DNA from: Clostridiales bacterium | GTDB taxonomy: Bacteria; Bacillota; Clostridia; Oscillospirales; CAG-382 | DNA length: 64,000 bases | Assembly: GCA_004553575.1 (NCBI GenBank) | Contig: SFLA01000002.1 | Span: forward strand, 474 to 64,473 | Direction: 5' to 3' | Shown: positions 1-64,000 of the stretch, in pieces | Position numbering within the stretch: position 1 is the stretch's first letter | How the letters are laid out: each line of letters opens with the position of its first letter | Program-made: the position numbers and the translations under genes | Notes under the pieces: model-generated | Databases searched by the model: none | What the model was told of the DNA's origin: nothing | The model's input: only the letters and a program-made list of their open reading frames with translations

Positions 1-56
1 TTAATTCGCGGGCGCATATTTTGCGTCGGCTTCGGTTTGAGTTCGGAGGAATTGCA

Positions 57-641
57 ATGTGCGGTCGTTTTTATATTCCCGAAGATGAAAGGGTAAGGAT
101 GATCCGGGCGATTCTGGAAAACACGGATTACAGGGATATTACGGCAAAAGCCGGCGATATCCGTCCCGGAGACACGGCGGTTGTTGTCGCCTGCGACAAA
201 GAGATGACGCCCCGTCCGTTTGCGATGGAATGGGGGTTCAGGCTCCCCGGCGGGAGGAGAGTGTTCAACGTCCGGAGCGAAACAGCCGGACGGCGGCCCA
301 TGTTCGCCGACGGAATGAAACACCGCCGCTGCCTTATCCCGGCGTTACACTATTACGAGTGGGAAAAGACTCCCCGGGGTAAAGTGAAGTACGCAATCGC
401 TCCGGAGAACGCGGACGGCTTCTTTCTTGCAGGGATATACCGCCTTGAGCAAGGTGTTCCCGTGTTTTCGGTTCTCACGAAGCAGCCGGCGGAATCCATA
501 GCGTTTATTCACGACCGTATGCCCGTAATTTTACCGTATGAGGTTATGTACGACTGGCTGAATCCACGCTGCCGAGGGGACGATTTACTGCGCTCTGCGG
601 TCGGTGACATGACTTACAGGGTTTGCGAATCGCCTGCGTAA
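57..641 (+). CDS. SRAP (YedK-like) abasic-site processing protein
   Basis: Track ORF 21..641. Start trimmed to ATG 57 so the product begins MCGRF (the SRAP family uses Cys2 as nucleophile). GGAGGA lies 6 nt upstream. Family-like blocks NVRSET, RRCLIPA..YYEW, HDRMPVIL. Confidence 0.85.
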   Translation: MCGRFYIPEDERVRMIRAILENTDYRDITAKAGDIRPGDTAVVVACDKEMTPRPFAMEWGFRLPGGRRVFNVRSETAGRRPMFADGMKHRRCLIPALHYYEWEKTPRGKVKYAIAPENADGFFLAGIYRLEQGVPVFSVLTKQPAESIAFIHDRMPVILPYEVMYDWLNPRCRGDDLLRSAVGDMTYRVCESPA

Positions 642-780
642 AACGGCAGCGACAAGAGCCGGGCGGACTTCCGGCGGCAGTATATACAGACAATTGTCCC
701 GCAGCTTCGTACTTTGTAACGCATGCTCCGGTTCCGGTCGCGTTCATAACATATCCGTATTAACCGAGCCGTATATACTG

Positions 781-809
781 TTGCAAATTCCGGTTATTTT
801 TGGTATACT
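781..809 (+). promoter_or_regulatory. sigma-A type promoter for the hydrolase gene
   Basis: TTGCAA (781-786), 17-nt spacer, TATACT (804-809) with TGg extension. It lies 45 nt upstream of ATG 854. Confidence 0.5.
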
Positions 810-853
810 TGCTCTGCGGGGTATTCCGGGAAACAGAAAGGAATGACAAAGCC

Positions 854-1783
854 ATGAAAACCGAAAACTTTGAATTTTGCGGATACAACGGGCAAAAGCT
901 GCACGCCGCCGTATGGCTGCCCGAGCAGGAGCCGAAATGCGTTTTGCAGATCGCACACGGCATGACCGAGCATATCGGCCGCTATGCCGCAACGGCGCAG
1001 GAGCTTACCGGGCACGGAATTGCCGTGGCCGGATTCGATCTGCGGGGGCACGGGAAAAACCCCGGCGATGCCGATATTGCTTCGTTCGGGGAAGGCGGCT
1101 GGGAAGCGTCCATAGAAGACATGCATATATTCTTCGGGGTTCTGGCAAACCGGTTTCCGGGGCTTCCGCACGTCATGCTGGGCTTTTCGCTGGGTTCCTT
1201 CCTGTTGCGGGAATATCTGGGACGGTATCCTGAAAACACGGCGGGCGCCGTAATTATGGGAACAGGTTATCAGCCGGGGGCGGTGCTCGGCGTTATGATG
1301 TCTGTCGTGAAGGGACAGATTAAGAAATCCGGATTTGACGGCACCACCGATCTGGTTCGGCAGCTTTCCTTCGGGAACTACAACCGGAAATTCAAGCCCA
1401 ACCGAACGATTGCGGACTGGCTCTGCTCCGATAACGCTCAGCTTGACGCATACCTTTCCGATACGCTGTGCCGCAAAAGCATCTCCTCCGGTCTTTTTTG
1501 GCAGCTTTTAGGTTCAATGAAGCGCACCGGAAACAAGGATGCATACAGGGGCTGGAACAAGGAGATGCCCGTCCTGCTGCTCTCCGGTCGGGATGATCCC
1601 GTCGGCGATTTCGGCAAAGGCGTTATGGCGGTAAAGCAACATATGGAAAAGGCGGGTATCCGCAGCGTTACCATGCATTTGTTTGCCGGCGCCAGACACG
1701 ATCTGCTGCACGAAGAAACCGTTTCTGCCGCCTCCGACGCCGTTAAGGCGATTGTCGGCTGGACGGAACGCATGTTGGGATAA
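854..1783 (+). CDS. alpha/beta hydrolase (lysophospholipase / monoacylglycerol lipase-like)
   Basis: Track ORF 800..1783. ATG 854 is preceded by GAAAGGAA. HGMTEHIGRY block, GxSxG elbow GFSLGS, C-terminal ARHDLLHE. Confidence 0.8.
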   Translation: MKTENFEFCGYNGQKLHAAVWLPEQEPKCVLQIAHGMTEHIGRYAATAQELTGHGIAVAGFDLRGHGKNPGDADIASFGEGGWEASIEDMHIFFGVLANRFPGLPHVMLGFSLGSFLLREYLGRYPENTAGAVIMGTGYQPGAVLGVMMSVVKGQIKKSGFDGTTDLVRQLSFGNYNRKFKPNRTIADWLCSDNAQLDAYLSDTLCRKSISSGLFWQLLGSMKRTGNKDAYRGWNKEMPVLLLSGRDDPVGDFGKGVMAVKQHMEKAGIRSVTMHLFAGARHDLLHEETVSAASDAVKAIVGWTERMLG

Positions 1784-1861
1784 GACGCGGGCTGTCGGCT
1801 TAAGTATTCCGGGACGGATGTCTGTATGTTCCGGGCACCGTCTGCTTCACGTCGGTTTGTT

Positions 1862-1890
1862 AAACGGCACCCGCTTGGGATGCCGTTTTT
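1862..1890 (+). terminator. putative intrinsic terminator after the hydrolase gene
   Basis: AAACGGCA (1862-1869) pairs with TGCCGTTT (1881-1888), followed by a T-run. Confidence 0.45.
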
Positions 1891-2026
1891 CGTCGGGAAG
1901 CGGAATACACCGCCGCGAGTATATTAAAACGGCGAAAAAGCGAATAATTCCCATATGTTTTACGCGGGAAAATGCCGCTGCAGCGGGTGTTTTTCGTATT
2001 TTATCCAATCTTTGTCGCGCATTGTG

Positions 2027-2055
2027 TTGAAAAATGTGATATTTTGTGGTATAAG
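2027..2055 (+). promoter_or_regulatory. sigma-A type promoter upstream of the SPFH cluster
   Basis: TTGAAA (2027-2032), 17 nt, TATAAG (2050-2055) with TGg extension. This leaves a leader of roughly 190 nt before GTG 2249. Confidence 0.45.
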
Positions 2056-2248
2056 TAATACAGAATCGGGCGGTGTGCATGTGCCCGGCGGAAAGACCGC
2101 AAATAACTTTTACGCGTTTTGTCGTTCAGCACGACACCCGCGCATATGCTATTTTGCGGAAGCGGCGTCTTTACTCGGGGCATGTCCTACGGGCAGGAGA
2201 TCCGCAGTTTGCCCGGCGAGTATACGGCCGATAAAGGAGGCTGACGAA

Positions 2249-2551
2249 GTGCGCGGAACCGGACGAAGCGGGAGCTTCCTGTTCTGTCTGCTTATAAATA
2301 TGCTGCTTAATCCGGAGTGGATTATCCCCGCCGCAATACTGCTCGCTTTGCACTTTCTGCCGGGGTGGTCGGTTTGGTGGGCAGTCCTTGCTCTCGGCGT
2401 ATGGATTATCGGAATCATCCTGTGGATGTGCTTTGTCGGCTGGGCGGGAAGGTGCGGAAACGTTCCCGAACCTCCGAAGGAAAACAGGAATCCTTATTCT
2501 TCGGGGAAGTATCCGGCAAACGGACGCGATCCCGGAGAGACTGCGGGTTAG
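2249..2551 (+). CDS. small hydrophobic membrane protein (hypothetical)
   Basis: In frame with track ORF 1955..2551. GTG 2249 lies 8 nt after AAAGGAGG. The product has 2-3 predicted TM helices (LLINMLLNPEWIIPAAILLALHF, WWAVLALGVWIIGIILWMCFVGW). The upstream part of the track ORF spans the promoter. Confidence 0.5.
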   Translation: MRGTGRSGSFLFCLLINMLLNPEWIIPAAILLALHFLPGWSVWWAVLALGVWIIGIILWMCFVGWAGRCGNVPEPPKENRNPYSSGKYPANGRDPGETAG

Positions 2552-2677
2552 CGCTTACTGCCGATTTCCCGTTCTTGTGCCGGCGGCGGAAAAGCGTCGG
2601 TGCCGGGCGCCGTAAAAACGATGTTCCGAATCGTATAAAACGATATAATATAAAAATACAATAAAGGAGTTTTGGCT

Positions 2678-4093
2678 ATGGGACTTATCAAAGCAGGAAT
2701 AGGCGCACTGGGGGGCACGCTTGCCGACCAGTGGAAAGAGTTTTTCTATTGCGAATCGCTTCCGAACGATGTGCTCATGAGGAAGGGCGAAAAGCGGATA
2801 AGCGGACGCTCCTCCAACACAAAGGGGAACGATAACATCATTTCCAACGGTTCGGGTATAGCCGTGGCAGACGGACAGTGCATGATAATAGTGGAGCAGG
2901 GCAAGATTGTGGAAGTATGCGCCGAGCCGGGTGAATTTACATACGACAGCTCCACCGAGCCGTCGATATTTGCCGGCAGCCTCGGCGAAAGCATAAAGAA
3001 TACCTTTAAAACGATCGGCAAGCGCTTTACTTACGGCGGCGACACCGGTAAGGATCAGCGGGTATATTATTTCAACACCAAAGAGATTCTGAACAACAAA
3101 TTCGGCACGGCAAACCCGATAATGTTTGAAGTAACGAACAAGCGGATCGGCATGAGCCGTACCGTACAGGTGCGCTGCAACGGCGTATACACCTATGTAA
3201 TTTCGAACCCGCTGCTGTTCTATACAAGGCTCTGCGGCAACGTGGAGAGCGAGTTCACCCGCGATCAGATCGACGATCAGCTCAAGGTTGAGTTTATCGA
3301 CGCGCTCCAGCCCGCTCTCGGCGCTCTTGCGGAGCAGGAGCTTCGCCCCGCGCAGCTTCCGGCAAAGGCAAACGAGCTTAAAGAAGCGATGAACGACGCT
3401 CTGAAGCAGGAGTGGATAGAAAACAGAGGCATTTCCGTGGGCAAGATCGCTCTTAACCCGATCACGCTTACGGAAGCGGATATGAAGAAGATAAACGAGA
3501 TGGAGGATGCCGCAAGCATCGGTTCCAATCCGTTTATGATGGCAGGACGTATGACAAACGCAACCGCCGATGCCATGCAGACCGCCGCGGGCAACTCTGC
3601 GGGCGCAATGACCGGATTCATGGGCATGGGCATGGTCGGTATGGGCGGACAGGGCGGCTTCGGCGCGGCACAGAATCTTTACAATGCCGGCGTTCAGCAG
3701 CAGAATCAGAATGCGGCGCAGACTCAGGCAGGCGGTCAGTGGAAGTGCTCCTGCGGAGCGACGGCTACGGGAAAATTCTGCCCCGAATGCGGTGCAAAGA
3801 AGCCGGAGCCGGTGCAGGCGGGCGCATGGAAGTGCTCCTGCGGCGCAACGGCCACCGGCAAGTTCTGCCCTGAATGCGGCTCTCCGAAGCCCGAGGACGC
3901 CGAGGGCTGGACCTGCGCCTGCGGCACGGTGAACAAGGGCAGGTTCTGCCAAAACTGCGGAGCCAAAAAGCCTGCGGGCGTGCCCCAGTACCGCTGCGAT
4001 AAATGCGGCTGGGAGCCGGAAAAAGGCACCAAGCCCCCGAAGTTCTGCCCCGAATGCGGCGACCCGTTTGACAACGGAGATATTGTTGAATAA
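2678..4093 (+). CDS. SPFH-fold (YdjI / virion-core-protein-like) protein with C-terminal quadruple zinc ribbon
   Basis: ATG 2678 lies 8 nt after AAAGGAG. The N-terminus MGLIKAGIGALGGTLADQWKEFF... is typical of the YdjI-type SPFH family as I recall it. The C-terminal third has a Gly/Met/Gln-rich linker followed by four CxxC..CxxC zinc ribbons. Confidence 0.8.
   Translation: MGLIKAGIGALGGTLADQWKEFFYCESLPNDVLMRKGEKRISGRSSNTKGNDNIISNGSGIAVADGQCMIIVEQGKIVEVCAEPGEFTYDSSTEPSIFAGSLGESIKNTFKTIGKRFTYGGDTGKDQRVYYFNTKEILNNKFGTANPIMFEVTNKRIGMSRTVQVRCNGVYTYVISNPLLFYTRLCGNVESEFTRDQIDDQLKVEFIDALQPALGALAEQELRPAQLPAKANELKEAMNDALKQEWIENRGISVGKIALNPITLTEADMKKINEMEDAASIGSNPFMMAGRMTNATADAMQTAAGNSAGAMTGFMGMGMVGMGGQGGFGAAQNLYNAGVQQQNQNAAQTQAGGQWKCSCGATATGKFCPECGAKKPEPVQAGAWKCSCGATATGKFCPECGSPKPEDAEGWTCACGTVNKGRFCQNCGAKKPAGVPQYRCDKCGWEPEKGTKPPKFCPECGDPFDNGDIVE
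3740..4060 (+). repeat. intragenic tandem repeats encoding four zinc-ribbon modules
   Basis: WKCSCGATATGKFCPECGAKKPEP, WKCSCGATATGKFCPECGSPKPED, WTCACGTVNKGRFCQNCGAKKP, YRCDKCGWEPEKGTKPPKFCPECGDP. The first two copies are also near-identical at nucleotide level. Confidence 0.85.
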
Positions 4094-4248
4094 AACTGCA
4101 TATCCTGCCGGTGCGGCGGCTTGCGCAGCCGCCGCGCCTGCGATAAGCGGCGTATAAGCGGGAAACGGTCCCGTATGTAAACATAAGCGGGGAACGTAAA
4201 TGGTCTTCCTTTATCTGACCGTTTGTTAATACATAATCTGCGGAATGT

Positions 4249-4808
4249 ATGAACGGAAAGAAATCTGTAAAGACGGTGTCTTTTATGAGTTTGCTCGCAG
4301 TGCTTGCGGGGCTGTTCGGCTGCAACAAAGCGCATGGGCTCTGGACGGCATACCCGTCTCTGACATATGTGAGGTGTCCGTAACTTGCGGGCATATGAAC
4401 CGCTGCTACGGATATTGCTTCCGGATTCGCCGCAAAAACGGCGCGTGGCTTTTTGATGCGGAATGCTTTGCGCATAACCGCGAGGAGGAAACGGTATTCG
4501 AGGACCGTGCGGTAAACGGCGGGGATATAGAAGAGCTGCCCGGAATCCTTGAGCGGAACGACGGCATCGCTTATTCCGAAAATTATAAAAAGCCAATAAA
4601 AATTCCGTTTCGGGTTCTGGACGATACTTCGTATAACTTCAGCCCCACCTTTTCGGAAGGAAACCGCGCGGGCGTTCCTCTGATTGTACTGTGGATGACC
4701 CGGCTTTACCGGATTCGGATTTGCTTCTGGCCGGATATGGGAAAGGGCTATGTTTCTTTGGAGGACGCCGATGTCAGGACTGTTATCGGCAGCATAAGAA
4801 TCAAGTGA
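4249..4808 (+). pseudogene. putative lipoprotein gene with apparent frameshift
   Basis: Frame of ATG 4249 encodes a textbook lipoprotein signal, MNGKKSVKTVSFMSLLAVLAGLFGC, then stops at TAA 4381-4383. Only the frame of track ORF 4245..4808 stays open downstream and reads like a globular protein (..FRIRRKNGAWLFDAECFAHNREEETVFEDRAVNGGDIEEL..). Both frames are open between 4249 and 4383. Confidence 0.4.
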
Positions 4809-4846
4809 ATGCGCATTCGGGTGCGCAGGTAAAGGAGAAACACGAT

Positions 4847-5932
4847 ATGGCTGTATTACAGGAATATAAATGTCCGTGCTGCGGCGGCGCCATTACCTTC
4901 GACAGCACGGCGCAAAAAATGAAATGTCCCTACTGCGATACCGAATTCGAGATGGAGACGCTGAAGAATTACGACAGCGAGCTTCGTAACGAGCAGTCGG
5001 ACGATATGCAGTGGGAAAGCGCCGCAGGAAGCGAGTGGCAGCAGGGAGAAACGGAAGGGCTGCGCTCATATGTATGTAAATCCTGCGGCGGCGAAATTGT
5101 GGGAGACGCCAACACGGCTGCGACCTCCTGCCCGTTCTGCGGAAATCCCGTGGTGATGATGGGACAGCTTTCCGGATCTTTGAAGCCGGATTATGTGATC
5201 CCGTTCAAGCTGGATAAAAAGGCTGCGAAGGCGGCGCTGCAAAAGCATTACAGCGGCAAAAGGCTGCTGCCGAAGGTTTTCAAGGATCAGAACCATATCG
5301 ACGAGGTAAAGGGTATATATGTTCCGTTCTGGCTTTTTGACGCAGACGCGGAAGCCAATATACGTTACAGAGCAACCCGTGTGCGCGCCTGGAGCGACAG
5401 CAATTACAACTATACCGAAACCAGCTTTTTCTCGGTTGCCCGCGGCGGAAGCATCGGATTTGAAAAGGTTCCGGTGGACGGCTCCGCCAAAATGGCGGAC
5501 GACCTTATGGAATCCATAGAGCCGTTTGATTTTTCGGAGGCGGTGGATTTTCAGACGGCATATCTCGCAGGGTATCTTGCGGACAAGTACGACGTCGACG
5601 CCGAGCAGAGTATCGGACGTGCCAACGAGAGAATAAAACAAAGCACCGCCGACGCCTTTGCCGCCACGGTACACGGCTATACTACGGTCATGCCCGAATC
5701 GGTCAGCGTACGTCTGCAGAACGGTCAGGCAAAGTATGCCCTGTATCCCGTGTGGCTGCTTAACACCACCTGGAACGGGCAGAAATACACCTTCGCCATG
5801 AACGGACAAACCGGAAAGCTGGTCGGCGATCTGCCTCTGGACAAGAGCGCATATAGAAAGTGGCTGTTCGGATTGACCGGAATAATAGGCGCCGCGGTTT
5901 TTGCGGTTTCCTATCTGCTGTGGCTGCTGTAA
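4847..5932 (+). CDS. zinc-ribbon membrane protein (YdjG-like)
   Basis: Track ORF 4691..5932. ATG 4847 lies 9 nt after AAAGGAG. Two zinc ribbons (CPCCGG..CPYC and CKSCGG..CPFCGN). C-terminal TM helix WLFGLTGIIGAAVFAVSYLLWLL. Confidence 0.75.
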   Translation: MAVLQEYKCPCCGGAITFDSTAQKMKCPYCDTEFEMETLKNYDSELRNEQSDDMQWESAAGSEWQQGETEGLRSYVCKSCGGEIVGDANTAATSCPFCGNPVVMMGQLSGSLKPDYVIPFKLDKKAAKAALQKHYSGKRLLPKVFKDQNHIDEVKGIYVPFWLFDADAEANIRYRATRVRAWSDSNYNYTETSFFSVARGGSIGFEKVPVDGSAKMADDLMESIEPFDFSEAVDFQTAYLAGYLADKYDVDAEQSIGRANERIKQSTADAFAATVHGYTTVMPESVSVRLQNGQAKYALYPVWLLNTTWNGQKYTFAMNGQTGKLVGDLPLDKSAYRKWLFGLTGIIGAAVFAVSYLLWLL

Positions 5933-5945
5933 GGAGGTGCGGACG

Positions 5946-6743
5946 GTGAAAAAAAGCTTATTACTCTTAATGTTCGCACTGCTTGTTTGCTTTGCGTCGG
6001 CGGTTCCGGCGCTTGCGGAAGGCGATCTGCCCAGACTTGTGGATAACGCCGACCTGCTCAGTGCCGGAGAAGAAAGAGAATTGCTTGCCAGACTGGACGC
6101 AATAAGCGAAAAGCGGCAGGCGGATATCGTGGTGGTAACGGTGTATTCCCTGGAAGGGAAATCTCCCATGGATTACGCCGACGATTTCTACGATTATAAC
6201 GGATACGGTATCGGAAGCGGCAGAGACGGCGTTCTGCTCCTGGTCAGCATGGAGTACAGCGACTGGTGGATGTCGACCTGCGGCTACGGCATTACCGCCA
6301 TTACGGACGCCGGTATCGAATATATCTCGGATGAATTTGTGCCGTATCTCAGCAGCGGCGATTATCTGGAGGCGTTCACTGCCTACGCCGATCTCTGCGA
6401 CGAATTCTTCGGTCAGGCGTTAAGCGGACAGCCGTACGATATCGGACATATGCCCAAAGGGACGTTTGATTTTGCAAAGAACCTGCTTGTTGCGCTGATT
6501 ATCGGCTTTGTAGTCGCTCTGATTGCCACCGGCGTTATGAAAGGCAAGCTGAAAACCGTAAGGTCACAGTCGGCGGCGCGCAACTATATAAAGGCGAACA
6601 GCATGAACATTACCGAGAACCGCGATTTTTATCTGTATTCCCACGTAAACCGCACAGCGAGACCCAAGGAAACGCACGGCGGTTCGGGAACGCATACCTC
6701 GTCCTCCGGTTCCACGCACGGCGGAGGCGGCGGAAAATTCTGA
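5946..6743 (+). CDS. TPM-domain membrane protein (YdjH-like)
   Basis: GTG 5946 lies 7 nt after AAGGAGG. Signal peptide ..LLVCFASAVPALA. TPM-like block VDNADLLSAGEERELLARLDAISEKRQADIVVVTV. One TM helix and a Gly/Ser/His-rich tail. Confidence 0.8.
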   Translation: MKKSLLLLMFALLVCFASAVPALAEGDLPRLVDNADLLSAGEERELLARLDAISEKRQADIVVVTVYSLEGKSPMDYADDFYDYNGYGIGSGRDGVLLLVSMEYSDWWMSTCGYGITAITDAGIEYISDEFVPYLSSGDYLEAFTAYADLCDEFFGQALSGQPYDIGHMPKGTFDFAKNLLVALIIGFVVALIATGVMKGKLKTVRSQSAARNYIKANSMNITENRDFYLYSHVNRTARPKETHGGSGTHTSSSGSTHGGGGGKF

Positions 6744-6886
6744 TCCGAAAGTGGTCCCGTATCGGAAGCACGCCGCAGAAGGTATTCTGCGATGTCGGAG
6801 CCTTGCTTTTTGCGCGCATTCGCAAAATCTGCGGAGCGTAACCGTATCGGGCCATATGTCAATCGGTTCGGAGCAAGCGACAACAA

Positions 6887-7297
6887 ATGAGCACATATAT
6901 TCGCAAAGTAAATTATTACGAAACCGACAAAATAGGGATAACACATCGCTCAAACTGCATTCGCTTTACGGAAGAAGCGAGATTGAACTTTTTGTCCGAA
7001 GCGGGATATCCGATGACCCGTTTGGAAGCAGAGGGAATCGCTTCTCCGGTTGTGTCGGTAAACTGCGAATATAAGCATACGACAACCTACGGCGACGAGA
7101 TTGAAACCGGGGTGGCCTTAACGCAGCACACCGGTGTAAAGCTTTCACTGTCTTATGTTATGAAGAACTTAAGAACCGGTGATATCGTTGCGGCGGTGTA
7201 ATCGTCTCATTGCTTTATCGGTGCCGACGGAAGACCGATTGCGGTAAGAAAGCATTTTCCGGATTTCGATACGGTATTAAAGGCTTTGGTGAAGTAA
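6887..7297 (+). pseudogene. acyl-CoA thioesterase (4HBT/YbgC-like) interrupted by in-frame TAA
   Basis: Track ORF 6887..7201 ends ..TGDIVAAV at TAA 7199-7201. The same frame continues SSHCFIGADGRPIAVRKHFPDFDTVLKALVK to TAA 7295-7297. This is the expected C-terminal strand and tail of hotdog thioesterases. A strong terminator follows the second stop. Confidence 0.7.
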
Positions 7298-7315
7298 CGG
7301 GATATAATTAATATC

Positions 7316-7347
7316 GGCGGCGGAAAATTCTTTTCCGCCGCCTTTTT
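7316..7347 (+). terminator. intrinsic terminator
   Basis: GGCGGCGGAAAA (7316-7327) pairs with TTTTCCGCCGCC (7331-7342), followed by TTTTT. Confidence 0.8.
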
Positions 7348-7466
7348 ATATTCGTCAGAGCTTACCGCATAAAAACAGATAAGTGTTATAACTGCTCCCG
7401 GCGATCCGTAATGCTCACTGCCCGCACCCGTGGGGCTGTCCGCCCGCAGGGTATTTTGCGTAAGCT

Positions 7467-8708
7467 CTATTCGCACCGGTGTTCTTCGCTTGCGGGAACA
7501 GGCGTGTCGTACTTGGCACGCCAGCTTTTCGCACAGGTAAGCAGCAGCACGGTTCCGACGGCACAGCATACCGCCCATACGGCCGCGGTGACTCCCCATC
7601 CTCCGGCTTCGGTAACGGCGGCCGTTCCGTATGCCGAAAGCGCGCTTCCGATATATGTGCCGGAATTGAGAATTCCGGATATCAGAGATACATTGCCGTA
7701 TTTTGCGAAATACTGCGGCACCATGCAGATGAGCATAAGGTTTACTCCGTGCATGCAGCCGGTGAGCAGCGCGGATGACAGCACCGATACGGCGGCGTTC
7801 TTGCCCACGATAAACACAAGTGTGAGCGCCGCGGCGAATCCTGCGGCAAATATAACGCCGGCGCAGGTCACGGGGTCGCGGAATACTCTGCGGTAAAGCG
7901 AGGAGGCTCCGGCAAAGCAAACCATTCCGAACAGAGGGAGCAGCACGCCGGAGAGTATGGATATCTCCTCGGCTATACCGAAGCTCTCGGACACGAGAGA
8001 GGGCATCCATGTCGTAACACCGTCGCGCAGTACGCCCATAAGGATTATTCCGACCATTACGGACAGCATCGGAAAGTTGATAAGCGGACGTATTCCCGCC
8101 AGACTGCCGGATCCGGCACCGCATTCAGGAGCGGCAGACACATTCGGACAGCAGACCGTCCACAGGCACGCCATAAGTGCGGCGGCGGCCGCGGCGAACA
8201 CGAATACCGCCCTCCAGCCGGACAGCGATATCAGCAGCGGCGATATAAGATAGACAAGCACCGTTCCGGCGGAGCTCCCCCACGACACCACTACACAGGC
8301 GCGGCGGTAATCCTCCGGCGTAAGCAGCTCGGACATCAGCCGTACCATGGGCGGCCACATAAACGCCTGCGCCATGCCGTTGACCGTCCAGACTACGGCG
8401 GTCTGAACCGGGTTTTTGCAGAAAACTATCAGAAGGTTCATACAGGCGGTCACTGCGAAGCCTCCGAGCACCAGCTTTTTCGGCTGTATTCTGTCGCCGA
8501 AGAAGCCGCTGATTATCTGCCCCAGACCGTATGAAACAAAGCTGCCGGTCAGAGCGACCGACAGTGCGGATTTACTAAGCTGTTCGGCGCGTACCATTTC
8601 GGATATTACCGCCCCGTAGTTAATGCGCGCGATATAGCTTACCATATACGCAGAAGTAAGCAGCAGTATGAAGCGTGTGGCTTTCTTTTTATCAGTTATC
8701 ATATTCAT
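7467..8708 (-). CDS. MFS transporter
   Basis: 413-aa ORF, about 12 TM helices. MFS signature-like GxxxDRxxPKK (GFFGDRIQPKK) after TM2. Confidence 0.85.
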   Translation of the reverse strand: MNMITDKKKATRFILLLTSAYMVSYIARINYGAVISEMVRAEQLSKSALSVALTGSFVSYGLGQIISGFFGDRIQPKKLVLGGFAVTACMNLLIVFCKNPVQTAVVWTVNGMAQAFMWPPMVRLMSELLTPEDYRRACVVVSWGSSAGTVLVYLISPLLISLSGWRAVFVFAAAAAALMACLWTVCCPNVSAAPECGAGSGSLAGIRPLINFPMLSVMVGIILMGVLRDGVTTWMPSLVSESFGIAEEISILSGVLLPLFGMVCFAGASSLYRRVFRDPVTCAGVIFAAGFAAALTLVFIVGKNAAVSVLSSALLTGCMHGVNLMLICMVPQYFAKYGNVSLISGILNSGTYIGSALSAYGTAAVTEAGGWGVTAAVWAVCCAVGTVLLLTCAKSWRAKYDTPVPASEEHRCE

Positions 8709-8820
8709 ATGGTTAATAAAATCATCCGGAACCGCGTATGCGGCGGATTGCTTCGGAACAGGTCAACTGAGAGCTTACGGACAGCGCCGGTTTCTGAATC
8801 CGGCAGCGGCATGTCCGGTA

Positions 8821-9681
8821 TCAGTCTATGTCCTTAACAACCTTGTCGGGAGGATTATCCAGAACCGACGGGTTATTGAAGATGCTTTTTATGTATTTCA
8901 GCGCCGACGCAAAATAATGGCCGTCGCATATGCGCTCGTCGGTTACGACGCAGTAATCGATATATTTTTTATCGCTTACGGTGCCGTCCTGTGAAACAAT
9001 CGCTTCGCTGCGCTTCGCTCCGTAGGAAATAAACACCGGAAGATTGCCGAAGTTGTATATGTGGTGGTATATCGGCGGTATTCCGAGAGATCCCATGGAC
9101 GTGATTATCATCGAACCGTGGAACGGCGAAAGGCGGGTTAGCTTTCTCGGCAGCAGCATATAGAAGTCCAGCTTACGCAGAAGCCATACCGCGAATCTTA
9201 ACAAAAAGCGGGGCATACTGCAAAGTATGCGCGCGGTATCGTCGAAGTCGCTGTCGTCGGTTCTCGCCTTTTCCACCGCTTCGTTGATAATGCGGTATAC
9301 GTCGTCGGCGGTCGAATCCGGCTCGAATTCGAGCTTAAGCACCGTCTCCGGCGCGTTCAGCTCGAGGGATTTCTTTATGGTCATGGCAATTTCTATGTTG
9401 TTGCGGGAATATATGCGGAGTCCGCGAATAAAACGGTTTATGCCGGGACGCTGTGAGATCGTTCTGACATACGCCGCAATGATAAGGTGCATTATCCCGA
9501 AGCCCTTAAGCCCCTCGGCGCGCTTTTTGAAAATATAATCGTCGGTTGCTGACGTCTCGAAGCTGTCGCGTATGTAGTTGCAGGCGTCGTTGCGCTGCGG
9601 CATTATCATAACCGCCACGTGGTTCATGGGGCAAAGCGTCCTTACACGGCGCCCTTCCTTGCGAACACTGTTTATTTCCAT
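8821..9681 (-). CDS. stand-alone 2-oxoacid dehydrogenase E2 catalytic-domain-like acyltransferase
   Basis: GAGGAGG RBS. The C-terminal block VVTDERICDGHYFASALKYIKSIFNNPSVL matches the DHRxxDG..F...L....L..P..L signature of the E2/CAT fold, but with Glu in place of His. No lipoyl or E3-binding domains. Confidence 0.65.
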   Translation of the reverse strand: MEINSVRKEGRRVRTLCPMNHVAVMIMPQRNDACNYIRDSFETSATDDYIFKKRAEGLKGFGIMHLIIAAYVRTISQRPGINRFIRGLRIYSRNNIEIAMTIKKSLELNAPETVLKLEFEPDSTADDVYRIINEAVEKARTDDSDFDDTARILCSMPRFLLRFAVWLLRKLDFYMLLPRKLTRLSPFHGSMIITSMGSLGIPPIYHHIYNFGNLPVFISYGAKRSEAIVSQDGTVSDKKYIDYCVVTDERICDGHYFASALKYIKSIFNNPSVLDNPPDKVVKDID

Positions 9682-9755
9682 ATATAATCAGGCCTCCTCG
9701 GTTTTATCAGCCCATTATAAAGCCTTTGTCCGACAAAGTCAATGCTTTGTTGACA

Positions 9756-9793
9756 CTTGATTTTCCGTATAATCCTTGATTTTCCGTATAATC
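9756..9793 (+). repeat. perfect tandem duplication of a 19-nt unit
   Basis: CTTGATTTTCCGTATAATC occurs at 9756-9774 and again at 9775-9793. Confidence 0.95.
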
Positions 9794-9804
9794 GATGATA
9801 TAAT
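9776..9804 (+). promoter_or_regulatory. sigma-A type promoter for the first SBP pair
   Basis: TTGATT (9776-9781, inside repeat copy 2), 17 nt, TATAAT (9799-9804). It lies 30 nt upstream of ATG 9835. Confidence 0.5.
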
Positions 9805-9834
9805 TATACGCATATATATCGACGGGAGAGAACT

Positions 9835-11310
9835 ATGAAAAAGAACATAGCTTTAATACTTGCGATCATTTTGCTTATGTGCGCTCTTGCCGCCTGCAAT
9901 ACCGATAACGGCGGGCACGAATCCTCCGAATCGGGCGGAAGTTTTATAGACAGCCTGACAGGTGTCGATTACGGCGGCGCAGAGGTAACCTTCCTTACCT
10001 GCGGCATACATCAGACCGCTTCCTCCGAGATACTGCCGAACAGCTATTCCGACGAAGAAAACTCGGTGCTCGAGGTGGTTAACGATGCGCTTTCCGAGCG
10101 GTATAATCTTGTCGAGGAGAAGATCGGAGTCGTTATCCGGGAGCAGTACATATACGATCCTTCCCGTCACGGCGGCACCATGATCGAGCATATACGCAAC
10201 ACGCTTGCCTCCGGCACCGACGCATATCAGGTCTGCGTTCCGGACCTGTACGACGCTGCCACGCTTTCGGCAGAGGGCCTGCTTATCGATCTTAACACCG
10301 TCCCGAATCTCGATCTTACCTCGTCCTGGTGGGATCAGTCGTTCAATTCCGAAATAACCATTGCCGGACACACCTATTTTACGATAGGCGACATAGGTCT
10401 GGTCAACAAGGATGCTACTCCCTGTATTGCCTTCAACAAGAATCTGTTTGAGGAATACGACCTTGAGAATCCGTACGATCTCGTAGACAGCGGAAGCTGG
10501 ACTATCGATAAGCTGATCGAGTTTTCAAAGCATCTGAGCAACGACCTCAATAACGACGGCGTTATCGATTACAGCGACGAATTCGGATACGGCGGACAGT
10601 ACGACGATATCTGGTGCATGTTCTACGGCTCCGGAGAGCGTCTTGCTTCTATCGGATCCGACGGATATCCGTATCTTACCGTGTATAACGAAAGATCGGT
10701 ATCCGTAGTCGATAACATTCTTAAGCTTATGCAGGACGACCTCCACTATGTGTCCGCAAACGATTACTTCGGGGTTTCGCAATACCCGGCGGAGCTCGTT
10801 ACCCAGGCATTTATAGACGGCAGGTCTCTGTTCAATTATTCCGATATAGGCGATACCGACGATTTCCGCGATATGGCCGACGACTTCGGTCTGCTTCCGA
10901 TTCCCAAATACAGCGAGGAGCAGGAGGAGTACAATACCCTTATAAACTGCTGGACCTCAAACGCCTTCTGTATTCCCTATACCGTGGAAGGGGAAACGCT
11001 TGAGATGACCGGTCTCACGCTGGAGCTTATGGGAGCCATAAGCGAGGATATCCTTGTTCATGCGTATTACGACGTCGCACTGCAGTATCAGAAGACCCGC
11101 GATGACGATACCGTGCGAATGCTCGACATTATTTTCAGCACCCGCGGCTGCGACCTCGGAATGGTTTTCCAGTGGGGCGGGCTCGACACCATGCTCCATT
11201 CCCTGATAACCTCCGAAAGCGGAGCCTTTGCATCGGTATACGAGACCTATAAGGGCAAAGCAGAGGCGGACATGAAGGAAACCGTAGATACCTACAAGAA
11301 ACTAAACTGA
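9835..11310 (+). CDS. large extracellular solute-binding lipoprotein (paralog 1)
   Basis: Signal peptide plus lipobox LAAC. 491 aa. Shares WWDQ.., FTIGDIGL, AYYDVALQYQKTRDDDTVRML blocks with 11337..12833, and the WWDQ / F(F)TIGDI / FNK blocks with 25278.. and 26900.. Confidence 0.8.
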   Translation: MKKNIALILAIILLMCALAACNTDNGGHESSESGGSFIDSLTGVDYGGAEVTFLTCGIHQTASSEILPNSYSDEENSVLEVVNDALSERYNLVEEKIGVVIREQYIYDPSRHGGTMIEHIRNTLASGTDAYQVCVPDLYDAATLSAEGLLIDLNTVPNLDLTSSWWDQSFNSEITIAGHTYFTIGDIGLVNKDATPCIAFNKNLFEEYDLENPYDLVDSGSWTIDKLIEFSKHLSNDLNNDGVIDYSDEFGYGGQYDDIWCMFYGSGERLASIGSDGYPYLTVYNERSVSVVDNILKLMQDDLHYVSANDYFGVSQYPAELVTQAFIDGRSLFNYSDIGDTDDFRDMADDFGLLPIPKYSEEQEEYNTLINCWTSNAFCIPYTVEGETLEMTGLTLELMGAISEDILVHAYYDVALQYQKTRDDDTVRMLDIIFSTRGCDLGMVFQWGGLDTMLHSLITSESGAFASVYETYKGKAEADMKETVDTYKKLN

Positions 11311-11336
11311 CGCCAAACGAAAACAGGAGGAAAAGT

Positions 11337-12833
11337 ATGAAAAAAACAATAGCATTTCTGCTTATTGCCGTTCTTGCGTGCGGAATTCTCGCCGCCTGCA
11401 ACGACGAAGGCGACCGCTCACGCGCCGATGTTTCCGAAACCAGCGGCAGCGGAAAGTATGTTGCCGATGTTCCCGACCGCGATTACGGCGGGGCTACCGT
11501 CACCTTCCTCACCTGCGGAGTCAACCAGACCGCTTCGTCCGAGATACTGTACAACGATTACGGCAGCGACGACGAGGAACAGATGATGGAGGTCGTCAAC
11601 GACGCCCTTCGCGAGCGCTACAATCAGGTGTACGAGAGCATTGGCGTAGTTATTAAGGAGCAGTACATATACGACGGGAGACGCTATAACGGCGAGATGA
11701 TAAACCATATCCGCAACGCTATCGCCGGCGGAACCGATACGTTCCAGGTCTGCGTTCCCTGCCTTTACGACTGTGCAACCCTCGCGGCCGAGGGACAGCT
11801 TATCGATCTGCTCGGAGAAGTTCCGTATCTTAACATGTCCCAGCCGTGGTGGGATCAGACCTTCAATTCCGAAATGACGATAGGCGGTTGCCTGTACTTC
11901 ACGATCGGAGATATCGGGCTTATCAACAAGGATTCAACCCCCTGCATAGCTTTTAACAAGGATCTTTTCAACGAGTATAATCTCGAAAGTCCGTACGATC
12001 TGGTCGACGACGGCAAATGGACGCTCGATAAGCTGATTGAGCTTTGCAAGAACATGAGCGTGGATCTTAACAACGACGGCGTTATCGATTACAGCGATAA
12101 ATTCGGTTACGGCGGGCAGTACGACGATATGTGGTATCTGTTCTACGGCTCGGGCGAGAGGATTGCCAGCCGGGACGCGGACGGATATCCGTATCTCACC
12201 ATGTATAACGACCGGTCGGCAACGGTTATCGATAAGATACTTGAGTTCATGCAGGACAAAGAGCATTATGTGTGTGCAAACAACTATTTCGGTGTTGTGA
12301 ACTGGCCGGCAGAGCTGGTAACCCAGGCGTTCGTAGAGGGCAGATCGCTGTTCAACCTCTCCGGTGTGGGCACGACCGATGCCTACCGTGACATGGAGGA
12401 CGATTTCGGTCTGGTGCCGATACCCAAGTTCAATGAGGAACAGGAAAACTACTACTCCATGGTAAATCCGTGGACATCCAACGCCTTCTGTATTCCGATA
12501 AGCGTTGAGGGCGACGCGCTCGAGATGACCGGAATAACCCTCGAGGTCATGGGCGCGGTAAGCAAGAATATACTTGCAACTGCGTATTACGACGTCGCAC
12601 TGCAGTATCAGAAAACCCGCGATGACGATACCGTGCGCATGCTCGAGATTATATTCAATTCCCGCGGCTGCGATCTCGGCACTATATACAAGTGGGGACT
12701 GCTTGATAATCTGCTCCACGAGCTTATAACCATGCCTCGCGGCTCGTTTGCGTCGCAGTACGAGGCAAAGTCTGCGGCGGCGCAGTCTGCAATGGAGGAG
12801 ACCATCAACTTCTACAAGTCAAACGAGAAATAA
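11337..12833 (+). CDS. large extracellular solute-binding lipoprotein (paralog 2)
   Basis: AGGAGG RBS, lipobox LAAC, 498 aa. Collinear with paralog 1 over its whole length. Confidence 0.8.
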   Translation: MKKTIAFLLIAVLACGILAACNDEGDRSRADVSETSGSGKYVADVPDRDYGGATVTFLTCGVNQTASSEILYNDYGSDDEEQMMEVVNDALRERYNQVYESIGVVIKEQYIYDGRRYNGEMINHIRNAIAGGTDTFQVCVPCLYDCATLAAEGQLIDLLGEVPYLNMSQPWWDQTFNSEMTIGGCLYFTIGDIGLINKDSTPCIAFNKDLFNEYNLESPYDLVDDGKWTLDKLIELCKNMSVDLNNDGVIDYSDKFGYGGQYDDMWYLFYGSGERIASRDADGYPYLTMYNDRSATVIDKILEFMQDKEHYVCANNYFGVVNWPAELVTQAFVEGRSLFNLSGVGTTDAYRDMEDDFGLVPIPKFNEEQENYYSMVNPWTSNAFCIPISVEGDALEMTGITLEVMGAVSKNILATAYYDVALQYQKTRDDDTVRMLEIIFNSRGCDLGTIYKWGLLDNLLHELITMPRGSFASQYEAKSAAAQSAMEETINFYKSNEK

Positions 12834-12855
12834 ACCGCATTGCCGTAAAACATTC

Positions 12856-12890
12856 ACCGCCCCGGAGGAACTGCTCCGGGGCGGTTTTTG
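12856..12890. terminator. intrinsic terminator between convergent genes
   Basis: ACCGCCCCGGAG (12856-12867) pairs with CTCCGGGGCGGT (12874-12885), followed by TTTT. Confidence 0.8.
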
Positions 12891-12922
12891 TCTTGTTAGT
12901 TCTCTGCCGCACGCCGGCTTCG

Positions 12923-13672
12923 TCAGCCGGCGGCGGGAGCGGTCTTTTCTTTTATTATACGCTCGACCTCGCGCAGATCCTGCTCGGTATTCACGCCTGC
13001 AAGCTCCTTTTCGTCCGCTGCCGTTACGGCGGTTACCTTTTTTCCTTCTGCAATCATCAGCTTAGGGACGTCGGTCAGGTAGTATTCACCGCTGACCGGG
13101 CTCGGGGTTATCCTGTCGAGACAGCCGAACAGCGCACGGGAATCGAAGATATATATGCCTCCGTTCAGCTCGCGGACAGCCTTCTGGGCGTCGGTCGCGT
13201 CGCGGTGTTCGACAATCCCTGCAACATTTCCGTTTTCGTCGCGTATGATATGTCCGAACGGGGGTATCTCCCCGGTCACGATAAAACTGAGTACGGTGCA
13301 GGCGCTTCCGCTTTTGCGGTGGTGCTCCGCCAGCGCGAGAACGCTCTCCCTGCGCAGAAGCGGCATGTCTCCGTTAATCACAAGGATTTCGCCGTCGTAA
13401 TCCTCAAAGTACCTCCGGGCGCACATAACCGCGTGCCCGGTGCCCTTCTGTTCCTCCTGCACCGCATAGGAGTATTGAGGAAACGCTTTCATTATCGCTT
13501 CGCGCGAATAACCGACGAGTATTACCTTATCCTCCGGCGGGATAAAATCGGTGTATTCGAGTACATATTGAAGCAAAGGCTTGCCGCAGGCGAGCCGCAT
13601 TACCTTCGGAATATTTGTGATGTCGCTGCCGAGTCTTTTGCCCTTGCCCCCGGCGAGAATAAGAGCTTTCAT
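12923..13672 (-). CDS. sugar-phosphate nucleotidyltransferase (GlmU N-terminal-domain-like)
   Basis: Track ORF 12923..14047 trimmed to ATG 13672 (product MKALILAGGKGKRL..) with a GGAGG RBS. LAGGxGxRL and EEQKGTGHAV motifs. No left-handed beta-helix acetyltransferase domain. Confidence 0.8.
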   Translation of the reverse strand: MKALILAGGKGKRLGSDITNIPKVMRLACGKPLLQYVLEYTDFIPPEDKVILVGYSREAIMKAFPQYSYAVQEEQKGTGHAVMCARRYFEDYDGEILVINGDMPLLRRESVLALAEHHRKSGSACTVLSFIVTGEIPPFGHIIRDENGNVAGIVEHRDATDAQKAVRELNGGIYIFDSRALFGCLDRITPSPVSGEYYLTDVPKLMIAEGKKVTAVTAADEKELAGVNTEQDLREVERIIKEKTAPAAG

Positions 13673-13757
13673 CGTAACAACCTCCGGCTTTCCGCATATA
13701 TTTGGTATTAGTATATAACCTGACGGCTTCGCTGTCAATCGTTTTGGAGGGATTTTT

Positions 13758-14789
13758 GTGGCGGACTGTTTTGCCGGAGCAAATACCGAGATCGGATACA
13801 GGGGGTATTTACCGAATATTCTTGCGTCTTCGGACAGGGTTTTTATAATAAAGGGGTCTCCCGGAAGCGGCAAATCTACGCTTATGAAGCGGGTAGCCGA
13901 GACCGCGGAGTCCGAAGGACACAGGGTGGACCGGGTGTTCTGCTCTGCGGATCCGTTGTCGCTGGACGCGGTTATCGTTCCCGGGCTTTCGATTGCTGTC
14001 GCCGACGGCACTTCACCGCACACCATGGACACGCCGGAGGTAGGCATCCGCGATACGCTTATCGATCTCGGAAGATATCTGGATACCGGTGTGCTCGCCG
14101 CACGTGCCGCGGAGGTGCGCGATATTGTTCGCGAAAAGAAGCTGCGCTATGCCGAAGCGTATAAATTCATATCGGCGGCGGTAAACGCTTCGCGGGCGGC
14201 TGCGGACGCGGTATGCCGTTCGCTCGACCGCGAAAAGCTGGAACGGTATCTCGACCGTCTGTATGCGGGACACATCCGCTCCGGGCGGAAGGGAGACGTG
14301 GAGTACCGTCCCGCAGCGGCTTTTACCGGAAGCGGCAGGGAGGTCGCCGACGCTTTTCCCGAAGCGGAAACGGTATACGAGGTAACCCGCGGGAGAGGCA
14401 GCGGGAGCGCCGTACTTTCCGGTCTGCTGCGGCGTGCCGAAGCCGAAGGAGAAGAGACGGTTGTATCGCCGTCCGAAACCGATTCGGAATTGCTTAACGC
14501 CGTGTATTTTCCCGGCAGGGCGGTGCTTGTGTGCGATTCGAGGCTCGGATTCCGTGCCGACAGGCATATTAATATGGAAAGGTTTATTAAGAAAGACCTG
14601 CTTCGCACCTGTTCGGGATTCGTGCGCATGGCAGGAACACTTGCGTCGGGACTGTACGATTCGGCGGAGGAAAGATTGCGGGAAGCCGGGAAGCTTCACG
14701 GCATTCTGGAACGTATATACGGCGAGGCAATGGATTTTTCCGGCATCGACGCGGAATACAATCGCATAGCGGCGTATATACGGGCATAA
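13758..14789 (+). CDS. P-loop NTPase of unknown function
   Basis: GTG 13758 follows GGAGGG. Walker A GSPGSGKST. 343 aa. Resembles the uncharacterised Firmicute ATPase family I recall as PRK06851-like; this assignment is not verifiable here. Confidence 0.6.
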   Translation: MADCFAGANTEIGYRGYLPNILASSDRVFIIKGSPGSGKSTLMKRVAETAESEGHRVDRVFCSADPLSLDAVIVPGLSIAVADGTSPHTMDTPEVGIRDTLIDLGRYLDTGVLAARAAEVRDIVREKKLRYAEAYKFISAAVNASRAAADAVCRSLDREKLERYLDRLYAGHIRSGRKGDVEYRPAAAFTGSGREVADAFPEAETVYEVTRGRGSGSAVLSGLLRRAEAEGEETVVSPSETDSELLNAVYFPGRAVLVCDSRLGFRADRHINMERFIKKDLLRTCSGFVRMAGTLASGLYDSAEERLREAGKLHGILERIYGEAMDFSGIDAEYNRIAAYIRA

Positions 14790-14835
14790 ACCCGCACGGG
14801 CACGCATACGTTTATTGCGAAGGAGCGTGCTTGGT

Positions 14836-15258
14836 ATGAACGGTTCGGAAGGAATAATGAAGGGTTCACTGATCGGATTCGGAACGATGGTCGGAACGGT
14901 TGTGGTTTTGTCGACATTACTTACGCTTGCGGTATCCAAATCGGCAGATCCTTCGTCGGCAGTCACTGCGGTTTCATGCGCGTCGCTGCTTGTCGGAGGT
15001 GCGGCGGGCGGAGCGGTCGCCGCCCGCGTCAGCCGAACTCCCGTTTCATCGGTGCTGGCTGCGGGTATGCTGCTGGTTTTGTTTGCGGCAGCAGCTTTGT
15101 TTATCCAAGATGACATGAGCGCGGTGCGCAGACTTCTGCCGCCGGTATGTATGTTTGCGGGCGCGACGGCGGCGGGGCTTGCGGTATGCGCAAAAAAGGT
15201 ATCCGCGGCGGATATGATAAAAAAGAACGCCCGCCGTGCGGCGGGCGGACGTAAATAG
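14836..15258 (+). CDS. small polytopic membrane protein (possibly YrzE/TIGR04086-like)
   Basis: ATG 14836 lies 9 nt after AAGGAG. About 4 Gly/Ala-rich TM helices and a basic tail. Confidence 0.5.
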   Translation: MNGSEGIMKGSLIGFGTMVGTVVVLSTLLTLAVSKSADPSSAVTAVSCASLLVGGAAGGAVAARVSRTPVSSVLAAGMLLVLFAAAALFIQDDMSAVRRLLPPVCMFAGATAAGLAVCAKKVSAADMIKKNARRAAGGRK

Positions 15259-15289
15259 TATCGCTTGTATCTGACGGAACATATGTCCG

Positions 15290-15964
15290 TTACGGAGTGC
15301 GTGCCGCGCAGGCACGCACCACCTGACGTACGCCGGCTTCGTGCAGGATCGACGCACATTCCGAAAGCGTCGCGCCGGTGGTCGTAACGTCGTCGACAAG
15401 AAGCACGCGGCGGTAATCCGCCGCCTCCGGCAGTGCATAAAATACCTTCTTAACATTTCTTCGTCTTCCGGCGGCATCGAGCAGCTTCTGCTCGGTGCCG
15501 CTTTTGCGCCGTCCGAGCAATACGGCGAGCGGTATTCCCAACGCTTTTGCCGCTCCTTCCGCTATAAGCTTCGACTGATCCCCGCCGTATTCTGCGGAGC
15601 GCGATTTCATACGCGGAACGAAGGTCACCGCGTCGAACCCGCGGCTTTTTTCGCGGAGCACCTTTTCGGCAATAAGACAGCCCAGAAACGCGGCGGTTCG
15701 CCGATCGGGGCGGCGCTTCAGCGACCGTATTATCTGCTTACCTGCTTCGCTTCGGTAATAGAACAAAAACAGCGTTTCCGATCCTCCGGGGCATAGGCAG
15801 TCGCTTTTTGAGCATCCGCATTCCGGGCACGGAGCGGTAAGCAGAGACTGGAATTCCGCGGCGCAGTCGCCGCACAGCGGAAGCCTTCCGTCGGCCGCCG
15901 GATCGCCGCAGATACAACAGGCAGGCACGAACAGGCGGTCGGCAATAAGTTCAGTCAGCTTCAC
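15290..15964 (-). CDS. comFC: ComF family protein (phosphoribosyltransferase-like, ComFC)
   Basis: N-terminal Cys4 finger (CCICGD..CGDC). PRT motif VLLVDDVTTTGATL. The start is uncertain: GTG 15964 was chosen, and the track ORF extends to 16027. It overlaps the upstream gene's stop. Confidence 0.75.
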   Translation of the reverse strand: MKLTELIADRLFVPACCICGDPAADGRLPLCGDCAAEFQSLLTAPCPECGCSKSDCLCPGGSETLFLFYYRSEAGKQIIRSLKRRPDRRTAAFLGCLIAEKVLREKSRGFDAVTFVPRMKSRSAEYGGDQSKLIAEGAAKALGIPLAVLLGRRKSGTEQKLLDAAGRRRNVKKVFYALPEAADYRRVLLVDDVTTTGATLSECASILHEAGVRQVVRACAARTP

Positions 15965-16715
15965 TTTTCGTTTTACGGTGCCTTTCGTGCACCGACCAGC
16001 CGTCAACACCGCTTCGCTCCAGAGCACCGAACAGACGAACCTTAAGTCCGCGGTCGTTTTTCGACATATCCGCGAGCAGCTTTTTTATCTCCGCGCGCTT
16101 GGTGTTCCCGTCCGCCGGACAGTACTTCGGCGACGGCTCAATGCCGTTTTTTCGAATAAATGCAGTTATCTCCTTTTCCGGGCAGTAAATCAACGGGCGT
16201 ATCATCGTAATCCCGGAGCGGTCAAGATAAGTCACCGGCGAAAAGCAGCCGAACCTTCCCTCGATAAGCAGATTCATCATAAGCGTTTCGACAGTGTCGT
16301 CGAAGTGATGTCCGAGCGCGACCTTGTTGCAGCCCAGCTTAACCGCGGCGGAATTCAGCGCGCCGCGCCGCATATTTGCGCACAGCGAACAGGGGAACTT
16401 CTCTTTTCTTATATTGAATACTATCTCGTATACGTCGGACGGCAGCAGAGTCAGAGTAAGCCCGAGCTGATCGCAGAGAAGCTGTATATTCGAAAACCCG
16501 GCACCGGGAAACCCCGCATCGAGAGTGACCGGGAACAGCTCGTATTCCGCGCCGTAGAATCTTTTCAGCAGTGCGAGAGTTACGAGCAGGGTGAGCGAGT
16601 CCTTCCCGCCGGATACCCCCACGGCTATTCTGTCGCCGCTTTCGATCATGCCGTAATCGGTGCAGGCACGGCGGGCATAACCGAGTATTTTCTGTATTCC
16701 CGCAAATTCACGCAT
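15951..16715 (-). CDS. PP-loop ATPase, tRNA 2-thiocytidine synthase (TtcA)-like
   Basis: SGGKDS PP-loop, CSLCANMRRG, GHHFDD. AAGGGAG RBS. Confidence 0.8.
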   Translation of the reverse strand: MREFAGIQKILGYARRACTDYGMIESGDRIAVGVSGGKDSLTLLVTLALLKRFYGAEYELFPVTLDAGFPGAGFSNIQLLCDQLGLTLTLLPSDVYEIVFNIRKEKFPCSLCANMRRGALNSAAVKLGCNKVALGHHFDDTVETLMMNLLIEGRFGCFSPVTYLDRSGITMIRPLIYCPEKEITAFIRKNGIEPSPKYCPADGNTKRAEIKKLLADMSKNDRGLKVRLFGALERSGVDGWSVHERHRKTKSEAD

Positions 16716-16874
16716 AAACGCACACTCCCTTACAGCATACGATTATACACTGTCTTTGCGGTAAAATCAACAACCGTGCGCACGGAAAGCGTGTTTTGCA
16801 ACCGAGAAAAAACGACGAAACGCAAGGAAAACGCAAAAAATACCGCCGATTTTGAAAAAATAATGTTTTGCCTA

Positions 16875-16903
16875 TTGACAAACCGAACTTTCGTGGTATA
16901 ATG
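16875..16903 (+). promoter_or_regulatory. sigma-A consensus promoter of rplM-rpsI
   Basis: TTGACA (16875-16880), 17 nt, TATAAT (16898-16903) with TGg extension. Confidence 0.65.
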
Positions 16904-16946
16904 GTCGGGCGTGAAAAAAGAATTTAACATAAACGGAGGATAAACC

Positions 16947-17378
16947 ATGTCCACATTCATGCTCAGGGCCGAGGATGTCGAGCGTAAGTGGTACGTGATC
17001 GACGCCGAGGGCAAAACGCTCGGCAAGGTCGCAGTTGCCGCCGCAACGATACTCAACGGCAAGCATAAGCCCGAATACACCCCGCATATCGACTGCGGAG
17101 ACTGCGTAATAGTTATCAACGCAGAAAAGCTGGTTCTTACCGGCAAGAAAGCCGAGCAGAAGGTGTACTATCACCACAGCGGCTATATCGGCGGCCTCAA
17201 GGCTGTAAAGTACAGCACCCTTATGGCTCAGAAGCCCGAGAAGGTCGTAGAGCTTGCGGTTAAGGGAATGCTTCCCAAAAACAAGATAGGCGATGCGTCG
17301 ATAGCGCGTCTCAGAGTTTACAGAGGCGCCGAGCACGAGCAGGCAGCGCAGCAGCCCATTGCCGTAGAAGTTAAGTAA
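16947..17378 (+). CDS. rplM: 50S ribosomal protein L13
   Basis: 143 aa. [16 protein letters not shown].. and [10 protein letters not shown] blocks. GGAGGA RBS. Confidence 0.95.
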
Positions 17379-17395
17379 GAGGAGGAACGGTAACA

Positions 17396-17803
17396 ATGAC
17401 ATATACACCCGCAACGCCGTATTTCTACGGCACAGGCAGAAGAAAGTCCAGCGTCGCCAGAGTCCGCCTCATTCCCGGCACCGGCGTTATTACCGTTAAC
17501 GGCAGAGATATAGACGATTACTTCGGTCTCGAGACCCTTAAGCTCATCGTTCGTCAGCCGTTCGTGGTCACTTCCACTCTCGGCAAGTTCGACGTGATAT
17601 GCAAGGTCGAGGGCGGCGGAATTTCCGGCCAGGCAGGCGCCGTAAGACACGGCGTGGCACGCGCTCTCCTTCAGGCGAACGAGGCGGAGTACCGTCCGTT
17701 GCTCAAGAAGGCGGGTCTGCTTACCCGCGACCCTCGTATGAAGGAAAGAAAGAAGTACGGTCTGAAAGCGGCTCGCCGTGCCAGCCAGTTCTCCAAGAGA
17801 TAA
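17396..17803 (+). CDS. rpsI: 30S ribosomal protein S9
   Basis: 135 aa. [12 protein letters not shown].., [14 protein letters not shown].., C-terminal RRASQFSKR. Confidence 0.95.
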
Positions 17804-17827
17804 CAATTTCCTTTTCGGATTACGGAA

Positions 17828-17853
17828 GGCGGACGCCGTGCGTCCGCCTTTTT
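17828..17853 (+). terminator. intrinsic terminator after rpsI
   Basis: GGCGGACGC cgt GCGTCCGCC, followed by TTTTT. Confidence 0.85.
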
Positions 17854-17905
17854 CCATGGATTTTGAAGAAAACCCAAACTGTTTGCTGAATTTTGAGGTA
17901 TATTT

Positions 17906-18847
17906 ATGTGGTTTGTATTTGCGCTGGCGGCGACTGCCGGCTGGGGATTTGCCGATCTGTTTTACAAAAAGGGTACCGACGAAACGGATAAATATTCGCA
18001 TCTGCGCATTGCGGTATGGGTCGGCCTTGTTATGGGCGTGTGCGCCGTTTGTCTGCTTCCGCTTGCCGAAAGCGGTACTGCCGTGTTAAGCATCGGCAAT
18101 CTGATTCGTTATTCGCCCGCGTCGCTTTCGTATATAATATCAATGGTTATCGGTTATGCGGGATTGCGTTATCTCGAGCTGTCCATTATCTCACCGGTTC
18201 AGAACGCATCGGGCGCTCTGTCCGCCGTCGTTATGATCGTATTCTTCACCGTAACGGGAAGATATACGGATATAGCGGAGGAATTCGATATTCTTTCGAT
18301 AATCGGTACCGCCGCGATCTGTATCGGCGTTGTTGCGCTTGCGATAGCCGAGAACCGCGCCGAACGTCCTTCCGACCCCAATCTTCGCCGTTATCGCTAC
18401 GGAGCGGGAGCACTTATTTTTCCGCTGCTGTACTGTATTTTCGATACTATCGGAACCGCAGCCGACGGAATAATCCTCGACGAGCAGACCGGCCTGGGGC
18501 TTGGCGAGATAGATATAATCATTTTATACGGGCTTACCTTTTTTGCTGTCGGCGCAGTCGCATGGCTGTTCCTGCTCTTCCGCGAAAAGAAGCCGTACAA
18601 CCCCTTCCGCGATAAGTACAAGGGCATCGCCGCCGGATTCGAGGAGGCAGGTCAGGTATTGTATGTTTACGCAATGGCCGCAAACCCCGTGCTTTCCGCC
18701 CCGCTCATAGCATCATACTGCATTCTTTCCGTAATTCTTTCCCGGGTGTTCCTTAAGGAAAAACTTTCGCGTCCGCTTACCGCGGCTGTGATAACCGTTA
18801 TTGCCGGAATTGTGCTGCTCGGCGTGTCCGAGGGATTGTCGGCATAG
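17906..18847 (+). CDS. EamA/DMT family transporter
   Basis: 313 aa, about 10 TM helices in a two-halves EamA-like organisation. Confidence 0.75.
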   Translation: MWFVFALAATAGWGFADLFYKKGTDETDKYSHLRIAVWVGLVMGVCAVCLLPLAESGTAVLSIGNLIRYSPASLSYIISMVIGYAGLRYLELSIISPVQNASGALSAVVMIVFFTVTGRYTDIAEEFDILSIIGTAAICIGVVALAIAENRAERPSDPNLRRYRYGAGALIFPLLYCIFDTIGTAADGIILDEQTGLGLGEIDIIILYGLTFFAVGAVAWLFLLFREKKPYNPFRDKYKGIAAGFEEAGQVLYVYAMAANPVLSAPLIASYCILSVILSRVFLKEKLSRPLTAAVITVIAGIVLLGVSEGLSA

Positions 18848-18919
18848 CACATTTCGGATTTTTATACAATATTTATGAAAAATATCCGGGCACAAGACAA
18901 ATAAAATGCATAATTACTC

Positions 18920-18948
18920 TTGATTTTATTTTTTTCGGTGGTATAATT
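18920..18948 (+). promoter_or_regulatory. sigma-A type promoter of the amino-acid ABC operon
   Basis: TTGATT (18920-18925), 17 nt, TATAAT (18943-18948) with TGg extension. Confidence 0.6.
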
Positions 18949-18993
18949 ATCAACACATAAAATACATACTTTGTTTTAACGGAGGATATCCCC

Positions 18994-19752
18994 ATGAAAA
19001 AGCTGCTTGCTCTTGTTTTCTGCTTTGTGCTTGTGTTTGCACTCAGCGGATGCGCTTCTTACCGTACTTATGAACAGATAGCCGCAGACGGAAAGCTCGT
19101 AGTCGCAACCAACGCAACCTTCCCTCCCTACGAATTTATCGACGACGACGGAAACTATTCCGGAATCGATATCGAGATAATCGAGGCTGTCGGCGAATAT
19201 CTCGGTCTCGAGGTTGAGATCCAGAACATCGAATTCGACGCCATACTTACCGCCGTTCCGAGCGGAAAGGCCGATGTCGGAATTGCCGGAATGACAGTCG
19301 ATGAAACCCGCCTGAAGTCGGTCGATTTTTCCGATACCTACGCCACCGGAAAGCAGGTAATAATCACTTCCGCCGATTCCGGAATTGCCGGCGTTGACGA
19401 TCTCGCGGGGAAGAAGGTCGGCGTTCAGACCGGCACCACCGGCGATATCTACGCTTCCGACGACGAGGCTATCGGATCGGTCGAGCAGTACAACAGCGGT
19501 ATCGAGGCTGTGCTCGCTCTGTCCCAGGGCAAGATCGACGCCGTAATTATCGATAACGAGCCGGCAAAGGCTTATATCGCTTCCTACGATTCGCTTATCA
19601 TTATCGACGAGGAATACACTTACGAGGAATACGCCATCTGCATAGCGAAGGGCAACGACACCCTTACCGCCAAGATCAACGAGGCGCTTTCCGCACTCAA
19701 GGCGGACGGCACTCTGCAGGCGATCATCGATAAATACATAAGCGCCGATTAA
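18994..19752 (+). CDS. polar amino-acid ABC transporter substrate-binding lipoprotein
   Basis: Lipobox LSGC. Family-3 SBP blocks (FPPYEF, GIDIEI, DVGIAGMT). GGAGGA RBS. Confidence 0.9.
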   Translation: MKKLLALVFCFVLVFALSGCASYRTYEQIAADGKLVVATNATFPPYEFIDDDGNYSGIDIEIIEAVGEYLGLEVEIQNIEFDAILTAVPSGKADVGIAGMTVDETRLKSVDFSDTYATGKQVIITSADSGIAGVDDLAGKKVGVQTGTTGDIYASDDEAIGSVEQYNSGIEAVLALSQGKIDAVIIDNEPAKAYIASYDSLIIIDEEYTYEEYAICIAKGNDTLTAKINEALSALKADGTLQAIIDKYISAD

Positions 19753-19761
19753 TTGCAGGGA

Positions 19762-20466
19762 ATGAGTGAATTTTTCCGGAATTTTGCACGGCAGTTCAGC
19801 CTGAACTTTATAGAGGGCGACAGGTGGAAGATCATTCTGAACGGTCTTCTGGTCACCCTGCAGATCACTTTCTTTGCCGTGATAATCGGTATCGTTCTCG
19901 GCTTTGCGGTCGGACTTGTCCGCGCTTCGAACGAGCGTGCCGGTAAACTGCGCTTTCTTTCGGGAATATGCCGCGTATATGTTACGGTTATACGCGGCAC
20001 TCCCGTTATGGTGCAGTTGCTTATTATTTATTTCGTGGTATTCATGTCCGTTCCGGTCGACAAAAGACTTGCGGCGATACTTGCGTTCGGTATAAATTCC
20101 GGCGCATATGTATCCGAGATATTCCGCTCCGGAATCCTGTCGGTCGATATAGGACAGACCGAGGCAGGCCGTTCGCTGGGGCTGACCGGCGCGCAGACAA
20201 TGCGGCGGATAGTCCTGCCGCAGGCTGTAAAAAACGCCCTTCCGGCGCTCGGCAACGAGTTTATTTCGCTGCTTAAGGAGACCTCGGTCGTCGGTTATAT
20301 CGGTCTGGTAGATCTTACGAAATCCTATGCAATAATCCAGTCCCGCACCTTCAGCGCCTTCTTTCCGCTTATGGCGATAGCGCTTATATATCTGCTGCTG
20401 GTGCTGGGGCTTACAAAACTGCTCGGATTGCTTGAGAGGAGGCTTCGCGCAAGTGATAAGCATTAG
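19762..20466 (+). CDS. polar amino-acid ABC transporter permease
   Basis: HisM/GlnP-type permease. [10 protein letters not shown] and [16 protein letters not shown]-loop. Start is ATG 19762, or TTG 19753. Confidence 0.9.
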
Positions 20467-21175
20467 AAACCTCTGTAAGAGCTTCGGAGATCTTAAGGTG
20501 CTTAATAACGTCTCGCTCGAGATAGAAAAGGGCGAGAAGGTGGTCATCGTCGGTCCGTCCGGAAGCGGCAAATCGACATTGCTCCGCTGCATGAATCTGC
20601 TCGAGACGCCTACCTCCGGCAGTGTGCTTGTGGACGGTATTGACATCACCGACCGCAAATGCGACATAAATGCCATAAGGCGAAGAATGGGCATGGTGTT
20701 TCAGAATTTCAATCTGTTTCCGAACATGAGCGTGCTCAAAAATATTACTCTGGCTCCGGTCGTAACCGGGCTTATGACCGCGAAGGACGCGGAAGCCCGT
20801 GCGAGATCGCTGCTCGAGAGGGTTAATCTTTCCGATAAAGCCGACTGCTACCCCTCCCAGCTTTCCGGCGGTCAGAAGCAGCGCATAGCTATCGTTCGTG
20901 CACTCGCAATGGATCCCGAGGTCATGCTGTTTGACGAGCCGACATCGGCGCTCGACCCGGAAATGGTCGGCGAGGTGCTTGAGGTCATGCGTGAACTCGC
21001 GGAAATAAATATGACTATGGTAGTCGTCACTCATGAGATGGGATTTGCACGGGAGGCGGCGACCCGCGTCCTGTTTATGGACGGCGGCGTAATCGTGGAG
21101 GAGGCTCCGCCGGACAGGTTCTTTACCAGTCCGTCGTCTCCTCGTCTTAAGGAATTTCTTTCGCGTATATTATAA
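20453..21175 (+). CDS. polar amino-acid ABC transporter ATP-binding protein
   Basis: [31 protein letters not shown] 20453 overlaps the permease stop. Confidence 0.9.
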
Positions 21176-21182
21176 CGTACTG

Positions 21183-21228
21183 TTATCCTCGGTTTGCGGC
21201 AGCGAACTGAGGATAAGTGTTTATTTCC
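21183..21228 (+). terminator. putative terminator of the ABC operon
   Basis: TTATCCTC (21183-21190) pairs with GAGGATAA (21209-21216), followed by GTGTTTATTT. Confidence 0.55.
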
Positions 21229-21607
21229 GGCACATGAGACAATAGCCACAGCATAATAATACTTCTTTGCAAGGCAGCGCCGATGCTTAGGCAAACGTCA
21301 GGTAGGACATTATTGTATATACCGGTTGCGTCGCACTGCCGGTGACGGCTGTAAGCACGATAGTCGGGCTCGTTTCGTGTGCGCACATTCCTTTGTGCCC
21401 ATATCATCGGCAGCCTTTCGGGCGTGCGGAATATGGCGTCGCTGCCGCCCGAGCCGTAAGCGTACCGCTCACGGTTACAGCCGGGCTTATACCGGCGTTT
21501 GCCGCGTCCGCAAAGGATCCCGCCGCCGCATTGAGGCCGGAGTAAATCGGGCAATGCCGAACCTTCCGCTTACGCGGCGATTATGAGCCGTACGTAAATA
21601 ACGATAA

Positions 21608-21636
21608 CTGCCCGGGTTCAAAATGAGCCCGGGCAG
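21608..21636 (-). terminator. hairpin downstream of the YitT-family gene
   Basis: CTGCCCGGG (21608-21616) pairs with CCCGGGCAG (21628-21636). T-rich flanks on both strands (TTATCGTTATTT on minus). Confidence 0.55.
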
Positions 21637-21711
21637 ACTGTATTTTATATACAATTTGTGGGATGCGGAGATACATACGACCTTCTCCCCGTCCGCTTTT
21701 GGCTTATGACG

Positions 21712-22563
21712 CTATATCGAGCGGAAATTCTTTCCGAGTATCTCGCTGGTGTTGGTTATGAACATAAACGCCTCCGGATCGACCTCGCGGATCTTTTTGC
21801 GCAGGCGGAGCGCCTCGCTGCGCCGGCAGGCGGTAAGCAGCAGAGTTTTGCTGCTGTGTGTGAAGGCCCCCGTTCCGGTAAGCATTGTCGCGGTATGATT
21901 AAGATCGTTCATTATGAAATCCGATATCTCTTCCGGCTTGTCCGTCACTATCGTAAAGTATTTGCACAGGTTCAGACCGTCGATAACCGTGTCGATAAGG
22001 AAGGATTTGGTTACGAGACCGAGTATCGAGAACAGCCCTATCCGCACTCCGAACACAAAAAACGACATTGACGCAATTATAATGTCGGCGCAGAGCAGAG
22101 CCTTTCCGGAATCCAGCCCGAAGTACTTGCGTATAATCATTGCGATAATATCGGTTCCTCCGGACGATCCGTCGTGGTCGAAGATTATCGCGCTGCCAAC
22201 CGACGGCAGGGATATGGCAAATATAAGCTCAAGCAGAGTCTCGTCGGTCAGCGGACCTGTCATGGGTACAAACCGCTCAAGCAGCCATGTCAGCGCCGAA
22301 AAGAGAAGCGAGCAGTAGGCCGTTTTAACGCCGAAACCCTTGCCGAGCACGAGAAATCCGATGATAAGCAACAGTATATTGAGTATGGTCATAATCGTCG
22401 CCGTGGACGGAAGTGTGGGCCACAGCCCGGATATGAGCAGCGAAAGACCGCTTATCCCGCCGGTCACAAAACGGTTCTGGAACTTAAAGAAATATATCCC
22501 GACGGCGGTCAGAACCGACCCGAAAGTAAGTACGCCGAATTCTTTAAGCTTGACCTTCATCAT
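21712..22563 (-). CDS. YitT family (DUF2179) membrane protein
   Basis: 283 aa. N-terminal 5-TM region with GGxSG (TGGISGLSLL, GSSGGTDI). C-terminal soluble DUF2179-like domain. Confidence 0.8.
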   Translation of the reverse strand: MMKVKLKEFGVLTFGSVLTAVGIYFFKFQNRFVTGGISGLSLLISGLWPTLPSTATIMTILNILLLIIGFLVLGKGFGVKTAYCSLLFSALTWLLERFVPMTGPLTDETLLELIFAISLPSVGSAIIFDHDGSSGGTDIIAMIIRKYFGLDSGKALLCADIIIASMSFFVFGVRIGLFSILGLVTKSFLIDTVIDGLNLCKYFTIVTDKPEEISDFIMNDLNHTATMLTGTGAFTHSSKTLLLTACRRSEALRLRKKIREVDPEAFMFITNTSEILGKNFRSI

Positions 22564-22701
22564 CTCACCCCATAGTATTATAACGCCGAAAACCCCTTTG
22601 TCAACAATTTGCTTAAAAATTAATATTATTATTGCAACATCGCAAAAAATGTGATATCCTTAATATGTATGTAAATGCACATCAGTCAGGGAGGAACGGT
22701 C

Positions 22702-23283
22702 ATGGCGAAGCTGTATTTCAAGTACGGCACGATGGGCAGCTCCAAGAGCGCGCAGGCGCTTATAACCAAGTTCAATTACGAGGAGCGGGGCATGAGTGTC
22801 TGGCTTATCAAGCCCGCGATCGACACCCGCGACGGAGCAAGCATAATAAAGAGCCGTATCGGTCTTTATGCGGAGGCGGATCCGATAAATGCGGACGACG
22901 ATATATACGCCATGTACGTTGCCTCGCACCGCGGCTGCGACGTGATTATTGCCGATGAGTGCGAAATGTTTACCGAGGATAATATCGACCAGATGCGGCG
23001 GATAGTGGACGAGTTCAATCTGCCGGTTATAAATTTCGGGCTCCGCGCCGATTTCAGAACAAGGCTGTTCCCCGGCTCCAAGCGGCTGTTTGAGCTGGCG
23101 GATTCTATAACCGAGATAAAGACGGTATGCGCCTGCGGCGCCAAAGCTACCGTAAACGCCCGCATTTCGCCTGACGGAAAAGTCGTTACCGAGGGAGCGC
23201 AGATAATGCTCGGGGGCAACGAGTGCTATACCGCGATGTGTCACAGATGTTATGTGAATGAGCAGAAGAAGGGGAACGAATAA
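22702..23283 (+). CDS. tdk: thymidine kinase
   Basis: Track ORF trimmed to ATG 22702, after GGGAGG. E. coli-type TK blocks: LYFKYGTMGSSKS, ADECEMF, GLRADFR, C-terminal zinc-site cysteines CACG..CHRC. Confidence 0.9.
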   Translation: MAKLYFKYGTMGSSKSAQALITKFNYEERGMSVWLIKPAIDTRDGASIIKSRIGLYAEADPINADDDIYAMYVASHRGCDVIIADECEMFTEDNIDQMRRIVDEFNLPVINFGLRADFRTRLFPGSKRLFELADSITEIKTVCACGAKATVNARISPDGKVVTEGAQIMLGGNECYTAMCHRCYVNEQKKGNE

Positions 23284-25193
23284 TGAGCGTAACGAAATAT
23301 CTTTTCGATTCACTGAGCAATGCCATGCCGCTCTGCCCGCATCTCGGAGGAGCGTATTCCGTCAATTCCTACGATATCCTTCAGGGCAGGATAAATTCCA
23401 GCCGGTTTTCGAGCCTGTCCGAGGATATGCGGATATCGTCGGACACCGAGGTAGTCATAGTCGCCAAATCGGTTAATACTTCTGTCGGCGGAGGTATATA
23501 CAGCTCCTCATCGACGTCTGCGCTGCGCGGCCTGTATTTTATCCCCGCGATGCTCGGCACCGACGGAAGGCTTTCTCTGATTCAGTCCAAACTTCCGTAT
23601 TTTGAAGAAGAATTCCTCGGCGGAGAGTACTGCTTCGGCGACCGAGCCGCCGCTCACGGCTATCTCGCCAACAACACCCGGCTTATATCGGCAGTCTATG
23701 CCAACGGAAGCTGGGAGGCGTATATAAAGCTCGCCGTCGCTTATTTCGAGGAGGTGTGCCGAGTTTCATATAACGAGTGCTACCTCTTTAACCGCGCCGA
23801 CGAGACACGGTTCATTCTCGACCGGAACTGCTACATACTTCCCGCCGGCAGGGTGACTCATATAAAGCCCATGCTGCGCCTGTATGCGCGGATATTCAAG
23901 GCGGGAAATCCCAATAAGCTGTACGGCGATTTCTGCGAAGGGAACGGCGAGAACGTTTCGTTTATAACTTTAACCCCGCAGGAGAAGCAGGATTTTATCC
24001 GCGAGATAGCGGTAAGCTGGATAGTCAACAATGCTCTTAAGCGCGCACCGTCAATGCCGATCGTTGTCGGTACCGACATGTCGCCCTCGCTGCGTCTGGC
24101 GGAGGGAGGAAACGACCTGTTCGGCTACTGGACCGATATACGCAGCAGCGTCCAGTCGCTCCCGGCGATAGATACGACGGGAATACCGACGGACAGCGTG
24201 TTTTCCGCCTGTGCCCGCCGCTACGGAGTGACCTTTTCCTCCGCAGTCGGATGCGTCGAGCGTATTCACCGCGAGCTTACCTCGCTGTCTCTGCTGAACG
24301 ACCGGGTTCTTACCGAGATAAAGAAAAATCCCGGACTTATGTCCTTCCCGTGTTCGGACGGAAAGAGGCAGACCTTCGCAGCCTCGCAGACATTGCTTAA
24401 ATGCGAGGAGCTCGAGCGTACCCTGCGTGAGAGAAGAGTGGAATGGGAGATATTCCTTCAGAAGCTTCCCGCCCGTATAAAGCTGTTCGGCGGGCTTAAG
24501 TCCGTGCGCGAGGAGCGCGAGGAGCTGTTTGCCGAATTCATGGGCGACAAGGATTCCTTCCTGCGTCCCGATATGACCCCGCAGCAGATTCTTTCGGAGT
24601 TCACGGTTATGGCGGAGAAAAACGCCGCTCTTATGAAGGATATGAAGGCAAAGAAAGCGCTGCTCGACATTATCGGCGAATACAGCGAGTTCGGTATCGA
24701 CTTCTTCCGTGCCGACCCCGACGGAACCGACCCGGATTTTGTCTGCACCGTTCAGGATATGACCGCCCTTATAAAGAAGCGCGTTATGCCTACGATGTTC
24801 TGGCTGGCCGTGCATTATTACGAATGCGTATGGGCGTCCGACCCTGTCGGGAATCCGTATACGCTGGCTCCCGTAATTTTTGCGCCCTGCGTTAAGATTG
24901 CCGATCAGTTCGATACGTTCGATTCGATACCCCTGCTGATAATCGATCATGCGGACAGCATTTCGCCCGAATATGCCGGCGGTTTGTTCGCGCTGGCAAA
25001 AAGCGCAATACTTATATGCGACGGCGACGGAAGCCGGCCGGTGCATACCGTGCCGCGCGGGACAGACCCTGTGCTCGCAATACGCGGCGGAGCGATAGAG
25101 TATGCCGACGAATTCGAAAAGATAAAAAAAGCCGGTCTTTCGGTGTCTTCCTGCTCGCTTGCGGACTGCTTCAGGGTATCCGATCCGACTTGA
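23283..25193 (+). CDS. uncharacterised 636-aa protein with degenerate SF1-helicase-like motifs
   Basis: ATG 23283 overlaps the tdk TAA (TAATG). Long ORF with no competing recognisable gene. Motif relics LTPQEKQDFI...MPIVVGTDMSPS and LLIIDHADSISPE...AILICDGDG. See findings. Confidence 0.7.
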   Translation: MSVTKYLFDSLSNAMPLCPHLGGAYSVNSYDILQGRINSSRFSSLSEDMRISSDTEVVIVAKSVNTSVGGGIYSSSSTSALRGLYFIPAMLGTDGRLSLIQSKLPYFEEEFLGGEYCFGDRAAAHGYLANNTRLISAVYANGSWEAYIKLAVAYFEEVCRVSYNECYLFNRADETRFILDRNCYILPAGRVTHIKPMLRLYARIFKAGNPNKLYGDFCEGNGENVSFITLTPQEKQDFIREIAVSWIVNNALKRAPSMPIVVGTDMSPSLRLAEGGNDLFGYWTDIRSSVQSLPAIDTTGIPTDSVFSACARRYGVTFSSAVGCVERIHRELTSLSLLNDRVLTEIKKNPGLMSFPCSDGKRQTFAASQTLLKCEELERTLRERRVEWEIFLQKLPARIKLFGGLKSVREEREELFAEFMGDKDSFLRPDMTPQQILSEFTVMAEKNAALMKDMKAKKALLDIIGEYSEFGIDFFRADPDGTDPDFVCTVQDMTALIKKRVMPTMFWLAVHYYECVWASDPVGNPYTLAPVIFAPCVKIADQFDTFDSIPLLIIDHADSISPEYAGGLFALAKSAILICDGDGSRPVHTVPRGTDPVLAIRGGAIEYADEFEKIKKAGLSVSSCSLADCFRVSDPT

Positions 25194-25218
25194 CACGGAG
25201 CAATATCTGTGTTAAAAT
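25190..25218 (+). promoter_or_regulatory. sigma-A type promoter for the second SBP pair
   Basis: TTGACA (25190-25195, overlapping the stop of the 636-aa gene), 17 nt, TAAAAT (25213-25218). Confidence 0.55.
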
Positions 25219-25277
25219 ACACCCATCTGTATTCTAAACCGTTTGTTTAGCCATTTTTAATTGAAAGGAATGCGCAA

Positions 25278-26777
25278 ATGAAAAAACACATCAGACTGTC
25301 AGCCCTTATTCTGTGCCTGCTGATGATCGCCGGTGCTTTTGCTGCCTGCCAGCCCACATCCGACACATCGGATGTCAGCGGAAATACCAGTGAAAACGGC
25401 ACCGAGGGCGGCCGCTATGTTGCGGATCTGCCTGAATTCAAGTGGGATACCTCCAACGAAACCTACGCCAAGTTCAAAGTCTGCGTATACAGCAACGAGC
25501 AGCAGACCACCTATTTTTCCGAGGAGATCGGATACGGCATGTATACCACCACCGATGAGGTTATAACCGATGCGGTAATGAATCGCAACAACTATGTAAC
25601 CCAGCTCACCGGCGTGGAAGTGGTCGCATGTGCCGTACCGGATGTACTTCCCGCGGTACAGAACGACCTTGTCGGCGGAACCCAGCTTTACGATATGGCA
25701 ATGCCGTTCATGCCTGCCGCCGCAACTCTGGCACAGGAAGGATCGCTGTATGCTCTCAACGACGAAAAGTTCGCCGATTATATCGATCTTTCCAAGCCGT
25801 GGTGGGATCAGAACGCAAACGCCTCGCTTTCCGTAGACGGCAAGCTGTTCTTCACGATCGGCGATATTTCGATAATGCAGAAGATAGTCAGTACAGCCAT
25901 CACCTTCAACAAGGAAATGTACGCGACTTATTTCCCCGGCGAAGATTCTCTTTATGATGTAGTAAAGGACGGCGACTGGACGCTTGACCTTATGGTAAGA
26001 CTTTCCAAGGCTGTCACCCAGGATAACGGCGACGGAGTATGGGACAGCAACGACCAGTGGGGACTTTCCTCCTCCTATGCCGACTCCAATATGTTCTATC
26101 TCGCCTCCGGCCAGAGTATCTGCTCAAAGGATTCGGACGATATACCCGTGTTCTCGATGGACAACAACGCAAGCGTGAACATAATCCAGAACATACTCAC
26201 CAACCTCCAGCTTCCGAACACCTGGTGCATCCACGCCCAGCAGTTCGATGCGGCGAACAGATGGGTAATTTCGCTGGATATTTTCGGCGAGGGCAGATGT
26301 CTGTTCAGAACCAGCGCTTTCTCCGCCATCAAGAAGCTCCGCGCCTATGAAGAGGGTGTGGAATTCGGTATAATCCCGATGCCCAAGATGACCGCAGAGC
26401 AGGAGAATTATTACACTCCGTGCTCCGCAAGGTATTCATACGCAGTCGTTATACCCAACAATGTTGCCGACGCGGAATTTTCGGCTTATATGACCGAGCT
26501 GCTTTGCTGCGAGGGAAAGAACTATATAGCAGACGCGTATTACGAGACCACTCTTAAATCGAGAGACGCCCGTGACGACGAGTCCGAGGAGATGCTCGAT
26601 CTCATATTCAGCAATGTCGTGTATGATGTCGGATATATATATAACTTCGGCAGTGCATCCAACTTGCTCGAGAATATGATGAGCATAAACTCCACCGATA
26701 TCGCCTCCCAGCTCGAGACCATAACCCCCACGGTAGAAGCTGCTATCGAGGAGACGATCGAGAATTTCAGAGACTGA
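25278..26777 (+). CDS. large extracellular solute-binding lipoprotein (paralog 3)
   Basis: Lipobox FAAC, 499 aa. Collinear with 26900..28405 (e.g. GRYVADLPEFKWDTSNETY, AYYETTLKSRDARDDESEEMLDLIF, IEETIENFRD end). Confidence 0.8.
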   Translation: MKKHIRLSALILCLLMIAGAFAACQPTSDTSDVSGNTSENGTEGGRYVADLPEFKWDTSNETYAKFKVCVYSNEQQTTYFSEEIGYGMYTTTDEVITDAVMNRNNYVTQLTGVEVVACAVPDVLPAVQNDLVGGTQLYDMAMPFMPAAATLAQEGSLYALNDEKFADYIDLSKPWWDQNANASLSVDGKLFFTIGDISIMQKIVSTAITFNKEMYATYFPGEDSLYDVVKDGDWTLDLMVRLSKAVTQDNGDGVWDSNDQWGLSSSYADSNMFYLASGQSICSKDSDDIPVFSMDNNASVNIIQNILTNLQLPNTWCIHAQQFDAANRWVISLDIFGEGRCLFRTSAFSAIKKLRAYEEGVEFGIIPMPKMTAEQENYYTPCSARYSYAVVIPNNVADAEFSAYMTELLCCEGKNYIADAYYETTLKSRDARDDESEEMLDLIFSNVVYDVGYIYNFGSASNLLENMMSINSTDIASQLETITPTVEAAIEETIENFRD

Positions 26778-26796
26778 TGTACGAATAAACTGCTCA

Positions 26797-26830
26797 GGCG
26801 GCGGAACCTCGGTTCCACCGCCCGTGCCTT
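26797..26830 (+). terminator. possible weak terminator between paralogs 3 and 4
   Basis: GGCGGcGGAAC ctcg GTTCCaCCGCC with one mismatch. The T-run begins only 6 nt after the stem. Confidence 0.4.
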
Positions 26831-26899
26831 TTCCGCGGTTTTACCGTATCTGTATACTTTTCCGCAAAGTGGCGGAACGCAATAATTACGGAGGAAAAA

Positions 26900-28405
26900 A
26901 TGAAAAAGCTTACCATTATTATGTTGTGTCTGCTGCTGACAGCCGGCTGTATGCTGGTGTCCTGCAACGGCGATAACGGCGATGTCTCACAGACGGCGAG
27001 CGATACCTCGACCGTATCGATCGATGGATACGACCCTGAAAGCGGTCGTTATGTCGCCGATCTTCCCGATTTCAAGTGGGACGCAACCAACGAGACCTAT
27101 TCGACCTTCAAGGTTTGCGTTTACAGCAATGTCATAGAGACCACTTATTTCTCAGAGGATATCGGATACGATCTGTATACGACCACAGACGAAGTTATTA
27201 ACGACGCTGTAAGAGAGCGCAATAACCTCGTGCTCGAAAAGACCGGCGTTACCGTGACCGCCTGCCCGGTCGACAAAGTTTTTACCGCAGTACAGAACGA
27301 CATTGTCGGCGGAACCCGTCTTTACGACGCAGCCATGCCGTTCATTGGCGACTGCGTAAAGCTCGCACAGGAGGGTCAGCTTCTGGCGCTCAATGACGAA
27401 ATGTTTGCCGATTATATCGATCTTTCGATGCCGTGGTGGGATCAGAAAGCGTCCGAGGCATTTTCGGTGTCTGACGTGTTGTTCTTCACGACCGGCGATA
27501 TAACCATAATGAATAAGATCGACACCTGGGCTATCACTTTTAATAAAGAGATGTACTCGACCCTTTTCCCGGGAGAAGATTCGCTTTACGATATCGTTAA
27601 GCAGGGCAAGTGGACCTACGATAAGCTTATAAGCATGGCAAAGACCGCCACCGTCGATAACGGCGACGGAGTTTGGGATTATAAGGATCAGTGGGGACTT
27701 TCCTCCGCATACGGCGATCCGATCGCTTATTATCTTGCTGCCGGTCAGTCGCTCTGCTCCAAGAACGCCGACGATCTCCCGTATCTTTCTATCGGCAGCG
27801 ACGCTTCCTTAAGGCTCGCTCAGGACATTCTCCAGGAGTTCTCGGTGAATAATTCATGGCGCATATACGCCCAGAGACTCGGAACTCCCAACATCTGGGT
27901 TACCGCTCTCGATATATTCGGTGAAGGCAGAGCGCTGTTCAGAACCAGCGTCTTTTCCGCCATCAAGAAGCTCCGCAATTACGATAACGGCATTGAGTTC
28001 GGTATAGTGCCGATGCCCAAGGGCAGCGAGGAGCAGGAGTCTTATCTTTCTCCCACCACCGGCGGTTACGGTATCGTAATACCCACCAGCGCTGCCGACC
28101 CCGAATTCTCCGCCTATATGATCGAGCTTATCGCGTCCGAGGCGAAGAACACGCTTACCCCCGCTTACTACGAGACCACCCTTAAATCGAGAGACGCCCG
28201 TGACGACGAATCCGAGGAAATGCTCGATCTGATATTCGGAAATCTTAACTACGATATAGGTCAGATCTATGATTTCGGCGGAGTCGCCTCGATGTTCTAC
28301 ACTCTCGCCAGTTCCGACAGAAGCGATATAGCCTCTTCACTGGAACAGATACAGGGTACCATTGAAGCCAAGATAGAAGAGACCATAGAGAATTTCAGAG
28401 ACTGA
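26900..28405 (+). CDS. large extracellular solute-binding lipoprotein (paralog 4)
   Basis: GGAGGA RBS, lipobox LVSC, 501 aa. Confidence 0.8.
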   Translation: MKKLTIIMLCLLLTAGCMLVSCNGDNGDVSQTASDTSTVSIDGYDPESGRYVADLPDFKWDATNETYSTFKVCVYSNVIETTYFSEDIGYDLYTTTDEVINDAVRERNNLVLEKTGVTVTACPVDKVFTAVQNDIVGGTRLYDAAMPFIGDCVKLAQEGQLLALNDEMFADYIDLSMPWWDQKASEAFSVSDVLFFTTGDITIMNKIDTWAITFNKEMYSTLFPGEDSLYDIVKQGKWTYDKLISMAKTATVDNGDGVWDYKDQWGLSSAYGDPIAYYLAAGQSLCSKNADDLPYLSIGSDASLRLAQDILQEFSVNNSWRIYAQRLGTPNIWVTALDIFGEGRALFRTSVFSAIKKLRNYDNGIEFGIVPMPKGSEEQESYLSPTTGGYGIVIPTSAADPEFSAYMIELIASEAKNTLTPAYYETTLKSRDARDDESEEMLDLIFGNLNYDIGQIYDFGGVASMFYTLASSDRSDIASSLEQIQGTIEAKIEETIENFRD

Positions 28406-28468
28406 TCCTTCGTAAAAAACGGCAGCGCAAACGGTTTGCGTAAGCGCTTCCGGATATAACCGGAAAAA

Positions 28469-28499
28469 CCGCGGAAATATACAGTTTCCGCGGTTTTTT
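28469..28499 (+). terminator. intrinsic terminator
   Basis: CCGCGGAAA (28469-28477) pairs with TTTCCGCGG (28485-28493), followed by TTTTTT. Confidence 0.85.
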
Positions 28500-28631
28500 G
28501 CGCGTTTTTTACTGTTTTGCGGTTTTTCGTCCTGACGGTGCATTCATTTCCTTACATATTATGTTCCGGAATGAGCAAATTAAACCCGATGCGAAAATCA
28601 TTCAGCGAAAAAACGGAATCAGGGTGAGGAT

Positions 28632-29642
28632 ATGAAGTTTTTAAGGCGGACGTTTTTTGTATTGATCTGTCTGGCGCTTGTGTTCGCGGTTACGGCTGCG
28701 CCCGGAGTGTCGGCGGAACGAATGAAGCTTATTCCGGGAGGAATGAGCTTCGGAGTTAAGTTTTTCACGGACGGAGCCGTGGTTGTCGGTATCACCGGAG
28801 TCGAAACAAACGCGGGGCTGGTCTGCCCCGCATCGGATTCGGGGATATCGGTGCGTGACGTGATAACCGCCGTGAACGGTGAAAAGCTCGCTTCGGCCGA
28901 GGATCTTATCGAAGCGATACGAGGCGGCAACGGCAGCGAGCTTAAGCTGTCGGTAACGGATACCGACGGAAACCTGCGCGACGTCACGGTTAAACCCGCA
29001 AAGGGCACCGACGGTGTTTACCGTATAGGCGTCTGGGTAAGGGATTCCACGGCGGGCATCGGAACGGTTACGTTTATCAGCGCCGAAAACGGCTTCTTCG
29101 GCGGGCTCGGCCACGCGATATGCGACGTCGATACCGGTATAATACTGCCGGTCGGAAAAGCATATGTCGTCGATGTCGATATAACCTCGATCGTAAAAGG
29201 CAGGGAAAAGACTCCGGGGGAGCTTAAAGGCACCTTCGGTACCGCGGTGAAGGGCGAGATAATCACGAACTGTGAAGTCGGAGTTTTCGGCACTTACACC
29301 GATCCTCCCGAATCACTGCGCGAGCCGATGGAAGTCGGAAAGGCGAGCGAGCTGATGGCGGGTGATGCCACCGTCCTTTGCGCGGTCGACGGCACGGTGA
29401 AGGAATACGGAATCGAGATAGTCAAAATCTATAAGGATTCGGGGAACACAAAGAACTTCCTTATAGAGGTGACGGATCCCGAGCTGCTCAAGCTTACCGG
29501 AGGAATCGTTCAGGGTATGTCGGGCAGTCCGATAATTCAAAACGGCAGAATAGTGGGAGCTGTGACCCACGTGCTTGTTAACAACCACACGCGGGGATAC
29601 GGTATCCACATCGAGAATATGCTGTCGGGCTCATCGCAATAA
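28632..29642 (+). CDS. spoIVB: SpoIVB peptidase (S55), stage IV sporulation protein B
   Basis: N-terminal TM, PDZ-like region, GIGTVTFI, catalytic-region blocks GGLGHAICD and QGMSGSPI. Immediately upstream of spo0A, as in Bacillus. Confidence 0.9.
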   Translation: MKFLRRTFFVLICLALVFAVTAAPGVSAERMKLIPGGMSFGVKFFTDGAVVVGITGVETNAGLVCPASDSGISVRDVITAVNGEKLASAEDLIEAIRGGNGSELKLSVTDTDGNLRDVTVKPAKGTDGVYRIGVWVRDSTAGIGTVTFISAENGFFGGLGHAICDVDTGIILPVGKAYVVDVDITSIVKGREKTPGELKGTFGTAVKGEIITNCEVGVFGTYTDPPESLREPMEVGKASELMAGDATVLCAVDGTVKEYGIEIVKIYKDSGNTKNFLIEVTDPELLKLTGGIVQGMSGSPIIQNGRIVGAVTHVLVNNHTRGYGIHIENMLSGSSQ

Positions 29643-29697
29643 TGAATGTGCAAAAACGGCGGCGCCGGTATTATCCGGAGCCGCCGGATATCCGGAT

Positions 29698-29737
29698 ACG
29701 CCTTCGCGGAACAAACCGCGGAGGCGTTGTGTTATTT
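29698..29737 (+). terminator. intrinsic terminator after spoIVB
   Basis: ACGCCTtCGCGG (29698-29709) pairs with CCGCGgAGGCGT (29716-29727), followed by TGTGTTATTT. Confidence 0.7.
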
Positions 29738-29888
29738 CAAAGTATTTACCTGAACTCGATACAGCCTGTTATACATAACGCGGCTTTTATAAGCGCGGCG
29801 GAGGTGCCGTGCCGGCGGTAATCCGCGTCGGAAATTTCCGTGCGGGTGTCCGCTCCTCTGCACATCAGGCGGTTGTTTTGGCAGTATA

Positions 29889-29895
29889 TGTCGAA
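29889..29895 (+). promoter_or_regulatory. consensus Spo0A box (TGTCGAA)
   Basis: Exact TGTCGAA lies 134 nt upstream of the spo0A ATG. Confidence 0.5.
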
Positions 29896-29920
29896 TGACG
29901 GTTGTTTATGTCACAAAAAA

Positions 29921-29972
29921 TGCCAAAAAATATATATTTTTTGCCAAAATACTATTGCCAAAAAATGCCAAA
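29921..29972 (+). repeat. four direct TGCCAAA heptamers
   Basis: TGCCAAA at 29921, 29942, 29956 and 29966, in an A/T-rich context. The last two overlap the -35 element and spacer of the spo0A promoter. Confidence 0.9.
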
Positions 29973-29983
29973 TATGTTATAAT
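29955..29983 (+). promoter_or_regulatory. sigma-A type promoter of spo0A
   Basis: TTGCCA (29955-29960), 17 nt, TATAAT (29978-29983). Confidence 0.6.
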
Positions 29984-30028
29984 TCGGTCAAACGGAAAAC
30001 ATAATGCTTGAAAGGAATGTAACGGAAA

Positions 30029-30811
30029 ATGGAAAAGCAGCAAAACAGGGCAAGAGTTTTCATCGCGGACGGATCGGCGGATTTCAGGCTGCAGTGCGCG
30101 CAGTATCTGCGCCGACAGGGGGTTGAGGTTGTCGGCGAAGCGGCGGACGGCAGGGAGGCGTTTGCGCGGATAGCCCGTGCGAAGCCGAATGTCGTGATAA
30201 GCGAACTGTATCTAAGCAAGCTCGACGGAGCGGGTCTGATAAGGGAGTGCAAGAAGCAGCTTGGAGATTCCTTTCCCGCGTTCATAATGATGTCCTCCTT
30301 CAATGCGCAGGAGCTGTTCGAGGAGTGCTGCGAATCCGGCGCGTCTTACTGTATGATAAAGCCGCCCGATTTTGTAATGCTCACCGAGAGAGTCCGGCGG
30401 CTTGCCGACCGCACCCGCCGACGTATCGGCATGCGCATGCCTCCGGACGAGACCGATCTGGAAGCACAGGTTACGAAAATAATACATCAGATAGGCGTTC
30501 CGGCGCATATAAAGGGGTATCAGTACCTGCGGACGGCAATAATAATGACGATAAACGATAACGACATAATCAATTCGGTGACAAAGGTGCTGTATCCGTC
30601 GGTTGCCAAGCAGTACGGGACAACCTCCTCGCGTGTGGAGCGTGCCATACGCCATGCAATAGAGGTCGCATGGGACCGCGGAGATCTTGACGTGCTCAAT
30701 TCGTTTTTCGGATACACCGTGCAGAATTCCCGCGGAAAGCCGACCAATTCCGAATTTATAGCAATGATTGCCGATAATCTGAGGCTTCGCAACAAAGCGC
30801 TGACAGTCTGA
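30029..30811 (+). CDS. spo0A: sporulation master regulator Spo0A (atypical receiver domain)
   Basis: The C-terminal domain is nearly invariant versus Bacillus Spo0A ([45 protein letters not shown]). The N-terminal receiver domain has DG instead of DD, and Glu at the acceptor position. Confidence 0.92.
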
Positions 30812-30834
30812 TAAATACATATAAACCGGATTTC

Positions 30835-30877
30835 CGCCGGGGTAAAAGGGCAATATCCCTTTCCCCGGCGGTTTTTT
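30835..30877 (+). terminator. intrinsic terminator after spo0A
   Basis: CCGCCGGGGtAAAAGGG caatat CCCTTTCCCCGGCGG, followed by TTTTTT. Confidence 0.85.
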
Positions 30878-30979
30878 GCCGTTTTCTTTCCATTCGTGCC
30901 CGTGTACGCCGCAAGTCGCGGCGGCATAAAATAGAACGGGAAGTATATTTACCCGAAGCAACTCATGGGAGATGAAAAA

Positions 30980-31219
30980 ATGAACGAATCAATTACGCTT
31001 AAGGAGCTTCGCCCCGGGTGCCGCGCAGTGGTAAGCGGGATGTCGTCATCCGGCAGTATGCGCCGGAGACTTATGGATATAGGGCTTACGGAAAACACGA
31101 CGGTGGAGTGTGTCGGCAGAAGCGCGGCGGGCGATCCGTCGGCATATCTTATACGGGGTGCGGTTATCGCAATCCGCTCCGAGGACAGCGAAAAAATAAC
31201 GGTCAGGATAAGAAGGTGA
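30980..31219 (+). CDS. feoA: ferrous iron transport protein A
   Basis: ATG 30980 follows GGGAGA. FeoA SH3-like blocks (LKELRPG, RRLMDIGL, AIRSEDSEKI). Confidence 0.8.
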   Translation: MNESITLKELRPGCRAVVSGMSSSGSMRRRLMDIGLTENTTVECVGRSAAGDPSAYLIRGAVIAIRSEDSEKITVRIRR

Positions 31220-33318
31220 AGCTGGTGGAGTATACAGGAGCTCCGCTTGCACGGAGAGCAGGAGCAAAAGGGGTGATAGCGCTGGCCGGGAACCCGAATG
31301 TTGGCAAAAGCACCGTGTTCAACGGGCTCACCGGAATGAAGCAGCACACCGGAAACTGGCCCGGTAAGACGGTAAGCGGCGCTTCCGGCGTTTGCGGCGA
31401 CCTTATTCTGGTAGATCTTCCCGGCACATATTCGCTTTTTGCACGCTCCGCAGAGGAGGATGTAGCGCGTGAATACATCTGCTTCGGAGATTCGGATGCG
31501 GTTGCTGTGGTATGCGATGCGGTATGCCTCGAACGCAACCTGAATCTGGTGCTCCAGATTGCCGAGACGGCAAAACGTCTTATTGTCTGCGTTAATCTTA
31601 TGGACGAGGCAAAGAAAAAGCGTATCGGCATAGATCTGGCTCTGCTGTCCGACCGGCTCGGTGTGCCGGTGGTCGGCACTGCCGCCCGCGACCGCCGCAG
31701 TCTGCGGTCGCTCAGGGAGGAAATGGAAAAATGCGCTTCGGGAGGGATTCCGCGAAGCGGCATACGGATTTCTTACCCTCCGGTAATCGAATCGGCGTCA
31801 AAAACGGTCGAGGACGCGCTGTCCGACCGTTGCTCCGGTTTAAGTCCGCGCTGGGTAAGTCTGCGCCTGCTGGAGGGTGATCCGGAGCTGACGGCGGGAA
31901 TAAACGAGCATTTGGGTTACGATATTACTTCGGTGCCGGAGGTGGCGGAAGCGCTCGCTTCGGCAGTCGGACTGCTCAATGAAAACGGGCTGAGCCGCGA
32001 CCGTGTGCGGGATTCGCTTGCGTCGTCGGTAGTGGCGGAGGCGGAGCGTATATGCGAAGGAGTCGTCACCTGCGGCGACCCGCATACAGAGTCTCGCGAC
32101 AGGCGTATAGACCGTATTCTTACCGGAAAGTTAACGGGATATCCGATAATGCTGTTTCTGCTTGCCGTTATATTCTGGATAACAATAACCGGCGCAAATT
32201 ACCCGTCCGAGCTTCTTTCGGATCTGTTCGGCAGGCTCGAAAAGCAGATCACACGGCTGTTCTTTGCTCTGGGGTCGCCCGAATGGCTGCACGGCGTGCT
32301 TGTGCTAGGCGGGTACCGGGTGCTGGCATGGGTGGTATCCGTAATGCTGCCGCCGATGGCGGTGTTTTTCCCGCTGTTCACTCTGCTCGAGGATCTCGGG
32401 TATCTGCCGCGTGTGGCGTATAATCTCGACCGCCCGTTCAAATGCTGCGGCTCCTGCGGCAAGCAGGCACTGACAATGTGCATGGGATTCGGCTGCAACG
32501 CAGTAGGTGTTACCGGCTGCCGGATAATCGATTCCCCGCGTGAGCGTCTGCTCGCGGTGATAACCAACAGCTTCGTGCCCTGCAACGGCAGATTCCCGAC
32601 TTTGATTGCACTGATATCCATGTTTTTCGTAGGTACGGCTGCAGGCGGACTTTCCTCCGTGTTGTCGGCGCTTGCGCTTACCGGGGTGATACTGCTCGGA
32701 ATAACGGCGACCTTTGCCGTCACCGGACTGCTTTCGGGAACGCTGCTCAAAGGGGTGCCTTCCTCGTTCACGCTTGAGCTTCCGCCGTACCGAAGACCTC
32801 AGATAGGCAGGATTATCGTACGGTCGGTGCTTGACAGAACATTGTTTGTGCTCGGCAGAGCCGCCGCCGTCGCGGCGCCTGCGGGAATAATTATCTGGCT
32901 GACCTCCAATATAACTGTCGGCGGCGAAAGTATACTGAGCATATGCGCCGGGTTTCTTAATCCGCTGGGCACGCTTATGGGGCTTGACGGGGTTATACTC
33001 ATTGCATTTATACTCGGGTTTCCGGCAAACGAGATAGTACTGCCCATAATCATAATGGCTTATACCGCTCAGGGCAGTCTGGCCGGCATGGAGGGATTGG
33101 ACAGCGTGCGGAGTCTGCTTGCAGAAAACGGCTGGAGCTGGATAACCGCGGCGTGCACGGTGTTGTTTTCGCTGTTCCACTGGCCCTGCTCTACGACCCT
33201 TCTGACAATTAAGAAAGAGACCGGAAGCCTGAAATGGACGGCGATTGCCGCCGCGGTACCTACCGCAATCGGAATCGCGTCGTGTATTGTCTTTGCCGCA
33301 GTTGCCCGGCTGTTCTGA
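31216..33318 (+). CDS. feoB: ferrous iron transport protein B
   Basis: GTG 31216 overlaps the feoA TGA (GTGA). G-domain GNPNVGKST, DLPG. Large polytopic C-terminal domain. Confidence 0.9.
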   Translation: MKLVEYTGAPLARRAGAKGVIALAGNPNVGKSTVFNGLTGMKQHTGNWPGKTVSGASGVCGDLILVDLPGTYSLFARSAEEDVAREYICFGDSDAVAVVCDAVCLERNLNLVLQIAETAKRLIVCVNLMDEAKKKRIGIDLALLSDRLGVPVVGTAARDRRSLRSLREEMEKCASGGIPRSGIRISYPPVIESASKTVEDALSDRCSGLSPRWVSLRLLEGDPELTAGINEHLGYDITSVPEVAEALASAVGLLNENGLSRDRVRDSLASSVVAEAERICEGVVTCGDPHTESRDRRIDRILTGKLTGYPIMLFLLAVIFWITITGANYPSELLSDLFGRLEKQITRLFFALGSPEWLHGVLVLGGYRVLAWVVSVMLPPMAVFFPLFTLLEDLGYLPRVAYNLDRPFKCCGSCGKQALTMCMGFGCNAVGVTGCRIIDSPRERLLAVITNSFVPCNGRFPTLIALISMFFVGTAAGGLSSVLSALALTGVILLGITATFAVTGLLSGTLLKGVPSSFTLELPPYRRPQIGRIIVRSVLDRTLFVLGRAAAVAAPAGIIIWLTSNITVGGESILSICAGFLNPLGTLMGLDGVILIAFILGFPANEIVLPIIIMAYTAQGSLAGMEGLDSVRSLLAENGWSWITAACTVLFSLFHWPCSTTLLTIKKETGSLKWTAIAAAVPTAIGIASCIVFAAVARLF

Positions 33319-33328
33319 AAACGACCTA

Positions 33329-33358
33329 TAAAAAACGGACGGCGTTCAAAGCCGTCCG
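33329..33358 (-). terminator. intrinsic terminator (minus-strand orientation) between convergent genes
   Basis: CGGACGGC (33336-33343) pairs with GCCGTCCG (33351-33358). On the minus strand the stem is followed by TTTTTT. Confidence 0.7.
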
Positions 33359-33377
33359 GATTACATAAAATCACGGA

Positions 33378-34061
33378 TTATTCCGCAGATGTATCCGCAA
33401 TATAATCGGTATTATACAAGGGGCTGTATTCGATATTCGCGGTACCTACCGGCAGCGAATGCGATGTGGTCAGCACTACGGAGGAATCTGCAAGTACGAT
33501 TCTGCAGACATGGTTGTCGCCGTAGGTGACGGTGAGCCCGTTCACGTAATTGTCGAGCAGCTCGACGGGGATAAGCCAGTCGTCCTCGGTGAACAGCACC
33601 GGCGACGAAAGACGGCATGGCGTGTCGTTCACGAGTATCGACGAGGAGTTTGAAAAACACTCGATATAGTCATCGGTATCGGGAAGTATCAGCGCTATAC
33701 GGTTTGCGTCGCCGGTAATGGAAATCGGGCAAAGCCTGTTCAGAGTGGTGAAGGACACGTACAGACCGTAGGCGTTGTTTGCCGCGGAGGCGCTGACCGA
33801 AAAAACCTTTTTGTCGCCGAGACAGCCCTCGACCGAATAAACCTTATCGTTTTCCGCTACCGAATTGAATGAAAGGATACCGTAAATGGCAATAATCGCA
33901 CCGATGCAGATATAAACGGTAAGCAGCAGTGCCGTAACGGCAACGGCGCGCTCGCGGCGGCGGCGTTTCCGGCGGATCGCACGCGCACGCTTTGCGTCAC
34001 GCGCGGTGATTTCGTCCGGCGTAAGCTCGCGGCGGCGTGTCTTAACCTGCTTCTCTGCCAT
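33378..34061 (-). CDS. membrane-anchored hypothetical protein
   Basis: AAAGGAG RBS. Arg/Lys-rich N-terminus, a single TM (AVTALLLTVYICIGAIIAIYGIL), and an extracytoplasmic domain whose ..ILVNDTPCRLSSPVLFTEDDWLIPVELL.. region loosely resembles copper-amine-oxidase-N-like stalk domains. Confidence 0.55.
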   Translation of the reverse strand: MAEKQVKTRRRELTPDEITARDAKRARAIRRKRRRRERAVAVTALLLTVYICIGAIIAIYGILSFNSVAENDKVYSVEGCLGDKKVFSVSASAANNAYGLYVSFTTLNRLCPISITGDANRIALILPDTDDYIECFSNSSSILVNDTPCRLSSPVLFTEDDWLIPVELLDNYVNGLTVTYGDNHVCRIVLADSSVVLTTSHSLPVGTANIEYSPLYNTDYIADTSAE

Positions 34062-34201
34062 TGATGCGTCTCCTTTCTTGCTTTTTCGCGTTTTGATTTA
34101 TCACTGTTCATGAAAAGTATATCACATTTCAGGCGGATTTGAAAGGGCTTTTTAACAAATATCCGCAAAAACGCATACATTTACTTTGGGAGGGCGGCAA
34201 T

Positions 34202-36328
34202 ATGAACGGTAAATTTTCCGATTCCGCGCGGCGCGCGGTGTTTCGCGCAGTGGAGCGGGCGGGCGAGCTCGGACACATATATGTCGGCACCGAGCATATG
34301 TTGCTCGGCATCGTTTCCGATACCGATTCACCGGCGGCAAAGCTGCTCCGAAAGAACAGACTTACCGACGAAAGGATTACCGACAGGCTTATAGGAATTG
34401 CCGGGGTCGGATGTCCCACATTTCTTACAGCCGACGATATGACTCCGGCGCTTAAAAAGGTGCTTCTTTCAGCCGGGGCGGCCGCCAGGGAATCCGGCGA
34501 CGGTACGGCGGATACCGTACACATACTTACCGCGCTGCTCTCCGAGGAGTGCGTAGGAAGAAGGCTTATCGAGGACGAGGGGCTTTCCCCGAAGGAGATG
34601 ATGAAAATACTGGAAAGACAAATGTCAAGGGAAAACGGCAAAAGGGATGCGCGCCGCGCAACACCGACTCTGGACCGCAATTCGGTGTCGCTTACCGACC
34701 GTGCGGCGGCTGGCGAGATCGACCCGGTCGTCGGACGGGAAAAGGAGGAAGAACGGCTTATTCAGATATTGCTCCGCCGCCGCAAAAACAATCCGCTGCT
34801 GGTCGGCGAGGCGGGAGTCGGCAAAACCGCGGTTGCCGAAGCGCTTGCTCTGCGCATAGCGGCGAAGCGGGTTCCGGACGCGCTTATCGGCAAGCGGCTG
34901 GTATCGCTGGATATGTCGGGTCTGGTTGCGGGGACAAAATACCGCGGCGAATTCGAGGAGAAGCTTCGCGCCATTGTCCGCGAGACTGCCGACGCCGGCG
35001 ATGTGATACTGTTCATTGACGAGATACACACGCTCGTCGGCGCGGGCGCGGCGGAGGGCGCGGTGGACGCTTCGAACATCCTTAAGCCGCCTCTGGCGCG
35101 CGGGGAAATACAGCTTATCGGCGCGACCACCCCGCGCGAGATGAAAAAGACCATAGAGCGCGACGCGGCGCTCGAACGGAGATTCCAGGTCATTAACGTG
35201 AACGAACCGAACCGCTCCGAATGCGAAAGGATACTGTTCGCGCTGCGCGGACGGTATGAAAAGCATCACGGCGTCCGAATAAGCGACGGCGCCGTCAGGG
35301 CTGCGGCGTATCTTTCCGACCGGTATATATCAGGGCGCTGTCTGCCGGATAAGGCAATAGACCTTATCGACGAGGCGTCCGCCAAAAAACGGCTGAACGG
35401 CGGCGGGAGCGTGTCGGAGCGGGATATTGCTCTGCTTACCGAGGAGCAGTCGGGTATACCGCTCGATTTTCTTACACGGAGCGACGGCGACCGGTTTGCG
35501 GAACTCGAAGCCCGTCTCCGAGCGCGCGTTATCGGTCAGGACGAGGCTGTATCGGCAGTCTGCGCGGCGGTAAGGCGGAGTGCGGTTACGCTCTGCCGCG
35601 GAAGCCGGCCGTACGGATCGTTCCTTTTTGTAGGACCGTCCGGAGTAGGCAAGACGGAGTGCGCCAAGGTGCTCGCCGAATCGCTTCTCGGCAGCGAAAA
35701 GGGATTTATCAGGCTGGATATGTCCGAATATATGGAAAAGCATTCGGTTTCGCGGCTTATAGGCGCGCCGCCGGGATATGTCGGCTGCGGCGACGGAGGA
35801 CTGCTCACCGAAGCCGTAAGGCGGAACCCGTACTGCGTGGTGCTGGTCGATGAGATCGAAAAAGCGCACCCGGACGTGCTTAATCTTTTTCTTCAGATTC
35901 TGGACGACGGAAGGCTTACAGATTCCGACGGGCTCGGTGTGTCGTTTGCGAATTCGCTTATAATCATGACCTCCAACGCCGGCGGAAAGGCGTGCGAGGC
36001 AGGCTTTTCCAGACACGAAAATACGACACCGACGGGCGTTCTGTCACCGGAGCTTACCGACCGTATCGACGAGATAATACGCTTCAGGAGTCTTTCGAGC
36101 GGAGTGCTTTCCGAAATAGGGAGAATGAATGCCGAGCGTATTCGTGCGGAGGCGCTGGTAAAGGGGATATCGCTGGATATCGGAGACGATTGCATTGCCG
36201 AAGCGGTGGAAAAGTGCGGCGGCAGCGCACGTACGCTTTGCCGGATAATCGCACGGGGGGCCGAGGATATGGCTTTTTCCTGCGCGTTCGGCGGTGGGAA
36301 AGCGCGTGAATATCAAAAAAGCACTTGA
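34202..36328 (+). CDS. Clp/Hsp100 AAA+ unfoldase (ClpA/ClpC family, no middle domain)
   Basis: ATG 34202 follows GGGAGGG. Clp_N repeats. NBD1 GEAGVGKTA / ILFIDEIH. NBD2 GPSGVGKTE / VVLVDEIEKAH. AGF tripeptide in the position of the ClpP-docking loop. Confidence 0.9.
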   Translation: MNGKFSDSARRAVFRAVERAGELGHIYVGTEHMLLGIVSDTDSPAAKLLRKNRLTDERITDRLIGIAGVGCPTFLTADDMTPALKKVLLSAGAAARESGDGTADTVHILTALLSEECVGRRLIEDEGLSPKEMMKILERQMSRENGKRDARRATPTLDRNSVSLTDRAAAGEIDPVVGREKEEERLIQILLRRRKNNPLLVGEAGVGKTAVAEALALRIAAKRVPDALIGKRLVSLDMSGLVAGTKYRGEFEEKLRAIVRETADAGDVILFIDEIHTLVGAGAAEGAVDASNILKPPLARGEIQLIGATTPREMKKTIERDAALERRFQVINVNEPNRSECERILFALRGRYEKHHGVRISDGAVRAAAYLSDRYISGRCLPDKAIDLIDEASAKKRLNGGGSVSERDIALLTEEQSGIPLDFLTRSDGDRFAELEARLRARVIGQDEAVSAVCAAVRRSAVTLCRGSRPYGSFLFVGPSGVGKTECAKVLAESLLGSEKGFIRLDMSEYMEKHSVSRLIGAPPGYVGCGDGGLLTEAVRRNPYCVVLVDEIEKAHPDVLNLFLQILDDGRLTDSDGLGVSFANSLIIMTSNAGGKACEAGFSRHENTTPTGVLSPELTDRIDEIIRFRSLSSGVLSEIGRMNAERIRAEALVKGISLDIGDDCIAEAVEKCGGSARTLCRIIARGAEDMAFSCAFGGGKAREYQKST

Positions 36329-36353
36329 CAAACGCGCATATACGGAATATAAT
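36325..36353 (+). promoter_or_regulatory. sigma-A consensus promoter of ylxM-ffh
   Basis: TTGACA (36325-36330, overlapping the clp stop), 17 nt, TATAAT (36348-36353). Confidence 0.7.
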
Positions 36354-36354
36354 T

Positions 36355-36400
36355 ACGCCTGTAAAGAAAATAACTTTACAGGCGTCCTTTATACAGGCGT
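36355..36400. promoter_or_regulatory. perfect 12-bp inverted repeat plus third half-site (candidate operator)
   Basis: ACGCCTGTAAAG (36355-36366), 7 nt, CTTTACAGGCGT (36374-36385). A third half-site CTTTAtACAGGCGT follows at 36387-36400. Confidence 0.45.
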
Positions 36401-36432
36401 ATTTTTTTGCGGACAAGGGGGCAGCAAACGGA

Positions 36433-36744
36433 TTGGATGCAAGGGAGCGTATATCGCTTTTGCTCGACTGTTATTCCGGCGTCCTTTCCGGTAAGCAGCG
36501 CGATTCGCTCGAGCTGTATTATAACGAGGACCTTTCTCTTTCCGAGATAGCGGAGCAGACGGGAATAACCCGTCAGGCGGTGAGCGAGCTTATAAAGCAC
36601 GGCACCGAGCGGCTGGAGGAGCTTGAGAATTTGCTGCACGTCTGCGAAAACGGGTTCAAAATGCGGTACGCCGCCGAGCAGATACTCGCGCGGAGCGACG
36701 ACCCGGTGCTGGTATCCGCCGCACGGGAGCTGATAGGGGAATAA
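36433..36744 (+). CDS. ylxM: YlxM/UPF0122 helix-turn-helix protein
   Basis: Family block LLLDCYSGVLSGKQRDSLELYYNEDLSLSEIAEQTGITRQAV. The start must lie downstream of the promoter. TTG 36433 is the first in-frame start candidate, after AAGGGGG. Start is uncertain. Confidence 0.7.
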   Translation: MDARERISLLLDCYSGVLSGKQRDSLELYYNEDLSLSEIAEQTGITRQAVSELIKHGTERLEELENLLHVCENGFKMRYAAEQILARSDDPVLVSAARELIGE

Positions 36745-36747
36745 AAG

Positions 36748-38076
36748 ATGTTTCAGAGTCTTGCAGAGAAGATGACCGCCGCGCTGCAGAAGTTCCGCAG
36801 CAAGGGCCGTCTGACCGAATCCGACGTTAAGGCGGGCATGCGTGAGATAAAGCTCGCACTGCTCGAGGCGGACGTGAACTTTAAGGTCGTAAAGGAATTC
36901 GTCGCACGCGTGTCGGAGCGTGCCGTCGGCGCCGATGTAATGCAGAGCCTTATGCCGGCTCAGCAGATCGTAAAGATCGTAAACGAGGAGCTGGTCTCGC
37001 TTATGGGCGGCTCCAATTCCAAGCTCAGTATTTCGCCCAAGCCGCCCACGGTCGTGCTCATGTGCGGACTTCAGGGCAGCGGTAAGACAACTACCGCGGC
37101 GAAGCTTGCCCGGATGTACAAAAAGCAAGGCAAAAACCCGTTGCTTGTCGCCTGCGACATATACCGTCCCGCCGCAATACAGCAGCTTCAGGTGGTAGGC
37201 GGACAGGCTGGCGTTCAGGTCTTTGAGCGAGGAACGCAGGACCCTGTAAAAACCGTAAAAGAAGCGCTGTCGCATGCCCGTAAGTATGGTCACGACATGC
37301 TGTTTGTCGATACCGCGGGCAGACTTCATATAGACGAAAAGCTTATGGCTGAGCTTAAGGCGGTCCGTGAAGCCTGCGACCCGACCGAGATACTTCTTGT
37401 CGTCGATGCGATGACCGGTCAGGACGCGGTCAATGTCGCCGAGAGCTTTAACGAAGCGCTTGACATAACCGGAGTAGTGCTTACCAAGCTGGACGGCGAT
37501 ACCCGCGGCGGTGCGGCGCTTTCGGTAAGGTTTGTCACCGGCAAACCGATAAAATTCATCGGCGTCGGCGAGAAGCTCGACGGAATCGAGCCGTTCCACC
37601 CCGACCGTATGGCTTCCCGGATACTCGGTATGGGCGACGTGCTTTCGCTTATCGAAAAGGCGGAGCAGCAGATAGACGAGAACAAGGCGAGGGAGCTCGA
37701 GCGCAAGCTGCGCGAGCAGTCGTTCACGCTCGACGATTATCTCGACCAGTTCCGGCAGCTTCGGAATATGGGCGGAATAGATCAGCTGCTCGGTATGATG
37801 CCGGGAGTAAAACCCTCACAGCTTAAGGATGCGAAGATAGACGAAAAGCAGATCTCCCACATGGAGGCGATCATACTCTCGATGACCAAAAGGGAGCGCG
37901 CCCGTCCGGAGATACTCAATTCGTCGCGCAAGAAGCGTATTGCCGCCGGAAGTGGAAGATCCGTCGAGGAGATAAACCGCTTGCTCCGTCAGTACGAGCA
38001 GATAGGCAAAATGATGAAGCAGATGACCTCGGGGCGTAAAGGCAAAAGGCGCTTCGGAGCCGGATTCGGCTTCTGA
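36748..38076 (+). CDS. ffh: signal recognition particle protein Ffh
   Basis: 442 aa. N-G domain GLQGSGKTTT, DTAGR, TKLDGD. Met-rich M domain. Confidence 0.95.
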   Translation: MFQSLAEKMTAALQKFRSKGRLTESDVKAGMREIKLALLEADVNFKVVKEFVARVSERAVGADVMQSLMPAQQIVKIVNEELVSLMGGSNSKLSISPKPPTVVLMCGLQGSGKTTTAAKLARMYKKQGKNPLLVACDIYRPAAIQQLQVVGGQAGVQVFERGTQDPVKTVKEALSHARKYGHDMLFVDTAGRLHIDEKLMAELKAVREACDPTEILLVVDAMTGQDAVNVAESFNEALDITGVVLTKLDGDTRGGAALSVRFVTGKPIKFIGVGEKLDGIEPFHPDRMASRILGMGDVLSLIEKAEQQIDENKARELERKLREQSFTLDDYLDQFRQLRNMGGIDQLLGMMPGVKPSQLKDAKIDEKQISHMEAIILSMTKRERARPEILNSSRKKRIAAGSGRSVEEINRLLRQYEQIGKMMKQMTSGRKGKRRFGAGFGF

Positions 38077-38125
38077 TAATCAGTCGGCAAAAAAATTAAC
38101 ATAAAATTTTCGGAGGAACACTATC

Positions 38126-38368
38126 ATGGCAGTTAAGATCAGACTCAGAAGAATGGGCGCAAAGAAGGCTCCTTTTTACAGGATCGTCGTCGCCGATTCC
38201 CGCTATCCCAGAAACGGCAGATTCATCGAGGAGCTCGGCTATTACGATCCTATGAAGGAGCCTGCCGAGATTAAGCTCGATGTCGAAAAGGCAAAAGACT
38301 GGATCTCCAAGGGAGCACAGCCCACCGAGACTGTAAGATCGCTTCTCAAAAAGAACGGAGTACAGTAA
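38126..38368 (+). CDS. rpsP: 30S ribosomal protein S16
   Basis: [26 protein letters not shown].. Confidence 0.95.
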
Positions 38369-38433
38369 GCAGCTTGTGCGGAGCGCGATTCTGATCCGCT
38401 CCCTTACGCCGTTTTGTTTGAAAGGAAGAAATA

Positions 38434-38664
38434 ATGAAGCAGACACTTATTGATATCGCTTCGTCCATAGTCGAAAAGCCGGAAGAAGTATCGGTGACCG
38501 AGAAGGTCAGCGGCGATACCGTAATTCTGGAGCTTTCGGTCGCCAAGTCGGATATGGGCAAGGTTATCGGGCGCGGCGGTAAAATCGCCAAGTGCATCCG
38601 TGTGGTCATGCGCGCGGCTGCGGCGAAGGAAAACAAGCGCGTCATAGTCGATATTGTCGACTGA
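38434..38664 (+). CDS. KH-domain RNA-binding protein (YlqC/UPF0109)
   Basis: 76 aa. GKVIGRGGKIAKCIR GXXG loop. Conserved position between rpsP and rimM. Confidence 0.85.
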   Translation: MKQTLIDIASSIVEKPEEVSVTEKVSGDTVILELSVAKSDMGKVIGRGGKIAKCIRVVMRAAAAKENKRVIVDIVD

Positions 38665-39164
38665 TGAAAAAAAGATTTCTTGAGGCGGGGCGGTTGAATT
38701 CCCCGCGCGGGATAAAGGGCGAGCTCCGGTTTTCCTGCTGGTGCGACAGCCCGTATTATATCGAGGGAGTCGAAGCCCTTTATCTTGACGATAAGGGAGA
38801 GAAAAAGCTGGAAATAGCTTTGTTCCGCCCTCAGATACCGTCGATCGTATTCAAGGGCTACGAGGACAGGAATTCCTGCGCGGTGCTGTCGGGAAGAACC
38901 GTCTGGTTCGACCGGACCGACCCTTCGCTTCCGCAGGACGCCGTATACAATGACGACCTTGTCGGTCTTCCGGTGTTCGATTACGATACCGGCGCTCCCG
39001 TCGGCACGCTCGTGCAGATAGACGAGAGCATTAGCGGTTTTTTCTACCGCATAAAGGGCGAATCCGATTATACCGTTCCCGCGGTGGACAGATATATCCT
39101 CCGTGCGGACCCGGATACCGGGATATTCGTAAGACTTGACGAGGGACTGAAAACAGAAAGCTGA
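38664..39164 (+). CDS. rimM: 16S rRNA processing protein RimM
   Basis: ATG 38664 overlaps the KH-gene TGA. GRLNSPRGIKGELR N-terminal block and a PRC barrel-like C-terminus. Confidence 0.85.
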   Translation: MKKRFLEAGRLNSPRGIKGELRFSCWCDSPYYIEGVEALYLDDKGEKKLEIALFRPQIPSIVFKGYEDRNSCAVLSGRTVWFDRTDPSLPQDAVYNDDLVGLPVFDYDTGAPVGTLVQIDESISGFFYRIKGESDYTVPAVDRYILRADPDTGIFVRLDEGLKTES

Positions 39165-39172
39165 ATTACGCC

Positions 39173-39862
39173 GTGCGATACGAGATACTCACACTTTTCC
39201 CCGATATGCTGGAATCCTATTTCGGAACCAGCATTATCGGGCGCGCCCGCAGAAAGGGGCTGTTCACGCTGAATGTCACCGATATCCGCGCATACACCCT
39301 GGACAGGCAGGGAAGGGTGGACGATGCGCCGTACGGCGGCGGATTCGGGCTGGTTATGACCTGTCAGCCGGTGGTGGACTGCATACGTGCGGTGAAGGCG
39401 GGGCTTACCGGAACGGTGAGAACGGTGTACCTTTCCCCTCAGGGTGCGCTGTATGACCAGAGCAAAGCGCGCGAGCTGCTCGGATACGATAATCTGATAT
39501 TGCTCTGCGGCCATTACGAGGGAATAGATGAGCGGATAATAGAGCTCGAGATCGACGAAGAGATATCGGTGGGCAATTACGTTCTCACCGGGGGCGAGAT
39601 CGGAGCCGAGATAATAGTCGATTCCACCGCGAGGATGATCGACGGAGTGCTTTCCGACCCTGAATGCTATCTGGGCGAGAGCCTTTCCGACGGCTTGCTT
39701 GAGTATCCGCAGTATACGCGTCCGCGTGTGTTCGAGGGGAAGGAAGTCCCCGAGGTACTGCTTAGCGGCAATCACGCTGCCATAAAGCAGTGGCAGTATG
39801 AGCAGTCCGTTGAGCGTACGCGGCGCAAGCGGCCCGATCTGATCGGAGATGAGAACAAATGA
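39173..39862 (+). CDS. trmD: tRNA (guanine37-N1)-methyltransferase TrmD
   Basis: ILTLFPDM, DDAPYGGGFGLVM, LLCGHYEGIDERI, VLLSGNHAAI. Confidence 0.92.
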   Translation: MRYEILTLFPDMLESYFGTSIIGRARRKGLFTLNVTDIRAYTLDRQGRVDDAPYGGGFGLVMTCQPVVDCIRAVKAGLTGTVRTVYLSPQGALYDQSKARELLGYDNLILLCGHYEGIDERIIELEIDEEISVGNYVLTGGEIGAEIIVDSTARMIDGVLSDPECYLGESLSDGLLEYPQYTRPRVFEGKEVPEVLLSGNHAAIKQWQYEQSVERTRRKRPDLIGDENK

Positions 39863-41607
39863 AGGGCGAGAGAGGAAACGGCGCGTTTCTCGCGCGGCTT
39901 GCCGCGGAGAGCCGTATCTTGTCGCGCCTTTCGTCTGATAACAGGGGCAAGCCCGGAGCGTCGGGGTTTACCCTGCGCGAGGACGGTTTGCTCGGCAAGG
40001 GGCTTTTGGGTACAGCCGGCGCAAAAGCGGACAGGGCATTTTCGGCGGTTAAGCGCGCCTGCGCTTCAGCAACCGAAAGCAGCAGGATAATTTCGGCTTT
40101 CCGCCGGGCTGCAGTCGGGCTGCTCGATACGAGCGTCGGCAGCATCGGCGTGTTTTTGTTGTTTTTCGGATTGTATTCAGCCGCCGTATATCTTATAAGG
40201 CAGTACGCCGGCGAACATCCGGATATATTCGATCCGGTGTTTTCCGCGGTTGTTGCTCTTGCGGGGCTTTTGCTTACGCCGGTAAAAAAGAGTTTGCTCG
40301 GCTGTATCAAAGGCAGCCTGCTTCCGTCGTATATGACGGGAGAGATCTTCTCGGTAAGCGATTTCGCCCTTGAGCGCGAGCATTCGCCGGTACGCCGCAC
40401 CATGTCTGCGGTGTTGCTGGGGTCGGTCACGGGTGCGCTGTGTTTTCTGGTATCGCCCGCGGATATTCTGTTGTTTATTATTTTTACGGCGACGGTATCC
40501 GTGGTGTTATATTCGCCGGAGGGCGGACTGGTATTCGCCGCATTTCTGCTGCCGTTTGCGGGAGATGCCGCAGCAGCCGTGCTTGCCGTTTCAGCGGCGG
40601 GATATCTGTTCAAGCTGTTACGCGGCAAGCGGAACCTTTATATCGGCACCGCCGATCTGTTCGTGATACTCTGTGCGGGATTCGTTATCGTTTCAGGATT
40701 ATGCTCGCCGTTTCCGGACGTATCGCTTGCGGGGCACTGCTTATGCGCCGCGGCGGGATATTTTCTTGCCTCCAACCTTATACGGACCTCCGCACAGCTT
40801 AAGCGGCTGTATGGCGCGCTGTGCAGCGGAGGATTGATTGCGGCGCTCGATTTTATTATCGGAAGATGCTTCCCAGACGGTCTCGCTTTTACAGGGATAT
40901 CTGCCGGGGCGCTTTCCGGCTTCGCTCCGTTTCTGCCGCTGCTGCTTCCGGCAGCTGCCTGTCTTGCCTCGCGTGAAGAAAGCGGCGCGTCCCACACTCT
41001 CACGTTTGCACTTATACTCGCGGGGACAGTCGCTTCGGTATCGGAGGGGCAGTACCTCGCGGCAATATGCTGTCTGGCGGTATACGGACTTATCGCCATG
41101 CGGCGTCCGATGCTCGCCATGCTTACCGCAAGCTTTTCCGCGGTTTCGGTGGTGTTTCTGTTTGCCTTCGGGATAATTCCGGGGAGCATGTTTACTCTGC
41201 CGGTGTACGGGGAATCGCTTACGGCGCTTATTTCCGGGTATTTCTATACCGGAATCGGTATCGGCGGGCTCTCGGCACGTCTTGCTCCGGCAGCCGGAAT
41301 TGTTACCGATACTTATACCGGTATTCTGCTGACCGGCGGAATACTTACCGCCGTCACCTTTGCGGCGGCAGAAATGTTTCTGCTCCGGCGTGCGCTCGTT
41401 GCCGCGCTTAACTGCGGCAGCGATCTTAAAAAGCCTGTCGGAGCGGCCGCGTCAATGCTTATACTGTTCGCCGCAGGAGGCGTGTTTGTGAATTTCTTCA
41501 GTAATCCCGTGATTGCCGCGGTATTCGCCGTTATATGCGGATGTGCGTCGGCTCTGCCCCGTATCTGCGACAGAGAGACCGGAGGTTTTGTTTATGAAGA
41601 TCAATAA
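39859..41607 (+). CDS. large polytopic membrane protein (hypothetical)
   Basis: ATG overlaps the trmD stop (ATGA). 582 aa, at least 10 hydrophobic helices. No family assignable by eye; O-antigen-ligase-like is possible but unproven. Confidence 0.6.
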   Translation: MKGERGNGAFLARLAAESRILSRLSSDNRGKPGASGFTLREDGLLGKGLLGTAGAKADRAFSAVKRACASATESSRIISAFRRAAVGLLDTSVGSIGVFLLFFGLYSAAVYLIRQYAGEHPDIFDPVFSAVVALAGLLLTPVKKSLLGCIKGSLLPSYMTGEIFSVSDFALEREHSPVRRTMSAVLLGSVTGALCFLVSPADILLFIIFTATVSVVLYSPEGGLVFAAFLLPFAGDAAAAVLAVSAAGYLFKLLRGKRNLYIGTADLFVILCAGFVIVSGLCSPFPDVSLAGHCLCAAAGYFLASNLIRTSAQLKRLYGALCSGGLIAALDFIIGRCFPDGLAFTGISAGALSGFAPFLPLLLPAAACLASREESGASHTLTFALILAGTVASVSEGQYLAAICCLAVYGLIAMRRPMLAMLTASFSAVSVVFLFAFGIIPGSMFTLPVYGESLTALISGYFYTGIGIGGLSARLAPAAGIVTDTYTGILLTGGILTAVTFAAAEMFLLRRALVAALNCGSDLKKPVGAAASMLILFAAGGVFVNFFSNPVIAAVFAVICGCASALPRICDRETGGFVYEDQ

Positions 41608-42067
41608 TAAATTCAATGCCCTCGACGCCGTAATAATAGCAGTATTTCTTTCTCTTGCGGCAGTGCTTGCCGTTCGCAGCTTTTCGTCCGCTCCCGGAAG
41701 AACAGCCGAATTCGGCTATTCCGTGACGGTTGCCGAGCTTGACAGCGGAGCGATACCGGAGCTTAAATCGGGCGATACCGTGTATTCTCCGGACGGAACC
41801 GTTCTCGGAACGGTTTCACGCACGGTCGTAACAGATGCCGTGCAGACCTTTACCGATACCCGCGTCGTTGCGGGGGCAGATCCGCTGCGTACGGTGACCG
41901 CATACGGGAAAAGTCGTCTAATAATTTATATCACCGCTTCCGGCACCGAAAAGAATACCGGATATTCGGTCGGAGATATTCCGGTTAAGGTCGGGACGGA
42001 AATGACCGTCTGCGTCGGGGGCTTTACGTCCGCCGGCACCGTTACGTCCGTAAACGGGGGTGAATGA
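41594..42067 (+). CDS. DUF4330-like single-pass membrane protein
   Basis: ATG 41594 follows GGAGG and overlaps the upstream gene by 14 nt. N-terminus MKINNKFNALDAVIIAVFLSLAAV.. followed by a beta-rich domain. Confidence 0.55.
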   Translation: MKINNKFNALDAVIIAVFLSLAAVLAVRSFSSAPGRTAEFGYSVTVAELDSGAIPELKSGDTVYSPDGTVLGTVSRTVVTDAVQTFTDTRVVAGADPLRTVTAYGKSRLIIYITASGTEKNTGYSVGDIPVKVGTEMTVCVGGFTSAGTVTSVNGGE

Positions 42068-42070
42068 CAT

Positions 42071-42580
42071 ATGCGCAAAAAGATAAGCGTTCTGGATGTG
42101 GTAATAATACTTCTTCTTGTCGCCCTGATTGCGGGTATGTTCTTCAGATCTGCTATAGTATCCCTTGTATCCGGTATTCAGAGAGTGAGTATTACCATAA
42201 CCTTTACCGCAGATCCGATGCAAAGCTCTTTCACTCAGTATTTCGAGGCGGGAACCGAGGTATTTGACGCCGATACCGGCGTTTCACTGGGAATTCTGTC
42301 CGATATCCGGCGTTCGCTCACCGAGGTAACGGTTCAGCTCGATGACGGCACCTATGTAGAGGATACGGACCCTCTTTCCAGCACTGTCGTCGGAACGCTC
42401 ACCGCGGAGGGTTATATAAAAGACGGATGCTTTTATCTGACTAACGGAACCCCGGTGGCGGCGGGCAGCGTTTTTTCTGCCGAGGGAAGGCTGATAGTCT
42501 TTACCATGACCGTAAACTCGGTAGAGAAAACGTCGTACGAGCAGCCGGGACAGCTCCCGGAGCCCGAAATATCAAAATAA
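42071..42580 (+). CDS. DUF4330-like single-pass membrane protein (paralog)
   Basis: ATG lies 3 nt after the upstream stop, with a GGGGGTGA RBS. N-terminus MRKKISVLDVVIILLLVALIAG.., same architecture as 41594..42067. Confidence 0.55.
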   Translation: MRKKISVLDVVIILLLVALIAGMFFRSAIVSLVSGIQRVSITITFTADPMQSSFTQYFEAGTEVFDADTGVSLGILSDIRRSLTEVTVQLDDGTYVEDTDPLSSTVVGTLTAEGYIKDGCFYLTNGTPVAAGSVFSAEGRLIVFTMTVNSVEKTSYEQPGQLPEPEISK

Positions 42581-42583
42581 TAC

Positions 42584-42612
42584 TTGACATTTGTATGCGC
42601 CGACAGTATAAT
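42584..42612 (+). promoter_or_regulatory. sigma-A consensus promoter of ptsH
   Basis: TTGACA (42584-42589), 17 nt, TATAAT (42607-42612). Confidence 0.7.
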
Positions 42613-42650
42613 GAGCTTGATTAATATATCGTAGCCATCGGAGGAATATA

Positions 42651-42914
42651 ATGCTTTCAAGAGATATAACACTGGTGAACAGTGTGGGACTGCATGCCCG
42701 TCCCGCAACTTTTTTCATTCAGAAGGCGAATTCGTACAGGTGCTCCATCTGGATCGAGAGCAACGGCCGCAGAGCCAACGCCAAGAGCCTTCTCGGCGTG
42801 CTTTCGCTCGGAATACGCAAGGGCGATTCGGTCACTCTTATTGCCGATGGCACAGACGAGTCCGAGGCTATCGAGGGTCTCTGCGATCTCATACTCAGCG
42901 GCTTCGCCGATTGA
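42651..42914 (+). CDS. ptsH: phosphocarrier protein HPr
   Basis: 87 aa. His15 motif GLHARPA and Ser46 motif AKSLLGV both present. Confidence 0.9.
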   Translation: MLSRDITLVNSVGLHARPATFFIQKANSYRCSIWIESNGRRANAKSLLGVLSLGIRKGDSVTLIADGTDESEAIEGLCDLILSGFAD

Positions 42915-43006
42915 GCGCGTAAAAATACCGACTCACAGCGTCCCTTATAATACAAGGGGCGTTTTTGCTTGTCAGAAGCCGTGCTTTTCGGGAGGTGAGC
43001 GCACGC

Positions 43007-44812
43007 GTGACAAAGGAACAGCTTCTTGAAAAGGCGAGGCTGCTGCCCGCTTCGCCGGGTGTATATATAATGCGGTCTGCATCCGGCAAGGTTATCTATG
43101 TCGGTAAGTCAAAAGCGCTCTGCAACCGTGTCAGCTCGTATTTTTCACAGCCTCATACGGGGAAGACCGCCCGGCTGGTCGCTGCGGTTAACGATTTCGA
43201 GGTTTATCACACAGGCACCGAGCTCGAAGCGCTGCTGCTCGAAAACCAGTTTATCAAGCAGTATATGCCCCGTTATAATATCAAGCTGAAGGATTCAAGC
43301 GGATATCCGTATATCCGGATTTCCGACGGCGATTACCCCGATCTAAGCATCGTCTACCGGCGTGAGAACGGAAAATCCAGATATTTCGGTCCGTTTTCAT
43401 CGTATACCGTCGCGCGCGGAATTGCCGATACCGCCCGCCGCACCTTCGGACTCCCGACCTGCGGGCGGGTGTTCCCGCGGGATATAGGCAAGGGGCGTCC
43501 CTGCCTTAACGCTCAGATCGGTATTTGCTCCGCTCCCTGCATAAAAGACCATATAAGCGCGGAGGAATACCGGTCGCTGTACGACTCGGCGGCGAGACTG
43601 CTGGGCGGCGATTATGCCGCGGTAACCGAATCGCTTACCGCAAAAATGGAATCTCTTTCGGACAGGCTGCTGTTCGAGGACGCCGCGCGCTGCCGCGACT
43701 GTATAAATGCCGTGAAAAAGCTGGGCGAAAAGCAGCATATTGTCGGAAGTCCGTCGCTCGAGGGCGATTTTATAGGCGTCTACCGCGACGATCTCGGCAG
43801 TGCCGTTAACCTGTTCTTTGTGCGCCGCGGCGCCATTGCAGACCGTGAGTGCCTGTTCTTCGGAGCCGACGAGATTATCGATTCCGCATCGCTCGTGTCG
43901 CTGTTTCAGCGGCTGTATACGCTTCGCGGGTTCGTTCCGGCAAAGATATATACCCGTTTTCCCATATCCGACGGCGACAGGGAACTGTTTTCTCACTGGG
44001 CAAATGAATATCTTTCGGTCAAGGCGGAGATAGTATTGCCGCAGCGCGGAGAAAAAAAGGAGCTTGCCGCCCGCGCCGAGGACAACGCTCAGCAGCTTCT
44101 GCTGCACCGCCGGAAGAGCGAGGAAAGGGACGGAAGAATACTAACGTCGCTCGCCTCACTGCTTTGTATCGAAACCGTTCCGCGCCGCATAGAGGCGCTT
44201 GACATATCGAATTCCGGCGACGAATTCATAACCGCCGGGCTTACCGTTATCGAAAACGGGAGGTTCGCAAAAAGACAGTACCGGAGCTTTAATATCCGGT
44301 TCGAGGGTCAGAACGACTGCGCCGCCGTGCGCGAGGCTGTCGACAGAAGGTTTTCCCACCCGGAGTGGGAGAATCCCGACCTTCTGCTTATAGACGGCGG
44401 CGATATACAGACTTCGGCGGCAAAGAGCGTTATTGCAGATAAGGGACTTGACATACCGGTGTTCGGTATGGTAAAAGACGAGCATCACAAAACCCGTTCG
44501 CTTACCGACGGCGAGCATGAGATCGGGCTGACCAAGCGTCAGGATCTGTTTGTATTCATTTACCGCATACAGGAAGAGGTTCATCGCTTCGCGCTGAGCC
44601 GCATGGACGCCCGCAGAAGGAAATCCGTAAGCAAGAGCTCGCTTACCGCCATAAAAGGCGTCGGCGATCAGACGGCGCTCCGTCTTATCGAGCATTTCGG
44701 AAGCTACAAGGCCGTATCCGAGGCGGATATCGGTTCGCTTATGCGTGTAAAGGGCATGAAAATGCAAACAGCCGAAGCGATACGAAAGCATTTTGAAGGA
44801 GAAAAGCAATGA
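43007..44812 (+). CDS. uvrC: excinuclease ABC subunit C
   Basis: GTG 43007 follows GGGAGGTG. GIY-YIG (PGVYIM..GKVIYVGKS), UVR domain, C-terminal HhH2. Confidence 0.92.
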   Translation: MTKEQLLEKARLLPASPGVYIMRSASGKVIYVGKSKALCNRVSSYFSQPHTGKTARLVAAVNDFEVYHTGTELEALLLENQFIKQYMPRYNIKLKDSSGYPYIRISDGDYPDLSIVYRRENGKSRYFGPFSSYTVARGIADTARRTFGLPTCGRVFPRDIGKGRPCLNAQIGICSAPCIKDHISAEEYRSLYDSAARLLGGDYAAVTESLTAKMESLSDRLLFEDAARCRDCINAVKKLGEKQHIVGSPSLEGDFIGVYRDDLGSAVNLFFVRRGAIADRECLFFGADEIIDSASLVSLFQRLYTLRGFVPAKIYTRFPISDGDRELFSHWANEYLSVKAEIVLPQRGEKKELAARAEDNAQQLLLHRRKSEERDGRILTSLASLLCIETVPRRIEALDISNSGDEFITAGLTVIENGRFAKRQYRSFNIRFEGQNDCAAVREAVDRRFSHPEWENPDLLLIDGGDIQTSAAKSVIADKGLDIPVFGMVKDEHHKTRSLTDGEHEIGLTKRQDLFVFIYRIQEEVHRFALSRMDARRRKSVSKSSLTAIKGVGDQTALRLIEHFGSYKAVSEADIGSLMRVKGMKMQTAEAIRKHFEGEKQ

Positions 44813-45354
44813 GGATTATTACGGGAAAGGCGCGCGGCGCCAGACTGATTTCGCTCCCCGGCGACGAGACCCGCCCCACCGCCGAAAAGGTAAAAGAAGG
44901 AGTCTTTTCGGCAATACAGTTCGATATAGGCGGGCGGACCGTGCTGGATCTGTTCGGGGGCAGCGGACAGCTTGCGCTGGAGGCGCTTTCACGCGGAGCG
45001 GATTCGGCGGTTATCGTGGATTCGTCGCGTCAGGCAGCGGACATTATCCGGCGAAACGCGGCGAATACCGGGCTTATACCGGATTGCCGTATCGTCTGTG
45101 CCGACTGGAAGGAATATATAAAATCCGCGTCCGGAAAGCAGAAGTTTTCGCTTATCTTTCTCGACCCTCCGTATAAAGCGGGCTTTATAGACGAGGTGCT
45201 TAAGCGTCTGCTTGCCGCCGGTCTTGCGGACGACGGCGCGATTATTGTTTCGGAATCCGCTATCGACGGTGTTCCGGAGCCCATACCCGGCTATACGGGC
45301 AAGGTGTACCGCTACGGAAAGACCTGCGTAACGGTTATGAGGGCACAGCAGTGA
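44809..45354 (+). CDS. rsmD: 16S rRNA (guanine966-N2)-methyltransferase RsmD
   Basis: MRIITGKARG..., DLFGGSGQLALEALSRGA, FLDPPY. Confidence 0.85.
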   Translation: MRIITGKARGARLISLPGDETRPTAEKVKEGVFSAIQFDIGGRTVLDLFGGSGQLALEALSRGADSAVIVDSSRQAADIIRRNAANTGLIPDCRIVCADWKEYIKSASGKQKFSLIFLDPPYKAGFIDEVLKRLLAAGLADDGAIIVSESAIDGVPEPIPGYTGKVYRYGKTCVTVMRAQQ

Positions 45355-45824
45355 CAAAGGCTGTTGTGCCGGGCAGCTTTGATCCGGTAACCTTCGGGCA
45401 TATTGACGTAATAATGCGAGCCCGACGTCTTTACGGCGATGTTACGGTCGGTATTCTGCGCAATTCCGATAAAAAGTATCTGTTTACCGAGAAGCAGCGC
45501 GCCGAGATGCTTGAATATGCACTGCGCGGAACCGGGATACCCGTTATTGTCTGGGACGGCTATCTGTGGCGTCTGTGCACCGAGAGGGGATACGGCAGAA
45601 TAGTAAAGGGCTTACGCGAGGGCGATGCCGATTACGAGCTGCTCCAGGCGCAGTACAATATGCGGCGCGGTGTGAAGACATCGGTGCTTAGGGCGGACGA
45701 AAAATACGGAAGCGTAAGCTCGTCTGAAGTACGGAGACTGCTCGCCGCGGGAGAGGACATTTCCGCGCTTTGCCCGGCGGCGGAAATGGCGAGGGAGTTT
45801 TATGATAAGAATACAAAGCTGTGA
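45351..45824 (+). CDS. coaD: phosphopantetheine adenylyltransferase
   Basis: PGSFDPVTFGHIDV, SSSEVR-type C-terminal motif (VSSSEVRRL). GTG overlaps the rsmD stop. Confidence 0.9.
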   Translation: MTKAVVPGSFDPVTFGHIDVIMRARRLYGDVTVGILRNSDKKYLFTEKQRAEMLEYALRGTGIPVIVWDGYLWRLCTERGYGRIVKGLREGDADYELLQAQYNMRRGVKTSVLRADEKYGSVSSSEVRRLLAAGEDISALCPAAEMAREFYDKNTKL

Positions 45825-47094
45825 TACCGCTTTCGTGCGGGAGCCTCTGGCGAGCCCGTTCGGGTTTAAGGGCGGATATCTGACCGAGCTCTGGCAGGCG
45901 GTGGTAAAAGTAACGGCCGACGGCGTGACCGCCTGCTGTCCCGGCACCCAGAGCGTGCTCTGGTCGGACCCGAAGGTTTTTGCGTCGTTCCCGCCCGAAA
46001 AGGCGGACGAAATAATGTTTTCGGTCACAAAAAGAGCCGCTCAGATGCTTTGCGGTCAGTCGTTTTCAAGACCGGACGAGCTTATTCCGCAGCTTCTGCC
46101 GGATCTTAAGGAATACGCGAGGTCGCTCACAGGGTTCGCTGTCGCGGACACCTTCATACTTAATTCGCTGGTCGGTCTGGATACGGCGCTTTGGTCGATA
46201 TGGGCAATAATTAACCGGGCGGAATCGTTCGGCGATATAATCCCCGAAGACGTACGTCCCGCAATGAGCTGCAGGCACAGCCGGCTCGCAAAAATACCGC
46301 TTATTTCCTATGCGGTAACCGAGGAGCGTATACGGGCGCTGGTGGATTCCGGCGCCGCACTGCTGAAAATAAAGATCGGAGCGCCCTCCGGAGAGAATCC
46401 GGGAAGCGAAGCTGATATGCGCGGAATGCTGGAGCGCGACTGCAGACGGATTTCGCAGATACACTCCATAGCCCGCAACGCGCAGACCGACCTTACCGAC
46501 GACGGCAAGGTGCGTTATTATCTCGATGCGAACGGCAGGTACGACGGCAAGGAGCGTTTGTGCGCGCTGCTTGAACATATGGACCGTATCGGAGCCGCAG
46601 ACCGTGTATCACTGATAGAAGAACCGTTCGCGCCCGATAATCTGACCGAGGTCGGAGATATACCCTTTGTGCTCAACGCCGACGAATCCGCTCATTCGCT
46701 TGCCGACGTGCGCGCCCGCCTTTCTCTGGGGTACCGCGCCGTTGCGTTAAAGCCGATTGCAAAAACACTTTCGGTTTCGTTTTCGATGATAAAGGCGATA
46801 CACGAAGCCGGCGGTCAGGCGCTTTGTGCCGACCTAACCGTCAACCCGCTGCTTGCCGAATGGAACAAGCAGTTCGCCGCCCGCATATCTCCGCTCGGAG
46901 GCTTCCGCGCCGGTTGCGTCGAAATTAACGGCGACGAGAATTATTTGCGCTGGCGCGGGATGTACTCGATGCTTCCGGACGGCTATGTTCCGGCCGAGGC
47001 GGCGGGAGGCTCCTTCGCGCTGGGCGATGATTTTTACGATAACAGCCGTCTCCTGTTTGGGGTAAACGGCTGCAATAAATACTTCGGAGTGTGA
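45802..47094 (+). CDS. enolase-superfamily (MR/MLE-like) enzyme
   Basis: LLKIKIG, YLDANGRY, LIEEPF and NADES lie in the order and spacing of the KxK / D / E / D(E) barrel ligands. Confidence 0.65.
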   Translation: MIRIQSCDTAFVREPLASPFGFKGGYLTELWQAVVKVTADGVTACCPGTQSVLWSDPKVFASFPPEKADEIMFSVTKRAAQMLCGQSFSRPDELIPQLLPDLKEYARSLTGFAVADTFILNSLVGLDTALWSIWAIINRAESFGDIIPEDVRPAMSCRHSRLAKIPLISYAVTEERIRALVDSGAALLKIKIGAPSGENPGSEADMRGMLERDCRRISQIHSIARNAQTDLTDDGKVRYYLDANGRYDGKERLCALLEHMDRIGAADRVSLIEEPFAPDNLTEVGDIPFVLNADESAHSLADVRARLSLGYRAVALKPIAKTLSVSFSMIKAIHEAGGQALCADLTVNPLLAEWNKQFAARISPLGGFRAGCVEINGDENYLRWRGMYSMLPDGYVPAEAAGGSFALGDDFYDNSRLLFGVNGCNKYFGV

Positions 47095-47097
47095 AAA

Positions 47098-48084
47098 ATG
47101 GAAAAAATTGCGCTTATTATGGGCGAAAGTGCCCGCAATCTCGTTATCGGCCAGCGCTCGCTCGACCGTCTTGCCGGTATAGGCGAGGTAGTTCTCGGTA
47201 CCGGAAGTGACCGCGACAGCGTTAAAAAGGCGATATCCGGAGCCACCATAGCCGTTACCACCTGGGGAAATACGCCTCTCGATGCCGACATTCTTTCCGT
47301 TTGCCCGGATCTTAAGCTCGTCTGCCATGCTGCGGGAAGCGTTAAGCCGATCGTCTGCGACGATATGTGGGACCGCGGCATCCGCGTGACCGCCTCTGCA
47401 GCTATGCTTTCGATGGGCGTGTCCGAGACTGCACTCGGTTTTACCATTGCAGCCTCCAAGAACTTCTTTGCGCTTAACGAAAACCTTCACAGAGGAGGAT
47501 GGGCAGAGGGAAAGGAGAACATACGCGAGCTTTATGAGCTTACCGTCGGAGTTGTCGGCGGCGGCTGGGCCGGACGCCACTATATAGAATTAATGAAGGC
47601 GTTTGACGTCGATATTCTGCTTTACGACCCGTTCGTAACCGAGGAAAAGTGCGCGGAAATGGGCTGCAGAAAGGCGGAGTTCCGCGAGCTGCTTGAAAAA
47701 TCGGATATTATTTCCATACACGCACCGTCCATTCCCGAGACTTATCATATGTTCTCGGCCGATACCCTTCCGCTTATGAAGAAGGACGCCGTGCTTATAA
47801 ACACGGCACGCGGATCGATTATCGACGAAAAGGCGCTGTACGACCATATGTCCGCGGGCAATCTGAAGTACGCCTGCCTCGACGTGTACGACCCCGAGCC
47901 GCCCGCCGTCGATTCGCCGCTGCGCACACTTCCCAATGTTATAATGACCCCTCATCTTGCCGGACTTGCGTCCAACGGACTTAAAAAGATAGGTCAGCAT
48001 GTCTGCGAGGAGATCGAGCGGTTCCTCGCCGGAAAAGAAATGATGTGCGAGGTCACCCGCGATATGCTCGCGAGAATGGCATAA
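47098..48084 (+). CDS. D-isomer-specific 2-hydroxyacid dehydrogenase family protein
   Basis: NAD fold GVVGGGWAGR, LINTARGSIID, TPHLAG. Confidence 0.8.
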   Translation: MEKIALIMGESARNLVIGQRSLDRLAGIGEVVLGTGSDRDSVKKAISGATIAVTTWGNTPLDADILSVCPDLKLVCHAAGSVKPIVCDDMWDRGIRVTASAAMLSMGVSETALGFTIAASKNFFALNENLHRGGWAEGKENIRELYELTVGVVGGGWAGRHYIELMKAFDVDILLYDPFVTEEKCAEMGCRKAEFRELLEKSDIISIHAPSIPETYHMFSADTLPLMKKDAVLINTARGSIIDEKALYDHMSAGNLKYACLDVYDPEPPAVDSPLRTLPNVIMTPHLAGLASNGLKKIGQHVCEEIERFLAGKEMMCEVTRDMLARMA

Positions 48085-48106
48085 AACGCCGAAAACACAA
48101 TAAATT

Positions 48107-48148
48107 ACCGCCCCGGTCTTTGCTTTGCGCGCAGATCGGGGCGGTTTT
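48107..48148 (+). terminator. putative terminator
   Basis: ACCGCCCCG (48107-48115) pairs with CGGGGCGGT (48137-48145), followed by TTT. The loop is long. Confidence 0.5.
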
Positions 48149-48224
48149 CGCATAAGAAAAATGTTTCGACGGTAAAGCTTCTCCTGCCGGTCGGCCGTAG
48201 GGCGGCGCCCGGATTCAAAACGCT

Positions 48225-50261
48225 TTATCCGGGGAATTCTATACAGCCGCAGGAGAGCGCAGGCATTACGAATTCGGCTTTTCCTCCGGAGAACACGGCG
48301 TCGGCGCCGCATACGGTGTAGCTGCCGTCGGGAATATCGCCGGAGCTCACGGTAACCGCCGCGTCTTCCTTTGAGGCGTTAACAATGAACAGCGCTTTGC
48401 CTCCGCCGCGCTTGCGCCACATACCTCCGATAACCGCGTTTTCTTCGCAGATGCGGTTTATCGCCTGGGAATCGGATTCGGTGCGCAGACGCGGAAGCCC
48501 GCACGTTATCACCGGCGGACGGAGCATCGAGGCGGAATCGAAGTATTCCCGCTTATCGGCGCGGAGCTTCACGCAGGATACATAGAAATCGCGGTAGGGG
48601 CATTCGATAAATCTCTTGGGAGGTATCCAGCCCATCTGCTCTCCGTATACGAGGCTCTGCGCAAGGAATATGCGCATGCCGTTGTCGTCGGGGTCGGTAT
48701 CGGCGTTGTAGCACCGTCCGAACAGCGGTATCTGATCCGAATAAACCGCCGGGAATGCGGGAACCTGACGGTCCCTTATCCAGAGCCATGAAAGGTATCC
48801 GCCCATATGCGATATAAAGGGGTCGGCGGTGCATTCGGTCGTAAGCAGGCTGCCCTCGGGGATTTCACGGTACACCCGGTCGAGCAGGGCACGGTAGGAG
48901 CGACACCACCAGTCGCCTCCGCCGCTGCGGTGGGGGTGATTACGGTTGCAGCAGGGATACGGCTGTGCCGCCGCTATCTGATCCATATATACGCCGTCAA
49001 AGCCCTCTTCGTTGATAAGTCTTCCGACCGTGTATGCCATTTTTTCCTGCCAGAGCGCTGTCGAGGGGCACATTATAGCGAGCGATACCTTGCTCCCGTC
49101 CGTTTCCCGCGAGGAATAGGATTCGGTAAAGCAAACGCCGTGGCGGTCCGAGGTTGCGTTCGCCTTTGCGACGGAGGTGAACTCAAAGTCCTCAAGCCCT
49201 CTGTCGCGGGTGTCCCAAAGCCGCCCGTTGATATACGGCATAACCTTTATGCCGGCATCGTGCAGCTTTTTAAGCCCCGTTTTAGCGCAGTCGCGTACGG
49301 GGAAGTAGTGCGGATAATCGTTGTCAAACGGGTTTTGGTGCCACAGATAAAGATGGACCGCGGTGTCGGTGCCGAGTATCTTAGCCGCTTCAATAACCTC
49401 GTCGGCAAACGAATCGTCCTCGCCGATATGCACGAGGAACCAGTGGGGGTTCCGACGGTACCATTCGGGGAGCTTCTCTCTGCCGGGCAGGAATTCCGCG
49501 CGCTCCAGCGCCCATGCGCGGTAAATCATTGCAGCGTCGTACCAGTCTCCGTCGAATATCTGCCATACGCAGTTTCCGCAAAGCTGCTGCGACGTTCCCG
49601 CACGGTCGGGCTCCGCCAGAGGCTGGCTCGCCCGCATGCTCATGTGCCTGTCGCCCGCCTTCTTCAGGAAAGAGAGCCTTTTATAAGCCGGAGCGCCGTC
49701 GTGGAGTCCGTAATATATACCGCGTCCGGTGCGGGAATTCCAGAACGCCATATACTGCATTGAAACGCCGTAGGACGGGTAATTCTGCGCGTTCTGAAGC
49801 CCCGATTTACGCGGAGTGTCGTATACCTCGCCGGAGCCGTAGGGGTAAAAGAATTTTACGTTGTCGCCGGTGTCGAAGGAGAGCACCGGATAATCGCAGG
49901 ATATAAGCGATTTTTTACAGCCGGTGCAGGTTATGGATACCGCCCAGGTGATTCTGTCGGTATCTGCGGCGGCGGTCAGTGTCACGGAAAGCCCCGGCAC
50001 CTTCTCGGAGCCCGAAAGAGATATTACCGTGGTGTTTCCGTTAACCGATACCGACACATCCTTCCAGCCGGAATCGGATTCGATCAATTCGGTGTCGTCC
50101 GATCCGATTTCGGCGGCGGTCAGCGTGAACAGAGGCGAAGAAGCGGTGAGCAGGCTTTTCGAAGTCCTGCGGTCACGAAGGGAATATAGCCTTACTCCCG
50201 ACTTTGTCTTTTCTATTGCGGCGGAAAGACTGCCGGCGGATATCCTGTAAATGTTATCCAT
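48225..50261 (-). CDS. putative glycoside-hydrolase-like protein (DUF6259-like)
   Basis: 678 aa. N-terminal beta-sandwich-like region followed by barrel-like blocks (GIKVMPYINGRLWD, GVYMDQIAA). The family call is from memory only. Confidence 0.55.
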   Translation of the reverse strand: MDNIYRISAGSLSAAIEKTKSGVRLYSLRDRRTSKSLLTASSPLFTLTAAEIGSDDTELIESDSGWKDVSVSVNGNTTVISLSGSEKVPGLSVTLTAAADTDRITWAVSITCTGCKKSLISCDYPVLSFDTGDNVKFFYPYGSGEVYDTPRKSGLQNAQNYPSYGVSMQYMAFWNSRTGRGIYYGLHDGAPAYKRLSFLKKAGDRHMSMRASQPLAEPDRAGTSQQLCGNCVWQIFDGDWYDAAMIYRAWALERAEFLPGREKLPEWYRRNPHWFLVHIGEDDSFADEVIEAAKILGTDTAVHLYLWHQNPFDNDYPHYFPVRDCAKTGLKKLHDAGIKVMPYINGRLWDTRDRGLEDFEFTSVAKANATSDRHGVCFTESYSSRETDGSKVSLAIMCPSTALWQEKMAYTVGRLINEEGFDGVYMDQIAAAQPYPCCNRNHPHRSGGGDWWCRSYRALLDRVYREIPEGSLLTTECTADPFISHMGGYLSWLWIRDRQVPAFPAVYSDQIPLFGRCYNADTDPDDNGMRIFLAQSLVYGEQMGWIPPKRFIECPYRDFYVSCVKLRADKREYFDSASMLRPPVITCGLPRLRTESDSQAINRICEENAVIGGMWRKRGGGKALFIVNASKEDAAVTVSSGDIPDGSYTVCGADAVFSGGKAEFVMPALSCGCIEFPG

Positions 50262-52509
50262 GTTGAACTCCTGTATTCCGGGTTAATATTTCTCTGAGCG
50301 CGCCGAAGCGGCTCGCTTTGACATCGTTGGCGACCATTGCCGATATGCATCTCCGTTTACCGGCAATTATAAGCATTTTTTTGGCGCGGGTGACTGCGGT
50401 ATAAAGCAGATTGCGGGTCATAAGCGGATACGCGCAGTCCCACGCCGGCATAAGCACGACAGGATATTCATTTCCCTGACTTTTATGTACGGTAACCGCA
50501 AAGGCGTGCTCAAGCTCGTCGGTCAGCGCGAAATCGTATTCGGCGGTGCGATCGTCGAATTCGATACGCATTGTCTCGCTCTGCGTGTTTATCGATATTA
50601 TCCTTCCTATGTCTCCGTTAAATATTCCCTGGCCGGTTTCGCTCCCGCGCTCCCAGGTAATATCGTAGTTGTTTTTTGTCTGCATTACCTTATCGCCTTC
50701 GCGGAACAGCACGCTGCCGATACGCTTCTCGCGCTTTTTTCCGTTCTGAGGGTTGAGCCCGTCCTGAAGCACCGCGTTCAGCGTCTGGGTGCCGAGCTCG
50801 CCCTTGCGGGTCGGGGTGAGTATCTGTATGTCGGAAAAACTGTCGATCCCGTAGGTCTTTGGCAGTCTGTCGCGGCACAGGCTGAGTAGTAATGCCTGGA
50901 TTTCCGCCGCGGACTGCCGCTCCATAAAGAAGAAGTCCGAATCTCGCCGGCTCAGCTCCGGTTCTTTGCCCTCGTTTATCGCGTGGGCGTTGGTAACGAT
51001 AAGACTTTTCTGCGCCTGACGGAATATGTGATTCAGTTTTATAACCGGGAACGCTTCGCTTTCGATTATGTCCTTCAGACACTGGCCCGCTCCGACGGGC
51101 GGAAGCTGGTCGGCATCCCCTATAAGCACCAGCGTGCTTCCGGGCTTAACCGCCCGGAGGAGAGAATCCATAAGCAGCAGATCGACCATGGACATCTCGT
51201 CGATAATCACAAACGAGGCGGGCAGAGGATTTCCCTCGTCCCGCCCGAACTTCGGACGGTGCGAGGCGTCGAACTCGGTCTCGAGCAGGCGGTGTATTGT
51301 CTTTGCGTCCGCTCCGCTCGCTTCGCTCATTCGTTTTGCCGCGCGTCCGGTGGGCGCCGCAAGACAGAAGGATATCTTAAGCTCGGTGAGGATATCGGTC
51401 AGAGCCTTTATTACCGTCGTTTTTCCTGTGCCCGGCCCGCCGGTTACCACCGTTATGCCCTCGCTCACACAGCTCTCTATCGCTTCGCGCTGTTCCGGCG
51501 CGTATTCGATACCGTACTGTTTTTCAAGACCTTTTATACAATCCGCTATTCCTTCGTATCTTACCGGGCGCGGCGTGTCCCGCAGCAGCGAAAGCTTTGC
51601 GCAGACATATTTCTCCGCGTCGTAGTATTCTTTAAGGTATACGGTTGTCTGCCCGCCCGAAACCCGTTTTACGAGCGACCCTGTCTCGGCAAGCCGATAT
51701 TCCGCAGTCGCCGCAGTCTCCTTCGGTATGTTAAGCGCGGCTGCAGCCGTGTCGATCAGTTTTTGCTCCGGCAGACAGCAATGACCGCCCGAATATGCGG
51801 CGGAAACGAGCACGTGACGCAGACCCGCTTCGATCCGCTCCGGACTGTCGGCGGGGAATCCGAGCTGCTGGGCGACCCTGTCGGCTTTCTCAAAGCTTAT
51901 TCCCTCGATATCGTCTATAAGCCGGTACGGATCGTTTTGTATTATCGTTACGGCGGCTGCCCCGTAGCGTTTGTATATCCTTACCGATACCGACGGGCCG
52001 AAAAAGCGGGCACAGAACAGCATAACGGAACGCATTCCGAACTGCGCCGCGTAGCTCTCGGATATTTCCTGTGCGCGGCGTGGGCTTATACCCTTAATGT
52101 CACACAGCCATTTCGGGTGGTTTTCCATAACGTCGAAGGCGTCGGTGCCGAACGCTTCGATAATCCTTGCGGCGGTGACCGGTCCTATACCCTTTACCGC
52201 ACCGGAGGAAAGGTATTTGTAAATCGCGTCGGCGTCGGTCGGAAGCTTTTTTTCAAAATATTCGACCTTGAACTGCCGTCCGAAGGAAGGATGCATCTGC
52301 CATACGCCCTGAGCGCGCACGGTTTCGCCCTCGCTGAGGAAGGGCATTATTCCGACGAGGGTGACAAGCTCGCTGCCGCACATCGCCTCGCATACCGTGT
52401 ATCCGTTATCTTCGTTTGAAAACACCACGTTTTCGACCGTTCCTTCGATGGTTATGCTGTCCAATTCCCCGTCACTTCCTTTTGTAAACGCGGCCGTACC
52501 GCTCCGCAA
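50254..52509 (-). CDS. recD2: RecD2-type SF1 DNA helicase
   Basis: 751 aa. N-terminal OB/HhH region. GGPGTGKTT, VIIDEMSMVD, LVLIGDADQLPPVG, C-terminal YAFAVTVHKSQGNEY. An alternative TTG start at 52464 would remove the overlap with the upstream gene. Confidence 0.9.
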   Translation of the reverse strand: MRSGTAAFTKGSDGELDSITIEGTVENVVFSNEDNGYTVCEAMCGSELVTLVGIMPFLSEGETVRAQGVWQMHPSFGRQFKVEYFEKKLPTDADAIYKYLSSGAVKGIGPVTAARIIEAFGTDAFDVMENHPKWLCDIKGISPRRAQEISESYAAQFGMRSVMLFCARFFGPSVSVRIYKRYGAAAVTIIQNDPYRLIDDIEGISFEKADRVAQQLGFPADSPERIEAGLRHVLVSAAYSGGHCCLPEQKLIDTAAAALNIPKETAATAEYRLAETGSLVKRVSGGQTTVYLKEYYDAEKYVCAKLSLLRDTPRPVRYEGIADCIKGLEKQYGIEYAPEQREAIESCVSEGITVVTGGPGTGKTTVIKALTDILTELKISFCLAAPTGRAAKRMSEASGADAKTIHRLLETEFDASHRPKFGRDEGNPLPASFVIIDEMSMVDLLLMDSLLRAVKPGSTLVLIGDADQLPPVGAGQCLKDIIESEAFPVIKLNHIFRQAQKSLIVTNAHAINEGKEPELSRRDSDFFFMERQSAAEIQALLLSLCRDRLPKTYGIDSFSDIQILTPTRKGELGTQTLNAVLQDGLNPQNGKKREKRIGSVLFREGDKVMQTKNNYDITWERGSETGQGIFNGDIGRIISINTQSETMRIEFDDRTAEYDFALTDELEHAFAVTVHKSQGNEYPVVLMPAWDCAYPLMTRNLLYTAVTRAKKMLIIAGKRRCISAMVANDVKASRFGALREILTRNTGVQHG

Positions 52510-52759
52510 GCTGTTCTATCGTTTTGTCTTTTCCCTTTTCGGTAACGCAGACGACTACGACCTTTCCGCGCAGAGTGCCGGATTCGATTTTTCGTAGCGC
52601 GTCCTCCTCGGTTTCGTCCTCGAATGGGATATAAAGATAGGTTCCGGACCGTTCTTCCGGCCGGAAAAGCAGTCTTAAACCGTGAGTAATCGCCCCGACC
52701 ATTCCTACACAGGCGAGAAATGCCGTAAAAACTTCTGCCGCGATACGCATATATTTCAC
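52472..52759 (-). CDS. small membrane-anchored hypothetical protein
   Basis: 95 aa. One N-terminal TM (AAEVFTAFLACVGMVGAI), then an acidic/basic soluble part. No family recognised. Confidence 0.4.
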   Translation of the reverse strand: MKYMRIAAEVFTAFLACVGMVGAITHGLRLLFRPEERSGTYLYIPFEDETEEDALRKIESGTLRGKVVVVCVTEKGKDKTIEQLAERYGRVYKRK

Positions 52760-52885
52760 CTCCCATTATAAATTATACGCGGGTATATTTCAAGTGGTAA
52801 ACAAAATGCGCGCGCACGTTTTTTATGCTTTACTTTTCCTTCGCTCCGTGTTAAAATAAACTGAGTATTTGTATGAGGCACATCA

Positions 52886-53419
52886 ATGAAAAAATATTCC
52901 CTTATTCCTGACCGTATGTTCGACAGCATATACGATATAACCCCGGATCTGCTGAAGGACGAAAAGGTTGAAACGGTTATATTCGATATAGACAACACCA
53001 TTGCTCCGTACAGTATCGACGAGCCGACCGAGCAGATGAGCCGCTATCTGTTTTCCCTTCGTGACAGCGGTATTTCGGTGGCGCTCGCTTCGAATAATCA
53101 CAGCGGACGGATCGATCTGTTTAACCGGAAGCTCGGCTTCTTTGCGGTTAAGAACGCAAAGAAGCCGTCGCGCCGTGCAGTCAGAATGTGTATCGATCGC
53201 TTCGGCGGATCGCCGGATACGACAATCGTAATCGGAGATCAGCTTTTTACCGATTGTCTTTGCGCTCACAGGGCGGGAGTGCGCGCATTTATTGTCGAGC
53301 CGATAGCGCGCAAGGAGGAAAATATGTTTATGAGATTCAAGCGCTGGCTCGAAAAGCCGCATAAAGCGGTTTTCAGAAGGAGGAACAAAAATGGCGGCAT
53401 TGTTCGGACCGGGCGGTAA
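52886..53419 (+). CDS. yqeG: YqeG-family HAD-IIIA phosphatase
   Basis: IFDIDNT, ASNN, KKP, IGDQLFTD. Confidence 0.85.
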   Translation: MKKYSLIPDRMFDSIYDITPDLLKDEKVETVIFDIDNTIAPYSIDEPTEQMSRYLFSLRDSGISVALASNNHSGRIDLFNRKLGFFAVKNAKKPSRRAVRMCIDRFGGSPDTTIVIGDQLFTDCLCAHRAGVRAFIVEPIARKEENMFMRFKRWLEKPHKAVFRRRNKNGGIVRTGR

Positions 53420-54245
53420 CTGCGAGCTGTTCGCACGAAGCGGCGCCAGGAGCACGCTTCAGGCCCCCGCGTTTGTAGCCGGAATGGGGCTTGACGCATA
53501 CGAATACGAGGCGGGACGCGGTATAAACGCTTCGCCGGATACTCTTGCGGCAATAGGCGCCGAGGCGCGGCGATGCGGGATAAAAATGTCCTTCCATACG
53601 CCGTACTTCATATCACTTTCGTCGGTTGAACCGGAAAAACGTGCAAAGAGCGTCGGATATATTACCGACAGCGCCGCCGCTTCCGCATTGCTCGGAGCGG
53701 AGGTAATGGTCGTGCACTGCGGCTCCTGCGCGTCCGTTCCGCGTGACACGGCGATGGGCTATTCGGCAGAGACACTGCTTGCCGCCGCCGAGCAGCTCGG
53801 TAAGCTCGGACTGGGAGTAAAGCTCGGTATCGAGACAATGGGCAAGGAAAACCAGCTCGGTACGCTGGAAGAAGTGGTAACGCTGTGCGGGCTTTCGCCC
53901 ATGTTTGTTCCGGTGGTGGATTTCGGGCATCTTAACGCGCGCACTCTGGGCGGAATTAAAACCGCAGACGATTACATGCGCATATTCGATACTATCGCCT
54001 CGCGTCTCGGCAGCGAATATATAGATACGCTGCACTGCCATTTTTCCAGAATCGAATACACGGCTAAGGGCGAAAAACGTCATCTTACCTTTGCGGATAC
54101 CGAATTCGGTCCCGATCCGCTTCCGCTTATGAGCGTGATAGCCCGTCTCGGCATTTCGCCGACAATCATCTGCGAGTCTGCGGGCACCCAGTCGGCGGAT
54201 TCGCTTACAATGAAGAATGCATATGAGAAAGCGAAAAACGGCTAA
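53391..54245 (+). CDS. TIM-barrel protein (AP endonuclease family 2 / xylose-isomerase-like)
   Basis: GGAGGA RBS. Alternating beta/alpha pattern with HxPY, VVHCG and ETMG-type blocks. Assignment is tentative. Confidence 0.6.
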   Translation: MAALFGPGGNCELFARSGARSTLQAPAFVAGMGLDAYEYEAGRGINASPDTLAAIGAEARRCGIKMSFHTPYFISLSSVEPEKRAKSVGYITDSAAASALLGAEVMVVHCGSCASVPRDTAMGYSAETLLAAAEQLGKLGLGVKLGIETMGKENQLGTLEEVVTLCGLSPMFVPVVDFGHLNARTLGGIKTADDYMRIFDTIASRLGSEYIDTLHCHFSRIEYTAKGEKRHLTFADTEFGPDPLPLMSVIARLGISPTIICESAGTQSADSLTMKNAYEKAKNG

Positions 54246-54907
54246 GATAATTCTTATTTCCGCCGCAGCTGCGGCTGTTCTGTGCGTCGTATTGCTTACG
54301 GTATGCAACGCGGTCGTTATCCGTTCGTCAAGCGACGGGGTCATAGATGCTTCCGAAGCCGGCAGATACGATGCCATTCTCGTCTTCGGCTGTAAGGTCG
54401 GAGCGGACGGCACTCCGTCGGCGCTTCTGCGCGACAGGGTGGATTGCGCATGTGCGCTCTACTTTGCCGGAGTTTCAGACCGGATATTGATGAGCGGTCA
54501 TGCCGATACATCCGGATACGACGAGGTTACCGCCATGAAGAAGCGCGCCGTCGAATCGGGAGTTCCGGAGGAGTGCATATACACCGACCCTATGGGGTAC
54601 ACCACATACGATTCGGTGCTCCGCGCAAGGGAAGTGTTCGGCTTTGATACCGTTATTGCCGTAACGCAGGAATTCCACATATACCGCGCCGTTTATCTCG
54701 CAAGGGCAGTCGGTATGGAGGCGGAGGGCGTTGCCGCACCGGAAAACGGTCATATTCCGGCTTATTCCACGGTTTACATCCGCGAGCCGCTCGCAAGGGT
54801 AAAGGCCGTGTACTGCGCCTTATTCCTTCCCGATTCCCGTTCGGACGGCGGGGAGGGTTCGCTTGGCGTTAATAACACAAGTATTAATGAAAACGGGGAA
54901 CATTCAC

Positions 54908-54921
<14 letters not shown>
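54217..54921 (+). CDS. SanA/YdcF (DUF218) family protein
   Basis: N-terminal TM. AILVFGCKV..DGTPSALLRDRV, TQEFHIYRAVYLAR. Confidence 0.8.
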
Positions 54922-57849
<2,928 letters not shown>

Positions 57850-57852
57850 AAA

Positions 57853-59223
57853 ATGAAGAATCCTATACCGGTATACGGCAATTACGACGTAGTGGTTTGC
57901 GGCGGAGGAACCGCCGGCGCATTTGCGGCGATCGCGGCGGCGGATCAGGGTATGAGCGTGCTGGTTATCGAGCAGTTCGGATCGCTCGGCGGTACCGCCA
58001 CCAACGGTCTGGTCACGCCGGTAATGCACACCCACATAAACGGCAACCCGCAGTGCTCGTATATCTTCGACAGGCTTGTTGCACGCCAGAAGAAGTACGG
58101 CGGCTGCAACGACGCCGGAAATATGTTCGATCCGCTGGTGCTCGAAGTCGCTCTCGAGGAGCTTTGCGTCGAATCCGGAGCGAAGCTGCTGTATCACACT
58201 TTCGTGTCGGATGCAGTAGTGGAAAACGGAGCCGTTACCGCGGTAAAGATAGTCAATAAGGGCGGCGAGCAGCTTGTAACCGGCAAAGTGTTTATAGATT
58301 GCACCGGCGACGGCGACGTATCGGTGCTTGCGGGAGCCGGATATACAAAAGGTAACCCCGAAACGGGAGTATGCCAGCCGATGTCTCTGCGCTACCTGCT
58401 CGGCGGCGTTGATATCCGCAAGGTCGGCGAATTTTTCGAATCCGAGACTGCCCGTACCGGAGCAAAAGGCGCAAGCTACGACCGCAGGGAAGAATCGGTT
58501 TACGCCGCCGTTACCGCAAACGGCGAGTGGGCGCTTACCGACTGCTTCCGCCGTGCGATAGCCGCCGGAGATCTCGAGCCCGAGGACGAGATGTATTGGC
58601 AGGTGTTCATGATACCGGGCAGAGCGGACGGACTCGCCTTCAACTGCCCCGAATTCTTCGATCATATCGACGGCACCAATCCGGACGACCTTACATATTC
58701 GCAGATAAGGGGTAAAAAGGCGATACTCCGCCAGCTCGCTTTCTACAAGAAGTACATGAAGGGCTTTGAAAACGCCTATGTCGCCGAGATAGCGTCGATG
58801 GTCGGAATCCGCGAAAGCCGGAATATCGACTGCGAGTATGTGCTTACCGCGCGTGACCTGCTTTCACAGCGCAAGTTCGGCGATTGCGTATGCCAGTCGA
58901 ATTATCCCATTGACATACACGGAAAATCGCTTCATTTTTCGCTTGACGGTATAGAGAAGGATGAGTCGCGTCCCTGGTACGATATACCTTACCGTTCGCT
59001 CGTGGTCGCGGGGATCGACAATCTGCTGGTCGCCGGAAGATGTCTCGGCGCAGAATTCCTCGTGCAGTCCTCTCTCCGTGTTCAGCATTCCTGCCGTGCC
59101 ACCGGCGAGGCTTGCGGTATTGCGGCGGCGCTTGCCGTGCGCGGCGGCGTTCCCTCCCGCGAGATTGACGGAGCCGAAGTCCGCAAGATAATGGTCGATA
59201 AAGGCGCCGTGTTCGCAGAATAA
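57853..59223 (+). CDS. FAD-dependent oxidoreductase
   Basis: AAGGAGA RBS. Dinucleotide fold VVVCGGGTAGAFAAIAAA. Confidence 0.8.
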   Translation: MKNPIPVYGNYDVVVCGGGTAGAFAAIAAADQGMSVLVIEQFGSLGGTATNGLVTPVMHTHINGNPQCSYIFDRLVARQKKYGGCNDAGNMFDPLVLEVALEELCVESGAKLLYHTFVSDAVVENGAVTAVKIVNKGGEQLVTGKVFIDCTGDGDVSVLAGAGYTKGNPETGVCQPMSLRYLLGGVDIRKVGEFFESETARTGAKGASYDRREESVYAAVTANGEWALTDCFRRAIAAGDLEPEDEMYWQVFMIPGRADGLAFNCPEFFDHIDGTNPDDLTYSQIRGKKAILRQLAFYKKYMKGFENAYVAEIASMVGIRESRNIDCEYVLTARDLLSQRKFGDCVCQSNYPIDIHGKSLHFSLDGIEKDESRPWYDIPYRSLVVAGIDNLLVAGRCLGAEFLVQSSLRVQHSCRATGEACGIAAALAVRGGVPSREIDGAEVRKIMVDKGAVFAE

Positions 59224-59242
59224 CGCTGCAGACGAATGAATA

Positions 59243-59281
59243 AAGGCTCTCACGGAATAAACCGTGGGAGCCTTCGTTTAT
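59243..59281. terminator. bidirectional intrinsic terminator
   Basis: 13-bp stem AAGGCTCTCACGG / CCGTGGGAGCCTT, with T-rich tracts on both strands. Confidence 0.7.
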
Positions 59282-59286
59282 CAGAT

Positions 59287-59766
59287 TTACGCGGTAATGC
59301 CGTGAAGCGTAAGCGGAACCGCCTTTGCGAGGTCTTCCGGGCTGAGCTCTATCTGAAGCCCGATTCTTCCGCCGGATACGAATATCGTATCTTTTCCTTC
59401 TGCCGACGAATCCAGAACCGTAGCAAACCGCTTTTTCATACCCACCGGAGAACAGCCGCCGTGGATATACCCCGTAAGCGGGAGCAGCTCGCGCGATTTT
59501 ATCATTGCAACCGATTTCTCGCCGACCGCCCTCGCCGCCTTTTTAAGGTCAAGCTCCGCACATACCGGCACAATAAAAACGTAGTACACGCCCGAGGACG
59601 CACGGGTAACGAGCGTCTTGAACACCCTTTCGGGGTCCTCGCCGAGTACGCTCGCAACGTCCGCTCCGGAGACAGCTCCGGTATCGGTGTAATTACGGCA
59701 GACATAACTTATTCCGGCCTTGTCGAGCATGCGCATGGCGTTGGTCTTTTCAGCGGCTTTACCCAT
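59287..59766 (-). CDS. ybaK: Cys-tRNA(Pro)/Cys-tRNA(Cys) deacylase YbaK
   Basis: 159 aa. FKTLV, GYIHGGCSPVG, SGG..G. Confidence 0.85.
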   Translation of the reverse strand: MGKAAEKTNAMRMLDKAGISYVCRNYTDTGAVSGADVASVLGEDPERVFKTLVTRASSGVYYVFIVPVCAELDLKKAARAVGEKSVAMIKSRELLPLTGYIHGGCSPVGMKKRFATVLDSSAEGKDTIFVSGGRIGLQIELSPEDLAKAVPLTLHGITA

Positions 59767-60121
59767 CGCTTTCGCCGCTCCTTTTTAAGGATACCCCGCC
59801 GATATACAGCAGGTCGCCCTTAACCGTGAATTCGTTTGTTCCGAGCAGCGCGAAGGTATCTTCGGTTATCCCGCGCAGTGCGGCGGAATAATCGTCGGTC
59901 GAAACGGTAAGCAGCTTTCCGCTTACCGAGTACTCTATTTGGAATTCCAGCCCGAGCACGGTAAGCGTTCCGCAGCCCGTATCCCCGAATTCAATCGCCA
60001 TGTCGCCGCCTTCGTCGCTCCAGCGCGTCCCCGCAAGCGGGTTCCCGGAACTGTTTTTGCAGGAGCACAGCGACAGCGCGAGCATAAAAGCCACCGACAG
60101 CAGAGCCAGTTTATTTTTCAT
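59759..60121 (-). CDS. small lipoprotein (hypothetical)
   Basis: Signal peptide plus lipobox LCSC. 120 aa. Confidence 0.6.
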   Translation of the reverse strand: MKNKLALLSVAFMLALSLCSCKNSSGNPLAGTRWSDEGGDMAIEFGDTGCGTLTVLGLEFQIEYSVSGKLLTVSTDDYSAALRGITEDTFALLGTNEFTVKGDLLYIGGVSLKRSGESDG

Positions 60122-60839
60122 ATACGTGAGGGCCGGAGCGCTTGTGCTCGCTCATTGCGTGGCGGCGCTCGATTATCGGTTTAGCGCTCTCGGAGGTCTC
60201 TCCGGTAAGCAGCAGCGAGTCGATTTCCGCGTAGGTTACGCCCATCTCTCCCTCGTCGGTCTGTCCGTCGAACAGCCCCGCCGACGGAGCCTTGGTTATG
60301 ATATGCTCGGGCGCGCCGAGGTATCTCAGGAATTCGTATATCTCGGTTACCGTAAGGTCGGATATCGGGTTAAGATCGTAGGCGCCGTCGCCCCATTTGG
60401 TGAAATATCCCATATACCCCTCGCTCCGGTTTCCGGTTCCTGCCACGAGGTATCCCTTGGATTGCGCTACCGCATAAAGCACAGTCATACGCAGACGCGG
60501 ATTAATGTTTGTGCCCGCAGGATCGGTCACCTTAAGCGATTTTTCTATTGCGGCGCAAAGCGCGTCCTTTGTGTCCGAAAGATCGACCGTTATGCATTCT
60601 ATTCCGAATTTCTCTGCGGCACGAAGCGCGTCGTCGCGGTCGCTTCCGTAGTTCTGCCTGCTGTGGCAGGGCATTATAACTCCGATAACATTGTCGGTTG
60701 CCCTTTTGCAGATAGCAGATACAAGAGTGCAGTCCTTGCCTCCGCTGTTGCCGTATACGATTCCCTTTGCTCCGGAATCGCGCAGTATGCCGCGCACCCA
60801 ATCGGCGCGTGCTTCAATCTCTTTTTCGTAATCACGCAT
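60111..60839 (-). CDS. nadE: ammonia-dependent NAD+ synthetase
   Basis: GAGGTGA RBS. PP-loop NSGGKDC, TGNRSE, YFTKWGDG. Confidence 0.85.
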   Translation of the reverse strand: MRDYEKEIEARADWVRGILRDSGAKGIVYGNSGGKDCTLVSAICKRATDNVIGVIMPCHSRQNYGSDRDDALRAAEKFGIECITVDLSDTKDALCAAIEKSLKVTDPAGTNINPRLRMTVLYAVAQSKGYLVAGTGNRSEGYMGYFTKWGDGAYDLNPISDLTVTEIYEFLRYLGAPEHIITKAPSAGLFDGQTDEGEMGVTYAEIDSLLLTGETSESAKPIIERRHAMSEHKRSGPHVYEK

Positions 60840-60988
60840 TTTGTTGTTTCACCTCATCGGTATTATGCGATAGTTGCCTTAAAATGTCAATAAGCATTGT
60901 TGAAAAACGGTTATTTTTTTGCTTTACGGTCTTTACAACGTGTTTACGGGGGTGATATAATATAATGCTGTGAAAGGATGTGCCGTTT

Positions 60989-61078
60989 ATGGATGTTAAA
61001 AGATTTGTAGCTTTGCTTCTGGTCGCATTAATGGTGCTTTCCACGGCGTTCATCGTTCTATATTTCATTGCAGGGTAA
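60989..61078 (+). CDS. 29-aa hydrophobic peptide (candidate small ORF)
   Basis: Not in the track because it is under 60 aa. Product MDVKRFVALLLVALMVLSTAFIVLYFIAG. AAAGGA lies 10 nt upstream. A TTTACA-18-TATAAT-like promoter is upstream. The stop is 6 nt before the cobB ATG. Confidence 0.35.
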   Translation: MDVKRFVALLLVALMVLSTAFIVLYFIAG

Positions 61079-61084
61079 TAGAAT

Positions 61085-61786
61085 ATGAATACCCGTCTTG
61101 CAGAGATTATTGAGGATTCGTCGCGCATCGTCTTTTTCGGCGGCGCCGGCGTTTCGACCGAAAGCGGTATACCCGATTTCAGAGGGGCGGAGGGACTGTA
61201 TTCGCTCGTTCCGGAGGAGATTATCAGTCACTCGTATTTTTTCGCTCATACCGACCGTTTTTTCGAATTTTACAAATCAAAGCTGTGCTATCCCGATGCT
61301 CTGCCGAATCCCGCGCATATTGCAATCGCGGGGCTCGAGGCCGCCGGGAAGCTGACCGCGGTTATAACCCAGAATATCGACGGTCTGCATCAGGCGGCGG
61401 GCAGCAAAACCGTGTACGAGCTTCACGGTTCGGTACACCGCAACACCTGCCTTGCCTGCGGAAGAAAATACGGTCTGGATTATATTCTTGCATCGGACGG
61501 AGTGCCGCACTGCTCCTGCGGCGGGCTGATAAAGCCCGACGTCGTGCTTTACGGAGAGCAGCTTGACGGCGGAGTTATAAACGCCTCGGTAAGGGCTATT
61601 TCGCATTGCGATACGCTTATAGTCGGAGGCACCTCGCTTGCCGTATATCCTGCGGCGGGACTTATAAATTATTTCTGCGGCAAGCATCTGGTTCTTATCA
61701 ACAAGACGCCGACCGCCGCCGACGGTATGGCGGATCTCGTTATCCGCGATCCGATCGGCGAGATGCTCGGAGGCATCGGGACGTAA
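61085..61786 (+). CDS. cobB: NAD-dependent protein deacylase (Sir2 family)
   Basis: GAGVSTESGIPDFRG, TQNIDGLH, HG, Cys4 zinc site C..C...C.C. Confidence 0.9.
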   Translation: MNTRLAEIIEDSSRIVFFGGAGVSTESGIPDFRGAEGLYSLVPEEIISHSYFFAHTDRFFEFYKSKLCYPDALPNPAHIAIAGLEAAGKLTAVITQNIDGLHQAAGSKTVYELHGSVHRNTCLACGRKYGLDYILASDGVPHCSCGGLIKPDVVLYGEQLDGGVINASVRAISHCDTLIVGGTSLAVYPAAGLINYFCGKHLVLINKTPTAADGMADLVIRDPIGEMLGGIGT

Positions 61787-61811
61787 ACCTTTTTTGGGGG
61801 GAGTCCCGTAT

Positions 61812-62861
61812 ATGAAAAAAACCGTTGCGGTAGTATTCGGAGGCGAATCCGGCGAGCATTCCGTGTCCTGTGTTACCGGCGCGTGGGTCGCCGACCGGCT
61901 GGAGGAATGCGGCTATAACGTCGTGCGTGTGGGGATAACCGTGCAGGGCGGCTGGTTTCTGTATTCCGGCGGGTCGGAGGAGATGCGCTCCGGCGCCTGG
62001 GAGCTCGACGGCAGCAGACTGTTCCCGGCGGTAATATCACCGTCGCGCGGTGACGGCGGACTGCTTGTCGGCGGAAAGCCAATGCGTATAGACGCGGTGT
62101 TTCCCGCCGTTCACGGCAGATACGGGGAAGACGGTACTCTTCAGGGCCTGCTTGAGCTTTCCGGTATACCGTTTGTGGGCTGCGGAACCTTTTCGTCGGC
62201 AGTGTGTATGGACAAAATCGCCGCAAAGCTGATATGCGCATCGGCGGGGATACCGGTGCTGCCGCATAGAGAATACCGCGCCGGCGGAGTTTCGCCCGAG
62301 CACGCCGCAGATGAATGCGAGTCCGCGTTCGGATATCCGGTGTTTGTAAAGCCCGCACGCTCGGGATCGTCTTTAGGTATAACCCGCGCAGTGTGCCGCG
62401 AGGAGCTGATATCCGGTTTTGAAGCCGCGTTCGGCGTGGACGACAAACTGCTGGCGGAGCCCGCGCTTGCTTCCCCGCGTGAGATCGAGACGGCAATTCT
62501 CGACTGCGGAGAGCTTACCGTTTCCGAATGCGGCGAGATAAGCAGCGGATCGGTGTTTTACGATTACGACGCCAAATATGTTAACGGAGATTCCGTCTGT
62601 ACGGTACCCGCCGTGCTTGCACCGGGATTATCCGATACGCTTCGTGCCGCGGCGGCTTCCGCGTTCACCTCGCTCGGATGCAGGGGAATGGCGCGGGTCG
62701 ACTTCTTTGTCTGCGGCGATAAATGGTATTTCAACGAAATCAACACGATACCCGGGCTCACGCCGATAAGCATGTACCCGAAACTTATGGAGGAAAGCGG
62801 TATTTCCGGCGCGCAGCTTGTCCGGCTGCTCACAGAAAGTGCCTGCAGAAATTCAAGATGA
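61812..62861 (+). CDS. ddl: D-alanine--D-alanine ligase
   Basis: Track ORF trimmed to ATG 61812, after GGGGGGAG. VVFGGESGEHSVS and an ATP-grasp fold (GYPVFVKPARSGSSLG, EINTIPG). Confidence 0.92.
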   Translation: MKKTVAVVFGGESGEHSVSCVTGAWVADRLEECGYNVVRVGITVQGGWFLYSGGSEEMRSGAWELDGSRLFPAVISPSRGDGGLLVGGKPMRIDAVFPAVHGRYGEDGTLQGLLELSGIPFVGCGTFSSAVCMDKIAAKLICASAGIPVLPHREYRAGGVSPEHAADECESAFGYPVFVKPARSGSSLGITRAVCREELISGFEAAFGVDDKLLAEPALASPREIETAILDCGELTVSECGEISSGSVFYDYDAKYVNGDSVCTVPAVLAPGLSDTLRAAAASAFTSLGCRGMARVDFFVCGDKWYFNEINTIPGLTPISMYPKLMEESGISGAQLVRLLTESACRNSR

Positions 62862-63652
62862 TCGGAATATTCGATTCCGGACTGGGCGGACTGACCGCCG
62901 TAAACGAGCTTAAAGCGGCTCTTCCGGACGAAAACTTCATATACTTCGGCGATACCGCGCGTATACCGTACGGTACCCGCAGCGTGGATACGATCCGTTC
63001 CTACGCCCTGCAGGACTGTCGGTTTCTTGTGTCAAAGGGAGTCGACGCGATACTCGTCGCCTGCGGCACGGTAAGCACCAACGCGCTTGATACCCTGCGA
63101 GCCGCCTTTGACCTGCCCATAGTAGGGGTGGTGGAGGGCGCGGCGAAGAAGGCGGCGGAGATTGCCTCGCGGGGACGCGGAAGGGTGCTGGTGCTCGGTA
63201 CTCCCGCGACGGTTCGCAGCGGCGCGTTCGGGAAAGCGGTGCGTGACCACGGCTGCGAAGACGTCCGCAGCGTCGCCTGTCCTATGTTCGTTCCGCTGGC
63301 GGAAAACGGCTACACCTCTTTGAGCGATATTGCCGCGGTGGAGATAGCCCGGGAATACCTCGAGCCTTACCGCGCTTACGCTCCGGATGCGGTCATACTC
63401 GGCTGCACCCATTATCCGCTGCTGGGAGATATTATCGGCAGTTTTCTGCCCGGAAGCGTTCTCGTCAGCTCGGGAGCCGAGGCTGTCGCGGAGCTTAAAG
63501 AAACACTTACACGCAGCCGTCTTCTGTTCGGGGGCGGCGGAAAGGGAAGATATTTTGTATCCGACGGAGTTGACTGTTTTGCCGAAAACGCCCGCAGGTT
63601 CCTCTGCACCGATGTTGACGACGTTACGGTTACGGATATAAACAGCTATTAA
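62858..63652 (+). CDS. murI: glutamate racemase
   Basis: ATG overlaps the ddl TGA (ATGA). IGIFDSGLGGLT, ILVACGT, LGCTHYP. Confidence 0.92.
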   Translation: MIGIFDSGLGGLTAVNELKAALPDENFIYFGDTARIPYGTRSVDTIRSYALQDCRFLVSKGVDAILVACGTVSTNALDTLRAAFDLPIVGVVEGAAKKAAEIASRGRGRVLVLGTPATVRSGAFGKAVRDHGCEDVRSVACPMFVPLAENGYTSLSDIAAVEIAREYLEPYRAYAPDAVILGCTHYPLLGDIIGSFLPGSVLVSSGAEAVAELKETLTRSRLLFGGGGKGRYFVSDGVDCFAENARRFLCTDVDDVTVTDINSY

Positions 63653-63658
63653 TAAAAT

Positions 63659-64000
63659 GAAAATTCCTGTAGAAGTCAGAATATATACGGAGCGCAGCAG
63701 CATTGATCCGTCCGTCGCCGACAGCGGAGCCGAGACCGAGCGCAGCAGCGCCGTCGCGTACGGTGTGCTTCAGCGCACCCGCAACGGTCTTCAGTGCAGA
63801 TTCGGGGACGGAGACGGCGACGGAAGCGTAACAACCCTGTCCGCATTGGGGGACAAGCTGGTCTCGGTGAATAAAATCGGGGATCAGAATTCGCTTATGG
63901 TGTTCGAGCAGGGAAGAAGCCACAACTGCGTTTATTTTAACGGATATCTGCCCATGCAGCTTAAGGTAAGCACGAATTCGGTCGAAAACGGTCTTACCGA
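63659..64000 (+). CDS. DUF1934 (YwiB-like) beta-barrel protein, 3' end outside the window
   Basis: Open frame from ATG 63659 to the window end, so absent from the track. The pattern V.V.I.T....(acidic)...G.L......L.F..G....T..........V...G...S.MVFE.G......Y......M.L.V.T resembles YwiB-type proteins. Confidence 0.5.

Follow-up and report, generated by a model that had tools for sequence, protein, structure and literature searches.

Gene X, its promoters and its neighbours

The window analysed here is a stretch of 64,000 nucleotides from an uncultured gut member of the Clostridia. It contains, at positions 23283..25193 on the forward strand, an open reading frame of 636 amino acids, gene X, whose translation agrees with the one given in the first-pass annotation, and which is interpreted below as a pseudo-helicase, i.e. 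a truncated, motif-dead derivative of an MkoC-like SF1B helicase. The GC content of gene X is the same as that of its surroundings. The gene immediately upstream encodes thymidine kinase (tdk), as had been annotated (Pfam TK, 1.1e-38; NCBIfam NF003300, 1.4e-64). The Pfam and NCBIfam matches begin at residue 10 of the longer tdk reading frame, and translation probably starts from ATG 22702, which is preceded by GGAGG; tdk then spans 22702..23283 (+) and encodes 193 residues. The annotated overlap of the two genes was also found: the TAA stop of tdk (23281-23283) and the ATG of gene X (23283-23285) share one A (TAATG). The sequence AGGGGA is located 8 nt 5′ of this ATG.

Upstream of tdk lies a promoter-like sequence, TTGCAA-17-(TG)TATCCT (22632..22660, +), followed by a conserved leader that runs onward to the GGAGG at 22690-22694. 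This site and its leader are homologous to the promoter and leader located directly 5′ of gene X in ten other loci; the alignment has a mean column identity of 76 %, and TTGCA, AAAAA.TGTG.TAT and GGAGG are invariant. The promoter of gene X is a conserved one, and its sequence predicts the sigma-A type with an extended -10. In this genome, and in this genome only, tdk intervenes and separates gene X from this conserved ancestral promoter.

Downstream of gene X lie two paralogous genes (25278-26777 and 26900-28405, together 25278..28405, +) for orphan solute-binding-type lipoproteins of about 500 residues, SBP1 and SBP2, which are the only neighbours kept beside gene X across the genus. A second promoter-like sequence, TTGACA-17-TAAAAT with a TG (25190..25218, +; 11/12 match), is the candidate promoter of these lipoprotein genes. 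As pointed out in the first-pass annotation, the stop codon of gene X (TGA, 25191-25193) falls inside its -35 box (TTGACA, 25190-25195). As a feature of the sequence the overlap is genuine; a promoter-like site overlapping the stop was found in four of the 11 species (the present one and those of loci L005, L011 and L014) and is missing in the seven others. In the ten species of the genus gene X occupies one fixed chromosomal place, next to spoIVB and spo0A.

Contigs covering gene X were found in four metatranscriptome or transcriptome libraries from three studies. Contigs bridging the tdk-X junction were present in three runs from two studies, and a single contig bridges the stop of gene X and the start of SBP1; such RNA-library contigs may contain DNA and do not prove a single transcript. 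In some runs the contigs do not cover positions 22400-22711 or 25104-25207, but holes in contigs carry no weight and these gaps were therefore not used as evidence.

The first-pass annotation described the product of gene X as an inactivated helicase-derived scaffold tied to nucleotide salvage. The inactivation, the domain 1A with its insertion and the lack of a 2A domain are upheld by the results given below; the tie to thymidine kinase is not. It was suggested by the TAATG overlap and the lack of an intergenic promoter in this genome, with which the bridging contigs of three runs are in agreement. Conserved linkage to tdk, proposed as a check, was looked for in the relatives, and in no other species does tdk adjoin gene X: it was absent from the 1.2-6 kb upstream of gene X and from its downstream side. 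In four of the five relatives searched tdk was found elsewhere, with differing flanks and in differing contexts (in genome G069 it lies on the same contig but 141 kb from gene X), and the fifth, whose genome is 97 % complete, yielded no tdk match. In addition, the promoter ahead of tdk in this genome is the one that serves as the gene X promoter in the other species. The tdk-X bicistron with its overlapping codons is a local gene-order event and not a functional partnership, and we regard a coupling of gene X to nucleotide salvage as very unlikely. The case illustrates that translational overlap in one genome should not be taken for functional partnership.

Another possibility is that gene X forms an operon with the lipoprotein genes and regulates or assists their expression or export. 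The order X-SBP1-SBP2 was found in every locus examined, with differing genes upstream; in seven of the 11 species gene X and SBP1 are separated by a 45-57-nt A-rich spacer without a promoter-like site, which suggests co-transcription, and the one RNA-library contig joining the stop of gene X to the start of SBP1 points the same way. Synteny inside one genus is however weak evidence of function, four species including the present one have a strong separate SBP promoter, and the gene X protein has no signal peptide whereas the solute-binding proteins are lipoproteins located across the membrane. We consider a role of this kind unlikely.

Relationship to MkoC-like helicases

An exhaustive phmmer search with the gene X protein gave 78 matches. 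Those beyond its own cluster are proteins of 950-1180 residues carrying split AAA_11 and AAA_12 domains, and residues 1-630 of the gene X protein fall in their residues 1-760. The PADLOC model of MkoC matched these long relatives at 1e-262 to 1e-288, and the gene X protein at 5e-30 in three stretches. An hhalign comparison of the gene X family with 37 full-length relatives gave a probability of 100 % and an E-value of 1.8e-55 over 613 columns, in which residues 1-626 correspond to 7-762 of the 1161-column alignment of the relatives. A relationship to helicases was established by phmmer, hhalign and PADLOC; the gene X protein alone has no sequence match in Pfam (AAA_11 included), NCBIfam or the PDB, nor did the profile of its family match any PDB sequence. 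The part of the parent family that gives the detectable signal is the 2A domain, which is missing from gene X.

The structural check that had likewise been proposed gave a concordant result. An AlphaFold2 (AF2) model built with nine close homologues was unusable (pLDDT 43.6), and a confident model (pLDDT 90, pTM 0.82) was obtained solely from the 63-sequence alignment; its best Foldseek match is SETX (4e-4). In the ESM Atlas a TM score of 0.67 over 559 residues was obtained to the cluster of a 1001-residue protein with AAA_11 and AAA_12. Together, the sequence, profile-profile and fold comparisons support the view that gene X derives from an Upf1/Dna2-like SF1B helicase and has been inactivated. 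The first-pass annotation knew of no described family with this arrangement. This is correct for the truncated, motif-dead form, which has no Pfam or NCBIfam model, but the parent family is a known one, MkoC of the type II Mokosh system, an Upf1-like helicase (PADLOC).

The N-terminal alpha/beta domain (residues 1-222; 23283..23948, +) is specific to the MkoC-like family and aligns to residues 7-240 of the full-length relatives. No Pfam model covers it, and Pfam searches of the gene X protein and its relatives gave no match there. Its pLDDT is mostly above 90 in the AF2 model and its dN/dS is 0.06-0.10. Since Mokosh has a phospholipase D (PLD) domain, an HxK motif of the PLD type was sought in this domain, and none was found. 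In an ESM Atlas feature search, residues 1-228 gave low-score AAA_11-associated clusters (0.81), which we treat as a lead.

The domain is followed by the degenerate P-loop position (TLTPQEKQ, residues 229-236; 23967..23990, +). In the 63-sequence alignment T229-L-T-P-Q-E-K235-Q occupies the place of Walker A, where the 12-sequence MAFFT and the hhalign alignments have a gap. K235 matches the lysine of GKT in all three alignments and is the sole remnant of GxxxxGKT. In the AF2 model a strand (225-229) is followed here by a helix (232-252). The statement that Walker A is lacking is therefore borne out. The segment MPIVVGTDMSPS (MPIVVGT), which had been proposed as the Walker A equivalent, aligns instead with the motif Ia strand PIIVASSTNNQAV of the relatives; it belongs to a degenerate motif Ia strand (SMPIVVGTDMS, residues 257-267; 24051..24083, +) with an 8-residue deletion.

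Domain 1A is split by a helical insertion (residues ~301-500; 24183..24782, +), delimited by AF2 secondary structure and pLDDT, that is homologous to the insertion of the relatives. A long, partly coiled-coil insertion within domain 1A had been recognized in the first-pass annotation; we find it to be helical and about 200-270 residues long, that of the relatives being longer. It holds a long antiparallel coiled-coil hairpin formed, according to the AF2 model, by helices 357-393 and 433-470, and residues 355-470 matched coiled-coil hairpins in the VIA structure matches.

Former motif II (LLIIDHADSI, residues 551-560; 24933..24962, +) reads DHADS, which is invariant within the gene X family, in place of DEAGQ. 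Former motif III (AILICDGDGSRP, residues 575-586; 25005..25040, +) is changed from VVGDxxQIxP to ICDGxxSxP, and its CDGxxS is likewise invariant within the family. By contrast, Walker A (GPPGxGKTT), D-E..Q of motif II and G-D..Q of motif III are invariant in the 37 full-length relatives. Both assignments made from the sequence held: LLIIDHADSISPE, read as the counterpart of IIDEAxQ, aligns with motif II (LLIVDEAGQVSPE) of these relatives, and AILICDGDGSRP, read as the counterpart of xLVGDxxQL, aligns with their motif III (AVVVGDxxQIxPV). Of the four assignments, motifs II and III thus stand and that of Walker A falls, while LTPQEK lies at or beside the degenerate P-loop.

The gene X protein ends about 10 residues past the last aligned column, immediately ahead of AAA_12 of the relatives, in agreement with the annotated lack of a 2A domain. 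As to the features of an active SF1B helicase, Walker A, motifs II and III and the 2A domain with motifs IV-VI are wanting and the RecA-like 1A fold is present. Gene X has lost the P-loop, the DE, the Q, the 2A domain and any nuclease, and has retained the N-terminal domain, the 1A fold and the insertion. It could be argued that gene X encodes half a helicase, the 2A domain being supplied by another gene, and split forms do occur: in P0045 an open reading frame for the N-terminal domain is followed by one for a 732-residue helicase. A scan of the genome (83.5 % complete) gave however no AAA_12 above the cut-off; a 2A domain encoded separately, or a partner gene, could lie in the remainder. The gene downstream of gene X encodes a lipoprotein, and without P-loop and DE the hydrolysis of ATP would be blocked even if a 2A partner were provided. 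A split helicase is accordingly the least probable of the explanations considered.

Distribution and selection

All genomes compared are metagenome-assembled genomes of uncultured organisms. All 10 genomes of one genus of uncultured gut Clostridia carry gene X without an internal stop; two of these assemblies are fragmented and have it divided over contig ends. In 14 sister genera, represented by 154 genomes, it was not found. It is a single-copy, vertically inherited core gene of the genus.

The possibility that gene X is a decaying remnant of a defence helicase has to be considered, since every catalytic motif has been lost along with the last third of the protein, and isolated truncated or frameshift-split MkoC-like genes occur elsewhere as singletons. 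Yet all ten species have an unbroken frame of 630-636 codons, with an identical C-terminal end wherever the locus reaches that far, despite a synonymous divergence between species of up to saturation. For closer pairs the dN/dS ratio is 0.05-0.09, and four regions taken separately each give 0.02-0.18; over 37 pairs its median is 0.10, versus 0.25 for the adjoining lipoprotein gene, i.e. below that of a bona fide neighbour. The promoter and ribosome binding site are also conserved. Gene X is under strong purifying selection and is not a pseudogene, and decay is highly improbable as an explanation.

Alternatively, gene X might still be part of an anti-phage system, as a non-catalytic MkoC-derived sensor, decoy or regulator whose effector is encoded elsewhere. 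It descends from a defence family (PADLOC MkoC), its closest full-length relative, P0014, adjoins an Mrr-type nuclease and a type I restriction-modification system, and the parts that it retained, the N-terminal domain and the insertion, are those likeliest to serve in sensing or docking. Defence genes are however normally patchy in distribution and turn over fast, whereas gene X is present in all ten species at a fixed place with a dN/dS of about 0.1, and no nuclease or other effector adjoins it in any locus. A search of 164 genomes of the taxonomic family with the MkoC profile returned only unrelated AAA_11/AAA_12 helicases matching in the 2A part; a complete MkoC was not found, and no in-situ ancestor turned up. 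There is, in our judgement, only a small chance that gene X serves in defence.

Proposed mode of action and comparison with known systems

We rather favor the explanation that gene X is an exapted, non-catalytic pseudo-helicase, which we hold to be probable though far from certain. An ancestor of the genus would have acquired an MkoC-like defence helicase (Mokosh type II-like, of the Upf1 family of SF1B). In its descendant the N-terminal domain specific to the family would have survived, together with the RecA-like fold of 1A and the long coiled-coil insertion. Most of motif Ia would have gone, along with the glycine-rich P-loop, the catalytic DE in motif II, the Q in motif III, the entire 2A motor domain and any C-terminal nuclease. 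With ATP-site motifs, 2A domain and nuclease lost, the protein cannot bind or hydrolyse ATP in the manner of a helicase, translocate or cut. It would work purely through binding, its N-terminal domain and coiled-coil arm giving it the role of an adaptor, a scaffold or a regulator. We infer this mode by elimination; homology, distribution, synteny, selection and the losses of motifs and domains were shown.

A different fate of the former ATP cleft is conceivable. K235, D555-H556-A557-D558 and C579-D580-G581, which occupy positions lining this cleft in a RecA fold, are all invariant across the genus, and the presence of invariant K235, D555, H556, D558, C579 and D580 in the former pocket means that a remodelled catalytic or ligand site is possible; the clustering of these six residues in space is inferred from standard RecA topology. 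That the cleft has been rebuilt into a His/Cys/Asp/Lys pocket binding a metal or small ligand, or supporting a new catalysis, seems to us doubtful. If it were true, a defence helicase would have become, in gene X, a sensor or enzyme with housekeeping duties and a novel ligand, and not a passive scaffold.

To our knowledge, pseudo-enzymes derived from defence genes have rarely been documented in bacteria. As an exapted pseudo-helicase, gene X would be a clean and datable case in which a defence helicase was stripped of motor and nuclease and kept as a core gene for a non-enzymatic job. It would indicate which parts of the Mokosh helicase, itself poorly understood, can persist by themselves under selection, namely the 1A shell, the N-terminal domain and the coiled-coil insertion, and this points to them as candidate surfaces for sensing or docking in active MkoC.

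Among known systems, HelD, the RNA-polymerase-binding protein of Firmicutes, offers an analogy only: it is a UvrD-like SF1A protein with both RecA domains and its ATPase kept, and the gene X protein matches it at background level. For Upf1, Senataxin/Sen1, Dna2, IGHMBP2 and ZNFX1, Upf1-like SF1B helicases of solved structure and all active ATPases, the sequence matches fall in the 2A domain, which gene X does not have. The single-protein system MkoC (type II Mokosh, PADLOC PDLC03924; Millman et al. 2022) resembles gene X in having an N-terminal domain and a domain 1A split by a helical insertion. The two share the signature FWLAVHYYECxW, and their motif II and III regions are colinear. They differ in that gene X lacks the P-loop, the DE, the Q, the 2A domain (AAA_12) and the C-terminal PLD nuclease. 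Mutants of the ATP site or of the PLD site of Mokosh lose defence (Millman et al., preprint 10.1101/2022.05.11.491447). The functional ATP site needed for defence is not found in gene X, and the C-terminal PLD with HxKxxxxD is absent from it, its alignment ending at 762 of 1161 columns. Canonical MkoC members have 1127-1181 residues, with PLDc_2 at the C-termini of P0066, P0077, P0083 and P0084, compared with 636 residues for gene X; a patchy distribution in defence islands is expected of MkoC, whereas gene X belongs to the fixed core genome of a single genus and lies outside a defence island. The nearest full-length relatives are PLD-less MkoC-like helicases of about 980-1020 residues (e.g. 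P0014 and P0015), which have 25-30 % identity to residues 1-627 of the gene X protein and the same N-terminal domain and insertion but, unlike gene X, have kept all helicase motifs and a full AAA_12.

Relation of P0001 to MkoC-like helicases

The 636-aa ORF P0001 (positions 23283-25193, + strand), located directly after tdk in the window, had no match in Pfam, NCBIfam or PDB when its sequence was used as query, and a word-indexed search returned only eight clusters of close homologues, all 630-647 aa long and 62-68% identical. When 1.84 billion representatives were searched exhaustively with phmmer, 78 matches came back, one being the 50% cluster of P0001 itself and two being fragments; the remainder were mostly 950-1180 aa proteins whose residues 1-760 match residues 1-630 of P0001. 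In these long relatives AAA_11 is split (N-terminal part at ~260-340, C-terminal part at ~700-760) and is followed by AAA_12 (~770-990). They matched the PADLOC model of MkoC, the single-protein type II Mokosh anti-phage helicase, at 1e-262 to 1e-288, and P0001 matched it at 5e-30 in three stretches. Profile-profile comparison of the P0001 family (alignment A1) with 37 full-length relatives (alignment A5) placed residues 1-626 of P0001 on columns 7-762 of 1161 (probability 100%, E 1.8e-55, 613 aligned columns). Sequence matches of the parent-family profile to Sen1, Upf1 and Dna2 were confined to the 2A domain, which accounts for P0001 alone finding nothing.

The motifs of the helicase core are largely lost. 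Walker A (motif I), GPPGxGKTT in all 37 full-length relatives, corresponds to T229-L-T-P-Q-E-K235-Q in P0001; motif Ia, PIIVASSTNNQAV in the relatives, is PIVVGTDMS with an 8-residue deletion; and the motifs II (D-E-A-G-Q) and III (VVGDxxQIxP), likewise invariant in the 37, read D-H-A-D-S and ICDGxxSxP. The Walker A lysine, invariant in all 63 sequences of alignment A4, is the sole survivor. The placement of LTPQE varies among three alignments: in A4, in agreement with the structural model, it falls on the P-loop, and in alignment A2 it falls on the LSPSQ motif before the P-loop, which is deleted there. The glycine-rich loop is absent from P0001 in every version. The first-pass annotation had placed motifs II and III correctly; the MPIVVGTDMSPS segment that it had proposed as Walker A equivalent aligns instead as motif Ia. 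The C-terminus of P0001 lies ~10 residues past the last aligned column, directly before the GLFLSEHRRCYDEII block with which AAA_12 begins. At 83.5% completeness, the window's genome contained no AAA_12 above the cut-off, and it is barely conceivable that P0001 is part of a split helicase. Since the glycine-rich loop is missing, the protein ends before AAA_12 and the genome yielded no AAA_12, P0001 very probably consists only of the N-domain, 1A shell and insertion of an MkoC-like helicase, devoid of ATP site, second motor domain and nuclease.

Canonical MkoC proteins (1127-1181 aa) carry a C-terminal PLDc_2 nuclease, in agreement with the published helicase-then-PLD layout of type II Mokosh, in which mutants of the ATP site or the PLD site are reported to lose defence (10.1101/2022.05.11.491447). 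That P0001 still serves in defence, as a sensor or decoy, is unlikely. Unlike canonical MkoC, its nearest relatives are ~980 aa long and lack PLD. P0014 (980 aa, MkoC-like without PLD) is the full-length relative closest to P0001; directly after it come an Mrr_N/Mrr_cat nuclease and, next in line, the type I R-M genes hsdR, hsdM and hsdS (L019, 622-9564). This locus may be a Mokosh-like variant with an Mrr-type nuclease in place of PLD. In another locus (L040, 770-3774) an MkoC-like gene occupies two ORFs, a 277-aa N-domain ORF overlapping the 5' end of a 732-aa AAA_11/AAA_12 ORF. Whether produced by a frameshift or naturally made up of two genes, the arrangement shows that the N-domain can be separated as a module. 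The further truncated or split MkoC-like genes encountered were singletons. The parent family is known; for its truncated, motif-dead, genus-fixed form there is no family model, and our searches revealed no described counterpart.

Structure, selection and function

AlphaFold2 with only nine close homologues gave an unusable model (pLDDT 43.6); with the 63 sequences of A4, pLDDT was 90 and pTM 0.82. In the latter model an alpha/beta N-domain (aa 1 to ~222) is followed by a strand (225-229) that leads without a break into a long helix (232-252), the two being the beta1/alpha1 unit of a RecA domain; next come a helical insertion, which includes a long antiparallel coiled-coil hairpin (357-393 and 433-470), and the rest of the RecA-sheet strands (531-534, 549-555 and 572-579). 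It is doubtful that the invariant K235, D555-H556-x-D558 and C579-D580 make up a pocket rebuilt to bind a ligand or a metal.

P0001 is single-copy and free of internal stops in 10/10 genomes of the genus (one genome per species), being split over contig ends in two fragmented assemblies, and was found in 0/154 genomes of 14 other genera of the family. The genomes bearing it are MAGs of uncultured Clostridia or Eubacteriales from ruminant and pig hindguts. All full-length orthologues share the C-terminus ...ADCFR(S/K/T). Nei-Gojobori dN/dS was 0.05-0.09 for the closer pairs (dS 0.4-1.2) and 0.02-0.18 in each of four regions (N-domain, N-terminal half of 1A, insertion, C-terminal half of 1A); the median over 37 species pairs was 0.10, versus 0.25 for the adjacent lipoprotein gene. 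Strong selection acts on P0001 from end to end. The uninterrupted presence in the genus, the uniform C-terminus and the low dN/dS weigh strongly against a pseudogene, which we hold to be highly improbable. Most of the gene is covered by contigs assembled in three studies (four metatranscriptome or transcriptome libraries), although such contigs may include DNA.

P0001 is neither a helicase, a P-loop-type ATPase nor a nuclease. We somewhat favour the view that it is a non-catalytic binding protein. Serving as an adaptor, scaffold or regulator, it would act by binding through its retained parts: the family-specific N-domain, coiled-coil arm and 1A shell.

In several studies, pig-gut metagenomes and metatranscriptomes contain the window's species or close strains (97-100% identity over window positions 22738-25500; runs X15-X18); the MAGs bearing orthologues come from ruminant hindguts. 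TTG instead of ATG starts the gene in 5/11 orthologues (L004, L008, L010, L012, L013), at the same position behind a conserved GGAGGG.

tdk and the promoter of P0001

The upstream gene is tdk (Pfam TK, 1.1e-38; NCBIfam thymidine kinase, 1.4e-64), which likely starts at the ATG at 22702, behind GGAGG. In the sequence TAATG the last A of its TAA (23281-23283) is the first base of the P0001 ATG, and AGGGGA lies 8 nt upstream of that ATG. The GC content of P0001 is in line with that of its surroundings. The first-pass annotation had described this overlap, the 636-aa ORF and the stop codon within a -35 box accurately. It had also tied P0001 to nucleotide salvage and proposed a survey of tdk linkage in relatives, which we carried out: tdk adjoins P0001 in none of the other loci, where the gene 5' of it encodes a GDSL lipase, a MatE transporter or a 134-aa unknown protein. 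In genome G069 the same contig carries tdk at a distance of 141 kb, the flanks of the tdk loci of four relatives (L020-L023) all differ, and a 97%-complete genome (G070) gave no tdk match. Within the genus, tdk seems unusually mobile or dispensable.

In all other species the ~70 nt upstream of P0001 are conserved: TTGCAC, a 17-nt spacer, the extended -10 TGTTATTCT, a ATATCTGTATC box just after it, and GGAGGG (promoter alignment A3). The ATATCTGTATC box could be an operator or leader element. The homologous window region (22632-22694) lies upstream of tdk, so that tdk sits between P0001 and the promoter and RBS that belong to P0001. Either tdk was inserted there in the window lineage or it was lost from that place elsewhere; since only one other branch is as deep as that of the window species, both directions are possible. 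In three runs, RNA-library contigs span the tdk-P0001 junction, compatible with a bicistron in this species. The coupling is real locally and is not a conserved partnership; that P0001 is a partner of Tdk is very unlikely. Throughout the genus, conservation of the promoter and 5' leader is strong (window 22632-22702; L001 5900-6003; equivalents in A3); in the window they now serve tdk.

Downstream lipoprotein genes

At every P0001 locus two (in one species three) paralogous genes for ~500-aa lipoproteins with weak SBP_bac_1 similarity follow. This synteny is seen within a single genus and is weak evidence for function; furthermore, P0001 is cytoplasmic whereas the lipoproteins are exported, which counts against a functional unit of the two, a reading to which we give little credence. 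In the window the lipoprotein gene starts 84 nt downstream of P0001, and the P0001 TGA (25191-25193) lies inside TTGACA (25190-25195), after which come a 17-nt spacer containing TG and the hexamer TAAAAT (11/12 match). A stop-embedded promoter, TTGACA...TGTTA(A/T)(A/T)AT, is common to the window, L005, L011 and L014; the genus has two kinds of junction, and in that of these four species (window 25190-25277) the TGA falls in a TTGACA-17-TG-TATTAT-type promoter. In the other seven species (L001, L004, L008-L010, L012, L013) the stop is TAA, and a 45-57-nt spacer and an RBS come after it, suggesting read-through from P0001 into the first lipoprotein gene. That spacer is almost pure A/T, rich in A runs, and has no promoter-like site. 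The lipoprotein dN/dS of ~0.25 is markedly above that of P0001. The tandem arrays, two copies in the window (25278-28405) and three in L005 (8057-12709), have no adjacent permease or ATPase gene.

Follow-up and report, generated by a model that had tools for sequence, protein, structure and literature searches.

The window, i.e. the whole stretch of 64,000 nucleotides that was analyzed, contains on its forward strand a spo0A gene directly downstream of spoIVB (Table 1). The spo0A reading frame matched TIGR02875, the NCBIfam equivalog model of Spo0A, with 268.9 bits (cut-off 200) over model positions 3-261 of 262. Pfam recognized a receiver in residues 10-122 (Response_reg, PF00072; 53.9 bits, cut-off 30.2) and the output domain Spo0A_C (PF08769) with 156.4 bits. 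phmmer aligned the latter to 1lq1 and 1fc3 with E-values of 1.7e-48 and 4.1e-48, respectively, and Foldseek TM-scores of this DNA-binding domain were 0.88-0.95. It was 66% identical to that of B. subtilis, and its 15-residue stretch for recognition of the 0A-box was identical to 1LQ1 and 1FC3. The combination of a receiver with Spo0A_C including the recognition region and the chromosomal position next to spoIVB are those of Spo0A, while the conserved acceptor aspartate, Asp56 in B. subtilis, is replaced by Glu59. With the equivalog score above its cut-off and spoIVB directly upstream, the identification of the gene as spo0A, already made in a sequence-only reading of this DNA, was corroborated: it encodes a true orthologue of Spo0A, and its bearer is an uncultured Clostridium found mostly in the gut of pigs.

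Table 1. Features of the spoIVB-spo0A locus (positions in the window)
Feature	Position	Strand	Basis
spoIVB, sporulation signalling protease, conserved upstream neighbour of spo0A	28632..29642	+	TIGR02860, Peptidase_S55 + PDZ
Terminator-like hairpin between spoIVB and spo0A	29698..29727	+	predicted
TGCCAAA(A) / TTTGGCA repeat cluster around the promoter, candidate operator sites	29876..29973		repeat analysis
Exact match to the 0A-box heptamer, TGTCGAA, about 140 nt before the spo0A start codon	29889..29895	+	motif match
Sigma-70-type promoter-like site: TTGCCA, 17-nt spacer, TG-extended TATAAT	29955..29983	+	scan, 11/12 positions
spo0A CDS, 260 aa plus stop	30029..30811	+	ORF list, TIGR02875, Pfam Response_reg + Spo0A_C
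Predicted pseudo-receiver domain, residues 8-125, (beta-alpha)5 fold	30050..30403	+	PF00072, AlphaFold2, Foldseek, dN/dS
Codons 14-15, GAC GGA, Asp14-Gly15; metal-binding second Asp of the DD pair replaced	30068..30073	+	sequence, alignments to 9phz_E / 1dz3
Codon 59, GAA, encoding Glu in place of the phospho-acceptor (Asp56 in B. subtilis Spo0A)	30203..30205	+	alignments, AlphaFold2 model
Codon 89, Ser, occupying the conserved Thr/Ser site where strand beta4 ends	30293..30295	+	alignment, AlphaFold2
Codon 111, conserved Lys after strand beta5	30359..30361	+	alignment, AlphaFold2
Spo0A_C, DNA-binding and transcription-activation domain, residues 148-251	30470..30781	+	PF08769, phmmer, Foldseek
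Terminator-like hairpin 3' of spo0A	30866..30883	+	predicted

The upstream gene scored 320.8 bits with TIGR02860 (cut-off 305.25) and comprises Pfam Peptidase_S55 plus PDZ, in line with the previous statement that spoIVB is intact. It was likewise intact in five loci of the nearest clade, which is referred to as the Glu clade below; the catalytic motifs GLGH and GMSGSP were present and dN/dS was about 0.08-0.15 where dS was unsaturated. In relatives, too, spoIVB lies upstream of spo0A on the same strand with variable inserts between the two genes. We considered these inserts as candidates for an adjacent partner gene. The intervening open reading frames in Glu-clade relatives encode 156, 196, 320, 329 and 757 amino acids, one with faint TPR matches; they show no relationship among themselves and none occurs in the window, thus a partner gene is not conserved next to spo0A. 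Pfam and NCBIfam annotation of the 64-kb window yielded no kinase, Spo0F or Spo0B and no sporulation gene other than spoIVB, and a second copy of spo0A was absent from it. On contigs of the same species an intact SpoVT-like gene is located about 7 kb beyond the window, and CotH is found near spo0A in relatives.

The N-terminal domain of Spo0A has the (beta-alpha)5 fold of a receiver. In the AlphaFold2 model, with a pLDDT of about 90-96 for the receiver and, per 10-residue block, of 87-96 over residues 11-90 and of 77-89 over residues 91-130, strands and helices followed the canonical order, and Foldseek yielded TM-scores of about 0.9 to 5wq0, 1qmp, CheY, Spo0F and Spo0A receivers. In pairwise HMMER alignments with the solved Spo0A receivers 9phz_E (B. 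subtilis) and 1dz3/1qmp (entry with phosphorylated Asp), the 14-residue acceptor segment of the query paired with 'dvlvlDiimphldg' and 'iadgsadf' paired with 'vaDDnrel'. A MAFFT alignment with 120 homologues gave the same register for D14, G15, E59, S89/S90 and K111. In the model E59 is the C-terminal end of strand beta3 (55-59), D14 is located just after beta1 (9-13), S89 ends beta4 (84-89) and K111 just follows beta5 (107-110). Thus HMMER, MAFFT and the structure model agreed with what had been aligned by eye: Glu and not Asp occupies the acceptor site, Asp14 is kept while the second Asp has become Gly15, and the conserved Thr/Ser and Lys are retained as Ser89 and Lys111.

Canonical Spo0A proteins (B. 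subtilis; G. stearothermophilus, 1QMP/1DZ3; C. difficile) have the two-domain architecture and the spoIVB neighbour in common with the query, but differ from it by the exchanges of Asp56 to Glu59 and Asp11 to Gly15, of Pro to Ser at D+4 and of an aromatic residue to Cys at K-3. The first residue of the acidic pair, DD1, binds the metal ion via water. The second, DD2, is a direct metal ligand (PMC12632262). By the published definitions a PF00072 match that is devoid of the acceptor Asp or other catalytic residues is an aspartate-less or pseudo-receiver (PMC4395418, PMC12632262). Because the acceptor position is without Asp and the DD2 position without an acidic residue, the receiver is, as judged from its sequence, of this type. 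The consequences of such changes are severe in C. difficile, where each of D10A, D11A, D56A, S86A and K108A crippled Spo0A, and all Spo0A proteins studied so far are regulated by phosphorylation according to the same report (bioRxiv 10.1101/2022.02.07.479450).

In the assembly collection an identical protein was indexed in 205 blocks, and 23 contigs bearing it were read. At the acceptor Glu was fixed in all 13 sequences of the nearest clade, which were 73-99% identical; it was encoded by GAA in three species and by GAG in four loci, with GAT or GAC in neighbouring clades. The number of indexed blocks and the use of both codons show that Glu59 is no sequencing error, and codon 59 stands as GAA. 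Within the Glu clade dN/dS was 0.02-0.09 for the receiver and 0.006-0.04 for the DNA-binding domain at dS values of 0.6 to >2. The strong purifying selection indicates that the gene is not decaying, and the near-invariance of the DNA-binding domain, from which selection had been proposed before, was confirmed with an identity of 90-100% inside the clade.

A non-acidic DD2 was present in 134 related sequences, which form a family-level clade, and the canonical DD pair was found in none of the 120 closest database homologues. The acceptor D, T/S and K were jointly kept in 17 of the 134 DD2-less relatives vs 61 of 67 with an acidic DD2. Among the former, T was replaced by Ala in 95, D by Glu in 23 and by Gly in one, and K by M, V or I in five. 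Yet 133 of the 134 had an acidic residue at the acceptor position, suggesting that the carboxylate has a structural role. In addition, Ser at D-1, Ser58 of the query, was nearly invariant (120/134) in the DD2-less clade only. The decay of these catalytic residues suggests that the catalytic constraint was released after the loss of DD2 and, given the strong purifying selection overall, that the protein may function independently of Asp phosphorylation. The loss of DD2 is an older and broader change than Glu59, which followed later at a site where phosphotransfer had probably already ceased to be catalyzed.

The wider sample consisted of 150 representatives, ordered by their resemblance to a query that is itself atypical; the prevalence figures are therefore biased upward. 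Of 112 representatives clustered at 50% identity, 13, query included, had Glu and 55 a non-acidic DD2. A set of 38 canonical representatives served as an internal control for the alignment. Fitch parsimony on rough NJ trees counted at least six acceptor changes in the near clade and at least 20 among the 112 representatives. Thus the exchange of Asp for Glu arose several times, inside as well as outside the DD2-less clade. The sequences remain Spo0A by the equivalog model: eight of eight tested representatives, seven of the Glu-type and one of the Gly-type, passed the TIGR02875 cut-off, and one of the Glu-type, P0164, representing a cluster of 806 members, sits beside spoIVB and gerA. The survey of related Clostridia that the sequence-only reading had called for thus located Glu in the complete nearest clade and in 12 other representatives. 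The substitutions which that reading had described hold for this organism, but they are no peculiarity of it, since the loss of DD2 extends through an entire clade of uncultured Clostridia from the gut and the environment.

The region upstream of spo0A was searched for regulatory elements. The hairpin between the two genes implies that spo0A is its own transcription unit. Both hexamers of the promoter-like site were invariant in six Glu-clade species with saturated synonymous sites. It is surrounded by repeats of the families D1, D2 and I1-I6. TGCCAAAA occurred six times in the window vs 2.0 expected, and four of the six copies were in the cluster around the promoter; the repeats were conserved as TTGGCAAAA / TTGCCAAAA in the loci L005, L006, L087, L089 and L090. 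The TGGCA repeats were also considered as sigma-54 sites, but this was dismissed, as by eye they were not followed by TTGC at the right spacing. The perfect 0A-box is not evidence on its own, because TGTCGAA was not enriched window-wide (nine found vs 8.9 expected). One-mismatch boxes, TGTCGCA and TGTCGTA, were conserved upstream in relatives.

Replacement of the acceptor has precedents in other response regulators. ChxR of Chlamydia trachomatis, an atypical member of the OmpR/PhoB family, has Glu at the acceptor position like the query, but another output domain and another biology. It is active without phosphorylation as a constitutive dimer (PMC3960148, PMC4395418). Since ChxR activity does not need its Glu, Glu need not be the activating feature in Spo0A either. 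The query also fits the published signature of aspartate-less and pseudo-receivers such as RitR, FrzS and HP1043 or, with Glu, the plant PRRs and fungal Rim15: where D is replaced, Glu is found most often, and acidic residue 1 and Lys tend to persist, in contrast to acidic residue 2, which has mostly disappeared (PMC4395418, PMC12632262). Unlike those surveyed, it is part of the master regulator that governs endospore formation; a Spo0A output domain is named in neither survey, and the supplements of the 2025 pseudo-receiver review have no Spo0A entry. BldM and WhiI of Streptomyces are atypical orphan regulators that govern sporulation-type development without conventional phosphorylation (PMC4125116); in contrast to the query they belong to the unrelated NarL/FixJ family, form a heterodimer of two different regulators and act in exospore formation. 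The same Asp-to-Glu chemistry at the acceptor is known from the phosphomimics NtrC D54E and OmpR D55E and from mutants of D56 in B. subtilis Spo0A, and partial constitutive activity results in some regulators, as outlined in PMC4395418 from its refs 31-33. Yet these are single substitutions made in the laboratory, with the rest of the pocket left intact, while the Glu of the query comes with a remodelled pocket.

Taken together, we consider it rather probable that this is a functional Spo0A orthologue in which the receiver has turned into a pseudo-receiver and control has shifted to expression or to partners. By the logic of the conserved residues, the receiver would no longer catalyze His-to-Asp phosphotransfer, because the metal site is absent and the carboxylate is moved by one methylene, and kinases or a phosphorelay would then not switch this Spo0A. 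The sequence-only reading had predicted a Spo0A that would not be phosphorylated canonically, with Glu as a possible partial phosphomimic and with control by abundance, a partner or another modification; the sequence-level part of this proposal was supported. The network of Asp14, Glu59, Ser89 and Lys111 may preserve the folded pocket in what is probably an active-like state, with the receiver serving as a module for dimerization or regulation. Activation of Spo0A targets would be decided elsewhere, most likely through transcriptional control of spo0A, which we favor because the promoter is strongly conserved and rich in TGCCAAAA repeats and 0A-like boxes. Additional or alternative control might come from protein partners. 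Constitutive activity is not assured, since according to Green et al. 1991, as summarized in PMC4395418, B. subtilis Spo0A does not become constitutive through the exchange of Asp for Glu by itself.

Only tentatively do we extend this to sporulation itself, i.e. that it operates in a widespread lineage of uncultured Clostridia of the gut, and several times over in further Oscillospiraceae-like lineages, with Spo0A uncoupled from histidine kinases and phosphorelays and entry set by spo0A transcription or by a partner. Some such lineages may not sporulate, because the type strain of Angelakisella massiliensis was described as non-spore-forming (PMC5294735) and Angelakisella MAGs carry a Glu-type Spo0A.

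The latter observation would also fit a lineage that is asporogenous altogether and retained Spo0A as a phosphorylation-independent global regulator without a role in starting sporulation, and 40 of 118 surveyed Spo0A-encoding genomes indeed belonged to non-spore-formers (bioRxiv 10.1101/2022.02.25.481979). The scarcity of sporulation genes in the window, where spoIVB is the sole one besides spo0A, points in the same direction. Yet spoIVB is not known to act outside sporulation, and its preservation under selection in five Glu-clade loci, the nearby SpoVT-like gene of the same species, CotH near spo0A in relatives and gerA adjoining another Glu-type spo0A render an asporogenous lineage unlikely. 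On the other hand, a canonical paralogue encoded elsewhere might receive the phosphoryl signal, with the Glu59 copy as a modulator or as a heterodimer partner like BldM/WhiI. Two spo0A genes were reported for ten of the 118 genomes and three for one (bioRxiv 10.1101/2022.02.25.481979), and heterodimers of atypical regulators control Streptomyces development (PMC4125116). This is improbable, as the Glu59 copy holds the ancestral spoIVB-spo0A locus, a second copy was absent from the window and none of the 120 closest homologues had a canonical DD pair.

Spo0A might still be switched by phosphorylation, at Glu59 as an acyl phosphate or at another residue, e.g. Ser58, with a histidine or a Ser/Thr kinase as the donor. 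The near-invariance of Ser at D-1, confined to the DD2-less clade, and the retention of Ser89 and Lys111, the residues that usually bind the phosphoryl group, are compatible with such a switch. In CheY, the D57N variant can accept a phosphoryl group on the adjacent Ser56. Glu is phosphorylatable in principle, but an example from bacterial signalling is not known (PMC4395418). Furthermore, with Gly15 the pocket has no direct metal ligand, and the DD2-less sister sequences mostly have Ala for T and have sometimes lost K, which indicates that phosphoryl chemistry at the pocket is no longer selected; thus a residual phospho-switch appears highly improbable. An artefact, be it a sequencing or assembly error or a misalignment hiding a real Asp, has a practically negligible probability: the identical protein recurred in independent assemblies, Glu was conserved across species despite synonymous codon turnover, and three independent alignment methods and the structure model gave one register, so that neither the alignments nor the model nor the assembly collection lent it support.

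In a full-text literature search no description of natural Spo0A pseudo-receivers was found. In textbooks endospore formation begins with the phosphorylation of Spo0A, and reviews describe every Spo0A studied as controlled in this way; the lineage with the Glu-type protein may not need this route to trigger spore formation. If true, this would overturn the view that phosphorylation of Spo0A is universal among endospore formers. Predictions of sporulation from MAGs that score 'spo0A present' would hide a mechanistic split, and hunts for sporulation kinases in these bacteria may seek something that does not exist. A conserved and selected Spo0A that lacks the acceptor Asp or the metal site occurs in many abundant gut lineages; these offer many natural, independent replicates in which the regulation of a pseudo-receiver can be studied. 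As the proteins are small and soluble with a known DNA target, the question is directly testable. Positions 11, 16, 74, 88, 110, 113, 116 and 120 separated Glu-type from Asp-type sequences, and most of these eight positions tracked Glu across clades.

The Spo0A of the window scored 268.9 bits with the NCBIfam equivalog TIGR02875 (cut-off 200), and Pfam assigned its receiver domain to residues 10-122 and its Spo0A C-terminal domain to residues 148-251. The sequence-only reading had claimed that Glu59 replaces the phospho-acceptor Asp (Asp56 in B. subtilis), that the acidic pair retains Asp14 while its second Asp is Gly15, and that the conserved Ser and Lys are kept. These assignments were borne out. 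In HMMER alignments with the solved Spo0A receivers of B. subtilis (9phz_E) and G. stearothermophilus (1dz3/1qmp, including an entry with phosphorylated Asp) the 14-residue acceptor segment paired with DVLVLDIIMPHLDG and IADGSADF with VADDNREL. The register of the active site was identical in MAFFT alignments of 120 close homologues and of 150 distant representatives. Codon 59 is GAA (30203-30205), and the multiple alignments and an AlphaFold2 model built on 33 sequences both have Glu and no Asp at the acceptor position. The model had a pLDDT per 10-residue block of 87-96 over residues 11-90 and 77-89 over residues 91-130, and showed the canonical (beta-alpha)5 order with Asp14 just past beta1, Glu59 as the final residue of beta3, Ser89 at the end of beta4 and Lys111 after beta5. 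Foldseek matched the receiver to those of Spo0A, Spo0F and CheY with a TM of about 0.9, and the C-terminal part to the Spo0A DNA-binding domain with a TM of 0.88-0.95. Further departures were a Ser63 for the proline at four residues past the acceptor and a Cys108 for the aromatic switch residue at three residues before the Lys. Conserved cysteines are unusually many in the receiver: 33 aligned clade members all share C23, C100 and C108, and the protein of the window has extra cysteines at residues 73, 74 and 101. In an anaerobe the receiver might conceivably be under redox control, as is the aspartate-less regulator RitR.

Glu59 is no sequence error. This exact protein has index entries in 205 blocks of the assembly collection; the 23 contigs read are mostly from pig-gut metagenomes. 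In the nearest clade, whose 13 members are 73-99% identical, every sequence has Glu at the acceptor. GAA encodes it in the window and in two related loci (L005, L006), GAG in four others of this Glu clade (L087-L090); neighbouring clades have GAT or GAC there. An artefact is so improbable that we set it aside, and the sequence facts are solid. Nei-Gojobori estimates among Glu-clade species, made where dS was estimable (from 0.6 to saturation), gave a dN of 0.02-0.16 and a dN/dS of 0.02-0.09 for the receiver and a dN/dS of 0.006-0.04 for the DNA-binding domain. Low ratios in both domains uphold the earlier view that the gene is selected rather than decaying. The receiver is less constrained than the DNA-binding domain, yet clearly functional.

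The pattern across relatives is broad. The second position of the acidic pair divides 201 gathered sequences having a residue there into 67 acidic and 134 non-acidic ones. In the acidic group, mostly 'ADEN' proteins of Oscillospiraceae-type MAGs, 66 have the acceptor Asp and 61 keep acceptor, Thr/Ser and Lys together. In the non-acidic group (S, G, C, A or N), whose members group together in an NJ tree, only 17 keep all three; Ala stands at the Thr/Ser position in 95, M, V or I at the Lys position in 5, and at the acceptor 23 have Glu and 1 has Gly. The acceptor position is still acidic in 133/134 of them, and the residue before it is Ser in 120/134 (residue 58 in the window, 30200-30202). This near-invariant Ser is confined to that clade; relatives whose acidic pair is intact have variable, hydrophobic residues there. 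The pattern is the signature of a pocket freed from catalysis with structural constraint remaining. Fitch parsimony requires at least 6 acceptor changes on the NJ tree of these relatives.

The comparison was extended with a HMMER scan against 1.84 billion cluster representatives; the best 150 matches yielded 112 full-length sequences (110 representatives, the Spo0A of the window and the B. subtilis reference). The acceptor was not Asp in 21/112 (13 Glu, that of the window included, 3 Gly, 2 Ser, 1 Asn, 1 Tyr, 1 Cys), the second acidic position was non-acidic in 55/112, the Lys was absent in 16/112 and at least 20 acceptor changes were required by Fitch parsimony. Two biases keep these counts from being prevalences: the sequences were ranked by how closely they resemble an atypical query, and fast-evolving lineages are over-represented by clustering at 50% identity. 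The counts do show recurrence. All 8 representatives tested (7 Glu-type, 1 Gly-type) passed the Spo0A equivalog cut-off with 212-291 bits, and databases name such proteins Spo0A of Angelakisella sp., Candidatus Scatomorpha stercorigallinarum and Oscillospiraceae MAGs. One Glu-type representative, with an intact acidic pair and an 806-member cluster, has spoIVB immediately upstream and gerA nearby. A sub-clade (P0113, P0115, P0117, P0118, P0120, L013) has the acceptor Asp with M, V, I or T for the Lys and Glu-Gly or Glu-Ser as acidic pair where the sequence covers it (L013 is truncated). In P0080 the acceptor is Gly. These are further independent routes of decay of the same pocket. Five proteins of 394-454 aa (P0122, P0123, P0124, P0134, P0236) carry 3 or 4 tandem Spo0A_C domains without a receiver (Pfam) and appear to be covalently multimerised Spo0A-type DNA binders.

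In receivers the second acidic residue is a direct ligand of the catalytic Mg2+ and the Asp carboxylate is the nucleophile (PMC12632262). In C. difficile Spo0A each of D10A, D11A, D56A, S86A and K108A cripples sporulation, and D56A abolishes the phospho-form (bioRxiv 10.1101/2022.02.07.479450). Because of these roles and mutants we infer that the receiver of the window no longer accepts a phosphoryl group, a functional claim that is unexpected in sporulation research and straightforward to test. It is very unlikely that the protein is phosphorylated on Glu59 or on another residue such as Ser58. In aspartate-less receivers the first acidic residue and the Lys hold the pocket together (PMC4395418), and the retention of Asp14, Glu59, Ser89 and Lys111 matches that published pattern. 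Glu59 may tilt the receiver towards an active-like state; in B. subtilis Spo0A, Asp-to-Glu by itself was reported to be insufficient (Green et al. 1991, as cited in PMC4395418). Glu-type and Asp-type proteins differ at the pocket-lining positions 11, 16, 74, 110, 116 and 120 in more than one Glu clade, and at positions 88 and 113 in the clade of the window.

By mechanism this Spo0A would be grouped with the aspartate-less or pseudo-receiver regulators ChxR, RitR, HP1043 and plant PRRs. By ancestry it is an orthologue within the Spo0A family, but it lacks one defining functional feature, the acceptor Asp. That the Glu59 copy is a modulator beside a second, canonical spo0A paralogue elsewhere in the genome seems improbable. 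That the lineage is asporogenous and its Spo0A a vestigial regulator is the least improbable of the alternatives, though still unlikely. The published description of the Angelakisella massiliensis type strain calls it non-spore-forming (PMC5294735), and non-spore-formers account for many Spo0A-encoding genomes (bioRxiv 10.1101/2022.02.25.481979). The 64-kb window holds no kinase, Spo0F, Spo0B or other sporulation gene besides spoIVB. On the other side, spoIVB is intact, as had been supposed: it scored above the TIGR02860 cut-off, and it is intact in five Glu-clade loci, with the catalytic motifs GLGH and GMSGSP kept and a dN/dS of about 0.08-0.15 where dS is unsaturated. A same-species contig (L091) carries a SpoVT-like gene with an AbrB-type N-terminus and a Pfam SpoVT_C match (TIGR02851 197 bits, full length, below the 235.9 cut-off), and relatives have CotH genes close to spo0A. 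Together these genes favour a sporulation programme that is alive. A search for natural Spo0A pseudo-receivers found no description in the full-text literature (subscription literature lay outside the search), in two surveys of such receivers or in their supplements.

Features of the spo0A region and of related contigs
Feature	Position	Strand	Remarks
Large paralogous lipoprotein-like ORFs	9835-12833; 23283-28405		the latter upstream of spoIVB
spoIVB	28632..29642		upstream of spo0A; TIGR02860 320.8 bits, cut-off 305.25
Terminator-like hairpin	29698-29727		between spoIVB and spo0A
TGCCAAA(A) / TTGGCAAAA repeat cluster	29876-29973		around and including the -35 of the spo0A promoter
Promoter-like site of spo0A	29955-29983		TTGCCA, 17-nt spacer, TG-extended TATAAT; 11/12 matches, near consensus
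spo0A	30029..30811	+	ORF, 260 aa
Terminator-like hairpin	30866-30883		3' of spo0A
feoA-feoB	30965-33318		downstream of spo0A
fur and rubrerythrin (L087-L090)	about 10870-11800		downstream of spo0A in Glu-clade relatives
SpoVT-like gene (L091)	18349-18891	-	about 7 kb past the window end

spoIVB followed by spo0A is the classical arrangement. Both hairpins and the promoter-like site indicate that spo0A is its own transcription unit. About 130 bp of its promoter are conserved across six species with saturated synonymous sites, including the -35 and extended -10 elements and four to six TTGCCAAAA / TTGGCAAAA repeats. TGCCAAAA has 6 copies in the window, where 2.0 would be expected, and 4 of them are at the spo0A promoter; the repeat cluster recurs in the upstream 200 nt of L005, L006, L087, L089 and L090 and in a further related locus, L008. 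The promoter also has 0A-like boxes (TGTCGAA in the window, TGTCGCA and TGTCGTA in relatives). A single mismatch separates TG(C/G)CAAA from the relaxed 0A consensus TGNCGAA; therefore the repeats could be weak autoregulatory Spo0A sites, as one-mismatch 0A-box variants, or a candidate operator of another regulator. Promoter conservation and repeats are consistent with control by Spo0A abundance.

The two genes are adjacent in the window, and the interval between them is a hotspot of variable insertions in relatives (L087-L090): CotH, a pyroglutamyl peptidase, a 757-aa repeat protein, a small HTH_3 regulator, a Fic/Phd toxin-antitoxin pair and unrelated small ORFs. Iron-related genes always lie 3' of spo0A in the clade, possibly by coincidence. 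The several lipoprotein-like ORFs (about 490-640 aa) had weak or no family matches, one of them a weak match to SBP_bac_1.
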